A stretch of 64,000 bases of DNA, taken from assembly GCA_036785375.1 (NCBI GenBank), contig JAWMAR010000075.1:7006001-7070000 (forward strand), read 5' to 3'. The DNA comes from Leucoraja ocellata. Its lineage: Eukaryota. The notes beneath the pieces are model-generated. The model searched no databases, had not been told where the DNA came from, and worked only from the letters and a program-made list of their open reading frames with translations. The position numbers and the translations under genes were made by a program. Shown here piece after piece: positions 1 to 64,000 of this stretch (position 1 is the first letter of the stretch; the number at the start of each line of letters is the position of its first letter).

Positions 1-886
1 GGGATTAGAGGGATGTGGTTCATGTGGAGGCAGATGATATCAGTTCAGCTGGGCATCTTATTCAGCACATGCATTGTGGGCCAAAGGGTCCATTCCTGTG
101 CTGCATTGTTTTATGTTCTATATTGTACGGTCCTACGAGGGGGGGCTATAGTACAATCCCATCCGAGTGATTGCAACTTTCTTAAACAATTCCTGGACCA
201 CCTAGTCTCTGTAATGGCCACAACACCATGATTCTATACTCTGATCCAGGCTCTAAGTTCATCACCTTTCCCTGTTCTATTCCCTGCATTTAAGTAAACA
301 CAGTTTAGCCGATCAATCTCACTGTGTTTGGTAAAAGTACTCCAGAGCCTCATTTAATCTCCTATGTAATTTAGGTTGCATACAACTAAATGATCAGTAA
401 ATTCCTTTTAGTGTAACATTTCTTTGCCCAGTAAAATGTATTGGGTTAGTTGTACAGTGGATATGGATGGAATGGTATCTTGGATTAATTTCAGTTTCTT
501 CTTCCCATTGAATTGACGTTCAATGAAACAACTGTTAATTATTAGGAATAAATAATGGTAAATTGAATCTCTGGTGTCAGTTCCGTCTGTAATCACTAAT
601 CACTGTGTTCAGGTCAGGACGTTCATAAATGTCATGCTGGGGAAGGCAATATGTGCTGTTATGGCAATTATGATACTCAAAATTCAAAAATAAATCTGTA
701 GTTAGGTTTTCAATTATTGGAACACCATGCATCATTCATGAAAAAAAAAAAAACATAGTTCCTTGCTATCTGCAAAATTGTGTCATGCATTTCACATGCT
801 GTTATTTTTAACATCTAAGCAAAGCTTTAAAATCTTTACACAGATTCCTGACATGGAGTGTAAAGTAGATGACAAGGACTCAAACA

Positions 887-2524
887 CAGTTCCCTCCATA
901 GGATTGGGACAAAGACCCAATCATTTATTTATTTGCCTCTGTACTCCACAATTTGGGATAAGTAATACAAAAAAAAAATCACTAGTGGTTAAAGTGCACA
1001 TTGTCAGATTTTATTAAAGGCCATTTTAATACATTATTGTTTCACCATGTAGAAATTACAGCTGTGTTTACACATAGTTTCCCATTTCAGGGCACCATAA
1101 TGTTTGGGACACATGGCTTCACAGGTGTTTGTAATTGCTCAGGTGTGTTTAATTGCCTCCTTAATGCAGATATGAGAGAGCTCTCAGCACCTAGTCTTTC
1201 CACCAGTCTTTCTATCACCTGTAGAAACTTTTATTGCTGTTTATCAACATGAGTACCAAAGTTGTGCCAATGATAGTCAAAGATGCCATTATGAGACTGA
1301 GAAACAAGAATAAAACTGTTCGAGACATCAGCCAAACATTAGGCTTACCAAAATCAACTGTTTGGAACATCATTAAGAAGAAAGAGAGCATTGGTGAGCT
1401 TACTAATTGCAAAGGGACTGGCTGGCTAAGGAAGACCTCCACAGCTGATGACAGAAAAATTCTCTCTATAATAAAGATAAATCCACAAAAACTTGTCCGA
1501 CAGATCAGAAACACTCTTCAGGAGTCTGGTGTGGATTTGTCAATGACGACTGTCCACTGAAGACTTCACGAACAGAAATACAGAGGCTACACTGCAAGAT
1601 GCAAACCATTGGTTAGCTGCAAAAATAGGATGGTCAGGTTATAGTTTGCCAAGAAGTACTTAAAAGAGCAACTGGAAAAAATGAGACGGAGATTAACATA
1701 TCAGAGTGATGGCAAGAGCAAAGTATGGAGGAGAGAAGGAACTGCCCAAGATTCAAAGCATACCACCTCATCTGTGAAACACGATGGTGGGGGTGTTATG
1801 GCCTGGCATGTATGGCTGCTAAACATACTGGCTCACTTATCTTCATTGATGATACAATTGCTGATGTTAGTAGCAGAATGAATTCCGAAGTGTATAGACG
1901 CATCCTATCTGCTCAAGTTCAAACAAATGCCTCAAAACTCATTGGCCGGTGGTTCATTCTACAGCAAGCCAATGATCCCTAACATACTGCTAAAGCAACA
2001 AAGGAGTTTTTCAAAGCTAAAAATGGTAAGTTCTTGAGTGGCCAAATCAATCGCCTGATCTGAACCCAATTGAGCATGCCTTTTATATGCTGAAGAGAAA
2101 ACTAAAGGGGACTAGCCGCCAAAACAAGCATAAGCTAAAGATGGCTGCAATACAGGCCTGGCAGAGCATCACCGGAGAAGACACCTAGCAACTGGTGATG
2201 TCCATGAATCACAGACTTCGAGCAGTCATTGCCTGCAAAGGAAATGCAACAAAATACTAAACATGACTACTTTCATTTACATGACATTGCTGTGTCCGAA
2301 ACATTATGGTGCCCTGAAAAGGGTGGACTATATATAAACACTGCTGTAAATTCTAAATGGTGAAACCAAAATGTATAAAAATGGCCTTTTAAAAATTTTA
2401 ATAATCTGACAATGTGCCCTTTAGCCACATGTAATTGTTTTTCTATTACAAATCTCAAATTGTGGAGTACTGAGGCAAATAAATAAATGGTGGGTCTTTG
2501 TCCTAAACATTATGTAGGGAACTG
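887..2524 (+). mobile_element. Tc1-family DNA transposon, full length, with long IR/DR-type TIRs
   Basis: Starts CAGTTCCCT and ends AGGGAACTG followed by TA (left TA reads CA). ~225 bp imperfect TIRs (887-1112 and ~2292-2524), each with outer and inner direct repeats (CCATAATGTTTGGGACA-like). Transposase remnant lies between. Confidence 0.95.
1249..2260 (+). pseudogene. Tc1 transposase pseudogene
   Basis: HTH N-terminus (VRDISQTLGLPKSTVWNIIKK), KHxGGGVMAW, QQANDP (second catalytic D changed to A), SPDLNPIEH and a C-terminal ATKY stop. Has stops, frameshifts and a deletion at the first catalytic D near 1675-1681. Confidence 0.93.
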
Positions 2525-3647
2525 TAATTCGAGTTAAATCAAATGTGGAAAACATGTGCAATAGAAGTAGGAGTAGGTAACATGGCCCCTCAAGTCTGTT
2601 CCCATTTGGACTACTTCCATAATCAGATTGGGGCCCATTTCTAAACTGGTGCTTAATTTGCACTGTAACTACAACAGTGGGGTGAAAGTAGGCCTCTCTT
2701 GACCAACATTATAGCTCAAAGTGAATTGAAAACATCCAGACTTGTAATATCCATCAACAATTAGCAAGCTATGACATATGAGTGATATTGAATTAAGACA
2801 TATTGTGATGTTCTGATGTGATCAAGTTTCCTGGTCGGTGTATTTTCTTTGCCTTTTTCAGTTTTGTGAAAAGATTAAAATCAGAACACTAATATGATAA
2901 TGTAGTCCCAGCTGTCTCCTGCAATGGGTCGAATTGGATGTCATTAAAGTGACAGCATGATTGCCTAATTTGATGAGGTGGATTTTCATTGCTTAAGTGC
3001 ATCGTACCTCTTCATGTCAAATGAGTAAATTGCTGGGACAAGGTATTATGTAAAGAGACGCATGTTTTGCTATTACGTATTCTGCTGTGTGTTGTACATA
3101 CTTTATTAGATTTAATAAGAATGCATTATAAGCATATAGAATTGATCAGTAACAGTGGCTCAAGTTGTTAACATTTTTTAGATAATGGTCAGAAAAACTC
3201 CTGAGTGTTGATAAATTATTCCCTCATGCTGAGTGTTTCATTCTGGGTTTTAATCATCAAATGTTTATCTAACACTGAATAAGCTTGCTGTCTTTAAAAA
3301 AAAACCGCATACATCAGAAGGGACAATTTTCTAATCTTGGTGTAATATCATGAGCACGACATATAAACACAAGAGGACCAGTCCATCACTTTTACAAAAC
3401 CGGCATGGCTGAGCAATATCTAATTAAGACTAGACCAATTGCAGACCCGTTGGGTCTGTTCCCCCAACGTGCGGTTGTGGAGGGGGGGGGCAGCATGCAG
3501 CGTCACACACTAACTATCCCCCCCCCCCCCCCCCCCCCACACACGCTAATCACCCCCCTATATATTATATTAATATTATTAATTTGCTCCTTTTACCCCA
3601 TAAGCACCCTATCTACTGATGCATAGCCCCCAACTTGCAGCCACATC

Positions 3648-4020
3648 TAGAGAGGGGGGGGGGGGGGGGGCGGCGGGGGCGGGGTTAGAGAGTGAGGGCA
3701 GAGAGAGAAGGGGCAGAGACAGATATAGAGGCAGAGACCGAGAGAGAGTGGTGAGGGGGTGGAAGGGAGGGTGGGTGAGGGGGGAAAAGGTGGGGGAGGA
3801 GGGGAGAGAGGGGGGGGGGAGGAGAGAGGGGGGGGAGGAGAGAGGGGGGGAGAGAGCGGGGGTGCTGAGTGAGGGGGAGAGAGAGGGGTGCTGATGGGGG
3901 TGAGGGGAGGGGGAGAGGTGGGGAGCAGGGACGGTGGAGGGAAGGGGGTAGGGGGTGTGGAGGGGAGGGTGGGGTAAGGGAGGGGGGAGAAGAGAGGTGG
4001 GAAGAGAGAGGAGGGGAGAC
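3648..4020. repeat. G/A-rich low-complexity tract inside the Helitron
   Basis: Runs of G and GGGA/GAGA; explains the Pro/Gly-rich spurious ORFs. Confidence 0.9.
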
Positions 4021-4114
4021 TTCAACGTTTTACTTCAACCCAAACAACCATTTGCAGGCAGTGCCTTTTTACTTCAAACCAACCATATTCTCATTTTCAA
4101 ACCACATTAAGGTC

Positions 4115-4218
4115 ACTCACAGTTGAGTAGACATGTGTTCAGTGTTATTCAGAGCTCAGAGAGACGTGACCTCCATCTTGCAGAGACTGAGTGAGGCACA
4201 CAATTTCCTGGTTTTATA
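4115..4218 (-). promoter_or_regulatory. Putative Pol II core promoter plus splice donor (Helitron-borne), copy 1
   Basis: TATAAAA 4218-4212; Inr TCAGTC with A at 4188 (TATA at -30); CAAGATGG YY1-like motif; GTGAGT at 4120-4115. Confidence 0.5.
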
Positions 4219-5164
4219 GTCCCTCCCCCTCCCTCCAGCAGGGGCAGCAGAGAGAATGGTGATTGTTTAAAAATCATTAATATCTCTCTGATTTTTCATC
4301 AATGGGGAAAAATCCTCCGGTCCAGGAAGGCAGACGTGGGCTCTGAGCGAGGTGGCCAAATATGACGGCCGTAGGTGGCGGCGTTCTCTCGGAAATCGCA
4401 GCACAGTGGGCCAAAACCGGTCAAGAACAGACTTTTAGTAATATAGATGGAGACCAAATTGTGAAATTTCCACAGTATATACTGTGAATACTGTTTGATA
4501 CGCAATGGATATATCTGTGAGAGTGTAATCCAATTAATCATATTACTGCCTTAAAGTTATATAGATTCTAATTTGAAGATAATTATTCATTGTCTCTCTG
4601 CCAATTAATAGGCAGTGAAGCAACTGTTTTTTGTTCTCCGTACAATGAAACCAGTGACGAAGGAGAAAAGATTTATATTTTTCCTTTTACACTTGAGATC
4701 TATAATTATATTGGACCGAAAGCACTGTTGGTTTAACTGATCTGTGATGGTGCTGCATGCGCCCACAATCTAATTACCTCTCCTCTGTGTCTCGATTACT
4801 CTATTCCATTTTCTCTCATACGAAGCATCACCATAAACACATCAGTAATATCTGGTTCAAATGTTCTGATGTTGCAGCACATTTTCTCCAATTCTCTATC
4901 TACAGGCTGTCTTTGGGTTATGAATGCTTGACTTATGGACACCCCTACATATGAATAAACTCCATAATATTATTAAATTCAAAAGTCCAATGCACACATG
5001 TTGATTTCCATGAATGATAGAATAAGTTCTCACTCCGTGTCTCCAATTCTCTCTTAACAGTCTTCTGTGCTTTAGATGCCATTCATTACAGTACTGTGGA
5101 AGTATGGTTCCCATATCATAATTTCCTGTCCTTTTTAACTTAATAACAAAATCACCATATTCAA

Positions 5165-5650
5165 TGCTACTTTATTGTCACATGTACCTAGGTACAGTGA
5201 ACTGCTTGGTTTTGCATACAAGCCAGTAAAATCATGTGGCAGACCACAGCTAGGCAGTACACAACTGTTGCCACATTTTGGCTCCAACAAAGTTACCGAA
5301 CAGTTTTAACTACTGCCAGTCGCCCCGCCCTCCTTTGTTCTCAGCACCACCCCCCTGCTCAACCAGATACCCCCTTTGTTCTTCGACAGCCCTCATTGCT
5401 TTCCGATGATTCTCTTGCTCTCGGCCCACCTCACTGTCCGACAACAGCCACCTTGCTCACCAACAGCCACCTTGCTCACCGATGGCCCACCTTGCTCACC
5501 AATGGCCCACCTTGCTCACCAACAGCCACCTTGATCACTGATGGCCCACCTTGCTCACCGATGGCCCACCAATGGCCCCCCTCACTCTTGGTGGTTGCTC
5601 GCAGATTCCACCTCACTCATGCGGCACAGGTCTATGGGCATCAGCAAAGA
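5165..5650 (-). mobile_element. Decayed non-LTR retroposon with Rex1-like 3' tail and internal ~20 bp tandem repeat
   Basis: Tail TTTATTGTCACATGTACCTAGGTACAGTGAA (reverse complement of ...GTGACAATAAA); repeat GGCCCACCTTGCTCACCAAT at ~5425-5580. Confidence 0.5.
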
Positions 5651-6015
5651 CAGAACTTGCTTGTTACCCAGGGATGGCATATAAGGTCTTAGGAGCTAGC
5701 TTGGGTCAAAAGCTGTTAGATTAAAATTCTGAAATCTTTCACAAATTGAAATGCGTTCTCCATGTCCAAATAACCCCTTCTACAAATTTAAAGACCTCCA
5801 TCAATTTTGCTACAGATATTCCTTTTCCAACTAAAAGATCTCCCAAACTGCTCGGTCTTTCCTCAGAAGTTACAATATTTAAGTTCTAGCCACATACTTG
5901 AAATTATATTCCATTGTACTTCATAAAGAAGTCAGTGATGATCTATCAGAGAAATTTGGGATTGGGATCTCGCCAATGTGATAGATATCTCCACATGTCA
6001 ACAAGGTAAATATTA

Positions 6016-6470
6016 GGTTAATGTATGATGAGCACTTGACAGCACTAGGCCTCTACTCGCTGGAGTTTAGAAGGTTGAGAGGGGACCTTCATTGAAACTT
6101 ACAGAATAATGAAAGGCATAGATAGAGTGGATGTGGAAAGGATGTTTCCACTGGTGGATGAGTCCAGGACCAGAGGTCATAGCCTCAGAATTAAAAGGCG
6201 TTCTTTTAGAAAGGAGGTGAGGAGGAACTTTTTTCATCAGAGGGTAGTTAATCTGTGGAACTCATTGCCATAGAGGGGTGTGGAGGCCAAGTCAGTGGAT
6301 ATTTTTAAGGCAGAGATAGACACATTCTTGCTAAGAAAATGTGTCAATGGTTATGGGGAGAACACAGGAAAATGGAATTGGGAGGCAGAGATCAGCCATG
6401 ATTGAATGGCGGAGTAGACTCGATGGGCTAACTGGTCTAATTCTACTCCTATAACTTGTGAACGTGAACT
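6016..6470 (+). mobile_element. CR1/HER1-type LINE 3' fragment
   Basis: LGLYSLEFRRLRG.. and ESRTRGHSLRIK coding remnants, plus the GATCAGCCATGATTGAATGGCGG tail. Confidence 0.9.
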
Positions 6471-9400
6471 TGTAAAATGTATACAGAAAATAGTCCGCAA
6501 GCAATGTGGCATCTGTGGAGACAGATCTCAATTGACCTGCAGAACAGTTTCCCCAATTTCCATTGTATTTCACATTGTCAGACCTCATTGCTTTATGAAT
6601 AGAATAGACTAATAAGTCTAGTAAAACATTTTGTAGCACCAGGGAGATGTTAGGATATAGAACCTGCAATTTAGTGGAACAAATCAAATGAGTAATATAA
6701 AGGTATTCAACAGGAAGTTTGATAAGTGTTATGATGGAAAAAGACATTGTAATACATATTGATATGGTAAGATAGGTAGATGTTCAAAAGCAGCATGAGC
6801 AATGGCATAGATCAAGGACCGATGTTTGTGTTCCATGCTTTTTAATGGAATGGACTTATTTTACAGTTGTCATTTCTTTCAGTAGGTTATATATGAAACT
6901 TCTCAGAAGAAAATGGAGATAAACGATCCGTTCAGTATTGCTGTAATTTCAGTTGCCTCTCCTGTGACTTTATGAAATGCTATCTGCAGAGAAGTTCTTA
7001 TTGTATGATTGGTGCATGGACAGTTTCGACAAGTGACAAATATAATGCATGGGAGAAAGAAATAAAACATAAAGCATGATCCTTTTACATTACATAGCAG
7101 ATTGGAATGTTTCAGAGTGTGACTGAAAAGGAACTGAAATGGAGTGAAATGAACAATAAATGCGTGTTCTGTATTGCTATGAGACATTCAGCAGGAATTT
7201 TCTCCATTAGTTGTAATCCATTCTCTCCTATTGCATGAGTTCTCATTGGAATATGGTGCAAAAAGCTTGGAGCACTCGTTGCTACTTGTGCAAGTGATCA
7301 TTCCAGTATGAATTTTGTTGACATGCAGTCATTTTGTTTCAGCATTTTAGCATAATATGTGCATATATTTGGGTATTAAATGAGAATGGCACTTATTAGG
7401 AAGGTTCACTGGACAGAATCAAGATGTGAATTATGCCAGATTTCTACATTTGCTATTCCAGAAAGACAATTGTAAGATACCTAAAACTGCACTGACACAG
7501 ATCAACTAAGCCAGCTACGAGGAAGGGTTACACCCATACAGTTGAACTACACTAAATAAACATGATGATCCATGCCAGTGTGGTTGAGAAATTATTACTG
7601 TATTGTTAACAGATTATTCATTTCCGTCTGATTATCTCTTCCGAGAGCAATGGCACTTTAAACAATCAGTCATTCAGAACAATAAATTAATATTCACTGC
7701 ATTGGGCTGGAGAATTGGAAGGAAATGTGAAGTTCTCTAACCATAATATAACATGTGCAACTGAATGTAAATAGTCACTCATTTGCTTAAAAATGATGGT
7801 AATTAATTTTTACCAAAGTAATTTAATTAATTTGATGTACTTTCTACAGGCGAGTATGGATATTTTAAATCCTGCGACACAATATCTACATTAGGAAGGA
7901 GAGTGTTTTTAAACATGTAACCTATCTGTGGTACTCAGATTTATTTTTGCCTCTATTACTAGCCTATTACAATGCATTATTCTGGGTTGCTTCAAGGTCT
8001 GGATGTTGTGTGAGGACTACCCATGGAGTTAGACATTTAGCACATTGCTGCCCTGTAGGTGCTGCCAGCTAAAAAGTTGGCAGATGAAACAAACCCATTC
8101 TTACTCACTTGCTGCATAATTACAATTTTCAGTAAAGTGCAATACATTGACAAGCTTATTATCGCAAAGTGATTCAACATTCACAGTTCCGTGTGGATTA
8201 GGCTTTGATGTACAATATTTTAAAAGCAAATAAACATACTCTTTACGAACATCATGATGGGACCTGCCACACTGGATCATGTAAGTTTCTTTGCCATTCA
8301 CTACTTGAAGAATCACAAACTGGGAAGGCCTGGATGGAGGCCCTTTGGGCCAATGGGACAATTAAGGGAGCATTTATAGGTACTCCAGCCAGTCCCTCTC
8401 CCCAAATTCTATCTTTCAGACACTTATCCACCTCCCGTTTGAATGCTACATTTGAATCTGCCTGAACAATGCATTTCCTACCTTAACCATGCTCTGCATT
8501 AATAAAGAATTCCATCCATCACTTTTGGTTGTTTTGTCGATCATTTTAATCCTATGTTCCATGACCTTGACTATCTGCTAAGGAAAATAGTTTCTCCACA
8601 ACTGCTCTGTACAAATCCTCCATGATTTAATTATGCATGTGGGGCACAGGGAAGAGGAGGGGGGGGGCGGGTTAAGTTAGCTGCATAAAATTGGCAAATT
8701 CCACCCCCAAAATGTTATCTATTCATGTCTTCCAGAAATGCTGCCTGACCTGCTGAGTTACTACATTACTTCACATCTCTATTTTGTAAATCTGCAGTTC
8801 CATTATGCAAATTAGTTTGATTTTCGAAGTTCTCGAAAGGAAATAGAATGGCAACTGGAATTTGAAAATTGAAATTAAAATGGAAGATGTTGGATATAAT
8901 CAGCACCCTGGAGACGGGGAAACAGTGGAATTGTGTCATATCGATGACTTTCCAAGGGAACACTTTTCGAATGATAAGTGCAAGCCAGTCATTGTTTACT
9001 AAAATTAAATAATTGAATAAAATATTGACCAAATGGGCAGCAAATTTAGTAGCATTATGATTTTAGTTTTGTAGATGTATATTGTTTTTTACTAAACCTT
9101 CCAAGACTGTCAATGCAGGAGGATTGTTCCGTTTTTAAAGAAAGGTGAAGATATAGGAAACGCACGATTAATGTGGATGGGAATAAATCAAGATAAAATC
9201 AGTTGAAGTACAAAATCACAAAATGCCTTCACAAGGATTTACATCTGTAGCATTTATGTGAGAATAGTTTGTGGTTGAGCCATGCTATCTATGTAACATC
9301 ATAAGTTCTATGGTTAACCTTAGCAATATTTTATGCTGGCTGCTATACGACATTACAGAACCAAAGTGAAGCTAACTTTAAACATTGATAGTATTGTCAT

Positions 9401-11090
9401 CATGGTAAAAATCCTGTAATCTTTCATCCATGGTTAAAATGATCCGCACAGAGTCACATTGTGCAGAAGGAACCTGATAAGTCTATCATACCTAAAGACA
9501 AATCCATGTTGTCTGCTCCCTGCTCTTTCACCATAACACTGTAAGTGATAGGTGAACAGAGATTTACTGACAAGTAATTATGCCATTTGTCAATTATAAC
9601 AACTGTCAGTGTTTGACATGCCTATCATTTGATGCATTTGACAAAGGAGCAGAAGATTAAGCAAACAAAAATAGTGTTTGCAGCGTGCTCCAAAGAAAAT
9701 GCAAGGGAGTACAGTAAATATAATTTATTTCATGATTAACAAATGGGGAAAATAATCTGTTAAACTGGTTCAGTAATTTGCACTTGGAATGTTGAGATCT
9801 CTAAATGATGTGTCCAGTTTATTTAACATTTTCAGCCTCTGCCTCACAATGTATGCATGATTAAATATGCCCAACTCCTGTTGGTAATTAATTACCCTGA
9901 ATTTGATTGCTCGGGCCTCCTTTTCATTCTCAGCATAGACTGCCTTGCTATTTGTTTGTGTGCATGACGTGGGAACTATGATATTTTTTAGGACATCACT
10001 GATAATATTGCATTTGACTGCGCCAACTCCATCACTGTTATTAGGTTGGAATTATTTCTCTTACAGAGCTGATACATAGTCTCCTGTTTGTTCACTGCAC
10101 TGCCATGGAAATCCTTATTCAGCAATTGGCAGTGCAGTGTCAGTACTATTGTGAGATCTGCAGGAACCTAGGATGACGTTGGACTAAACCAGGAGGAAGC
10201 AGTTTAGTGACACGGACAAGTGGATATCTGGAATGGGTAGTCTGGAGAAGTGATGTAGATACAATAATGGATTGTAGAGGCTTTTAGAAAGGCACATTAA
10301 TATACTGGGATTGGAAGGATAGATCGTGTAGCAGATGAGATTAGTTTATTTTGGCATCATGTTTGGCACAGATGTTGTGGGCCTGTGCTGTACTTTTCCA
10401 TGACTATGTACTATCTAAGCCAGGCAGAAGCATTGATTGACAATATCAGTGACTTCCTCTTCCGGTATTCTGTTTGCAGTTGATGCTATGGCACACATCT
10501 GAAGGAGATTGCATTTATTTCTAAGTTGATAGCTTTACACCCTATGATTTGGATGTAGGATATGGGATATTGGGGACTTAGGAGGATGAAGCTTCACAGC
10601 AATTGCTGGGATGTCTAACACAGAACCACTGTTGGATACATTCCAACCAACTATAGACCAGTTGCACATTTTAGTAATTAGATGCCTTTCCTTTTCACAC
10701 TTGCATTATTTGCAAGAATTATGTAAGGCTTCCTGCAATTGCTGTGACTGGACTCGGAGAATTGTATCCAGTTCTTGTCTCTTTACTTAAAAAGGATGCA
10801 TTTTCACTTAGCGCTTTATGGGTTTGTAAAGCTAATATGCTCGATGTAGAAGGTTGCCATGCCAACATCTCAGGGCATTGCCATCAATCCCATTCCCACA
10901 TTTATTTTCTCACATGTTCATCAACCTCACCATAATTCTCCTACCACCGACGCACACTGGCGACGGTTTGCAAATAAAACCATTAACGCTGCCCATCACT
11001 CCTTTGGGACGCGAGAGGAAACTGAAGCACCCGGATAAACCCATATGATAGAATGGACAGTGTGCAAACCCTACTCAAATTGAAATGTTA

Positions 11091-11282
11091 AGGGGCCGTC
11101 CCACTTGGTCGTCATTTACGCGACATAATTTACGCGTCGCGACGTGTGCATTACGCGCGCATGGCGCGTTGTGGCGTATGTAGTGACGCGTGGTAGCACG
11201 GCGCCCCAGGATTTTGGGATTCTCAAAATCCTCGCGTGCCACCTGCGTGACGGGCAAATGACGCACAAGTGCGACAGACCCT
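11091..11282. mobile_element. PIF/Harbinger-type MITE
   Basis: TIR AGGGGCCGTCCCACTTG / CAAGTGCGACAGACCCT; TTA TSD on both sides; CpG-rich; homologous to 16944-17143. Confidence 0.85.
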
Positions 11283-11724
11283 TTAGGAAAGCACATTATG
11301 CAATGATTTCTGAATAACAAGCAGGCCTGTAATTTTAAACCATTCAATCATTCAACATAAGCAATAGCATCTTGTTATTAGACAATGTGCAAGGAAATAA
11401 ATAATTCGAAATGAAATGCAGGAAAAATGAGGACAGATGGTTTATCTGAATTTGAGAAACAACCTCTGGATGCACTGAACATCTGCCAAAGCGAGGGAAT
11501 GCATAGTATCTACATTTCTAATTACTATATATATTGAAAATTTATGCATTATGTACTTCTTACCTTAAAATGGCGTGAAACTGGATGTGATTACTCCCAA
11601 GTTCTGATTATTACAAGTGGCCACAGAGGTCCACAATTATGGCCACATTCAACCTCCTGATCTGTGCCCATCCATAACTGCACGGGAGGTGGGGGGGGGG
11701 GGGGGGGGGTGTACAAAGCTTGAA

Positions 11725-12150
11725 AAACATAGAAATATAGTAAATAGGTACAGGAGTAGGCCATTCAGCCCTTCGAGCCAGTACTGCCATTCAATATGAT
11801 CATGGCTGATCATCCACAATCAGTACCCCACTTCAGCTTTCTCCCCATATCCCTTGATTTTGTTAGCTCAAAGAGCTTTATCTAACTCTCTTGAAAACAT
11901 CCAGTGAAATGGCCTCCACTGCTTTCCGTGGCAGAGAATTCCACAAATTCACAACTCTTGAGTGAAATTTTTTTTTCTCATCGCAGTCCTAAATGGCCTA
12001 CCCTTATTCTTAAACTGTGATCCCTGGTTCTGGGCTCCCCCAACATCGGGTACATTTTCCCTGCATCTAGCCTGTCCAATCCATTATGAATTTTACATTT
12101 CTATAAGATCCTCTCTCATCCTTTTAAATTCCAACGAATATAAGCTGGTC
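11725..12150 (-). mobile_element. CR1/HER1-type LINE 3' fragment
   Basis: Reverse complement of the CR1 tail (GGAGTAGGCCATTCAGCCCTTCGAGCC; ATCATGGCTGATC). Confidence 0.88.
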
Positions 12151-13286
12151 AAGAAAAGAAGTGGGGGGGGGTGGGGGGGTGGGACAAACCCTGACAAATG
12201 ATAGGAGGATACAAGTGTGGATATTTGAATTAGCAGTTGGATAGAAATAGTGACAAAAGAGATTAAATGGTGTCAGATACAGAGAGAAGAGGAGCGACAT
12301 GTAAAGCCAGATGTCTGGAGGGATATATCCACCTCCAATCAATATGAAGAAAGTTCAACCCAACATGTCGTCAGTCCATTCCCTCCATAGATCCGGCTTG
12401 GACTGCTGCTCCTCTAACACTTTGTGGGGTGTTTGTTGGTAAACCAGCATCTGCTGTTCCTTGTGTCACCATTGTAAATAATTTGCCCAATTGTTTCAGA
12501 TCGAGCTCGAGACAGCCCACACCTTACATTTGCCACGACCCCAACACCACCAATGATCCCTGAGGCCAGAAAAATCTATTGGGGTACTGCGGGATGGGCC
12601 TCCAATTTCTGGCTCTTCTACAAAGTATCGCAGGCCGCACTGGTGACCAGGTCTCATGCACAAGAACCTAAGGCCCCATTCCCCAGTACGACTGTGACAA
12701 CTCATGAAGGAAGAGGGCAGATGGGCATCAGTTCCTAACGGAATGACAGCTTTCTGTGAAGTATGATCTGGCTCATTAATTTTAACCTGCGTTGCCTATG
12801 TTGAGACATTTGGAATTACACAATCCTGAGAAAAAGTCCTAATTATTGGTGAGAGTGTATTGGTAATTGTGTTGCTGACTGACAATCCATTTTGCTTATT
12901 TTATTTGTTAATATGTGATTTTCATCTGGAAATTAATTGAAAAATGTGTTTGAAAGCAAAATTAAGCAAAGAAAATTTTCTTTCTGCCGCTACCAAAGCT
13001 AAATGCTTTTAAACTGAATAAAATGTTAGCTCTGTGAGGCTTAGTTCAAGGTTACCTAACATTATCTGGTCAGACAGCTGTAACAAACATGACCTACATA
13101 TCAAGTGTTTCCACTGTTTAGAATTTTGAGCATATTGTGACTTCTAAGCCCAGTTCTGTTTCTATGTTCTGTACAATCTGGTCTGTTGAACGTTGTGAAG
13201 GTTAATGAAAGTTAATAATAACAGTTCATTAAAAAAATTAAAATGGCTGGAAAATGTGTTTACTGATAAGAGCCATTATACCCCAA

Positions 13287-15452
13287 CAATACAATAGACA
13301 ATATGTGCAAGAGTAGGCCATTCAGCCCTTCAAGCCAGCACTGCCATTCAATGCGATCATGGCTGATCATCCACAATCAGTACCCCGTTCCTGCCTTCTC
13401 CCCTTATCCCTTGAATCCGCTATCTTTAAGAGCTCTATCTAACTCACTCTTGAAAGCATCCAGAGAACCGAGTATTTCCCCATCTCCGTTCTAAATGGCC
13501 TACCACTTATTCTTAAACTGCGGCCCCTGGTTCTGGACTCCCCCAACATCGGGAGCATGTTTCCTGCCTCTAGCGTATGCAAACATTTAATCTTATATGT
13601 TTCAATAAGATACCCTCTCATCCTTCTAAATTCCACAGTATATAAGCCCAACCGCTCCATTCTATCAACATTTGACAGTCCCGCCATCCTGGGAATTAAC
13701 CTTGTAAACCTATGCTGCACTCCCTCAATAGCAAGAATGTCCTTCCTCAAATTTGGAGACCAAAACTGCACACAATACTCCAGGTGTTGTCTCACCAGGG
13801 CTCTGTACAACTGCAGGAGGACCTCTGCTCCCATACACAAATCCTCTTGTTATGAAGGCCAACATGCCATTCGCTTTCTTCACTGCCTGTTGTACCTGCA
13901 TGCTTACTTTCAGTGACTGATGAACAAGGACCCTCAGATCCCGTTGTACTTCTCCTTTTCCCAATTTGACACCATTTAGATAATAATCTGCCATCCTGTT
14001 TTTTGCCACCAAAGTGGATAACCTCGCATTTATCATTAAACTGCATTTGCTAGGCATCTGCCCACTCACCCAATCTGTCCAAGTCACCCTGCATCCTCTT
14101 TGCATCCTCCTCACAGTTCACACTGCCACCCAGATTTGTGTCATCTGCAAATTGCTAGTTACTTTTAATCCCTTCATCTAAATCATTAATATATACCGTA
14201 TTTCCTGGCAATGAAGACGCTATTTTTTTTTTTACCCTTATTTCGTGCCTTACCCACAAAAAGTCTTGGAGGCAGAAGGTTAGGTTGTTAGCCAAGAAAG
14301 ATAGACTTGGCTATCCCTTAGTCTATCCCTCATTGCTGGCAGCTGATGGGAAGTAGCTGTAAAAGTACAGCGTCGCTGGGGTGGGGGGGAAAAGAGTTCC
14401 TTTCACAGCGTATGGGGAGTCTGGCTCGGGTCAGCACGGCCTGGGCTGCACAAATTGGCTGGGCCATCAGGGGAAAGGTTGCGAGGAGGGCATGAGCATT
14501 GAGATGGTGGGGGTAGGGGATCATGCCAGCAACTCACTCACTCACTCGCCACTGCCGCGGCACTCCGTGCGCGGAGCCACCGCATTGTGGCTGGGGAGGG
14601 AAGTAGCTCTGGTGGCTGTGAGCGGCTGCTGGGACTGGACAGTGGAACCAGCCGCCACCTCAGCGCCTTCTGCCCGCCCGCCAGCCACGGTGTCCTTCGG
14701 CACAGGCGCAACCGGTGGAGGTGGTGGTTGGCGGGTAGCTACTGGGCAGAAGGCTGGCTGCTCCGTCCTGGTGTGTGTGTGTGCCTCTCTCTCTCTTTCT
14801 CTCTCTTTTTTCTTTTTTTTCCCCCGGGGCAGGCGATCTGGGCGCTACAACCAGTCCCGGGGCACGCAGGCGATGTTGCCGACCCCTGGACTAAACCAAA
14901 CCCTTGATCCTGTCCTGCCATCCTTTTCTCAAAATTTAGCAACTTAAATTGGGGGTGCGTCTTCGACGTAGGTGCGTCTTCATTGATGGGAAATACGGTA
15001 TTGTAAATAGCTGCGTTTCCAGCACTGAGCTTTGCGGTACCCCACTAGTCACTGTCTGCCATTCTGAAAAGGACCCGTTATTCCCTACTCTAGTTACATC
15101 CTCAAAAAATTCCAGAAGATTAGTCGAGCATGATTGACTAATTCGTAAATCCATGCTGACTCAGACCGATCCTGCTACTGCTATCCAAATTTGCTGCTAT
15201 TTCATCTTTTATAATTGGCTCCAGCATCTTCCCACCACTGATGGTAGGCTAACTGGTCTATAATTCCCCGTTTTCTCTCTCCCGCCTCTCTCAGGCGGTG
15301 TTGGCATCGAATGGCCAAATGGCCTACTCCTGCACCCATTGTCTATTGCCTTTCTTAAAAAGTGGGATAACATTAGCTACCCTCCAATCCACAGGAACTG
15401 ATCCTGAATCTACAGAACATTGGATAAAGATCACCAATGCGTCCACGATTTC
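13287..15452 (-). mobile_element. CR1/HER1-type LINE with RT remnant, interrupted by a MITE at 14196-14998
   Basis: LLQLYRALVRxHLEYCVQFWSP, MQFNxxKCEVIHFG and SGVPQxSVL motifs. The sequence resumes exactly after the TA-flanked insertion. Confidence 0.92.
14196..14998. mobile_element. Tc2/pogo-like non-autonomous DNA transposon
   Basis: TIRs CCGTATTTCCTGGCAATGAAGACGC / GCGTCTTCATTGATGGGAAATACGG with TA TSD. Confidence 0.88.
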
Positions 15453-16943
15453 AAGGAAGGACATAAATAAGCAGTATATATGGACAATATTAGCAATCAT
15501 ATTCTGTTGACCATGATTGACCTCTGCAAGTTTTAATTAAATATGTATTGAAGTAAACTTTACAAATGTCCTTGGGATACAGTGAACTGAGAAATAAGTT
15601 GATACAGTGTATATAGCATTCTGATCTCCATGGCTATTCCTGCAGGGATATTTTTATACAGTGCGTGTGTGTGTATGGTCAGAGGGGAGAGATTTCCAGG
15701 TGAAGAGCTCCTTACTAATACACCACTAGAATGAAGGCCGCTGCCAAAAAGGGACGTTTCCCATCCATTCTTGACCAAATCTTCGCATTCAAATGAAATG
15801 GGTTCCAAAGTGTGCATTTGGTGACGGGCCTTTCGCTGTGAGAAAAGCTCTCACATCCCAGCAAGTCAGAGGCGATAAATTCCAACAAGTGTATTTCCCT
15901 ACATCTGCTTATTCAGGGTTTATTTTCTTGAAAATATTATAAATTTTGGCTATTTCTTAAGACAGTTATAGGGGAGGTAAATGTAACTTTGCATTGTCTG
16001 TAGCATGATATTTAATCAAATCTCTAACAATGAGCCAGCTATGACCAAGACTAGCTCCATTCATCATATTCCCTGTAATGCTCCTCTTGTTCGGCCCCCA
16101 CCTCTGCATTTTCAGGAGAGCCGTGGAAATAAAATATGAAACAGGACCGCAGCAGAAGGCAGTTAATGCATTGTTGATTAACTTACAAAAAGACAACTGC
16201 ATACATGTTGGATTACAAATTAGATTGAAGATCACAGGTATATGTATGATTAAAGATAATCAAAGATGGCATGGAACATAATAGCTTCTGCCCTGCTGTA
16301 GTTATGGTAATATCATCCGTGATAAACAATCAGTTAGCAAGGAACATGGAAGGTTTAGGAACTGGTAGTTTACCAGAAATATATTTAATTACTCTTGAGG
16401 CTTGATGAAAATGTTTTTACAATCTACCAAAAGGCATTTCTTCCCATTATTTATCACAAATGTCATAAATGCAACATATGCTGGCTTGGCATGCTAACTT
16501 TTTGCTTTCATTGATATTTTCCTTTTAGTTCAGCATCATCATCCCTCACTTTTCATTATTATTCAAATATGACCCTTGTTATCCGTGGCCATTGTTTCCC
16601 TGTTTCTGTCCTGGATTCACGTCAATTATTTGTCTCTCTTAATTTTCAAGAGGGAATGAGTATTTTATTGTCATATGTACTGACAACAGAACAATTACAT
16701 TCTTACTTGCTGCAGCCTGAAGGCGCATAAACACAATGCACACAGATAATATCTAATATTTTAAATACAAATTCAATAAAATAACAGCCATAATACTAGT
16801 GCAACCAAAGACAATCCCTCGTAGTCGCAGAAGGTGGGAATTATTCATTCCAGCTAGCTGTTAGCTTTCCAGTCTCAAAGTGTCAGTAATTGACAAGGAA
16901 CTCATTTAAAGGGATTGTGGGAAATTCTGGGCAAAAGGACTAA

Positions 16944-17143
16944 AGGGCCTGTCCCACTTGGGCGTCATTTGTGCGCCATTACGCGACATAATTTACGCGT
17001 CACGTCACACGATGCGCTCATGGTGCGTGGTGATGTAGGCAGTGATGCGCGGTCGCGCGCGGCGCCGCAGGATTTTGGAATTCACAAAATCTTCGCTCGC
17101 CACTTGCGTGACGCGCAAATGACGCCCAAGTGGGACAGGCCCT
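16944..17143. mobile_element. PIF/Harbinger-type MITE
   Basis: Perfect 28 bp TIR AGGGCCTGTCCCACTTGGGCGTCATTTG; TAA TSD on both sides. Confidence 0.92.
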
Positions 17144-17151
17144 TAAGAGAT

Positions 17152-17518
17152 GGCACAATGGCATAGTGGTAAAGCTGCTGCTTTACAGCGTCAGAGACCC
17201 AGGTTCAATCCTGATTATGGGTGCTGTTTGTACGGAGTTTGTACATTCTTATGTTCATAAGTTCTAGGAGCAGTATTAGCCGGTCCGGCCCATCATGCCC
17301 ACTTCGCTATTCTCCCAGTGACATGTGGATCTTCTCTGGGTGCTCTGGTTTCCTCTCACACTCCAAAGACATACCGGTCTGTAGGTTAATTGGCTTGGGT
17401 AATATTGTAAGTTGTCCCTAATGTATAGAATGGTGTTCGTGTATGGGGTGATCACTGGTAGGCATGTACTTGGTGGGCCGAAGGGCCTGTTTCTGCATTG
17501 TACCTGTAAAGCGTAAAG
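17152..17518 (+). mobile_element. tRNA-derived HE1-like (V-)SINE
   Basis: A box TGGCATAGTGG, B box GGTTCAATCC, core GTAGGTTAATTGG, tail GTGGGCCGAAGGGCCTGTTTC. Confidence 0.85.
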
Positions 17519-18209
17519 ATTGTTTCACCAGAGCTCTTATGCAGTAAAAATTAACCTCATATTCCTTCCTGGCTAGGAATTTCTGTATAATTCCAACATT
17601 TTTTCACCGCAATATTTCTTATCTATTATTGTCTGATGGTCCATTATGACCGTTGCACAGGAACTGTATTTTGCTTATCCAAAGTTTCAGATACATAGAA
17701 AATCCACAACCTTTCTGAACTGTATTAATAGTAAGATTAATTCTGTGTCTTGGGTTGAGGACAGTTTTTAACCATGCTCTTGTAGCCTGTGCTCCATTTC
17801 ATGGTGAATCCTTTCACTAAGCATACAATAAGTTAGTCCTTCCACCCAAATATCCATAAGACAAATTCAAGGTGCGATCCTAGAAATGTTGACCACCTCT
17901 TTTACCTCTTGATCCACCTGTCATTGAAGCCAGATGTCAATGATGGATTTTCTCACAGTTTTAAGTTCACCAGCACAGCTTTTCGTCTATTGAGAAAAAG
18001 TCACTTGAAAATCAACACAAAATTCTTGGTCTACTAGACTTGTGTGATCCTTGCCCTTTTACATGCATCTGAGACTTGTTTTATCTTCCATAGGCATCGT
18101 AAGGCACCACCAATTCTATTTTTGCAAAATCCTCTGAATTCACTGGATAAGTGAACAGCTTTAACAATTACTCAAGCCATTATTTGAAGCGATGAAGCCC
18201 TAATTACAC

Positions 18210-18590
18210 ACTGTCAGGTCATTTAGACGGCACATCATTCATTTGCCCGAAACCGGAGTTCCAAAGCAGATACTAAACTCTAAACAATGTTTGGGAAGAG
18301 ATCAACAAGAGAACAGATGATAAATTTCCAGTATGTTCTCAAAGACTCTTTGAGAAAATGTAATGTGCCCACTGCCTCCAGGGAATTCCTACTCCACAGC
18401 CACACAAAGTGGAGAACATACTTGGTGTGGTATTGCGCCCTTACCATCTTATAAACCACCCACCCAGTTCCTCAGGTATCCCATGCCTTATCTGTGGAGG
18501 AAACTGCAGTTCCCACATTTATGGCTACATCAATCACCACATAATTGACAAAATCGAACTGGAAGTTAGGCATTTTTGATTCCAAGGAAC
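18210..18590 (+). mobile_element. Decayed RTE-clade LINE 3' fragment
   Basis: Remnants resembling GHII..PETxxPKQIL, LKDSLRKCN and a C-terminal CxxC...H motif, typical of RTE ORF ends. Confidence 0.55.
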
Positions 18591-18852
18591 TGCCTGCCAA
18601 GTAGACTAGGCAGAAAGCAAAGAAGGAAGAATTAATGGGCATTTTCACATTGATAGGTTATGTTTATGGAGTTACTACAGGGATTGTTGCTGGGATCCAT
18701 ATGTGCACAATCTATAAAAAATGATTTGCATGAAGAGGTTATGCGTAATATATCCAAGTCTGCTGAAGATACAAAAATAGCTGGCAGTGTGGGAGGTGTA
18801 CGGAGAGATCACAGTAGGATCTAGACAGGCTGAGCAAGGACATGGAAGATGG

Positions 18853-19460
18853 AAGACCAAGAAGACCAAGGAGCTCATTGTAGACTTCAGGAAGTCCAGG
18901 GGCGGCACGCACACCCCCATCCACATTAATGGGACGGAGGTGGAACATGTTTCTGGCTTCAGGTTCCTGGGTGTTAACATCTCCGATGACCTCTCTTGGA
19001 CCCACAATACCTCAACTCTGATCAAGAAGGCTCACCAGCATCTCTTGTTCCTGAGGAGACTGAAGAAGGTCCATCTGTCTCCTCAGATCCTGGTGAACTT
19101 CTACCGCTGCACCATCGAGAGCATCCTTACCAACTGTATCATAGTATGGTATGGCAACTGCTCTGTCTCCGACCGGAAGGCTTTGCAGAGGGTGGTGAAA
19201 ATTGCCCAACGCATCACCGGTTCCTCGCTCCCCTCCATTGAGTCTGTCCAAAGCAAGCGTTGTCTGCGGAGGGCGCTCAGCATCGCCAAGTACTGCTCTC
19301 ACCCCAACCATGGACTGTTTACCCTCCTACCATCTGGGAGGCGCTACAGGTCTCTCCGTTGCCGGACCAGCAGGTCCAGGAACAGCTTCTTCCCGGCGGC
19401 TGTCACTCTACTCAACAACGTACCTCGGTGACTGCCAATCACCCCCCCCACCACCCCGGA
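18853..19460 (+). mobile_element. Rex1/Babar-type LINE, 5'-truncated, open C-terminal RT frame
   Basis: KTKELIVDFRK..FRFLGVNISDDLSW..LRRLKK..ESILTNCIIVWYG..LLPSGRRYRS..SFFPAAV in ORF 18787-19431. Confidence 0.9.
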
Positions 19461-19662
19461 TATAATGTGGAAATATGTAAGACGATCCACCATTTCTAAA
19501 TATTGAGTCATTAAAAGGTGTTTGTGTTCAGAGGGATCTGTATGCTTTTATATGAATGACTGTGAGTTTGCATGTGGGTACAGCAAATATTTAGGATGGC
19601 AAATGTTATATCAACCACTATTGTAAGTTGATTTGTATGAGTAGAAATGTTTTATTCCAATT

Positions 19663-20317
19663 TCAAGGTTGCAAGGTCAGTTTATTGTCACGTACAAAGT
19701 AAGGTACAGTGAAATTCGAATTACCATACAGCCATGCTAAAGAAAAGCAACAAGACACACAACTACATAAAAGTTAACATAAACATCCACCACAGCGGAT
19801 TCCCCAAGTTTCTCACTGTGATGGAAGGCAATAAAGTCCAATCTACTTCCTGTTTTATTCTCACCTGGTCAGGGCAGTCTAAACATCTGCAGTCGGGGCA
19901 ATCGATGCTCCCGCTGCCGGCGATCGAAGCTACTGTGTCGGGCAGTCAAAGCCCCTGCGTTGGGGCGGTTGAAGTTCCTGCGGCTTGGAGTTCCCAAAGT
20001 CAGTCTCTGACCAGAGACTGCGGGCTCCGTGATGTTAAAGTCCCGCAGACTCCCGCAGTGGCGCTTTCGAAATTGATCTCCAGCAAAAGCCGCTAACTCC
20101 TCGATGTTAAGCCACAGTGCGGACGGAGATACGATACCAAAATAAATTGCATCTCCGTCGAGGTAAGAGATTAGAAAAGGTTTCTCCCAACTCCCCCCCC
20201 CCCTCCCCCGCATAAAACAAGCTAAATAACACTAAAAACATACATTTAACATATACAAACAACAGAAGAAGGAAGGGACATGCAGACTGTTGGCGAGGCA
20301 GCCATTGCTGGCGCCAC
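19663..20317 (-). mobile_element. Non-autonomous retroposon with Rex1-like tail and no tRNA head
   Basis: CCAATT duplicated on both sides; 3' ...GTGACAATAAA plus short repeats; related copies at ~47461-48290 and 63896-64000. Confidence 0.7.
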
Positions 20318-20361
20318 CCAATTGTACAGAAACCTGGTGAAACCACATTAAAAATATGCTG

Positions 20362-20585
20362 GTACACAAAATTGCTGGAGAAACTCAGCGGGTGCAGCAG
20401 CATCTATGGAGCGAAGGAAATAGGCGACGTTTTGGGCCGAAACCCTTCTTCAGACTGATGCGGGGTGGGGGGGGAGAAGGAAGGAAAAGGGGAGGAGGAG
20501 GAGCCCGAGGGCGGGCGGATAGGAGGGTGGGAGGAGACAGCTAGAGGGTTAAGGAAGGGGAGGAGCCAGCAAGGGCTAGCAAAAT
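20362..20585 (-). mobile_element. Penelope-like terminal fragment
   Basis: 15 bp TSD ATTAAAAATATGCTG (20347-20361 and 20586-20600); contains the reverse complement of CTGAAGAAGGG...AAACGTC. Confidence 0.8.
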
Positions 20586-20844
20586 ATTAAAAATATGCTG
20601 CATAGATCTGGTCCAATGACCTAAACAAAGGTGCAAGAAAGAGAGTAAAATGTAATCTGATTTAATGGTGGAACAAGCACAAGTGGCTGACTGTCCTACT
20701 TCTGCTTCTACATCTTCCACTCTAACTCATAGTTTTGTAGAGAAGCCTCAATGTTCTCTTCGATAGATTATTTGGCATGATCACATTGAATAGCGGTGCT
20801 GGCTCGAAGGGCCGAATGGCCTACTCCTGCACCTATTGTCTAAT

Positions 20845-21495
20845 GTCAGAGTGAGGCCCAGCGCAAATTGGAGGAACAGCACCTCATATTTTGCTTGCGT
20901 AGTTTACACCCCAGCGGTATGAACATTGACTTCTTTAACTTCAGATAGCCCTTGCTTTCTCTCTCCATCCCCTTCCTCTTCCCAGTTCTCCCACTAGTCT
21001 TACTGTTTCCGCCTATATTCTATCTTTGTCCCGCCCCCTCCCCTGACATCGGTCTGAAGATGTGTAAAAGTTCACTTAGTGGATAGACAAAGTACAAATA
21101 ATTAAGAACATACAGAGCTTTAATTTTACGTCTGACGGGTGTGGACCTAGAGACCCTGAGGCCCAGCGCAAATTGGCGTCTAAACAGCACCTCATATATC
21201 GCTTGGGCAGCTTGCACCCCAGTGGTATGAACATTGACTTCTCTAACTTCAAGTAACCTTTGCTTTTCCTCTCTCTCCATTCCCTTCCCCTTCCTAGTTA
21301 TACCACCAGTCTTACTGTCTCCGACTACATTCTATCTTTGTCCCGCCCACTTCCTTGACATCAGTCTGAGGAAGGGTCTCAACCCGAAACGTCACCCATT
21401 TCTTCTCTTCAGAGATGCTGCCTGTCCCGCAGAGTTACTCCAGCATTTTGTGTCTACCTTCTATTTGAACCAGCATCTGCAATTCTTTCTTACAC
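20845..21495 (+). mobile_element. Penelope-like 3' fragments, partial tandem
   Basis: Two copies of the KLEEQHLIF..GMNIDF end plus a pseudo-LTR tail with CTGAGGA-A-GGGTCTCAACCC-GAAACGTC. Confidence 0.85.
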
Positions 21496-22294
21496 TTAAC
21501 CAACTGTTACTTCCTGTTGCATAATAACTGAATTACAGATGATACTACTGATTAAAAATGAATCAAAGATCTGAACAGGAATTGTATTCCATTCTTAATT
21601 TCCCGGGAAAATGACCCACGGTCTTTTTCTGTACCGGTATATCTGGGGACTATTGTTTATCCCCAGACACTTATAAAGAATAATATAACTTTTTAAATGA
21701 AAAGTGTTCCGTTAGGAAGCTTGAGGGACTGAAATCTTTAGGTTTTCTGATCCAGCTTAAAAACTGGTAAAATAATCACAGCTTGAGAATAATTAAAAAT
21801 AGGATGATTTCATCTATTTCCAGACAAATTCATTAGGTAGAATTTATCCTGCGTTTCTAAAGTTATGAGTGACATGTTTGGCTAAGTAGAGGAGAGGTGT
21901 TAATATATTTATTTGTGTCTGCCGATCTGCAATAATAATCCATTGCTCACTAGAAATACCTTGAGGGTTGTGTCCAATATACTTAGCCATATCATACCCT
22001 TTACCTCTGCAGTGTTTCAGACTGTAGCCATGGGGTCTTGGGTTGTGGGAGAGAGAGGTTCAGAACTTCATTTGGGGGTGTAGGAAATTTTGAATAACAG
22101 TTTGGGTTAGATGTTTAGGCAGCGGAGATTAGTTTAACTTGGCATCATGTTGGGCATGGATATTGTGGGCCGAAGGGCCTGTTCCTGTGCTGTACTGTTC
22201 TATGTTCTATTTTGGATCAGGGTATATTAGCGGATTAGTTGCAATTACCTTTAACAATAAGTTTTGATTTGAGTCATAGGTGTTAACATGACAG

Positions 22295-24007
22295 CGGGCA
22301 TGTGCCGTGAGTAATTACTCAAGGTAGGCAGTCAGCCGGCAGATTGTTCTCGCCGTAAAAAATAAAAATAAGTAACAATTCAATTTTCCCAAGGCTTCTA
22401 AATCTCCTTCATTTTTTAATTACTGAATGGGTGGGGGACGGAGGATGAAGGCAGGTGGAGAGATGGTGGGGGAAAAGGGAGCACACCGGGACGTTGAATC
22501 AGTTGTCATCTTATTAAATGACAATACTAAATGGAGGAAAATGGAGGAGGACTGGCCAAATTGTGTGCCTTCCACCATAGTGATGAACGCTGTGGTGGAT
22601 GTTTATGTTAAATTTTTATTGTGCTTTTGTGTGTGTTCTTTATAATTGTACCGCTGCTGGCATATTCATTTCACTTGCACTTTATGTGCAATGTGACAAA
22701 TAAACCGTATTGTATTGTATTGTATTGTACTAATTCAAGGGTCAAATTGAAGGGAGAGTTCCTTTCACAGCGTGTGGGAAGTCTGTGCCAGGGGTTAAAG
22801 ATGCAGGGAGGGCAGGAGTATTGAAAAGGAGAAGGTCGGAGATCATGTCAGACTCACTCACCGCTGCCGCAGCGCTCCGGGCACAGACAGCAGAACTGGC
22901 CACCACTTCCGGGGAAGGAAGCAGCTCGGGTGACTGCGAGCGGCAGCCGGGACCCGACAGCAGAACCGGCTGCCACTTCACCGCCTTCTGCCGGCCTGGT
23001 CTCCTCTGGCAGTGCTCTCCATCTGAACACCTCTCACCTGCCGCTGGCCGGCTTCGCTCATATGTAACCCACTTGCGACGCTCCGGGCACGGAGCCACTG
23101 CATTGTGGCCGGGGAGTGAATTAGCTCTGGTGGCTGCGAGTGGCCGCCAGTACCAGACAACCCCTTCGCTCATATCAGCCGCTTCCCGCAAATCCTTAAA
23201 TTCCCACAGCCGAGTAACCTCAATTGGTCCCTTGAGTGCGCTGTCGGAATTTAAGGATTTGCGGGAAGCGGCTGATATGAGCGAAGCCAGCGAGTGGCAG
23301 GAGAGAGGTTTTCAGACGGAGAGCACCGCCACAGGTGAGCAGGGACCGGCAGAAGGGACTGTCAGTCCCGGCGGCCACTCGCTGCCACCCGAGCTAATTC
23401 ACTCCTCGGCCACAATGTGGTGGCCCCGATCCCGGAGCATCGCAAGTGGGCTACTGGCCCCGATCCCCTCCTTCACAACGCTCCTGCCCTCCCCGCAACT
23501 TTACCCCGGGCCAGACTCCCCAAACACTGTGAAAGGAGCTCCCCCCACCCACCCCAGGAAATACAGTATTTAAAAACATAAAGCACCAAGAAATGTACTT
23601 ACCACGTTATTGGTACATGAACTCTATTCTTCACTCTTTGATTCCTAAGATACTCCTAAAATAATGGCAATCCATATTTGAAAAACCCGCCAAGAAACTC
23701 TCGCTGAGCATGCATAGTTGGTTGCTGCGCCTGCGCAATACAGCAAAGGCAGAATTTCAGCTGCCTTCAGCTCCGCTTGAAATTGTCGGCTTGAAGCAGC
23801 GCTGACGGCACGTGGGCTGCACAGAGCTTCCCGTGTTACAGGTACTGCGGTTGATAGGCACGGAGAATTATGCCTACCTAAGAGATCGATCTCTTCGATA
23901 GGCATAATTCTCCCATGCCTTTACTATTTATATTTAATAATTGCCATTTCATAATTTTAGTCAGGGTAGGCGGTGCCTACTTTGCCTACCCTGATGGCAC
24001 GTGCCTG
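22295..24007. mobile_element. Non-autonomous hAT transposon
   Basis: 8 bp TSD CATGACAG (22287-22294 and 24008-24015); imperfect 14 bp TIR CGGGCATGTGCCGT / ATGGCACGTGCCTG; subterminal GGTAGGC repeats. Confidence 0.88.
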
Positions 24008-24469
24008 CATGACAGGTTCTTATAGTGGAAGGTGCAAAGGAAGTCCAAAATAAGTTTTATGAGGAGTTGACTAGTTACAAGGAATAATTTAATAACTTAA
24101 AAAGGCCTCGCCTACATTGACCTGAAATGTCATCAACCCAAACATTAACTTTGATTCTCTCTTCATAGACTCTGAATGACCTGCTTTCTGTGTCTGCTTT
24201 TTGAGTCTTTTCTGTTTTTATTTCAGATTTTTGTGTTGTGTTGATTTTTTTTTTAATTTTACAATAATCTGCAAGGGAATTCAAGTATCAAACTCCATCA
24301 CGGCTCTTCTTTAACATGCAGAAAGAAGCAAGCTTCGCCGATATTGTAACAAACTGCTTCTGCATGAGTGGCCTTTCATGTTCCAGTCACAAGCTACATG
24401 TGTGAGAAAGAACTTTAAAGTGAGTGACATTCAAATGTATGCTGATCCAGAATAGATGCCTCTGATAGT

Positions 24470-24688
24470 CACAAAAAGCTGGAGTAACTCTGGGATAGGC
24501 AGAATCCTTGGAGAGAAGGAATGGGTGACGTTTTAGGTCGAGACCCTTCTTCTTCAGATTGAAGAAGGGTCTTGACCCAAAACGTCACCCATTCCTACTC
24601 TCCAGAGATGCTGCCTGTACCGCTGAATTACTCCAGCTTTTTGTGTCTATCTTCGGTTTAACCAGCATCTGCAGTTCTTTCCTACACA
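24470..24688. mobile_element. Penelope-like inverted terminal-repeat pair
   Basis: Two ~90 bp arms in inverted orientation meeting at CTTCAGA/TGAAGAAGGG. Confidence 0.8.
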
Positions 24689-25904
24689 AGAACTGGTGGT
24701 ACTTGATTACATTTAGAAATAAGTTTTTAATTAATTAAATTAATTTCTTCAAATAATGGAAAATACATTTCACTATGCAAAAGAATTTTGAAAACCTTAG
24801 ATCTTTTGGCATCATTTTTCAACCGTCAAAATAACCAAATTATCAAAGAAATTGAATGCAATTCTAACTCCGCAATCCGCAAATAAATAAATGAATATGC
24901 TAAACAAATCCTTCCTGATACATATTTAAAAATTCCCATTAATAAAATAACGCTAATGTTCTTCTGCCTATGGGGCTATACAGCTGAATATGGGTGAAGG
25001 TTGAATTTTTGCTAAGCCAAAATCCCTAACCAAATGTACCCAGGAATTGTGATCAGCTTTTTGGTCCTTGGCTCACTTTTTTTTTCATGCGCTTGGGAGG
25101 CCAGCAATGTGTGACAGAATTGGGACAGGAACATTATTTCCTCTGTCAGGTTGTGCTGTCCATAGCAGATTAAAATTCATAAAGCCACCCAAGCAGTTAG
25201 TGGCATTTCTGGTGTGAGGTAAAGAGTACATTGGGCTATACATATGATCTATTACATTCACAAGGGGGTTGTTATTTAAACGTTAAAGCCTATCCACAGC
25301 CTTGAACCTCAATAAAATGCTGGCATGATTAGCAATGCAAAATAAACCATGTGATATCAATCTGCAATTACAAAGAGAGGGGAAAGAGATAGGAAAAAGG
25401 GAAATGTGGGATCAGATAAGGGAAGAGGAGGAGTGAGATAAAGCCAGGGGGGGGGGGGGGGGGGATATGGGTGGGAGGGGACAGGTGAGAGAGGAATGAG
25501 GGGGAGTATAAATAGGAAATGTGGGATATTCTCCTACCTAGTCCCCCAGTCATCCTCCTCCTTTCCCCACTGTACATTAACCTCCCAACACTGATTCCCA
25601 TATTTCTCTTTTATCTTCCCCGTCATCTTCCACCAATATGCCTCCATCTGTTTTACATTTCATGCCTCTTCCTTATCTGACACCTTTTTGTCTTTCTTTC
25701 ACCTTTAGCCTTGTCACTTACTTCACGCCTCTATCGATCCTCTCCTCCTCACTTGTATCCACCTATCACATGACAGCTTTTTGTCCCATCTCCACCTCAC
25801 TTTTCCAGCTTCCTCCCACCTACTCTGCTGAAGAAGGGTCCCAACCAAAAACAATGTCTGTCCATTTCCCTCTAGAGATTTAATCCAAGTGTGGTGGGAG
25901 AGTG

Positions 25905-26660
25905 GTACTTTGGGAGATCGAATGTAAGGGAAAATATGTACAATTAATGGCATGACCCTTAACAGCATTGATGCACAGTGGGATCTTGGGGCCCAAGTTC
26001 ATAACTCCCTGGCAGCAGCAATATAAGTAGATAGAATGATAAAGGCTTATGGTATGCTTGCCTTCATTGGTCGGGACATTGAACAGAAGAGTCAGGAAAT
26101 AATGATGCAGCTTTATGGGAAGCATAGGGAATATTGCATGATGTTCAGGTTGCCACATTACAAGAAAAGTGTGGAGGCTTTGGAAAGAGTGCCGAGGAGG
26201 TTTACCAGAATTATGCCTGGATTAGAGGGTATTAGCTACAGGGAGAGGTTGAACAGACTTGGATTGTTTTCTCTGGAATACCGGAGGTTGCAGGGAAACC
26301 TGAAAGAATAATACAAAATTATGAGAGACGTAGATAGGGTAAACAGTCAGGACCCTTTTCCCATTATGTAAATATGAAATACTAGGGGGCATAGCGTTAA
26401 GGTAGATGGGGTAAAGTTTAAAGGGGATATGAGGAAGACTGTTTTTATACTGGGGGTGGCGAGTGCCTGAAATATGCTGCCATAGTGTGATGGTGCAGGT
26501 CACGATAGTGCCTTGTAAGAGACTTTTGGATAAGCATATGGATATGCATGGAATGAAGGGATATGGATTATGTGCAGGCAGATAAGAGTTGGGCTTGGCA
26601 TCATGTTCAGCACAGACATTGCGGGCTGAAGGGCCTGTTCTTGTGCTGTACTGTTTTATG
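25905..26660 (+). mobile_element. CR1/HER1-type LINE 3' fragment
   Basis: KAYGMLAFIGR and LERVPRRFTRIMPGLEGISYRERL, plus tail GGGCTGAAGGGCCTGTTC. Confidence 0.9.
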
Positions 26661-27203
26661 TGATGTGCCATAGAAAGCATTGTATCAGGATGCATCACTG
26701 CTTGGTGTGGGAACAGCTCCATCCAAGACCGCAAGAAATTGTAGCGAATTGTGGACGCCGCCCAGACCATCGCACAAACGAACCTCCCTTTCATTGACTC
26801 CATTTATACCATGTCCTGGAAAGGCCAGCAGCATAATCAAGGACGAATTACACCCTGGCCACTCACTCTCCTCCCGTCTCCCATCCAGTAAACGGTATAG
26901 AAGTGTGAAAACGTACACCTCCAGATTCAGAGATAATTTATCAGAGCAGTTATCAGGCAACTGAATCACCCTACCACAACTGGAGAGTAGTGCTGAACTA
27001 CTATCTACCTCATTGCCGACCCTTGGACTATTTTTGATTGGACTTTACAGGCTTTACCTTGCACTAAACGTTATTCCCTTATCATGTATCTAGAAAATGT
27101 AAATGGCTTGATCGTAATCATATATTGTTTTTCCACAGACTAGTTAGCATGCAACAAAAGATTATTACTATTACTCGGTACACGTGATAATAAACTAAAT
27201 TGA
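26660..27203 (+). mobile_element. Rex1-type LINE 3' fragment
   Basis: ESIxSGCITAW and HPGHSL..LPSSKRYRSVKTYTSRFRD remnants with a 3' UTR ending GTGATAATAAACTAAA. Confidence 0.85.
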
Positions 27204-27891
27204 AGCAGTGCTAGATGATGCATGTCCCACTGAGTTCCTCCAATTACTAATAAGTTTCATGAAAGAGTCAGATTCTAAAAGCTTTCTTAATAGCTGTTTT
27301 ATCGTTATGATGATAGACTGATCTCTGTGGAACTCTTGGACTTCATAGTCAACACGAGCTTCTTACCGTAAACTCTATATAAATGGCTGCCAGCCAATTG
27401 AGATGAAATCTGATTTAGTGAACTACCTTGGGACTCATTTGTAATGTTGCCACAAAAATGCCTGCAGTCACTGTTGTTCAATGTCGTATGATTTCAATGG
27501 AATACAGGAATTAATGATAGTTGAGGGATGAAATGGAAATCTGACACTTCTAACTAAAAATAACTATTGATATGCTGCAATGATAAATACTTAAGTGTTT
27601 CAGGATTTCTGGTACAAAATATAAATCTAACATTTAAATATGAAGGAACCCACATATACAAGTTGAAATCCTATGAATGAGATCAGTAAATTTAAAATCC
27701 GGTAACAAAATTTAATTGATGAAAAATAAGCTGATGGCAATGAAACTACTGGACTGTTATCAAAGTTCATCTGATCCATTTAGGATATGTCTCCTTTACA
27801 TAACTGATAGCAGAGATCACCTGCATTGACCCAAGTGCACATTTATGACACTGCAAAGACACGCCTAGGTGATCATGCCATCAACTTATGT

Positions 27892-28201
27892 GGCATGGTG
27901 GCGCAGCTTTAGAGTTGCTGCTGTACAGCACCAGAGACCCGGGTTCGATTACGACTACGGCTGCTGTCCGTATGGAGTTTGTACGTTATCCCCTGACCTG
28001 CATGGGTTTTCTCTGAGATCTTTTCTCTGAGATCACACAAGCTCCAGACATACAGGTTTGCAGGTTAATTGGCTTGGTATAAATGCAAATTGTCCCTAGT
28101 GTGTTTAGGATAGTGTTAATGTGTGGGGGATCGCTGGTCGCTGCGAACTCAGTGCGCCGAAGGGTCTGTTTCTACGCTGTATCTCTAAACTAAACTAAAC
28201 T
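27892..28201 (+). mobile_element. HE1-like tRNA-derived SINE, full length
   Basis: TGGCGCAGC A box, GGTTCGATT B box, V-core and (TAAAC)n tail. Confidence 0.9.
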
Positions 28202-28772
28202 GAAGGGATAGCATTGTCTTGCAGATTGTATAAACAATGGCCTGGCATAATCTTGCTACTGAAACATTTCTTTCAGCTGTTAGCCATGCACTGACTTTCA
28301 TATCTAACTAATAGGACACTGACATCGGCAACAGTGACAGTTTTATGTAGTTCTCATGGAGTGGCCCCGGGAGTCATGAACATTCAATCTGGACCATGCA
28401 AGTTCTCATGCCCTTAGCTCGAACACTGGCAATTAAAGTACTTATGAATTTTCACTGATCCTTATCTCAGTGTTGGCGAATCAGTATTTCTGCAGTATGA
28501 ACCTGACTGAGAATAAGCACCGTGTAGCAAGGACAGACAGTACAGGACGTGGCTGAAGCGGCCATTGTAGTAGAAACAAAGAACTGCAGATGCTGGTTTA
28601 AATTCCTGCATTTGGAGCATTGGGTTCAGTTTTGGTCACCCTGCTACAGTATAAGAAGGATGTCATTAAGCTGGAAAGAATGCAGTGAAGATTTATGAAG
28701 ATGTCGGCAGGACCCTAGGCTCTGAGCTATGGGAAGAGGTTAAGAAACATAAAAACATAGAAAATAGGTGCA

Positions 28773-30874
28773 CGGAAGTAAACACCTCATTTCCAAGGAT
28801 GATGGGAATCATAAAGACATTTATTTTTTATGCAGGATATAAAGTGAATATATCAAAAACTCAAACCCTCCTGTTTAATTGTGCTCCTCCAGAAGAAATC
28901 AAGCAAAATTATCATATTCAATGGTATTCAAAATCAATTAATACCCAGGGGTACATATAACAAAAATTATATCAATGTTGTATGGGGCCAATTATAATCA
29001 CATCAACCAAAACATAAGAAAGGATATAGAAAGATGGTCCACCTACCCAATGGATTTTAGTAGTAAGATAAATGTGATGAAAATTAATATTTTGCCAAGG
29101 CAATTGTACTTGTTTCCATCTCTGCCAATAGAGATACCATTAAAACAATTCACGGAATGGGATAAATTAATATCTAGATTCATTTGGGGAGGAAAGAAGG
29201 CCAGAATCCGATACACTACACTCCAGTTGCCAAAGGACAAAGGTGGAATGGCACTTCCAAATTTTAGGATATATTTCTATGCAGCCCAACCTCGACTACT
29301 AATTAATTTGTGTGAGGACAGCTATATAGCTAGGTGGAAAGAGATTGAGACATGTACCCCTGACTTCCACATCCAAACACTCTTGGGAGAAAAAACATTT
29401 CCTGGACATATCAGGAGTATAATCGATCCAATTACGATATTTACTTTAAAAACCTGGTTCACTCTTACCAGCCAACCTAAACTGAATACACGACAAAGGG
29501 TTTGAGATGGATAGCTTTGGATAATTAATTTAAACCAGGGATGTATGATTCAACATTTAAAGAGTGGATGAAGAAAAGAATGACTGCATTTTGTACTGTT
29601 ACTGAAAATGGAGACCTAAGAAGTTTTCAAGATTTGAAGGATAGATTTGCACTTTTGAACCAAGACTTGTCCAGATACCTCCAACTGAGTGATTATTACA
29701 ATAAAAAAGTAAAAAGGGAGGCACTAGAAGAAAATAATCCAGTGATAGAAGTGATAGTTAATGCGTATAATCAAAAAACATTAAGGATTATTTCTAAACG
29801 TTATCATAGTTTAATGGAATGTCAAGCTAAAACTCCATTTAATGTAAAATTTAAGTGGGAAAAGGAATTGAACATCACAATCTCAGAAGAAGAATGGCAT
29901 CATATGTGTGTAACATTACAGACATCCACTAAATCACAAAAATGAGAGAATTTAATTGGAAAATTTTGATTTGTTTCTTTATTACGCCTAACATAAAAAG
30001 CAAGCAAATTCTAAGGCAGCAAACATGCTGGAGGCAATGTGGCCAAAGATGCAAATCATGCACATATCTTCTGGAGTTGCCCCAAAATAGAACCATTTTG
30101 GGACAGAGTGAATTCAGAATTAAAGGAGGTATTAGGATATATAGTCTCCAAGAAGTGTTCCATTTTATTCCTGGGAAACATAAATACAGTGGTGCTGAAG
30201 GAAGATCAATATTTGGTTAAAATCCTACTCACAGCTGGCAGAAAGGCCATTATAAGAAACTGGCTTGCAGCAGACACACCCAGACTTAGACAATGGTTAG
30301 TCATAGTACAGGAAATATTTGTCATGTAGAAAATTACATATTCTTTAAGAGTGAAAGAAGACGAGTTTAACAGAAAATGGGAAAAATAGATTAGGTATAG
30401 AAATAAAGACATCAACTGTATAATTTTATTGACAATAATGTAAGTTATTGGAAAATGTTTTAATGAGAAAATAGTTCTGTATACTGCATCATTAATTGTA
30501 AACTGAACCCCCGCTGCACTGTTGTATGTTTCACTGCATTGTTGTATGTTTCACTGCATTGTTGTATGTTTCACTGCACTGTTGTATGTTTCACTGCATT
30601 GTTGTATGTTTCATTGCATTGTTGTATGTTTCATTGCATTGTTGTATGTTTCATTGCATTGTTGTATGTTTCACTGCATTGTTGTATGTTTCATTGCATT
30701 GTTGTATGTTTCATTGCATTGTTGTATGTTTCATTGCATTGTTGTATGTTTCACTGCATTGTTGTATGTTTCACTGCATTGTTGTATGTTTCACTGCATT
30801 GTTGTATGTTTCGTCATCATATTTGTGTTTTATTTGTGTTTGCACAAAAGCAATAAAGACTAAAGTGAAAAAAA
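28773..30874 (+). mobile_element. L1-clade LINE, 5'-truncated (ORF2 C-terminal pseudogene)
   Basis: GYKVNISKT, INILPR..YLF, FIWGGKKARI..PKDKGGMALPNF and CWRQCG..HIFWSCP knuckle. AATAAA (30852) and A-tail; 14 bp TSD AGAAAATAGGTGCA (28759-28772 and 30875-30888). Confidence 0.93.
30514..30812. repeat. 20 bp minisatellite, ~15 copies, in the L1 3' UTR
   Basis: Unit CAYTGCATTGTTGTATGTTT in tandem without spacers. Confidence 0.95.
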
Positions 30875-32285
30875 AGAAAATAGGTGCAGGAGGAGGCCAT
30901 TCGGCCCTTCAAGCCACCATTCATTGTGATCATGGCTGATCATCCCTAATCAATAACCCGTGCCTGCCTTCTCCCCATATCCCTTAATTCCACCAGCCCC
31001 TAGAGTTCTATCTAAATCTCTCTTAAATCCATCCAGTGATATGGCCTCCACTGCCCTCTGTGGCAGGGAATTCCACAAATTCACAACTCTCTAGGTGAAA
31101 AAGTTTTATCTCACCTCAGTCTTAAATGACCTCCCCTTTATTCTAAGATTGTGGCCCCTGGTTCTGGACTCACCCAACATTGGAAACATTTTTCCTGCAT
31201 CTAGCTTGTCCAGTCCTTTTATAATTGTATATGTTTCTATAAGATGCCCACTCATCCTTCTAAACTCCAGTGAATACAAGCCTAGTCTTTTCAATCTTTC
31301 CTCATATGCCATCCCAGGGATCAATCTCGTGAACCTACGCTGCACTGCCTCAATCACAAGGATGTCCTTCCTCAAATTAGGAGACCAAAATTGTACATAA
31401 TACTCCAGATGTGGTCGTACCAGAGCCCTATACAACAGCAGAAGAACCTCTCTAGTCCTATACTGAAATCCTCTTGTTATGAAGGCCAACATTCCATTAG
31501 CTTTCTTCACTGCTTTCAGTGACCGGTGTACAAGGAGACCCAGGTCTCGCCGTACCCATCCCCTTACCTAACCTAGCCCCATTGAGATAATAATCTGCCC
31601 CCTTGCATTTGCCACCAAAGTGGATAACCTCACATTTATCTATATTATACTGCATCTGCCACGCATCTGCCCACACACTCAACCTGTCCAGGTCACCCTG
31701 CAACCTCCTAACATCCTCTTCACAGTTCACACTGCCACCTAGCTTTGTGTCATCCGCAAACTTGCTAGTGTTGCTCCTAATTCCCTCTTCCAAATCATTA
31801 ATATATATGGTAAACAGTTGTGGCCCCAACACCGAGCCTTGCGGCACTCCACTCGCCACTGCCTGCCATTCTGAAAAGGACCCGTTCACTCCTACTCTTT
31901 GCTTCCTGCCTGCCAACCAATTTTCTATCCACATCAACACACTACCCCTAATACCATGTGTTCTAATTTTAGTCACCAGTCTCCCATGCGAGACCTTATC
32001 AAAGGCTTTCTGAAAGTCTAGATACACTACATCCACTGGCTCCCCGTCATCCATTTTGCTTGTCGCATCCTCAGAAAATTCCAGAAGATAAGTCAAGCAT
32101 GATTTTCCTTTCATAAATCCACACTGACTTGGACTATTCCTTTTACTGCTATCCAAATGCCCCATTATTACCTCTTTCATGATTGACTCCAGCATCTTTC
32201 CCACCACCAAAGTCAGACTAACTGGTCTGTAATTCCTTGTTTTCTCTCTCACTCCTTTCTTGAAAACATTAGCTATCCTCCAACA
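30875..32285 (-). mobile_element. CR1/HER1-type LINE with RT domain; its tail continues at 28743-28772
   Basis: NYRPVSLT, YLDFQKAFDKV, SGVPQGSVLGP and FADDTK in ORF 31497-32294. Confidence 0.95.
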
Positions 32286-32287
32286 AT

Positions 32288-32665
32288 TGGACAATCTTGG
32301 ATGTTATTCCTTGGATGATCTTATAGAGGTTTATACAATCATGTGGGGAATTGATAGGGTAAATGTAGATAAAATTTTACCCAGCGTAAGGGAATCAAGA
32401 TCAGAGGACTTGGGTTTAAGGTGAGAAAGGAAAGACTTAATAGGAACCTGATGAGCAACTTTTTCACTCGGAGGTTGGTCGGTAGATGGAACAAGCTGCC
32501 AGAGGAAGTAGTTAAGGTGGGTACTATAACTGCATTTAAGATATTTAGACGGGTACATGGATAGGAAAGGATAGAGGATATATGCCAAACGCGGGCAAAT
32601 GGGACTATCTTAGATGGGGCATCTTGGTCAGCATGTTTCCGTGCTGTATATCTTTATGACTCTAT
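32288..32665 (+). mobile_element. Older CR1 fragment, continuation of 28605-28742
   Basis: GAGGTT|GGACA joins across the nested insertions; has a CR1 tail. Confidence 0.75.
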
Positions 32666-33292
32666 AACTGATTACAGAGGTCACCTGCATTGACCTATCT
32701 GCACATTTCCGACTAGGCAAAGAGACACCTAGTCGATCAAGTCAATCTTCCTCAAAAACATCTGATGACATCAACAGTGGAAGAGCTGTCTCTCAGACTG
32801 TATAAACAACGGCCTGGTATATTCTTGCTACTGAAACATTTTGTTCGGCTGTCAACCATGCACTGATTTTCAGATGAGACAGATAGGACACCCCATCAGC
32901 AAGCGGTGAGACATTTTCACATAGTTCTTATTGAGTGGCCCCATAAGAGCTATATGAAAATGTATACACCTCTATAAAATTATACACCTCATAACATTCA
33001 GTCAGAACAATGCAAGTTCTCACGCCCTTGGGTCCAACACTCGCAGGGAAAGCACGTCCAATCTCACAACTGATTACTCAGTATTGCTGCAGTTATTGAT
33101 TTGGAAGAAACATCATATGGCAGGGACAGCATATATTCCAATGAGAGACTTTATTGTCTATCACCAGGAGCAGCTTTGTAGCACCAACACTGGAACTGCA
33201 GCAGTCCACCACCACTTACTCCAGGGTAAATGGAAATGGGTGTTAACAGCTAACCTTGCTGCATATTCTATATTTAAAGCAGACATACTTAA

Positions 33293-33746
33293 AGGGCCTG
33301 TCCCACAACGCTGTCATTTGCGCGCCATTTACACGATCTCCAAAAATGTGGTTGTCACGTTGTGACGCACCGGTAGCATGTGGGTAGCATGGGACGGGAG
33401 CATGGGGAGGCGTGCAGGTGTGTGGAGTTGCGCGCGGTATCACGCGCCGCTCCAGGATTTTGTGCTGCACGAAATCCTCGCGCGCCACCTGTGTGACGTA
33501 TCGCATACGCACGCTCACGCATTGGCGTCGCATGCTGTCGTCCCGACGCCTCACGTGTATCGCATGGTGTCGCATGGTTATGTCACCGTGCGTAACCATG
33601 CGCCGCCGCACGCCGCAGGGTATTCTAATGACGTCACATGCACCAGACGGCATGATGACGCGTGATTTGTGCGCGACGACGCGTCAACCTACTTTACATA
33701 TGACGTGTAAATGAGGCGCAAATGAAGGCCAAGTGGGACAGGCCCT
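33293..33746. mobile_element. PIF/Harbinger-type MITE, long variant
   Basis: TIR AGGGCCTGTCCCAC / GTGGGACAGGCCCT with TWA flanks; internal sequence homologous to the two shorter copies. Confidence 0.85.
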
Positions 33747-34679
33747 TTAGACTTCAAATGATTGTTTAACTGTTTTAATATCCTGATCTTAATGATAGGA
33801 CCTGCTGATTCCCACTGAGTAGATGGGCAGATTAGTTACAGAGCCGGTGGGTGCAAACTAGAAATTACATTAAAAATGCACACTGGCGGCCACAGCCTTG
33901 CTCCTGGCTATCAGTTGGTGGGTGGGAGTGGCAGATAGATTAATGATCGGGGGAATCTGAAGCAGATTTTTGGAGGGGGTTGGCTGCTGATGATAACAGC
34001 CCAAGCATTGGTAGATCTGAGATGGAGTCACAAGCAATCATCTTGCACTCTCAAACAAATAAATGATTTGCTCTTCAGCCTTGCATAGACAATTGGCATT
34101 TGAATGGTTTTGGCAACAGTAGTCGGTAGTATTTCTGCTTCCCCACTGCTGCATAGTGAGTGGCAGAAAGCTTCTTTTGGCACACTGCCCATTTATTTCT
34201 TAGAGGCCTAACAATATCATGTACAAACTTAACAATACTCTTGAATAGTGAGCTCTTATTAACATTGAAATGATGGTGGTGGTTGGGAATTTACAAATAT
34301 ATGTAACATGACGGAGCATTACATTTCGTATTTTTTCTTGAATTAAGTATTTTTGCTATAATTTATTCTTTAATTTTATTAAACTCTGTCATTATCTGAG
34401 TCACTATTAAGATTCTATTTAAAAACAAATAAGATCACCGCATAAATGAGGCACATAAAATACAGCACAGAAACTGGTCTTTCAGCCCAACTTGTCCCTA
34501 CCACCTTGATGCTTCAGTCTCATCAGTCTCACCAGCCCACATTTGGACCATATCCCTCTATGCATTTCCCCTCCAAGTACCTGTCCAAATGTCTTTTGAA
34601 TGTTATTATAGTACCTGCCTCAACTACCTCCTCTGGCAACGCATTCCAGATACCCACCAGACTTGAGGAAAATAGGGAA

Positions 34680-34928
34680 GATAGACACATAATGCTGGAG
34701 TAACTCAACGAGACAGGCAGCATCTCTGGATAGAAGGAATGGGTGACGTTTTGGGGTCGAGACCCTTCTTCAGACTGATCAGACATTATTCAAACAGGAG
34801 TCTGAAGAAGGGTCTTGACCCAAAATGTCCCCCATTCCTTCTATCCAGAGATGCTGCCTGTCCCACTGAGTTACTCCAGCATTTTGTGGCTTACTTTGGT
34901 TTAAACCAGCATCTGCAGTTCCTTCCTA
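34680..34928. mobile_element. Penelope-like inverted terminal-repeat pair
   Basis: Inverted arms around a short spacer (~34776-34797). Confidence 0.8.
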
Positions 34929-35919
34929 CGAAAAAAAAGGGAAGGTGAGATGACGCATGTCAGAAGGAGGGTGTGCAAAGATGAACACCACCATGTGCTT
35001 CTTGGGCTTAAAAGCTTGTTTCTTTCCTACAAAATACGCTACATTTATTTGCAATGAATTTGTAAAGTTAACAGTACTGTAGAGATTTGGTTTAATTGAT
35101 TTTTCCAGCTCAGAGTGTGTCATTGTTGGAGGTACCTTGATAAAGTTAACATTTTTGTGATATGATAAAATTAGATTCATTTTCAAGTGAAAACTGAATG
35201 GAAATGATCCTTTTTTTTATCTGCTTCCATTTTGTGATGAGTATATACACGGCAAAAAGAGACCAATAAATTCATGGATGATAGATTGTGAAGGTTGTTC
35301 CTGCATTTTGACCAACAGATTTGATAAATATTATTCGTTTCCAAGAAGCACTGACAAAACATATTTGTGCAAATAGATTACAATGCAAATAAAATACAGT
35401 GTTTTGCAAGTCACTCTCACCAATTTGCATTGTGGTTGCTGCAGTAAATTAGCAAACACTTAACTTAATTGGACTTTGTGGCCAGAGTAAATCTGCTTAG
35501 GAGGATACATTTTATTGCAGAACATTTCATCTCCTGACACAATTTTTGAGGAATTAAAGTTGAAGTAGTCCACTAAATTATCATGATGAAACCCCCACAT
35601 AGAATGTACCGTAACCACTCGACTTGGGTGGTGTTTGAAAAGCCCTTCTGGAAACACAAGAAAGCCAGATGATCTAATTTTATGCGTTCCCTGGGTTACC
35701 AAAAAAAAAACTATGAAGACAGAGTAAACAGAAGGAACTTGAACAAGCAAAACCCGATCAAGTGCACAGAGGAAATTCTGAAAAATAACAAGACAGTTCA
35801 TCAAAAGGAACAGTAATAATATTAAGGATATAACAGGAAAAAATGTATTAAATTTGAGACCAGTGATCAAAAGTGAAGAAAATTACCTTTTGAAGAGAAT
35901 AAATAACATAATAACGGAA

Positions 35920-36980
35920 GGTAGACACAGTGATAGAGTAACTCAGCCGGTGAGGCAGCATTTATGGAGAAAAGGAATTGGCGATGTTTCAGGTCGAGAC
36001 CCTTCTTCAGACTGATGTCCATACCAGGGCATCAGAGATGTCCTCATTCTTTAGGGAACGGAGGTTCCCCTCTTCCATTATAGTTGAGGCTCTCAATAGG
36101 GTCTCCTCAATATCCTGCAGCTCTGCTCTTACTCCCCCTCCCCCTCCCCCACTCGAAACAAGGACAGTCCCGCTTGTCCTCACCTTCCACCCCATCAGCC
36201 ATCGCATACAGCATATAATCTTCCAACATTTTTGCCACCTCCAAAGGGATCCCACTACCGGCCACATCTTCCCATCTCCACCCCTTTCTGCTTTCCGCAG
36301 AGACCGTTCCCTCCGCAACTCCCTGGTCAACTCGTCTCTTCCCACCCAAACCACCCCCTTCCCAGGTACTCTCCCCAGCAACCGCAGGAGATGCAACACC
36401 TGTCCCTTTACCTCCCCCTTCGACTCCATCCAAGGCCCCAAACAGTCTTTCCAGGTGAGGCAGAAGTTCACTTGCACCTCCTCTAACCTCATCTACTCTA
36501 TCTGCTGTTCCAGGTATCAACTTCTCTACATCGGCGAGACCAAGCACAAGCTCAGTGATCATTTCGCTGAACACCTCCGCTCACTCCGTCTTAACCTACC
36601 CGATCTCCTGGTGGCCCAGCACTTTAACTCCCCCTCCCATTCCCAATCTGACCTTTCAGTTCTGGGCCTCCTCCATTGTCAGAGTGAGGCCCAGTGCAAA
36701 TTGGAGGAACAGCACCTCATATTTCGCTTGGGGACTTTGCACCCCAACGGTATGAACGTTGACTTCTCTAACTTCAGGTAGCTCTTGCTTTCTCTCTCCA
36801 TCCCTCCCCCTTCCCAGTTCTCCCACTAGTCTTACTATCTCCACCTACATTTTTATTGTCCCGCCCCCTCCCCTGACATCGTTGCCAATTCCTTCTCTCC
36901 ATAGATGCTGCCTCACCCGCTGAGTTACTTCAGCATTTTGTGTCTACCTTTGATTTACCAGCATCTACAGTTCTTTCTTA
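35920..36980 (+). mobile_element. Penelope-like retroelement with GIY-YIG endonuclease remnant and inverted 5' terminal repeat
   Basis: CNTC..FTCTSSNLIYSICC..LYIGETK..EH..VAQHFN in ORF 35978-36781; 15 bp TSD AACATAATAACGGAA (35905-35919 and 36981-36995). Confidence 0.92.
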
Positions 36981-37921
36981 AACATAATAACGGAATGTGC
37001 ATTCAGAGTTAAAGAGCAAAATGTGATGTTTACTTGAAAACAATACAGCACAGGAATACATCCTTTGGCCTGCAATGTCTCTGCCGAACATGAGGCTGCT
37101 ACATTAATCTCCTGTGCTTGCACATGATCCATATCCATCCATTCCTTGTGCATCCATGTGCCTACCAAAAGCCTCTTAAATGCCATTATTGTATCTACTT
37201 CCAACCCTTCTCTAGCAGCATGTCCGAATCAACTACCCCTCTCTATGTGAAAAATACATGGTCCGGCCTTCTCCTGTAAACCCTACCCTTGTAACCCTAG
37301 TAATCCTGAGGTCACCAACCTGGAGGTCCTGTTACCTAACCTTCTAAATTCCAAGTGTCCAAATGAAGCTTTACAACTAATCTCTGACTGCAGCTTTGAA
37401 ATATCAAGGATATCGTCATGCAAGTAGTCATACAAAGTGTTCTCCACACAGGAATTACAGGTGATTCAATTGATATCATCAATGTGAAGGTCACTACCAT
37501 ATATTTTGTGCATTGATGAAACGTTAAGAGTTAAGAGAAAGTGTACAATCTCCCTGCAATATGGAGCAATATCACTTAAGACATCATTAGCATGATGGAA
37601 ATTAGTAATTTAATCTTTACAGTTAGTCCATGCTCATTTTTATCAGAAGGGGAAGAGTCATTTCCTCCAGTACTGACACTGAGTCATGATATAATCAGAC
37701 GTGTGTGTTCTTGTACAGTCATGAAGAGTTGAGATCGATCACTGCTTATTAAGATGGAATGTTGGCACAATTAGTGTCTGAGAATAGATAACTGTTGAAT
37801 TAATGTTCTTTTCAGAGGTTAATCGATCTCAATTAATTCATTTTTCTGTGGAATCCTGCTTTCAATGGAGCATCAGAGAGATCCACTCAAATGCTCAAGG
37901 AAGCCTTGAAGAACAACATTT

Positions 37922-38510
37922 TATAGACATTAGGTGCAGGAGTAGGCCATTCGGCCCTTTGAGCCAGCACCACCACTCAATGTGATCATGGCTGATCATC
38001 CACAATCAGTTCCCCGTTCATGCCTTCTCTCCATTTCTCTTAACTCCACTATCCCTAAGAGTTCTATCTAAATCTCTCATGGAAGCATCTAGAGAACCAG
38101 CCTCCACCAGGCTGAGGCAGAGAATTCCACACACAACTCTCTGTGTGAAAAGGTTTTTCCTCATCTCCATTCTAAATAGCTTACCACTTATTCTTAAACT
38201 ATGGCCCCTGGTTCTGGACTCCCCTAACACCAGGAACATGTTTCCTGCCTCTAGCGTGTCCAAACCCTTAATAATCTTATATTTTTCTATAAGATCTCCT
38301 CTCATCCTTCTAAATTCCAGCGTATACAATCCCAGCCGCTCCAATCTATCAACATATGATAGTCCCGCCATCCCGGGAATTCATCTTGTAAACCTACGCT
38401 GTACTCCCTCGATAGCAAGAATGTTCTTCCTCAAGTTCGGAAACCAACACAGCACACAATACTCCAGGTGTGGTTTCACTAGGGTCCTGTACAATTGCAG
38501 GAGGATGTCT
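37922..38510 (-). mobile_element. CR1/HER1-type LINE 3' fragment
   Basis: LLQLYRTLVKPHLEYC and LGLYTLEFRRMRGDLIE. Confidence 0.92.
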
Positions 38511-40385
38511 TTGCAAGACCTTTTTATTCTAGTTTCATAATTAAAACATGGGGTACTGTCCAATTAATCTCTATCCCATTGCGGACAGTGGGCTTTGTCT
38601 CCAGAACTGTTAGCTACAATACTGAGAACTACAGTATATTCTGCACTCCGTGTCTTTTCCTTTGCTCTACCTATTGTGCTTGAGTTTAGCCTGATTGTAT
38701 CTTTGTACAGTATTATCCGATTGATTGCAAAGCTTTTCACTGCACCTCAGTACATGTTACAATAATAAGCCTAAACCTAAAAGGTTGACTTCTTATGGAA
38801 ATACTGTACAGCTGAGGCAGAGAGGTCAATTCATAGTTTCTATATTTGTGATTGAGCTTTGTTCAGCCTAACCTAGAGGGAAAAATGCATTATTCAAGGA
38901 AGAAAAAGCCATATTGACTGTTGTTGAGAGCTAGAATTATTAGATTAGTGACCATGTATGATGTCAGCAACAGGACTTTGGTGAAGATATCCATATCTGC
39001 ATTATGAAAAGGCACTACATTAATGCACAAGGCAAAATTTAATGTCAAATGAATGCAGTAAGAAACACATCTGTAGACACTGGAGAAATGATATATTGCT
39101 CAGTCCCAGGAACAAATACAACAGAGATGGGTTCACAACTGAGAAGGTCAAATCAAATGAGGAAGTGAATCAACAGACGGACTCTACAACACCATTCAAA
39201 TTTGTGAAAAGTGATGACACATGTTTTGTTCAAAGCTGGAAAGCAGTGTGGTATATTTGTTTACTCATGCCAACATATAGGAAGCACCATATCCAGAGAA
39301 ATGTTTGTTTTTAGTTAGATCAGATATCTTTGTTGAAAGAAAATTCATTATTGCAGTACATGGAGCATACTAGAATTTCAGACATATACAAAGTCCAGTT
39401 TAGGATGTACTACACTTGCCAAAGTGAGACCATTCCTTTCATCTTTGCTCAAGGCCACCAGGCACCATATCAATTGGAAATTTCACCTTGTCTCACCCAC
39501 TTCACCTTCTCACTGGTAATATCCTATGGGAATCTTACATCCTGAAAATTTATGAATATTGATTTCATTGATCTTCTCTTCCCCCCCCCCCCCCTCCCCC
39601 AACACTCCAGTAGTCATATGAAGAGAAATACCCTGAGGTGAAGCATTCATGACCTTTTCTTTCAAAACCACACAGACTCTGTAATCAGTTTCTATTTTCC
39701 CTAGTGCATATTTTCCTCTCACCTTGATGATGGATTATTACCATTCAGATGAATGGATTTTTAAATGGTAAAAAACTCAAGGGAGAAATGAATCTTTGGA
39801 GTTTTGGACCCTGCCGGCTGTGGCTTAATTGATTTAAGACACAGGTCAATAGCTTAATATCATTCAAATGAAGTTCATTAATTTATAATAACTTATTTTG
39901 CCATTTATTTTATTTAAATCGTGTAACTTTTGCAATCTTCGTCATGAGGCTTTGGCAGACTGAATGTATCTTGTATAATCATTAAAATACATCAGAATCA
40001 GGAGTTGACATTTCAGTCTTTTAAGCCCATTCTGCCATCCATCAAGGGCACGGGTAATCTTCTATCCCTGTGTCATTTTCATGAACCATTCTCATATTAG
40101 GTGATCCCCTGAATTTTTGTAATGAAATTATGACCAGGTGTTGAGGATTCAGGTCAATGAAAGAAGAAAGAACATTTCAGGTCAACAATCAATTGTCTTT
40201 ATTATAGTGAAATACAGCAACAACATTAATAAAGTAGCAACCTCCACTCTTTTGTGTCTTCACTGATTCGATCAACGAGTCTCATGGCCTTGTGCCCATC
40301 GGAAACTCTTGTATTTGCGATGGCTGGGTCTGGAAAATTAGAACAATGGCACCATTTTGCATCACAGTTCAAGATGCATTCTCTC

Positions 40386-40695
40386 AGTTTAGTTTAATTT
40401 ATTGTCATGTGTACCGAGGTACAGTGAAACGTTTGTGTTGCGTACTAACCCAGTCAGCAGAAAGACAATACATGATTACAATCGATCCATTTACAGAATA
40501 TAGATACATGATAAGGGAATAACGTTTAGTGCAAGGTAAAGCTAGCAAAGTCTGATCATGAATAGTCCGAAGGTTGCCAAAGCGGTAGATAGTAGTTCAG
40601 CACTGCTCTCTGGTTGTGATAGGATGGTTCAGTTGGGATGAAACTGGAAACAGCTGGGAAGAAACTGTCCCTGAATCTGGTGGTGTGCCTCTCTC
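40386..40695 (-). mobile_element. Rex1-type LINE 3' end
   Basis: HTTRFRDSFFPAV plus the same UTR as 26960-27203. Confidence 0.82.
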
Positions 40696-40872
40696 GTCCC
40701 CGAAGGTAAAGTCCTGTTAGATCACTCACAACATGCACTTACACAACTATTAATTCCCACTTCTCTAACCTTCAAACAAAAGTTGACTTTGTTTTTAAAA
40801 CTTGCTGTTCTTCTTTGTGCTGAAACATTACTAACTTTATTACATCAGGCACCAAGCTACTCTCAGCTGTCT

Positions 40873-40900
40873 CTGAAGAAGGGTCTAGACCCGAAACGTC
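40873..40900 (+). ncRNA. Minimal hammerhead-ribozyme motif in a short Penelope-like insertion (40873-41002)
   Basis: CTGAAGA-A-GGGTC-TA-GACCC-GAAA-CGTC; self-cleavage untested and helix I is weak. Confidence 0.55.
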
Positions 40901-41398
40901 ACCTATGTCTTTTCTCCATAGATGCTGCCTCACCCGCTGAGTTTCTCCAGCATTTTTTGTCTACTTTCAATTTTTCCAGCATCTGCAGTTCCTTCTTAAA
41001 CAAAGCTACTCTCGGCTGTCTCTGAGACAAAATATGTTTTTTAAATTCCTTTTGCTAAATTGCAGGTGGCTCTATGGTTTATTGGTTATTCTAAGTGAGC
41101 CCCAGCATTTTCCCAAGCACCTAATAGTTTTTCTATGCAGGTCTGTTTGCTTGACATGTTGCGCTGTTAGCAACCAACTCCATCTTTGCTGAGAAGCTTG
41201 TTTACAATAGATATTGTGTTTCAATATCGAGTAATTTATCAATCTTTGATTTGGATAAACTTTACAGCGTTTGGGAGTAGAACGTTCCGGGGCTGTCAAT
41301 TCACTTTGAGATTAATTCCTCATCAGCCCTGATTGGCTATCCTCTGAGGCTTGACCATCTGGATCTAGGCTCTTCCTCTAGAGGAAACATTCCCCCGG

Positions 41399-44389
41399 AA
41401 TAGAAAGATTAAACGAGAATTTACCGTTTGAAGTTTGATCTTTATTTTATGAGAAGTTGAGGTGAGGGATTACGTGAAGAGCCCACTAGCCCGCATGCGC
41501 ATCAATCTTCAGAGCAGCTGTATGAAACCACAGACTAGTTGCTGACCTAAGCTATAGAAGGATTAACGAGCCTAGAACTACCGAATTATCTTTATGAGAA
41601 GTTGGGTTGCGAGTGGAGGGCACGTAATCCCTCACTTCAACTTCTCATAAAATAAAGATCAAACTTCAAACGGTAAGTTCTCGTTTAATCTATCTTATTT
41701 CATTTTGAAGTCATGTGAGTGATTACGTGAAGACTTCAAAGCTCTATGGTTTCATGCAGTAACCCAATCTGTGTGTGAAACACTTAAACAGATAAACCAT
41801 TAATGGTAGGAAAAAACATGGGTTATTAATATCATGATGCTAACTTGCATCCATGGCCATTGTTCTTAACCGGACCATAGTCGCAATAGACTGTTGTTAG
41901 ACAATAACTCATGCAACACCGTGCTGAATTCTATCTGCAAATACCCAGACATATTCAACCAAATGTTATAATTTATTAACCCGCATTAAATAAGCCTCAT
42001 GCTGTGTGATGAAAGGGAAAATCCATTCTATTGGCTGCTGATGAGCCATCAGCAATATCTTGAGACTATTGAATACCAAAAATAACTATCTTTCATCTCA
42101 TAGGTACTAGCAAACTGAGTGCACTTGTATACCTAATGACATCCCCGATCTCATTTTTGCATATTACCTAAAACTCGATGACTCAATGCCCTTTAATCTG
42201 AGTAGGGCAGCATAGGCTTTCACCACTAGCTTTGTTATCAAATCAGCAGAATCTGTGCCTTATGTGTATAGATATGGCAGCGTATACAACTACAAGATCG
42301 ATTCTCTAAATCGGGTAAATTGCAGAAAGCCAATCATCCATCTTAAACTGGGTAAGTAAACCCATGATCAGATTAGCCAAATGCTAACCCGATTCGGCCT
42401 GCACCATGTTTCTGTAATCTTGAAAAGTATCAGAAATATACCCCTCTAGTCCTTAGCCAGACCACTTATCCTCAGATGAGCTGTCACTGATTGCACTCGG
42501 AACCCCTGTTCCTCTATTGATCCTACGGAATCCTAAGCACTAGGATTCAGGCACATAGACATGTTCGGAGTCATGTTCGGAGTCAGTTCCATACTGATCT
42601 CTGACACTCTCTTAGAGTGGGAGAAATAGTGCACCCCGAACCAGGCGTTGTCACATGCATATGCCTCGGACTGCCTGTGCATGCTTCCATAACACAGAGC
42701 ATATTTTGTGACACCATCTCCGATATTCTTTTGAGTGGGAGGAATATTCCATCCCTGAACCAGAGGTAGCTACAGGCATATGACTTGAACTGACTGTGCA
42801 TGCTTCCGTAATACGGAGCATAATATTTGGCACCATCTCCGTCACTTCTTTCATCCGAGTGAGAGGACATATGCAACCCTGAACCTGGAGCTGCCTCAGG
42901 CAGGTGTGCATATACTTTGGCACCATCTCCATCACCCCGTTCATCCGAGTGGGAGGAATATTGCAACCCTGAACCAGGAGCTGCTTCAGGCATATGTGCA
43001 TATACTTTGGCACCATTTCCACCACTCCTTTCATCCGAGTGGGAGGAAAATTGCAACCCTGAACCAGGAGCTGCTGCCTGACAAGCCTTCGTAACACAGA
43101 GCATTTCGTGTGCCACCAACTGATTCATCAGATGTTCTAATTGAGACAAACGCCCAATCACATCTGCCATAGATGTCCCAAATCATCCGACAAGACTAGT
43201 CCCACAGCCTTGGCTTTGACTTTGCCCCGACTCGGGGTTGTCAGGCTGCTCCCTTCAGCAGCCGAACCTGGACTAGCTGTGCAGATCGGTGATCTGTTGG
43301 TATCATCATTATACTTACCAGACAGGTTGCACCTGCTAGTGACTCCGAGTCCTTGCTCCCTTCTGGAGCCCCAACGGAGTATTACAGGGAAGGACTGGAG
43401 CGCCTCTGGACCCCATATGACTCGGATGAACCGGCATTATAATCGGAGTCACCTCTTCCCGATAGTCTGCGAGACATAGTGGGAGAAATACTGCAACCCT
43501 GCTAGGTGATGTCACATCATATTACGCTCATATGATGAAAAGAAGCATATCCCCATAAATCAGAGATTCGACTGCTCTATCGATATCCACATAGTTGGAG
43601 TCTCTTATAAAAGAATCTCCAACAGTCCCCTCTGGTGAGCGGAAATTACCATGACGCCACCAAGTGTAGCTCCCACAGGTGTCTGATAGGAGCTTCCTAA
43701 GCCAGGAGCTCTGGACTGCAATGGCAAGTCCAATTTCACTACACCATTGGTGTATGTGTTAATAAAAGTCCTTTGTAATTATCATTTTTAATATAAACTT
43801 TGTTGGAATGATAAGATATATCGTTATATTGCCAAAGAATTAAACATGACCTTTGAATGCTATCTACCACGATAGTCACAAACGTGACCGAGTGGCGATC
43901 GCTATAAATGCCAACTCTATAGCCGCCCAAAAATAAAGCATACACTATATGCTGCTGCAGCGTAGCTGAGCCCCTCAGCTAGCAGTAACTATGTTTAAAA
44001 ATTGCTCGGTGCTACGGCAGCTGAGCTTACCTGAGCGGTAGCTCCTGGCTGTGGCTATTTTTAACTCACCGGCTGCTGCGAAACCTCCTGCAGCGATTGT
44101 TGACCTGGCTACACCGGCAGCCACAATTTATGAATCCCAGCTCCTATGGAGCCCCACGGCGGCCTCCAATTTCAGCCGCATGCTCCCGTGCGGAGCTTGA
44201 ATGGCGGCCCAAACCTCGGCCACCTCCATCAAACTACTCCGGGCCCGCTATTGCAGCGGCCCGCTGGAAGTAAAATTGACTTACCTGCCAGAACAGTTTC
44301 GAACTGCTCCGACTCGCGCGCTATGCGTCCGCGTATTTGCGGGCTGGCGGGCTCTTCACGTAGTCACTCATGTGACTTCGAAATAAAAT
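41399..44389 (-). mobile_element. DIRS1-like retrotransposon derivative with ITRs and ICR
   Basis: Inverted termini (TTACGTGAAGAGCCCACTAGCCCGCA ~41470 vs TGCGGGCTGGCGGGCTCTTCACGTAG ~44338). Internal region 41621-41733 is complementary to both ends, joined end to end. Confidence 0.85.
42583..43170 (-). CDS. Possible DIRS ORF1/gag-like remnant with 30-aa tandem repeats
   Basis: 195 aa open frame in the 5'-to-middle part of the DIRS-like element; coiled-coil-like start (IGRLSQLEHLMNQL), then AAPGSGLxxSSHSDERxDGDGAKxYAH three times. Confidence 0.35.
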   Translation of the reverse strand: MADVIGRLSQLEHLMNQLVAHEMLCVTKACQAAAPGSGLQFSSHSDERSGGNGAKVYAHMPEAAPGSGLQYSSHSDERGDGDGAKVYAHLPEAAPGSGLHMSSHSDERSDGDGAKYYAPYYGSMHSQFKSYACSYLWFRDGIFLPLKRISEMVSQNMLCVMEACTGSPRHMHVTTPGSGCTISPTLRECQRSVWN

Positions 44390-44524
44390 CCACTGTTGCG
44401 AAAGTGAGACAATTCTTTTCATGTCAGCTCATATTGTACACAGTGTATCAGATGCAGACTCACCAAGACTCTATATCAATCTTTACATTTGACACCACTT
44501 GTGATGAAGGCCAATATTTCATTT

Positions 44525-45662
44525 CTGTAGGAAAAGACTGCAAATGCTGGTTTTCACCGAAGATAGACACAAAATGCTGGAGTAACTCAGCGGGTCAGGC
44601 AACATGTCTGGATAGAAAGAATGGGTGACATTTTGGGTCGAGAACCTTCTTCAGACTGAGAGTCAGGGGAAAGGAAACGAGGGACATAGAAGGGTAAGGT
44701 GCGAAAAACAAGAGATCAAAGGGGATGAAGTTCAAGGAAAGTGTAGAATAGATCATTGTTAGCTAGGGGAAGCTGTCAACAAGGCATACTATGTAAAATT
44801 TAATCAGGAGGACAGTCAGACTGGTTGGAGAACTTGGATGGGGGAGGGATGGAGAGAGAGGAGAAGCAAGGTTTATTTGAAGTTAGAGAGGTCAATATTC
44901 ATACCGCTGGGTTGTAAGCAGCCCAAGCTAAATATGAGGTGCTGTTCCTCCAATTTGCGTAGAGCCTCACTCTGACAGTTGAGGAGGCCCAGGATAGAAA
45001 GGTCAGATTGGGATTGTGAGGGGTTAAAGTGTTGAGCAACCGGGAGATCACGTGGGTTGAGGCGGACTGAGCGAAGGTGTTCAGCGAAACAATTGCCCTG
45101 TTTACATTTGGTCTCGCCGATATATAGGAGTCTGAACAGTATACATACCAGTGTCATACAGCGGATACAATAGATGAGGTTGGAGAAGGTGGAAGTGAAC
45201 CTCTGTCTCACCTGAAAGGATTGTTGGGTTCCTTGGAACGGAGTGTAGGGAGGAGGTATAGGACAGGTGTTGCAACTCCTGCAGTTGCAGGGGAAAGTAC
45301 CTGGGGAGGGGAAGAGACGAGTTGACCAGGGAATTGTGGAGGGAACAGTCTCTGCGGAAAGCGGAATGGGGTGGAGATGGGACGATGTGGCTAGTGCGAC
45401 CAGTCTGATTGTCTGCCTGATTAAATTTTGCATTGTATGCCTCATTGTCAGCTTCCCCGAGCTAACAATGATCTACTCTACATTTTCCTTGAACTTCATC
45501 CCCTTTGATCTCTCGTTTTTCACACCTTATCCTTCCATGTCTCTCGTTTCCCTCTCCCCTGACCCTCAGTCGGAAGAGGGCCTCGACCCAAATCACCACC
45601 CATTCCTTTTATCCAGAGATGCTGCCTGACTCGCTGAATTACTGCAGCATTTTGTGTCTATC
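44525..45662 (-). mobile_element. Penelope-like retroelement with GIY-YIG remnant and inverted terminal repeats
   Basis: CNCRSCNTC..NLIYCIRC..LYIGETK..VAQHFN; arms ~44560-44790 and ~45405-45662 are inverted. Confidence 0.9.
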
Positions 45663-46883
45663 CAACATATAATTTGTCTTTTAATCACTTTTGCACCTAC
45701 TTTCATCAACTAGTGTACAAGAATACCAAGACCCCTTTGAATTATAATGTTAAAAGACTATTCAGTTTTCTGCCTGAAGGGAGATGACTTCACATTTTCC
45801 ACATTTATATTCCATCTCTCTGTCCTCACCCATTCAGTGAGCTAGTCTATGTGGCCTTACAGTCTCCTGACTCGTGCCTAGTTTGTTCCATCTGTCAACT
45901 TGAATATATGACATTAGGTTCCCTCAGCTAAATTGTTGACAGATTATGTGTAGCTGGACACACAAACATGAATTAGGAACAGGAGTAGGCCACTTAAGTC
46001 AGCTCTGCCATTTAACCTGTTCACTGCCACTTTTTTTTTCACTATTGGCCATGAGCCGAGTATACACGGGGGTGGCACTGAAAAGGGTAATAAGATCATT
46101 GTTCTGTTTATAACGTCAACTCTGCATTCCCATCTACCCATTTCACCCCCTAGCTTATGTACCTCTCCCTTAAAAATAATCAAATAATCAGCTTCCACTG
46201 CCCCTTCAAGAAGAGTATCCTTGAAGAGGGGAAATTCCATCTTATCCCTGTCTTAAACTAACATGAAAATTTGTACTATTTCTCGCCCTTTTTGTATATA
46301 CTGATCCCAGTAAATTGGTCCTCCTCACCAATGCTTAGATGCCTGGTATACCTGAGGCATTTCATTCTCCTGTGGTGATGAATGTGATTAATCCAATGAG
46401 ACAGGAAAAACAAGCTGCCACATCTTCAGTTCTGCCGTGCAAGTTTAGTGAGGCTGCAGGTGGGCAAACAATTACAGCTGCAATCTGACTGCCCAGTCTT
46501 ACTCAACATTGCAGTGTTAGCAGGGAAGCTGACGTACTGCTCTGCTTGACATTAATTGCATATGTATATTTTTCTTAAATGGAAATTCTGTGGTTCTAAT
46601 TGGCAGTGTTCGTGATGGAATCATAAAATTAGTAATTCTACTTCCAACAGTGCCAAATGATGCATATGCTGTGTTCCATGTTGCGAAAATGTTGCTTAAA
46701 ACGGATTGTTACAGAGGTTTAACCTGCTACTCTGTTGGAGATTTCTCTGTCCTATGAAATTACCTGGCAAAATACAATTTTTAATTGTACTTTGTTTCCC
46801 TGTTAATCATTTGTAAAGAAATGTTTGACATTGCTATTGTCATTGTTTAGTTTTCAAATCCTGAACCAGCAATAAATAATGTT

Positions 46884-47009
46884 TGAAGAAGGATTTCGGC
46901 CCGAAACGTCGTCTATTTTCTTCGCTCCATAGATGCTGCTGCACCCGCTGAGTTTCTCCAGCAATTTTGTGTACCTTCGATCCTCCAGCATCTGCAGTTC
47001 CTTCTTGAA
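46884..47009 (+). mobile_element. Short Penelope-like tail insertion
   Basis: 14 bp TSD CAATAAATAATGTT; begins at the TGAAGAAGG..GAAACGTC core. Confidence 0.82.
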
Positions 47010-47336
47010 CAATAAATAATGTTAAATTGTGAATTATTTAATGTTCATTCGAGGTGTTGTAACAAATGCATTCTCATTTTATTTATAGTTTCTTTTTCAG
47101 CTTCTATTACTTACCTATATTACTAAAAGTAAGATCTTGACCACTTCCCGCTTTTTTGTTTCATGATTTTTGAAAAAATGCTGCCACTTACGGCTGTGAT
47201 TTTTGGCCATCTTACTCAGTCCCCCTCCACTGCGCAGGACAAGAGGATTTTTCCCATCGATGAAAAATAAAAGAGTTAATAATGTTTAAAAAATGTTGAC
47301 ATTCTCTCTGCTGCCCCTGCTGGTGGGATGGGGGAC

Positions 47337-47451
47337 TATAAAACCAGGAAGTGTTTTGCCTCACTCAGTCGCTGCAAGATGGAGGAAGCGAGAGGGTCAC
47401 GTCTTTCTGAGCTGTGAATAACACTGAACACATGTCTACTCAACTGTGAGT
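47337..47451 (+). promoter_or_regulatory. Putative core promoter plus splice donor, copy 2
   Basis: TATAAAA 47337; CAGGAAGTG ETS-like; TCAGTC with A at 47367; CAAGATGG; GTGAGT 47446. Confidence 0.5.
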
Positions 47452-47460
47452 ACACTTAAT

Positions 47461-48290
47461 ACAAGATACAAGACACATTTATTTGTCACGTACCAATTGG
47501 TACAGTGAAATGTATGGTTGCCATATAGCCATACAAATAAATAATAAAGAGAACAGGACATGATAGGTTTTTTTTAACGCAGACATCCGCACACAGTGGG
47601 ATCAAATTCTCACTGTGAGGGAAGGCTTCAAAAATTCAGTCATCCTCCTCTGTTGTCATCCCGTGGTCGGGAGGGCTCCCAAAACCCCCGCACTCGCTGC
47701 TCTGGGTGGCCTGATGTTCAGGTCCGCTCGCCGGGATGATGGAAGTCTGACGTCAGGATTGGAGGCCTCCTCAGCGGCTTGGACATCTGAGTCGGGCACC
47801 TCCTACCGGAGTCCACGGCTCCCGAAGTCTGCAGGCCGTGCTGGGCGGAGATGCAACACTGGCGGCCCTCGGCAAAGGGCCCCAGGACTCCGCGATGTTG
47901 TTTAGCGCCGGCCACGCTGGAAGCTCTCCCAAACCACAGACCAGCGATTTTGGAGCCGCGGACCAACGCTCCAGAGCGCCAAACGGCGATCCAGGTAGGC
48001 ATAGCCAGCTCCGTGGTGACTCCAGCGCTGCGCCGCCGCTGTTGAAACTCTGGTCCGGTCCCCGGCAGGAAAGGACACGCCAATCCAGGTGGTAGTCCGC
48101 GAGGAGGGGGGCGAGGACGCAACTCGGAAAATAGTCGCGTCCCCGCCAGAAAGCGACTGGGAAACAGTTTCCCCCTTACTCTACTCCCCTCCCCCACATA
48201 GAAAAGTTAAAGATTCCCCAAAATAAACTTTAAAACTGACGGAAAAAAAAAAAAAAGATTTAAAAAACAGACTGTAGGCCGAGGATGCCC
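47461..48290 (-). mobile_element. Non-autonomous retroposon (19663-20317 family) nested in the Helitron
   Basis: Tail ACAAGATACAAGACACATTTATTTGTCAC; interrupts Helitron sequence that is contiguous in the 3430-4447 copy. Confidence 0.7.
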
Positions 48291-48654
48291 TCAATGTGGA
48301 GCCCCTAGTGATTATGTGTCTGAAAATGAAATGTGGTTTGAAAATGAAAATATGGTTGCTTTGAAATGCTGCACTGCAAATGGTTGTTGGTGGTGGTAAC
48401 TGCTTTGAAATGCTGCACTGCAAATGGTTGTTGGACAACTTCCTGTTTGCACTGCATATTTATTTTAGATAAAACGGTACCACTTACGGCTGTGATTTTT
48501 GGCCATCTTACTCCGCCCCCCTCGTTCATCAGGTGCAGAGGATTCTTCCCATCAATGAAAAATAAAAGTGTTATTAGTGTTTAAAAAAATGTTGAAAATC
48601 TTCTGTCAATCATGCCATGAAAGCCACGCCCCTTCCGGTGGGAGGGGGAGGGAT

Positions 48655-48772
48655 TATAAAACCTGGAAGTGTGGGTGTGGCTCAGTTTCTGCAAGATGGG
48701 GGAGGGAGAGATGATTCTGTCTGAGCTGTGATTCAACTGAACACACTGAACTGTGTCTACTGAACTGTGAGT
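48655..48772 (+). promoter_or_regulatory. Putative core promoter plus splice donor, copy 3
   Basis: TATAAAA 48655; CTGGAAGTG; TCAGTT with A at 48684; CAAGATGG; GTGAGT 48767. Confidence 0.45.
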
Positions 48773-48811
48773 TTGGTGTTATGTGGTGTTTTGCGTGGTT
48801 TTATGGTGGTT

Positions 48812-49520
48812 TCACCCTGCTTGAAATGGTATGAAACTGCATTTGAATGTGATGGCCTTGCACCCTGCAAAAAATGGTATGAAACTGCATTTGAATTTGG
48901 TGGCCTTGCACCCTGCATGAAATGGTATGAAACTGCACTTATATTTGGTGGCCTTGCACCCTGCTTGAAGTGGCATGAAACGGCACTTAGAAACATAGAA
49001 ATTAGGTGCAGGAGTAGGCCATTCGGCCCTTCGAGCCTGCACCGCCATTCAATATGATCATGGCTGATCATCCAACTCAGTATCCCGTACCTGCCTTCTC
49101 TCCATACCCTCTGATCCCCTTAGCCACGAGGGCCACATCTAACTCCCTCTTAAATATAGCCAATGAACTGGCCTTGACTACCCTCTGCGGCAGAGAGTTC
49201 CAGAGATTCACCACTCTCTGTTTGAAAAAAGTTCTTCTCATCTTGGTTTTAAAGGATTTCCCCCTTATCCTTATGCTGTGACCCCTTGTCCTGGACTTCC
49301 CCAACATTGGGAGCAATCTTCCTGCATCTAGCCTGTCCAACCCCTTAAGAATTTTGTAAGTTTCTATAAAATTCTTAAGGGGTTGGACAGGCATTTGGTG
49401 GCCTTGCACCCTGCTTGAAATGGCATGAAACTGCACTTGAGTTTGGTGGCCCTGCACCCTGCTTGAAATGGTAGGAAACTTCATTTGAATTTGGTGGCCT
49501 TACACCCTGCTTGAAATGGA
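48812..49520. repeat. ~47-48 bp minisatellite in the Helitron, split by a CR1 insertion
   Basis: Unit CACCCTGCTTGAAATGGTATGAAACTGCATTTGAATTTGGTGGCCTTG; about 4 copies before and 3 after the insert. Confidence 0.9.
48989..49392 (-). mobile_element. CR1/HER1 3' fragment with foldback 5' junction
   Basis: IETYKILKGLDRLDAG..GHSIRIRG; 25 bp inverted repeat at the truncation point. Confidence 0.9.
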
Positions 49521-51199
49521 ATAGCCGCGAGTCAACTGTTCGCCCACCAGCCGTGAGTGAGCTGCCAGCACATCAGGCTTGAGTGACTGAGCTGTCACCC
49601 CAAGAATCCATTTGGCCCACAATGTCCCCCCCCCAACGGGTCCCACTTAGTCTATTATAATTATATGTTTTACTTTTTAAGTTTCTTCCTTTTTCCTGAT
49701 TCAGGTACCTTATTAAATATTAAGGCAAGCTACTGACTTTTATTCAACTACATGCTGAAAGCCAATCATGACTTTGTGAACCCACAATTGCATTATATAT
49801 TTAGAGATCAAATTAACAGCCTCAAGAGTCAGGAGTGTTTATTTGTCACATGCACCAGATATGAACCAGAACAATTCTAATTGCTCCAGCTTTATAAACA
49901 CATTAGGCACAACAACAATAACTATATGGTATATTATCAGTAATTCCAAGTAAACTAACCCATATCAGTGCAAAAACCAAAGTATGCCGAGCAATCATAA
50001 TAGTACAGAGCTTACAATCTTACAATAACAAACTCTTCTCTCCAAGTGGAAGCATTTTTTTTCTGCCTCCACTATATCAAAAGCTTGGAGACATAGAGAA
50101 CTAGTAATGTTATGGGAGCAGCTTCAACAGAGGGACTTCAGCAATTACATTATGCAGCTTTTTCTTAAGTGTTGGAGGTGGGCAATAAACATTGACTTTG
50201 TCAGTGATGCTCCCTTCATATAAATGAACGCACAATTCGAAAAAAAAAACCCCACAAAGGTCTGGAGTAACTCAGCTGATCAGGCATCATCTGTGGAGTG
50301 AATGGATAGGTGAGATTTTGGGTGGGAACCCTTCTTCAGACTCCATCACTAGCCTCCACAGATGCTGCCTGATCCACTGAGTAACTCCAGCACAGCATGT
50401 TTTGCTCAAGACTCCAGCATCTGCGGTTCCTTGGGTGTGTATATATTTAGAAAAATAGATTTTCTATTAGTAACCTATTTAATGCCCAATTTGCCTAGTT
50501 TGTATTTATTCCAACTGAGACAGAAAAATATTAATGCTAAGTAGATGCTGTCCTCCAATTCTTTTCCTGATGATTCACCCTTGTGTTAATTTGCACACAA
50601 AATATTTCCACTTGATTACTTTCCTTTTAGAAGGTTAGGTTCAAATTCTCCCAAACATGCACCAGAAACATCATAAAATATGCTTAGATTTGGTTGGACA
50701 GCAAAACTCGCAAGCAAAATACATTCATTTTCCATCATTCCTTTCGAGATAAAATCATGGAGGACCTTTGGACATTTAAAAAAAAAAAATGATCTTGGAA
50801 ACTATCAATTTATTCACTTAATCTTTAATGGAAAGAGCCTGAAACTAATACACTGGAAGGTAAAGTGGATGAACTTCCCAGCCCATGATGACAGGAAATC
50901 AATTCACAGAGCAATTTATTGTTTTAGTGAAGCTGACTTGTTGAAACTCTGAACGTGGTGCATCAGCATCTTGTTCTTAATTTAGTTAAATAGGAGAAAC
51001 AAATTCAGTCTCAGCATATAATCAATCAAGTAAGCTTAATTTATTCCACTATTTTGTCTTTGCACAAAGACGTTATTTGAACACTGACTTTATCATAGCT
51101 TGTCAGTGCAGTATTTTTTCAGTGCAACAACGTCCTTCCTGGATGAAAAATTACAGAAACCACTCTGCAATTGAATAGTTAATCATTGGCGTTGTTGTT

Positions 51200-51800
51200 C
51201 AAGAATAAGGGGTAGGCCATTTAGAACTGAGATGAGGAAAAACTTTTTCCCCCAGAGAATTGCGAATCTGTGGAATTCTCTGCCACGGAAAGCACTTGAG
51301 GCCAATTCACTGGATGTTTTCAAGAGAGAGTTAGGTTTAGCTTTCGGGGCCAACGGAATCAAGGGATATGGGGAGAAAGCAGGTACGGGGTACTGATTTT
51401 GGATGATCAGGCATGATCATATTGACTGGCGGTGCTGGTTCGAGAGGCTGAATGGCCCACTCCTGCACCTATTTTCTATGTTTCCAAGTAGAAGTTTGCA
51501 CTTTTCTATTCCATGACGGGTCTTTTAAAACACATTTCAAACAATTTATCTCCAGTTAAGGTAGCACATGGTTGTTGAATCTGTGGTATTCATTGCCACA
51601 GATGGCTGTGGCAGTGAAGACATTTGAGTATTTTTAAAGCAGAGATTGATAGATTCTTGATTAGGAAGGGTGTCAAAGGCAGGGAGAAGGCAGGAGAATG
51701 GGGTTGAGAGGGAAAAATAAATCAGCCATGATTGAATAGCGGTGCAGACTTGATGGACTGGAAGACCTAATCCTGTTCCTACGTCGGTGGTCTTATGGTT
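51200..51800 (+). mobile_element. Two CR1/HER1 3' fragments
   Basis: Tails at ~51200-51485 and ~51570-51800 match the other CR1 ends. Confidence 0.85.
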
Positions 51801-52644
51801 AGGGAGGGGGAATAACCAATCAGTCTACTTGCTAATGAAAAATGATTGTCAGTCTGAATCACTATCTCAGTTTCTCTGTCCACAGATGCTGCCATGTTGA
51901 TTATTTCTAGCAGTCTCTGTTTTTATTTCCAGCATCTGCTACTTATTGTCTTATGAAGACACAAGGACTACAATGCATTTTGACTTGACGACCAAGTTTT
52001 TCTTCCTTCTGTTCTATCCCCTATTAAAACTGCCTCCATTTGGCAACCTTGTCGTGATCCACCTCGCGTACTAGGAAATCACTGCAATTATGATGAACAT
52101 CACCTGCTTTACATGCAGGGCTTGTTCTGCCTTCCAATCCCCAACCCCCACCCCCACCTCCACCATAGTTCCTCCCAAGGGATCTATATGCAGACTGCAG
52201 TGAGCAAGGGTGGCTTACCACTGACCAAGAAAGGCAGACACATTTTAACATTTTATTTTCTTGAAGTGCAAGATTTGCACATTATCAAATAAGCATACTC
52301 ATTGACTGTACCTTCCCATTAATCACATGAATCAGTTTATTGATCACTCTAATAGCACTGATTAAGTAGGATAATAAGTAATAGATTCACTCCTCACCAC
52401 AGTGCTTCAGAAAAAGTATATGGTCTTGGGGTAGGTAGATTTGCAAATTAACTACAATAATACCAGCAATAAATGAACTAAACTATGTGAACAGATGTGT
52501 ATTGATCAAACTAATCGTTATTACAGCTTTCAGCATCTACAATGTTTTGCTTATGTTTTAGATTGATATTGTAAGACATTTTCTAACTTGTTACTCTCTG
52601 AATTTGGAGGGAAAAAAGCCAGAAGCTGTGTCCTTAAAATAAGA

Positions 52645-52837
52645 AGGGAGACACAAAATGCTGGAGTAACTCAGCGGGTGAGGCAGCATCTATGGAGGGA
52701 AGGAATTGGTAACATTTTGGGTCGAGACCCTTCTTCAGACTTCCTTCTCTCCATAGATGCTGCCTCACCCGCTGAGTTACTCCAGCATTTTGTGTCTACC
52801 TTCGAGTTTACCAGCATCTACAGTTCTTTCTTAAACA
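52645..52837. mobile_element. Penelope-like inverted terminal-repeat insertion
   Basis: 14 bp TSD TCCTTAAAATAAGA (52631-52644 and 52838-52851). Confidence 0.85.
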
Positions 52838-53301
52838 TCCTTAAAATAAGAGCTAAGCTGGACAAGGCCAATGCCATGAAACATTTAATTCCGGAAAGGG
52901 GTGAAAAGATTTGTGATTTTTATCCAGGAGCACGGTTTGACACTGTCAATTGAAATGGCTGAATCTGGGATCAATAGGTTGTGTTAAACGAGTATGTAAA
53001 AGCTTAAGAAATACGGAGCAGTAGTTACACAATTATTGGTCTGTAGAGAACCAATTGCAATTTTCTCTGGCATCTAGCTTATTCCTAAAATTGCTGCTGC
53101 ACTGCAAACAATTTAGAGGCATGAAAGATTTGAAATTGATGGATAAATAAAATGGTTACAAATATTTAATGGGTGTATTTTGTAAATAAAATTCAAATGA
53201 GTACAATGAAAAGATCTTGACTGGGTGTCAGCAATCAGTGGAATAGATATTTATATTTGAGCTGAATTCAATTGAAGCTGGAGACCAAATAGACAGGCAA
53301 T

Positions 53302-53498
53302 TTGTGGGTTTTCTCCGAGTACACCGGTTTCCTCCCGCACTCCAAAGACGTGCAGGCTTGTAGGTTAATTGGTTTCTCTAAAAAATGTCCCAAGTATGTA
53401 TGATAGATCTAGTGTATGGATGATCATTGGTCGGCGTGAACTCAGTTGGTCGAAGGGCCGGTTTCCACACTGTATCTCTAAACTAAACGAAATTAAAA
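53302..53498 (+). mobile_element. 5'-truncated HE1-like SINE
   Basis: V-core and tail as in 27892-28201. Confidence 0.82.
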
Positions 53499-53778
53499 TG
53501 AGTGCTGAAATTTCTACGTCACAGTAACATAGGAAGAATTTGATAAGGTTACACTATGGAGACACAACTCTCTCTCTTTGCTGATAACCTGTGGAGAGCA
53601 ACTCTAGAAACACAAAGGACATGCAAAAACTATAATGCACAACTCCTAGATGCTGCAGGTAAGCAGAAGCTCCACTGCCCCAGGGCTAAACCAGGAGGGC
53701 CAGCAAAAAAAAAAATCCATGTCTATAATTTGCAGTGCTGGCTGCTTCCACAAGAGCTACTGGAATCTCACAACCAAA

Positions 53779-54106
53779 TTGATTGATTGATTGAAAGATA
53801 CAGTGTGGAATCAGGCCCTTCGACCCAGCAAGATCACACCAAACATCAATCACCTCCTCACACTAGTCCTAAGTTATCCCATTTTCACATCCATTCTCTG
53901 CACACCAGAGCCTATTTTCAGAGGCCAAATAACCTACAAACCTGCAGGTCATTAGAAAGTGGGAGGAAACCGGAGCTCTGAGAGCAAACCTTTGTAGTCA
54001 CAGGAAGAATGTGCCAACTCCACACAGACAGCACCTGAGGTCAGGATCGAACCTGGATCTCTGGCACTGTGTGGCAGTAGCTCTACCAGCTGTGCCACTG
54101 TACCGC
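53779..54106 (-). mobile_element. tRNA-derived V-SINE
   Basis: Minus strand: GTGGCACAGCTGGTAGAGC A box, GGTTCGATCC B box, (TCAA)n tail. Confidence 0.85.
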
Positions 54107-57100
54107 TCAACAAAAATAATTGAATGCACTGTGTGTCAGTCAAGTAGAAACTGTGGTCCAATCAATCACATGAAAAAACACTTTTTCTAATGCTCTTCAA
54201 TATGTTATATGCTTCTGAGTTCTGTAAAAGGATGAGAATAGTTTGTACAACAACGCATTGGATGATAATAGTCGTAGAATCTTTGAGAGATGGTGCACTA
54301 GTTAATGTGCCCGAGACATTACATCTATTATTTTTTGTGTTGCATCCTACTTTGCAACTTTTCTTGAAAGAGAAATATAATTTGAAAGAATGGATATTGC
54401 AACATCACATACCTTTGGAAACTTCTAAGTGCCAGGCTTGATATCCATCGGTAGAAGCAAACAGCTAGTCAAATATAAATCAATTGAAAATATATTCATA
54501 GATTCCAAACAAGAGCTGCTTTCAAAGAATGAATAAATCAGATGCAATGTCACAATATTGTAAAGGGAAATTTTGAACATACATTCCATTTGAATATATC
54601 TCCTTGCCTTTGACATAAACATAAAAATATTGAAGCCTACCCACCAGTACATCTCGAGTGGTTTATCAACATAATCTAATCCCTGTCAGTTGAAAAAGAG
54701 CCAAGCAGTCCAATTCCCCTTTCAAGGTTTGAACTCTATTCCAATCATAGACCCAATGATTTTTAATTTCTCAGTTTACACTTTTATTAAACTTTTTAGT
54801 TGGGCTGAAATTTGGAGCCCTCCTTAATAGGAAATACCATTGATGAAACGTGCTCCTTAACTAGCAAGATGCAAATCCATTGAATTAAGAGATGGCCAAT
54901 CTATTCTTGCTGCATTATTTGTGCGTAAACTGACAGGGTGTTTATATTTGACAGAGTCTGCTAGTTTAGACACTTTCTCCCAGACAAGAGATGAATATAC
55001 TTATCTTATAAAATTACAGTATTTTTGTTCTCACATAAGTGTGAAACTTTTATAATTAATCAAAATAATAATCCATATTTCAAATCGCAGCCAGGGCGTT
55101 TGGTTACAGACTAGGCATGGCCCCAACCATCTAAATGACTTATAAAGATTGTAATTGTATCTGCCTTCACCACTTTCCAGGGAACCACATTCCAGATATT
55201 CACCACTCCCCATGTGAAAAACCTACTCCTCAAATCTCCTTTAAATTTATTCCCTCTCCCCTAGTTCTAGACTGCCTTCAAGAAGTAAATTGATTAGATT
55301 TAATCGTCTTAAGGAAACAGAGTGGCACTGAAATTAGTGGCAATCTGAAGACGGTTTCCAACCTGAAATGTTACCTATCCATGCTCTCATAAGTTCACAA
55401 GTGATAGGAGCAGAATCAGGCGTTTTGGCCCATCAAGTGTACTCTACCATTTAATCATGGCTGATCTATCTTTCCCTCTCAACCCCATTTCTCCAGAAAT
55501 GCTGCCTTACCTGCTGAATTACTCCAGCACTTAGTGTCCCTTTGTAATGTCAGAGGAGCTAGGACGAGCACAACTACTCACAGAAATGTCCTAATGGCCG
55601 ATGCTGCTATAAATTTATATCAATGAGTTGCATTTATTTAGAAACTAAAACTATTCATTCATGAACATCCCAAATTTGAGCCAATAATTGATTTGAAGAA
55701 AACAAAAATAACTCAAGGCCTATACAAAGGATAAAACTTTCAAATTATTATAAAAGTTTATACAGAAAATGGATTAGGATACTGATTGAAAAACATGCAT
55801 AGTTGTGCACCAGATAATCCTTTGAACCATTCCAATGAATTAGTCATACATTTTTGGGCATTTCTTTCCATCATTATTTCACTTAAAAGGAATACTGTAT
55901 AATATAGATTGAAGTGTCCGTTAGAAAGGTTAGTCTGCTTGATCCAAACCATTTGCACAATAAATTGAATGCACAAACCTAATTTCATAAACTGTGACTC
56001 GATGATGCATTCTTCCACACTGGGTAATTTGGAGTTCCGTAGAACTGGAAAGAATGCTGAATTATGATATCAAATAGCCAATGTTTAAGTCAGAGGCTAT
56101 CATGCTAACATTCTTCAATCCTGACCGTAATCAAAGTACCATATCCAATTTTCTCATGAAAACCATTGATGCCCTGTAGGCATGGTGCAATGAGATTATG
56201 AGACTGATCTGTTGCATCAGCACTGAGAAGAAACACTTTTCTTTTAAATAAATCAAGTGAATGCATCTTTTAAAACAGGAAAAATATTAAACCCCCCTCC
56301 AAAAACAATGATTCTTGTTAATCATGTTTGGCTAAAAGCAATGTTAATATCAGAAAGAATTAATTCATACACAAAGCAAATAATATTTGAAATAATATTT
56401 CCCATTTAGAACCAGTTGAATGCTACATTGTTGGGGATTCTTCCTACGCGGGGAGTTAAAATAAGCCAATTGGTCTTTGTTATAATCTCATGGACACATA
56501 TGACATAGAAACAGACTGATGTTATTTGCCTTGAAGAAATGGAGCATAAATTAGTGGTGCTGTCATTTTCCTAATACAGAGTGCAGCACAGAATCTATAA
56601 CACTGGGATTTGGTCTTCATTTATATTTGCACGTGAAATTTATTCATTTCTGTTTGAAAATAAATCATTTGTGTGCTGTTGAGATTTACATCGAAGTCGT
56701 CTTGACCACCTGACTGCACGCTTAAGAGAGCATCCATGTAAGATGAGAAGGTCACATTAATCTGCAGGCTTTCAAAGCCCTTTGTGATATTCAACATTGA
56801 AACTGGAAACTACATCCTTAGCTTTCTCTTTATGCTTTTGCTAACTAAGGAATTTATCCCAGGTGTTTGAGGTGACATAAGGCTAAATATACATTTGTTA
56901 CAAAAATGTACCTGTTTTACAAAGTAAAATTTTTTGCAATAAAATATTCACAAATTGCTCATGTGTAAATGGTTTCCTGCAGATAAACGGAGCACAAACT
57001 AATCCCTGTTTATGTTTTTCAAATCTGCAGCATACAAAAGAGCCTAAAAAGCAATCATTAAATAAGATAAACAGAAAGGAAAAATAAGAACTGGAAATAT

Positions 57101-58217
57101 TCTGCGGCTCAGGCAATTTAGAAGAGAGAGTAAAAGGGTTAATGTTTTAACTCTTTATCATTGCTTTTAATCAAAGATGCAATGTTAAGGATTTAACCAC
57201 GTATATTGTTGAGGGAAAGGAGTGGGTAGGGAGGAAGAAAGGGAGGGAGGAAGAAATTTTGAAGTTCTTGATAAGATGAAGCTCAAGAGAATTTTCCTAT
57301 TTATTATTTTTTCAGGATCTTGACATCAGTGGTAAATACCGTATTTATTGCCCATGTCTCATTGATATTGAGGGCAGTGCAGAGGTACAGTGTTGTTGCC
57401 TCACAATCCCAGAGATTCAAGTTCAATCCTGACTTCGGATGCTATCTGCGTGGAGTTTCCTGTGCTCCATGTGGGTTTCCTCCTATTTCTTCTCGCATCT
57501 CAAAAATGTGGATTAATTGACTACTGTAAATGATCCCTTAGTGTAGGTAAATAAAAAACAAATAACTAAAGCAATGGACTTTCCAGCTCCTGTTCTAAAG
57601 TTGATGGGCATGGGAGAGATAATAAGTTGCAATGATGTAGGTCAAGAATAATTGAAAGGGACTATGAGATTAGTAGGAAATTACATGAATCTGATGAGCT
57701 GAATGGATTCTCTTACTGCCTTATATGAATAGTTCGCTGGAGCCAGTGGCAATAGAGATCGCAAGTATCCAGTGAACAAAGGCAGTGCATTTTATAAATG
57801 CTACATAGAGGTAACCACTGCACCAATGGTGTAAGGAATATAGTGCTGTAGATGGTGTTCCAATCAAGTTGTTTTGTCTTGGGTGAGCTTTTTGAATGTT
57901 TTTGGAGCAGCAGTTTGCCAGGTAATTTAGTTAATCACACTCCCCCTGTGGGAAGGCTTTGGGGTGTCAAGATGTGTATCACTTGCTTCTGAGTTATCGC
58001 ATTTGCTTTGTGCGAAAGCAGGAGTTGGGCTTCTAGACTCTGAAGTGTTATGCGGTCACAAGCCTAGAAAGTTCCAGAAGTAATGTCACAATATTGTAAA
58101 AGGAAATTTTGAACATACCATCCATTTGAAGAAGACTCTAGTGAAATATTTGTTGTCTTAATCCAGATATCGCACACTGCACGCACGCACATCATGATCT
58201 TAAAAGTGTGTATATTA

Positions 58218-59563
58218 CAGGTGCACAACCTTTTATCCGAAATTCCAAATAACGAAAAGCTCCGAATAGCGGACATATTTTCGGTCCTTGAAGAAAGGTC
58301 CTTGAAGACGTTCACCGAGGGTGGACCACAGAGGTGACAGCGGAACCTCCGGTCGGTCCTCGAAGAAAGGGGAACTAAATCCCCATTCATAAAAGAGAAG
58401 GTGAGGGTATATTGCGCGAGAGGGTTAATAATTGACAATCTGCTGCTGCCTGCCCGCTGAGTTAAAAAGTTCCCACGGTAGACTCACGATACACAGTGTA
58501 TCGTGAGTCTTGCGTGGGAAATTTTTTAACTCGGCAGGCAGGCAGCAGCAGATTGTCGCTCCCTTCAGTTTCACCCCACCTACACCACTCTGCTTTCCGG
58601 CCATGTGTGTGACCCCTTCCCTCCCCTCTCCAGCTCCCCGCCCATTGCACCGGCGCGGGGGCTTTGCACTGTCTTCACGTCGGCGATGCCAGCAGGTCAG
58701 TGCCAGTCACCGGAGACGTCAGGACCAACGGGACACCGACCCCCAGGCCCTCTGCAAGCACGGAGATCCCAGAGACCCACAGCCAGCAGCAGCCCAGCCC
58801 CGTTCCAACTCCAGAGGAAAACTGCGAACTGGCCGGAGACGTCAGGACCACCAGAAGCCGCTCCCCGATGGGCTGCTATGGCGACAAGTGGCAGTTCGCC
58901 CACAGCCCGAGCTGCGCCCCCTCATCGGGACACCGACCCCCAGGCCCCCTGCAAGCACGGAGATCCCAGATCAGCAACTCCAGCCCAGTCCCGCTCCGAC
59001 TCCAGAGGAACACGCTCCCCATAGGGGCAAAAGCTGATGGTGTGCAAGGTACGTCTTGTTCTTGGGGTGGCGCAGCTCGGGCTGTGGGCGAACTGCCACG
59101 TCGCAGTAGCGGCCCATCGAAGAGCAGCGGATTCCTCTGGAGTTGGAGGGGGAAGGGGGTATTGTGCTGTTTGATCGCCCCCTGCTATCCCAGGGACAGG
59201 GAGACACAGCGGCTTTTGAGACTGGTGGGCAATCACTTCCAAAGTTCTGCCCACACAATCAGTACACCTCTCCTACACTTGTCTCCCGCACTAAGACCAT
59301 CTTGCCAAGAATGATCCCAGCCTAACCCTCCCTATTCTCTCCTATTCTGCAAGAAAAAACTACATTGAAGACTCAAATTCACGATCGAGTAACTGCCGGG
59401 TTCGAGGCGCAAACTCGCGACCTTGCGGATATGAGCCGAGCACTCTACAACTGAGCCAGCCGTTAAAATCTACGCTAAAAATCTTCCATTACTAAAGCCG
59501 AAAAATTCCGAATTACGAAAAGTGTCTGGTCCCAAGGCTTTCGGATAAAAGGTTGTGCACCTG
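58218..59563. mobile_element. pogo/Tigger-like non-autonomous DNA transposon
   Basis: Perfect 25 bp TIR CAGGTGCACAACCTTTTATCCGAAA; TA TSD; subterminal TTCC.AAT.ACGAAAAG repeats; GC-rich interior. Confidence 0.92.
59395..59462 (-). pseudogene. tRNA-like (CAT anticodon) sequence inside the pogo-like element
   Basis: TGGCTCAGTTGTAGAGTG D-arm/A box, CGG-CTCATAT-CCG anticodon arm, CGAG-TTTGCGC-CTCG T-arm; acceptor stem does not pair. Confidence 0.6.
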
Positions 59564-61499
59564 TACTGTCATAAATAATTTAATATATTTGGATAAAGGG
59601 AATGCATACATAGAAATGAATTAATTCATGAATCTTTTGTTCATGAATAAGTTTTATCTGTTAAAAGAGACATTTTCTCCACAATGGGAATGATCTTGGA
59701 GTACAATGGGAGAATCTTCAGTTTATCCAAATCTTCTCAAAGGAAGGAATTCCATGATCTTCAGTCCAAGCTGCTTTAAGAGGAGAAAATCATGCCTTGG
59801 GGTGAGAGTCACGCATAAGGAGAATTTCTTCTTCCTTATGTTACCCTAGCTGCTGAAGGAAGACCAAGATATTTATACAGAATCAAGGAATATGTTTCAT
59901 GTTGGCAATTTGCATTCTGCTGTTGCATTCATTGTTCTTTTCTAGGTGAAAGTATGTCTTCTTTCACCACATGTGGGGCCAGGCAGTCTTAATAAAGCAG
60001 ACTGTGGTAAGGTGGCAGCCATGCATGCTGAATGGATATTGTCCAAGTTTATTGAGAATGCTTTTAGTTTTTGACCTGTATATTAATCTTCCAGTGACAC
60101 CAGAAAAACTAATGCTGAATTAGTAGAGACATGATGGGACAGATGTTGGTGGACTCTGCCCAACAGGCACCGCCTGCAACCGCTTGTGCTCAGACGCATC
60201 TGGTCCAGATGTGAAGTGGTAATTTTGTTGGCCCTGCTTGGGCCAGTCCACATGTCCACTCGTCCTTGGGCAGTATACAGTATATTGTTTAGGATCTGCC
60301 CCTGGAGAACCCCTGATGGATAGGCTGTGATGGAAGGCAAATAAGGACACAGCTTTTTCTCTTGTCGAAGCTGTGAAGCATTTCAATAGGATTTGCATGT
60401 CTTCAACATTGTAAATCACCTCACAACAGCCCTAGAATCCCTCTTGAATTCAACAAGATCTCAGCAATGGTATCAGGCTTGGCTTGGCATAGGATCTGAG
60501 CAGCAATTCTCCAGCAAACACTGTGTAATGTCAACACTTCAGGGCCCATCAAGTCCAGCAATCGACAGTAGTCATACATGAGGCTCCATCTGTTATATAT
60601 TAAGAGTTGGACTACTGCATTTGGCAGTGCACACATGGATGTCTGGGACTTACTGAAGTTTCAGCAGCTCCAAACAAATAACTAGATTGGCCCTGATCTT
60701 TTTTTTCCATTATTGGCAATTTCAGATTCCTTAAAGACCTACTAAAGTAAATGTCTCTGTGACTGTTTTGTGATAGCACACTGGCGGTGAGGAACCTTGC
60801 CATAGGGAGAGCATGCCAGAAATAAATTTCCAGCCATTACCTTCTGAATGTTATAAATGTTGCTTCCATGACAGCAATTGCCTGGGTGAATTAGTCTGGG
60901 GTTTTTAATCTCTTTCCATCGGCAACAGGCAAAGAAAAACTGCATTGCAAACTGCATTTTTGCTGCGTTATTAAGCACAGCCAAGTACATAATTTTAACC
61001 TGAGACTTTTATAAACATGAAATCTATTTGTAACAGGTTCAAACGTTCCAATTTGAAGCTTTGCCTGCTGAAACCTTTCATCGTTATATAATAACTCACT
61101 GTACACAGAGGACAGGGATCAAATTACACCCTTGCTAGTCTGCAGATCTCTGCATTGCATTAACCACTAATGTCTTGGAATGAATCCAATAATATTCGTC
61201 CAGATACCCTCTGCTTTGATTCTAAAGCTTGACTCCGAGTAGCTAATCAGCATGAAATGTTTTTAAATGAATGTGCATTGAAAGAATAAAATTCAAAATT
61301 ATGTGTAAATCTAGTGTTTAATGGAGGAAACCACCTATTATGCATGACATTGGTCCACAGACACAAGTATACTTAGTGAGGTTCCACAAGCATGGCTAAA
61401 GAAAACTGCAGCATGTATTAATATGACCAATGTAAGATTTACATTTATTTCAGATTTTGACTGTCAATACCTTTCTGGTTATACTCACACTTTATTGCT

Positions 61500-61975
61500 A
61501 TCCCAGAATGAGTAGGTTAACACGTGATGAGCGTTTGACGGCACTGGGCCTGTACTCGCTGGAGTTTAGAAGAATGAGGGGGAACCTCATTGAAACGTAC
61601 AGAATAGTGACAGGCTTGGATAGAGTGAATGTGGGGAGGATGTTTCCACTAGTGGGAGAGTCTAGGACTAGAGGTTATAACCTCAGAATTAAAGGATGCT
61701 CTTTTAGGAAGGAGATGAGGAGGAATTTATTTAGTCAGAGAGCGGTGAATCTGTGGAATCAGATCTGTGGAATCTGTAGAATTAGCTACAGAAGGCTGTG
61801 GAGGCAGTCAGTGGATATACTTAAGGCAGAGATAGATAGATTCTTAATTAGTACAGATGTCAGAGGTCATGGGGAAAAGGCAGGTGAATGGGGTTAGGAG
61901 GGAGAGATAGATCAATCATGATTGAATGATGGAGTAGACTTGATGGGCCGAATGACATAATTATGATTCTTTCAT
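61500..61975 (+). mobile_element. CR1/HER1-type LINE 3' fragment
   Basis: LGLYSLEFRRMRGNLIETY..ESRTRGYNLRIKG. Confidence 0.9.
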
Positions 61976-62469
61976 TTTTGAATTCATGATCTTATGATCG
62001 TATCTCAATCTCTGGCCCAAGATCATATCCTTCAGTCTGTCCACAGCAGCACTCAGTCCAGATAAGAAAGTTATTGTCAGTGACCTTCATATCATGCAGC
62101 CAGCAACAGGATTGGGAATGATGGTGAGCGTTGCAATACCAAGACCCTGCCCCTGAAACACCCATGTCAAATTTGATAGCCAGCAAATTTAGGAATGGAA
62201 CTTTGGTAACTGTAAGCTAGGTGATTTTAAGAGTTTTAACTCTGTAAGCTCAGTGATTTTAAGAGTTTTTAAATGTCTCTGGCATCCAGAAACAATGACA
62301 CACTATTAAAAGTGAGGTAGATTAATAAAGAGAGGTTCAATCATCGGTAGATAGTGGTCAGATAGTGGTCAAAAAGGCCTTTGGTACATTGGCCCATCAG
62401 TTAGGGTGTTGAGTATTTGAATGCACAGACTCTTTTACGCAGAGTAGAGGAATCAAAAGCATTCAAACA

Positions 62470-62987
62470 TATATAACCTCCAGTTACACGGGAGGCCTGG
62501 TCCCCTCCAACGGGGTGGGGGGAGGGGGTCTGGGGGTTGGGGGAGGGTATAGGGGGAGGTGGTGTGGGGGAGGGTGGGTTGTGGGGGAGGGGAGGGGGGT
62601 GTAATGGAAGGGGTGTGGGGGGTGGCGTGGGGCGAGGGGGTGGGGGGAGGGGGGGGGTTGTGGCAGAGGGGGTGTGGGGGAGGGTGAGTTGTGGGGAGGG
62701 GAGGTGTGGGGGATGTGGAGGAGGGGTGGGGGAGAGGGTGTGTGGAGGAGGGGCGTATGAGGGTGTGGTAATGGGGGGGCTGTGGGGGAGGGGGAACCTT
62801 CAAAACCTTCATAACTTTTGTACTATTTCACTGATCGGAACACAACTTATTTGACTTGCAGCAGAGGAGAATGGTGAGTAAGGTGGCGAAAATCGTAGCG
62901 CTATGGGGGATCATTTTAGCGCAAATTTATTTCCAACGACAGGAAGTGGTCAAGATGAGAGTTTTAGTAATATAAAGAATATATAGA
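62470..62987 (-). mobile_element. Helitron copy with G-rich interior and non-canonical 3' end, inside a CR1 fragment
   Basis: Plus strand ends GGAAGTGGTCAAGATGAGAGTTTTAGTAATATA..AGAT, like the other Helitron 5' ends. Confidence 0.7.
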
Positions 62988-63336
62988 TAGATGGGTTAAA
63001 TGTGGTAAAATGCATCCAGCTTAGATGGGGCTTCTTGGTAAGCATGGACGAGTTGAACTGAAAGGTCTGTTTTCATGGTGTGACTATTAAGAAACCTCTA
63101 AATGAGAGAATAAAGTTAATGAAAATATAATATACTAGACTAAGGGGGACCCATTGCGTCCCATGTTCACACGGAAGGACTGGTTCCCCAACGCAATATT
63201 CCATCTCTCCACCAATTTCAAATTGGTGTCCAGCAAGAGGGTGGAGGGGCTTTCTGGAGAGCTAGTATGGGTGGTGTGGGCTGAAGGGACTGGTTTCCAG
63301 AGGGCTAGTATGGACTGTGGGCCGAATGGATTCTTG

Positions 63337-63648
63337 GGCTGGCAGCTCAGTCACTCGGGCCTGGTGGGCTGGCAGCTCAGTCACTCACGGCTGATGGGCT
63401 GGCAGCTCAGTCACTCACGGCTGATGGGCTGGCAGCTCAGTCACTCACGGCTGATGGGCTGGCAGCTCAGTCACTCACGGCTGGTGGGCTGGCAGCTCAG
63501 TCACTCATGGCTGGTGGGCTCACACACACACACACCCTCCATCACACACACACACCCTCCATCACACACACACCCTCCATCACACACACACCCTCCATCA
63601 CACACACACCCTCCATCACACACACACCCTCCATCACACACACACCCT
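63337..63648. repeat. 30 bp minisatellite (~6 copies) followed by (CACACACACCCTCCAT)-type 18-20 bp repeats
   Basis: GGCTGGCAGCTCAGTCACTCACGGCTGATG in tandem, then a CA-rich tandem running into the gap. Confidence 0.93.
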
Positions 63649-63784
63649 NNNNNNNNNNNNNNNNNNNNNNNNNNNNNNNNNNNNNNNNNNNNNNNNNNNN
63701 NNNNNNNNNNNNNNNNNNNNNNNNNNNNNNNNNNNNNNNNNNNNNNNNNNNNNNNNNNNNNNNNNNNNNNNNNNNNNNNNNNNN
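63649..63784. other. Assembly gap (136 N)
   Basis: Run of n. Confidence 1.
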
Positions 63785-64000
63785 ATTTTAGCGCAGATTT
63801 ATTTCCAACGACAGGAAGTGGTCAAGATGAGAGTTTTAGTAATATAAAGAATATATAGATAGATGGGTTAAATGTGGTAAAATGCATCCAGCTTAGGTAG
63901 GCGGCGCGGCTCTAGCCAGCAGCGGCCTCTGCAGCCTGTCCGCGTTTTTATTATTTTTTGTCTGTGTTTTTATGTAGTTTTTGTTATTTTATGTTGGGGT

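Follow-up and report, generated by a model that had tools for sequence, protein, structure and literature searches.

The window analysed here, a 64,000-nt stretch of the Leucoraja ocellata genome (contig JAWMAR010000075.1), carries at 3430..4447 a non-autonomous Helitron of 1018 nt, which lies on the minus strand with its 5' end at 4447 and belongs to a subfamily that we term A. A sequence-only reading of the window had described it as a textbook Helitron containing a ready-made promoter, first exon and splice donor, and its minus-strand sequence, read in that direction (4447 to 3430), confirms the termini A|TC...CTAG|T. A second, composite Helitron with two related cassettes occupies 47114..49655 on the plus strand.

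Structure of the Helitron

The element consists of a 5' terminal region upstream of the TATA box (4219..4447), which is 75–84% like the homologous 5' ends of copies that carry RepHel (over 243–356 nt), a cassette of promoter-like and donor motifs, a pyrimidine-rich low-complexity middle (3650..4020) whose length varies from copy to copy, and a subterminal hairpin (3442..3458), all on the minus strand. The hairpin, read from 3458 to 3442, has a 7-bp stem placed 12 nt from the 3' terminus (−8.9 kcal/mol, z −2.07, 5 of 200 shuffles being as stable), and the 5' 148 nt of the element fold no better than shuffles (z 0.62). Subfamily A is a chimera: its 3' end resembles that of a younger RepHel family (77–90% over 60–100 nt), unlike that of the lineage of the RepHel locus C21, and its 5' end is the one common to the C21/C177 lineage described below.

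The subfamily was represented by 29 copies, after one near-identical duplicate of the window region had been dropped. The A|TC start is found in the window copy and in 23 of the 29, and a recognisable 3' end in 22 (CTAG|T in 18, CTGG|T in two, CTAG|A in two). Target-site duplication is absent, the overlap being at most 2 nt in 15 of the 18 complete copies and 4 nt, within TA-rich flanks, in the other three. The element thus has every feature of a canonical non-autonomous Helitron, namely A|TC, CTRR-3' before T, a 3' palindrome, no target-site duplication and a RepHel relative with related ends. It agrees with Helitrons of the Helibat1/Helraiser type, as far as PMC4778049 describes them, in the 5'-TC, the CTRR-3', the hairpin about 11–12 nt from the end, the A|T target without duplication and the RepHel parent. 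Together with their flanks, the window Helitrons occur again on this contig at a distance of about 215 kb and with 99–100% identity (G000:C75, ~6.795–6.840 Mb; L002, L160, L185), which reflects either a segmental duplication or an assembly duplicate.

Promoter-like and splice-donor motifs

A textbook core promoter has its TATA box about 30 nt upstream of the initiator. In the window element, TATAAAA occupies 4212..4218 and an initiator-like (Inr) word, TCAGTC, occupies 4185..4190 on the minus strand, and the predicted start, the A at 4188, stands 30 nt from the first T of the TATA box, exactly as had been claimed. Equally well placed are CAGGAA (4205..4210, minus strand), between the two words, which we take to be ETS-like, and GTGAGT (4120–4115), 68 nt past the Inr A. 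The latter belongs to a splice-donor motif, ACT|GTGAGT, whose GTGAGT spans 4115..4120 on the minus strand and 3' of which the homology between subfamilies drops. Together, the motifs delimit a predicted non-coding first exon of 68 nt (4121..4188, minus strand), whose status as an exon is suggested by the layout of the parent elements and which holds the YY1-like word CAAGATGG (4180–4173) and a six-codon frame. The YY1-like word is present as reported, but it is not a family-wide trait, being found in only three of five subfamilies (A, B and C).

The spacing of 30, 30 and 29 nt between TATA box and initiator, reported for three units of the window, was reproduced (4218/4188, 47337/47367 and 48655/48684). 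The order of motifs likewise holds in the other two units, although the third, at 48655, varies in its words (CTGGAA and TCAGTT). As had been stated, no frame from the ATG is conserved; the frames run for 6, 12 and 11 codons and each stops before the donor. This TATA–Inr pattern occurs three times in the window against 0.30 expected, and 2 of 100 shuffles reach three; the enrichment is not independent evidence, since the pattern was defined post hoc and its three occurrences are homologous to one another.

The units at 47337 and 48655 were taken in the sequence-only reading for two diverged copies. They proved instead to be tandem units of the composite Helitron at 47114–49655, in which a B-type cassette of TATA box, Inr and donor (47337..47451) is followed by a C-type cassette of the same kind (48655..48772), both on the plus strand; both termini of this element are decayed and it carries insertions. 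The arrangement recurs elsewhere, 22 of 24 B-type copies having a C-type unit after them. Upstream of the unit C TATA box, at 48603..48612 (plus strand), is a perfect DECA (Pbx-Prep) motif in reverse orientation, as this motif is given in PMC6023610. DECA was counted in 18 of 24 C copies and 16 of 25 E copies, in 0 of 29 A copies and in none of the B or D copies. In 15 of the 25 E-type copies (loci L209–L233) it is paired with a nearby CCAAT, whereas the C-type DECA has no CCAAT partner. The E-type copies, with DECA and a nearby CCAAT, thereby resemble the TALE/NF-Y elements described from blastula-stage zebrafish (PMC6023610); the likeness to what is described there is one of motif words, and subfamilies A, B and D lack DECA. 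The E consensus also has an AATAAA soon after its donor.

Family size and conservation of the cassette

Searches of the skate's own genome (3.44 Gb) with five related 5' ends returned 2813, 4366, 5996, 4261 and 4996 first-look candidates, of which the best 40 per search were scored; the candidate sets overlap and these figures are not copy numbers. Among the best 40 of several thousand candidates per search, the top matches are Helitron copies, and the homology of the cassette extends to RepHel parents. The five subfamily consensuses (A–E) are 62–86% alike. TATAAAA is invariant in all five, and each also has the GGA(A/T) core of the ETS-like word and GTGAGT, 3' of which the homology between subfamilies falls away; the TATA-to-Inr distance is 30, 30, 30, 29 and 30 nt, and that from TATA to donor ranges over 92–112 nt. 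Conservation is widespread along the alignment: it is complete in 164 of the 292 ungapped columns, and of the 10 invariant runs eight lie outside the promoter motifs. TATA box, Inr and donor are all intact in 22/29 A, 23/30 D, 14/24 B, 16/24 C and 11/25 E copies.

The mutations within subfamilies were scored in 125 of 132 copies, kept after removal of near-duplicates, the copies being the best BLAST matches. Private mutations fall in the motifs about as often as expected (52 vs 54.9, P 0.37), while variants common to at least three copies are absent from them (0 vs 7.4 expected, P 0.0007). A stricter filter, with gaps, homopolymers and CpG-forming variants taken out, gave 45 private mutations vs 42.1 expected and 0 shared variants vs 3.9 (P 0.03). 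Since shared variants avoid the motifs and private ones accumulate there at the background rate, we infer that the motifs were constrained in the replicating elements and decay neutrally once inserted. The seat of this constraint may be the coding parents or non-coding masters, and the data fit either. In inserted copies the motifs accordingly mutate as fast as the Helitron sequence around them, one of the outcomes that the sequence-only reading had named beforehand as refuting its mobile cassette. Pooled mismatches had suggested a slower decay of the motifs (1.97% vs 2.90%, P 0.001), a result that we set aside, as the split into private and shared variants puts the gap in the shared variants alone. 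That motifs can be constrained in the elements that replicate and yet decay neutrally in the inserted copies cautions against taking conserved motifs in repeats as a sign of host function.

RepHel-bearing relatives

A search for an autonomous RepHel parent had been proposed, and it led to related RepHel loci, such as C21 and C177, though with broken frames. PF14214 matched 120 of the 150 candidates scored from the same genome. C21, one of the first 10 RepHel loci examined, has a 5' end 81% like that of subfamily A over 295 nt, and its layout runs from TATAAAA through AAG|GTGAGT and an intron-like stretch to TTGTCTTTAG|G, with an ATG 17 nt on. From this ATG runs a 241-aa frame, part of which aligns with the intact RepHel found in a young family. 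The locus closest to both A and B is C177 (75% to A over 356 nt, 81% to B), which has the TATA box, TCAGTC and ACG|GTGAGT.

A cassette-type 5' end lies upstream of the transposase on the same strand in 10 of 30 RepHel-region loci, three of the 10 having been fetched because their 5' end had matched; it is missing on that strand from the fetched DNA of the other 20, several of which seem truncated or have more distant 5' ends. In the 10 positive loci, TATAAAA is intact in six, has one substitution in three and is deleted in one, and the donor is kept in eight. The acceptor block was found in 15 of the 30 loci, distant ones included, with AG just before the ATG in 14, and in 0 of the 29 A copies. 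More distant RepHel elements have the first 150–200 nt and the acceptor in common. A tree of RepHel DNA, which took 28 of 32 rows (four had no match of 250 nt), places all seven labelled cassette loci in one clade of 14 rows (support 100/99), and the cassette types track its branches. RepHel frames are broken in all cassette-bearing parents examined.

Within the first intron of the parents there is a second, TATA-less block, with repeated YY1-like and ETS-like words and a donor of its own (L079:7551–7650; L127, in two copies). Such a YY1/ETS-rich block is also present in 28 of 30 D copies, and it could be an alternative start or the real promoter of the parents. One parent-type Helitron contains LTR-retroelement pol frames with reverse transcriptase, RNase H and integrase (L152:3884–8157).

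Intact RepHel frames of up to 1851 aa, 93–99% alike and often in head-to-tail arrays, occur in a young Helitron family (L061/L062, G000:C2153 and related loci). They carry Helitron_like_N and PIF1 (PF14214 and PIF1 were detected), and this family was possibly active recently. It was considered as the parent of the cassette and rejected, its 5' region being unrelated and without homology to the 5' ends studied here.

RNA reads

Four raw RNA runs, of each of which 1–6% was read, were mapped to 4020–4480 at 85% likeness and yielded 822, 798, 1683 and 1999 matching reads on both strands. As most of these are less than 95% alike to the window copy, they report the family in related material, not this copy. 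No pile-up of starts or ends appeared in any of the four runs (ordinary libraries, poor at mapping 5' ends). Read depth shows no increase at the Inr, being greater on its upstream side, and no loose end falls at the donor (4121) among the 24 rows listed (482 further rows exist). The largest loose ends, with 164, 96, 234 and 348 reads, are at the 5' terminus of the element; they have mixed flanks and therefore point to read-through, with copies lying inside longer transcripts. In the single-cell runs, minus-strand depth peaks at 4100–4163, where reads cross the donor unspliced and end in poly(A) at 4094 (64 and 58 reads). The same runs show a large antisense pile of reads at 4340–4451, ending A-rich just beyond the 5' terminus of the element, at either a polyadenylation site or a site of internal priming. 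Genuine ends cannot be told from internal oligo-dT priming for the poly(A) at 4094 or for the A-rich ends beyond the 5' terminus. The flat RNA profile is a lack of support for a promoter, not a disproof of one.

Origin and role of the cassette

The best explanation, to which we give a probability of roughly 0.75, is that the cassette is the RepHel parent's own promoter and non-coding first exon, kept in the short derivatives; its activity is predicted from motifs and layout. The presence of cassette-type 5' ends upstream of RepHel, the acceptors just before the ATG and the cassette types that track the RepHel tree make it likely that the promoter is the parent's own, not a recent capture. Hence, of what the sequence-only reading had offered, both homology and layout speak for a parental RepHel promoter, but a mobile cassette that splices into downstream sequence finds no support in RNA, with neither a start pile-up nor a listed loose end at the donor.

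In the course of events that would extend the observed homology, layout and pattern of motif conservation, Pol II would initiate in the parent some 30 nt past TATAAAA, and an exon of 62–82 nt would be spliced from GTGAGT over a repeat-rich intron to the acceptor 16–17 nt before the RepHel ATG. The RepHel so expressed might then copy in trans any element with these ends. The cassette presumably stayed in short derivatives owing to its position in the first 350 nt from the 5' end; these derivatives would have lost the acceptor and the gene and spread to thousands of places, their motifs now mutating at the background rate, and a minority of copies that landed in permissive surroundings might initiate or splice transcripts. 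There is also a small chance that non-coding lineages keep, and duplicate in tandem, the promoter since being transcribed, or bound by factors, at the 5' end promotes their own copying, older types adding early-embryo TALE/NF-Y sites; in that case, thousands of promoter-plus-donor units would be seeding new start sites and first exons in the genome of a cartilaginous fish.

The nearest precedent is HelibatN3 of Myotis bats, which captured the promoter of NUBPL with six codons and a splice donor and traps exons in cells (PMC4778049, PMC4224331). The elements described here resemble it, according to these accounts, as non-autonomous vertebrate Helitrons with a promoter, short first exon and donor, high copy number and the potential to trap exons; HelibatN3 carries a fragment of a host gene and its splicing was demonstrated, whereas the present cassette corresponds to the RepHel 5' region of the Helitron itself, lacks a conserved frame and is a putative promoter. 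A comparable capture of a host promoter and first exon by an ancestor of the Helitron clade, which may later have come to drive RepHel, seems quite unlikely in our case. A preference of Helitrons for capturing the 5' ends of genes has been reported (PMC4224331, as far as described), 5' regions do get replaced, as in the young RepHel family, whose coding DNA is 80% alike while its 5' region is unrelated, and the CCAAT and DECA motifs of E-type copies (15/25) are typical of host elements. Yet the cassette runs unbroken into the terminal TC and has diverged together with RepHel, it lacks a conserved coding frame, more distant RepHel elements also have the first 150–200 nt and the acceptor, and no host source locus was found among the top matches. 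The HelibatN3 precedent in cells and bats (PMC4778049, as described there) also favours the suggestion that many of the inserted copies work as promoters or exon traps which feed host genes and are kept by the host. The many copies with intact motifs (e.g. 22/29 A, 23/30 D) and the single-cell peak at 4100–4163 agree with it, but that peak passes the donor unspliced to its poly(A) end at 4094, private mutations are not depleted in the motifs, none of the four RNA runs has a start or end pile-up, the loose ends at the 5' terminus look like read-through, and the window yielded no host exon. The donor ACT|GTGAGT, moreover, is weak on its exon side, which counts against exon trapping. We regard such a host role as unlikely.

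The conserved words might also serve transposition, through RepHel binding or melting of the 5' end, with the likeness to a promoter incidental. Upstream blocks that bear no promoter label are conserved as much as the TATA box, and the constraint was seen at the level of replicating elements, both of which would fit. We consider this very unlikely, however, as it leaves unexplained the fixed TATA–Inr distance of 29–30 nt, the donor at the edge of homology and the acceptor just before the ATG; the cleavage determinants of Helraiser, moreover, are placed in the terminal 40 bp (PMC4778049, as far as described), far from the motifs of the cassette.

The parents appear to differ from Helraiser, as far as PMC4778049 describes it, in having an intron-split 5' UTR and a TATA promoter. 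Heli1Xen1 of Xenopus laevis, an autonomous vertebrate Helitron, is similar by description in that a promoter is presumed at its 5' end and its RNA coverage is low (PMC12001565), but that promoter rests on ChIP peaks, and the account contains no core-promoter or splice anatomy in the parts at hand. A literature search at index level turned up nothing that describes this Helitron family or a TATA promoter and first exon belonging to a Helitron itself; Repbase or Dfam may catalogue the family. If the parental reading is correct, a Helitron can spread a promoter-plus-donor unit without capturing a host gene. The layout also provides a concrete, testable map of the likely expression of the transposase in a vertebrate Helitron, from TATA box and initiator through non-coding exon and intron to the acceptor that precedes the ATG. 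Helitrons were already known to disperse promoters and donors, so the surprise is limited.

Other features of the window

A host gene in the window was looked for and rejected: all 216 unmasked open stretches of at least 48 aa (216/216) are without a Pfam match over the cut-off, a screen that short exons would escape. A weak Myb-like match below the cut-off (E 0.003) falls in a 138-aa open stretch at 29529–29942. At 886–2525 there are inverted repeats of about 235 nt, 82% identical and 1.6 kb apart, which probably represent a non-autonomous TIR element. A repeat family of about 95–130 nt occupies some 14 places within 20364–52838, in both orientations, with several members paired as inverted repeats.
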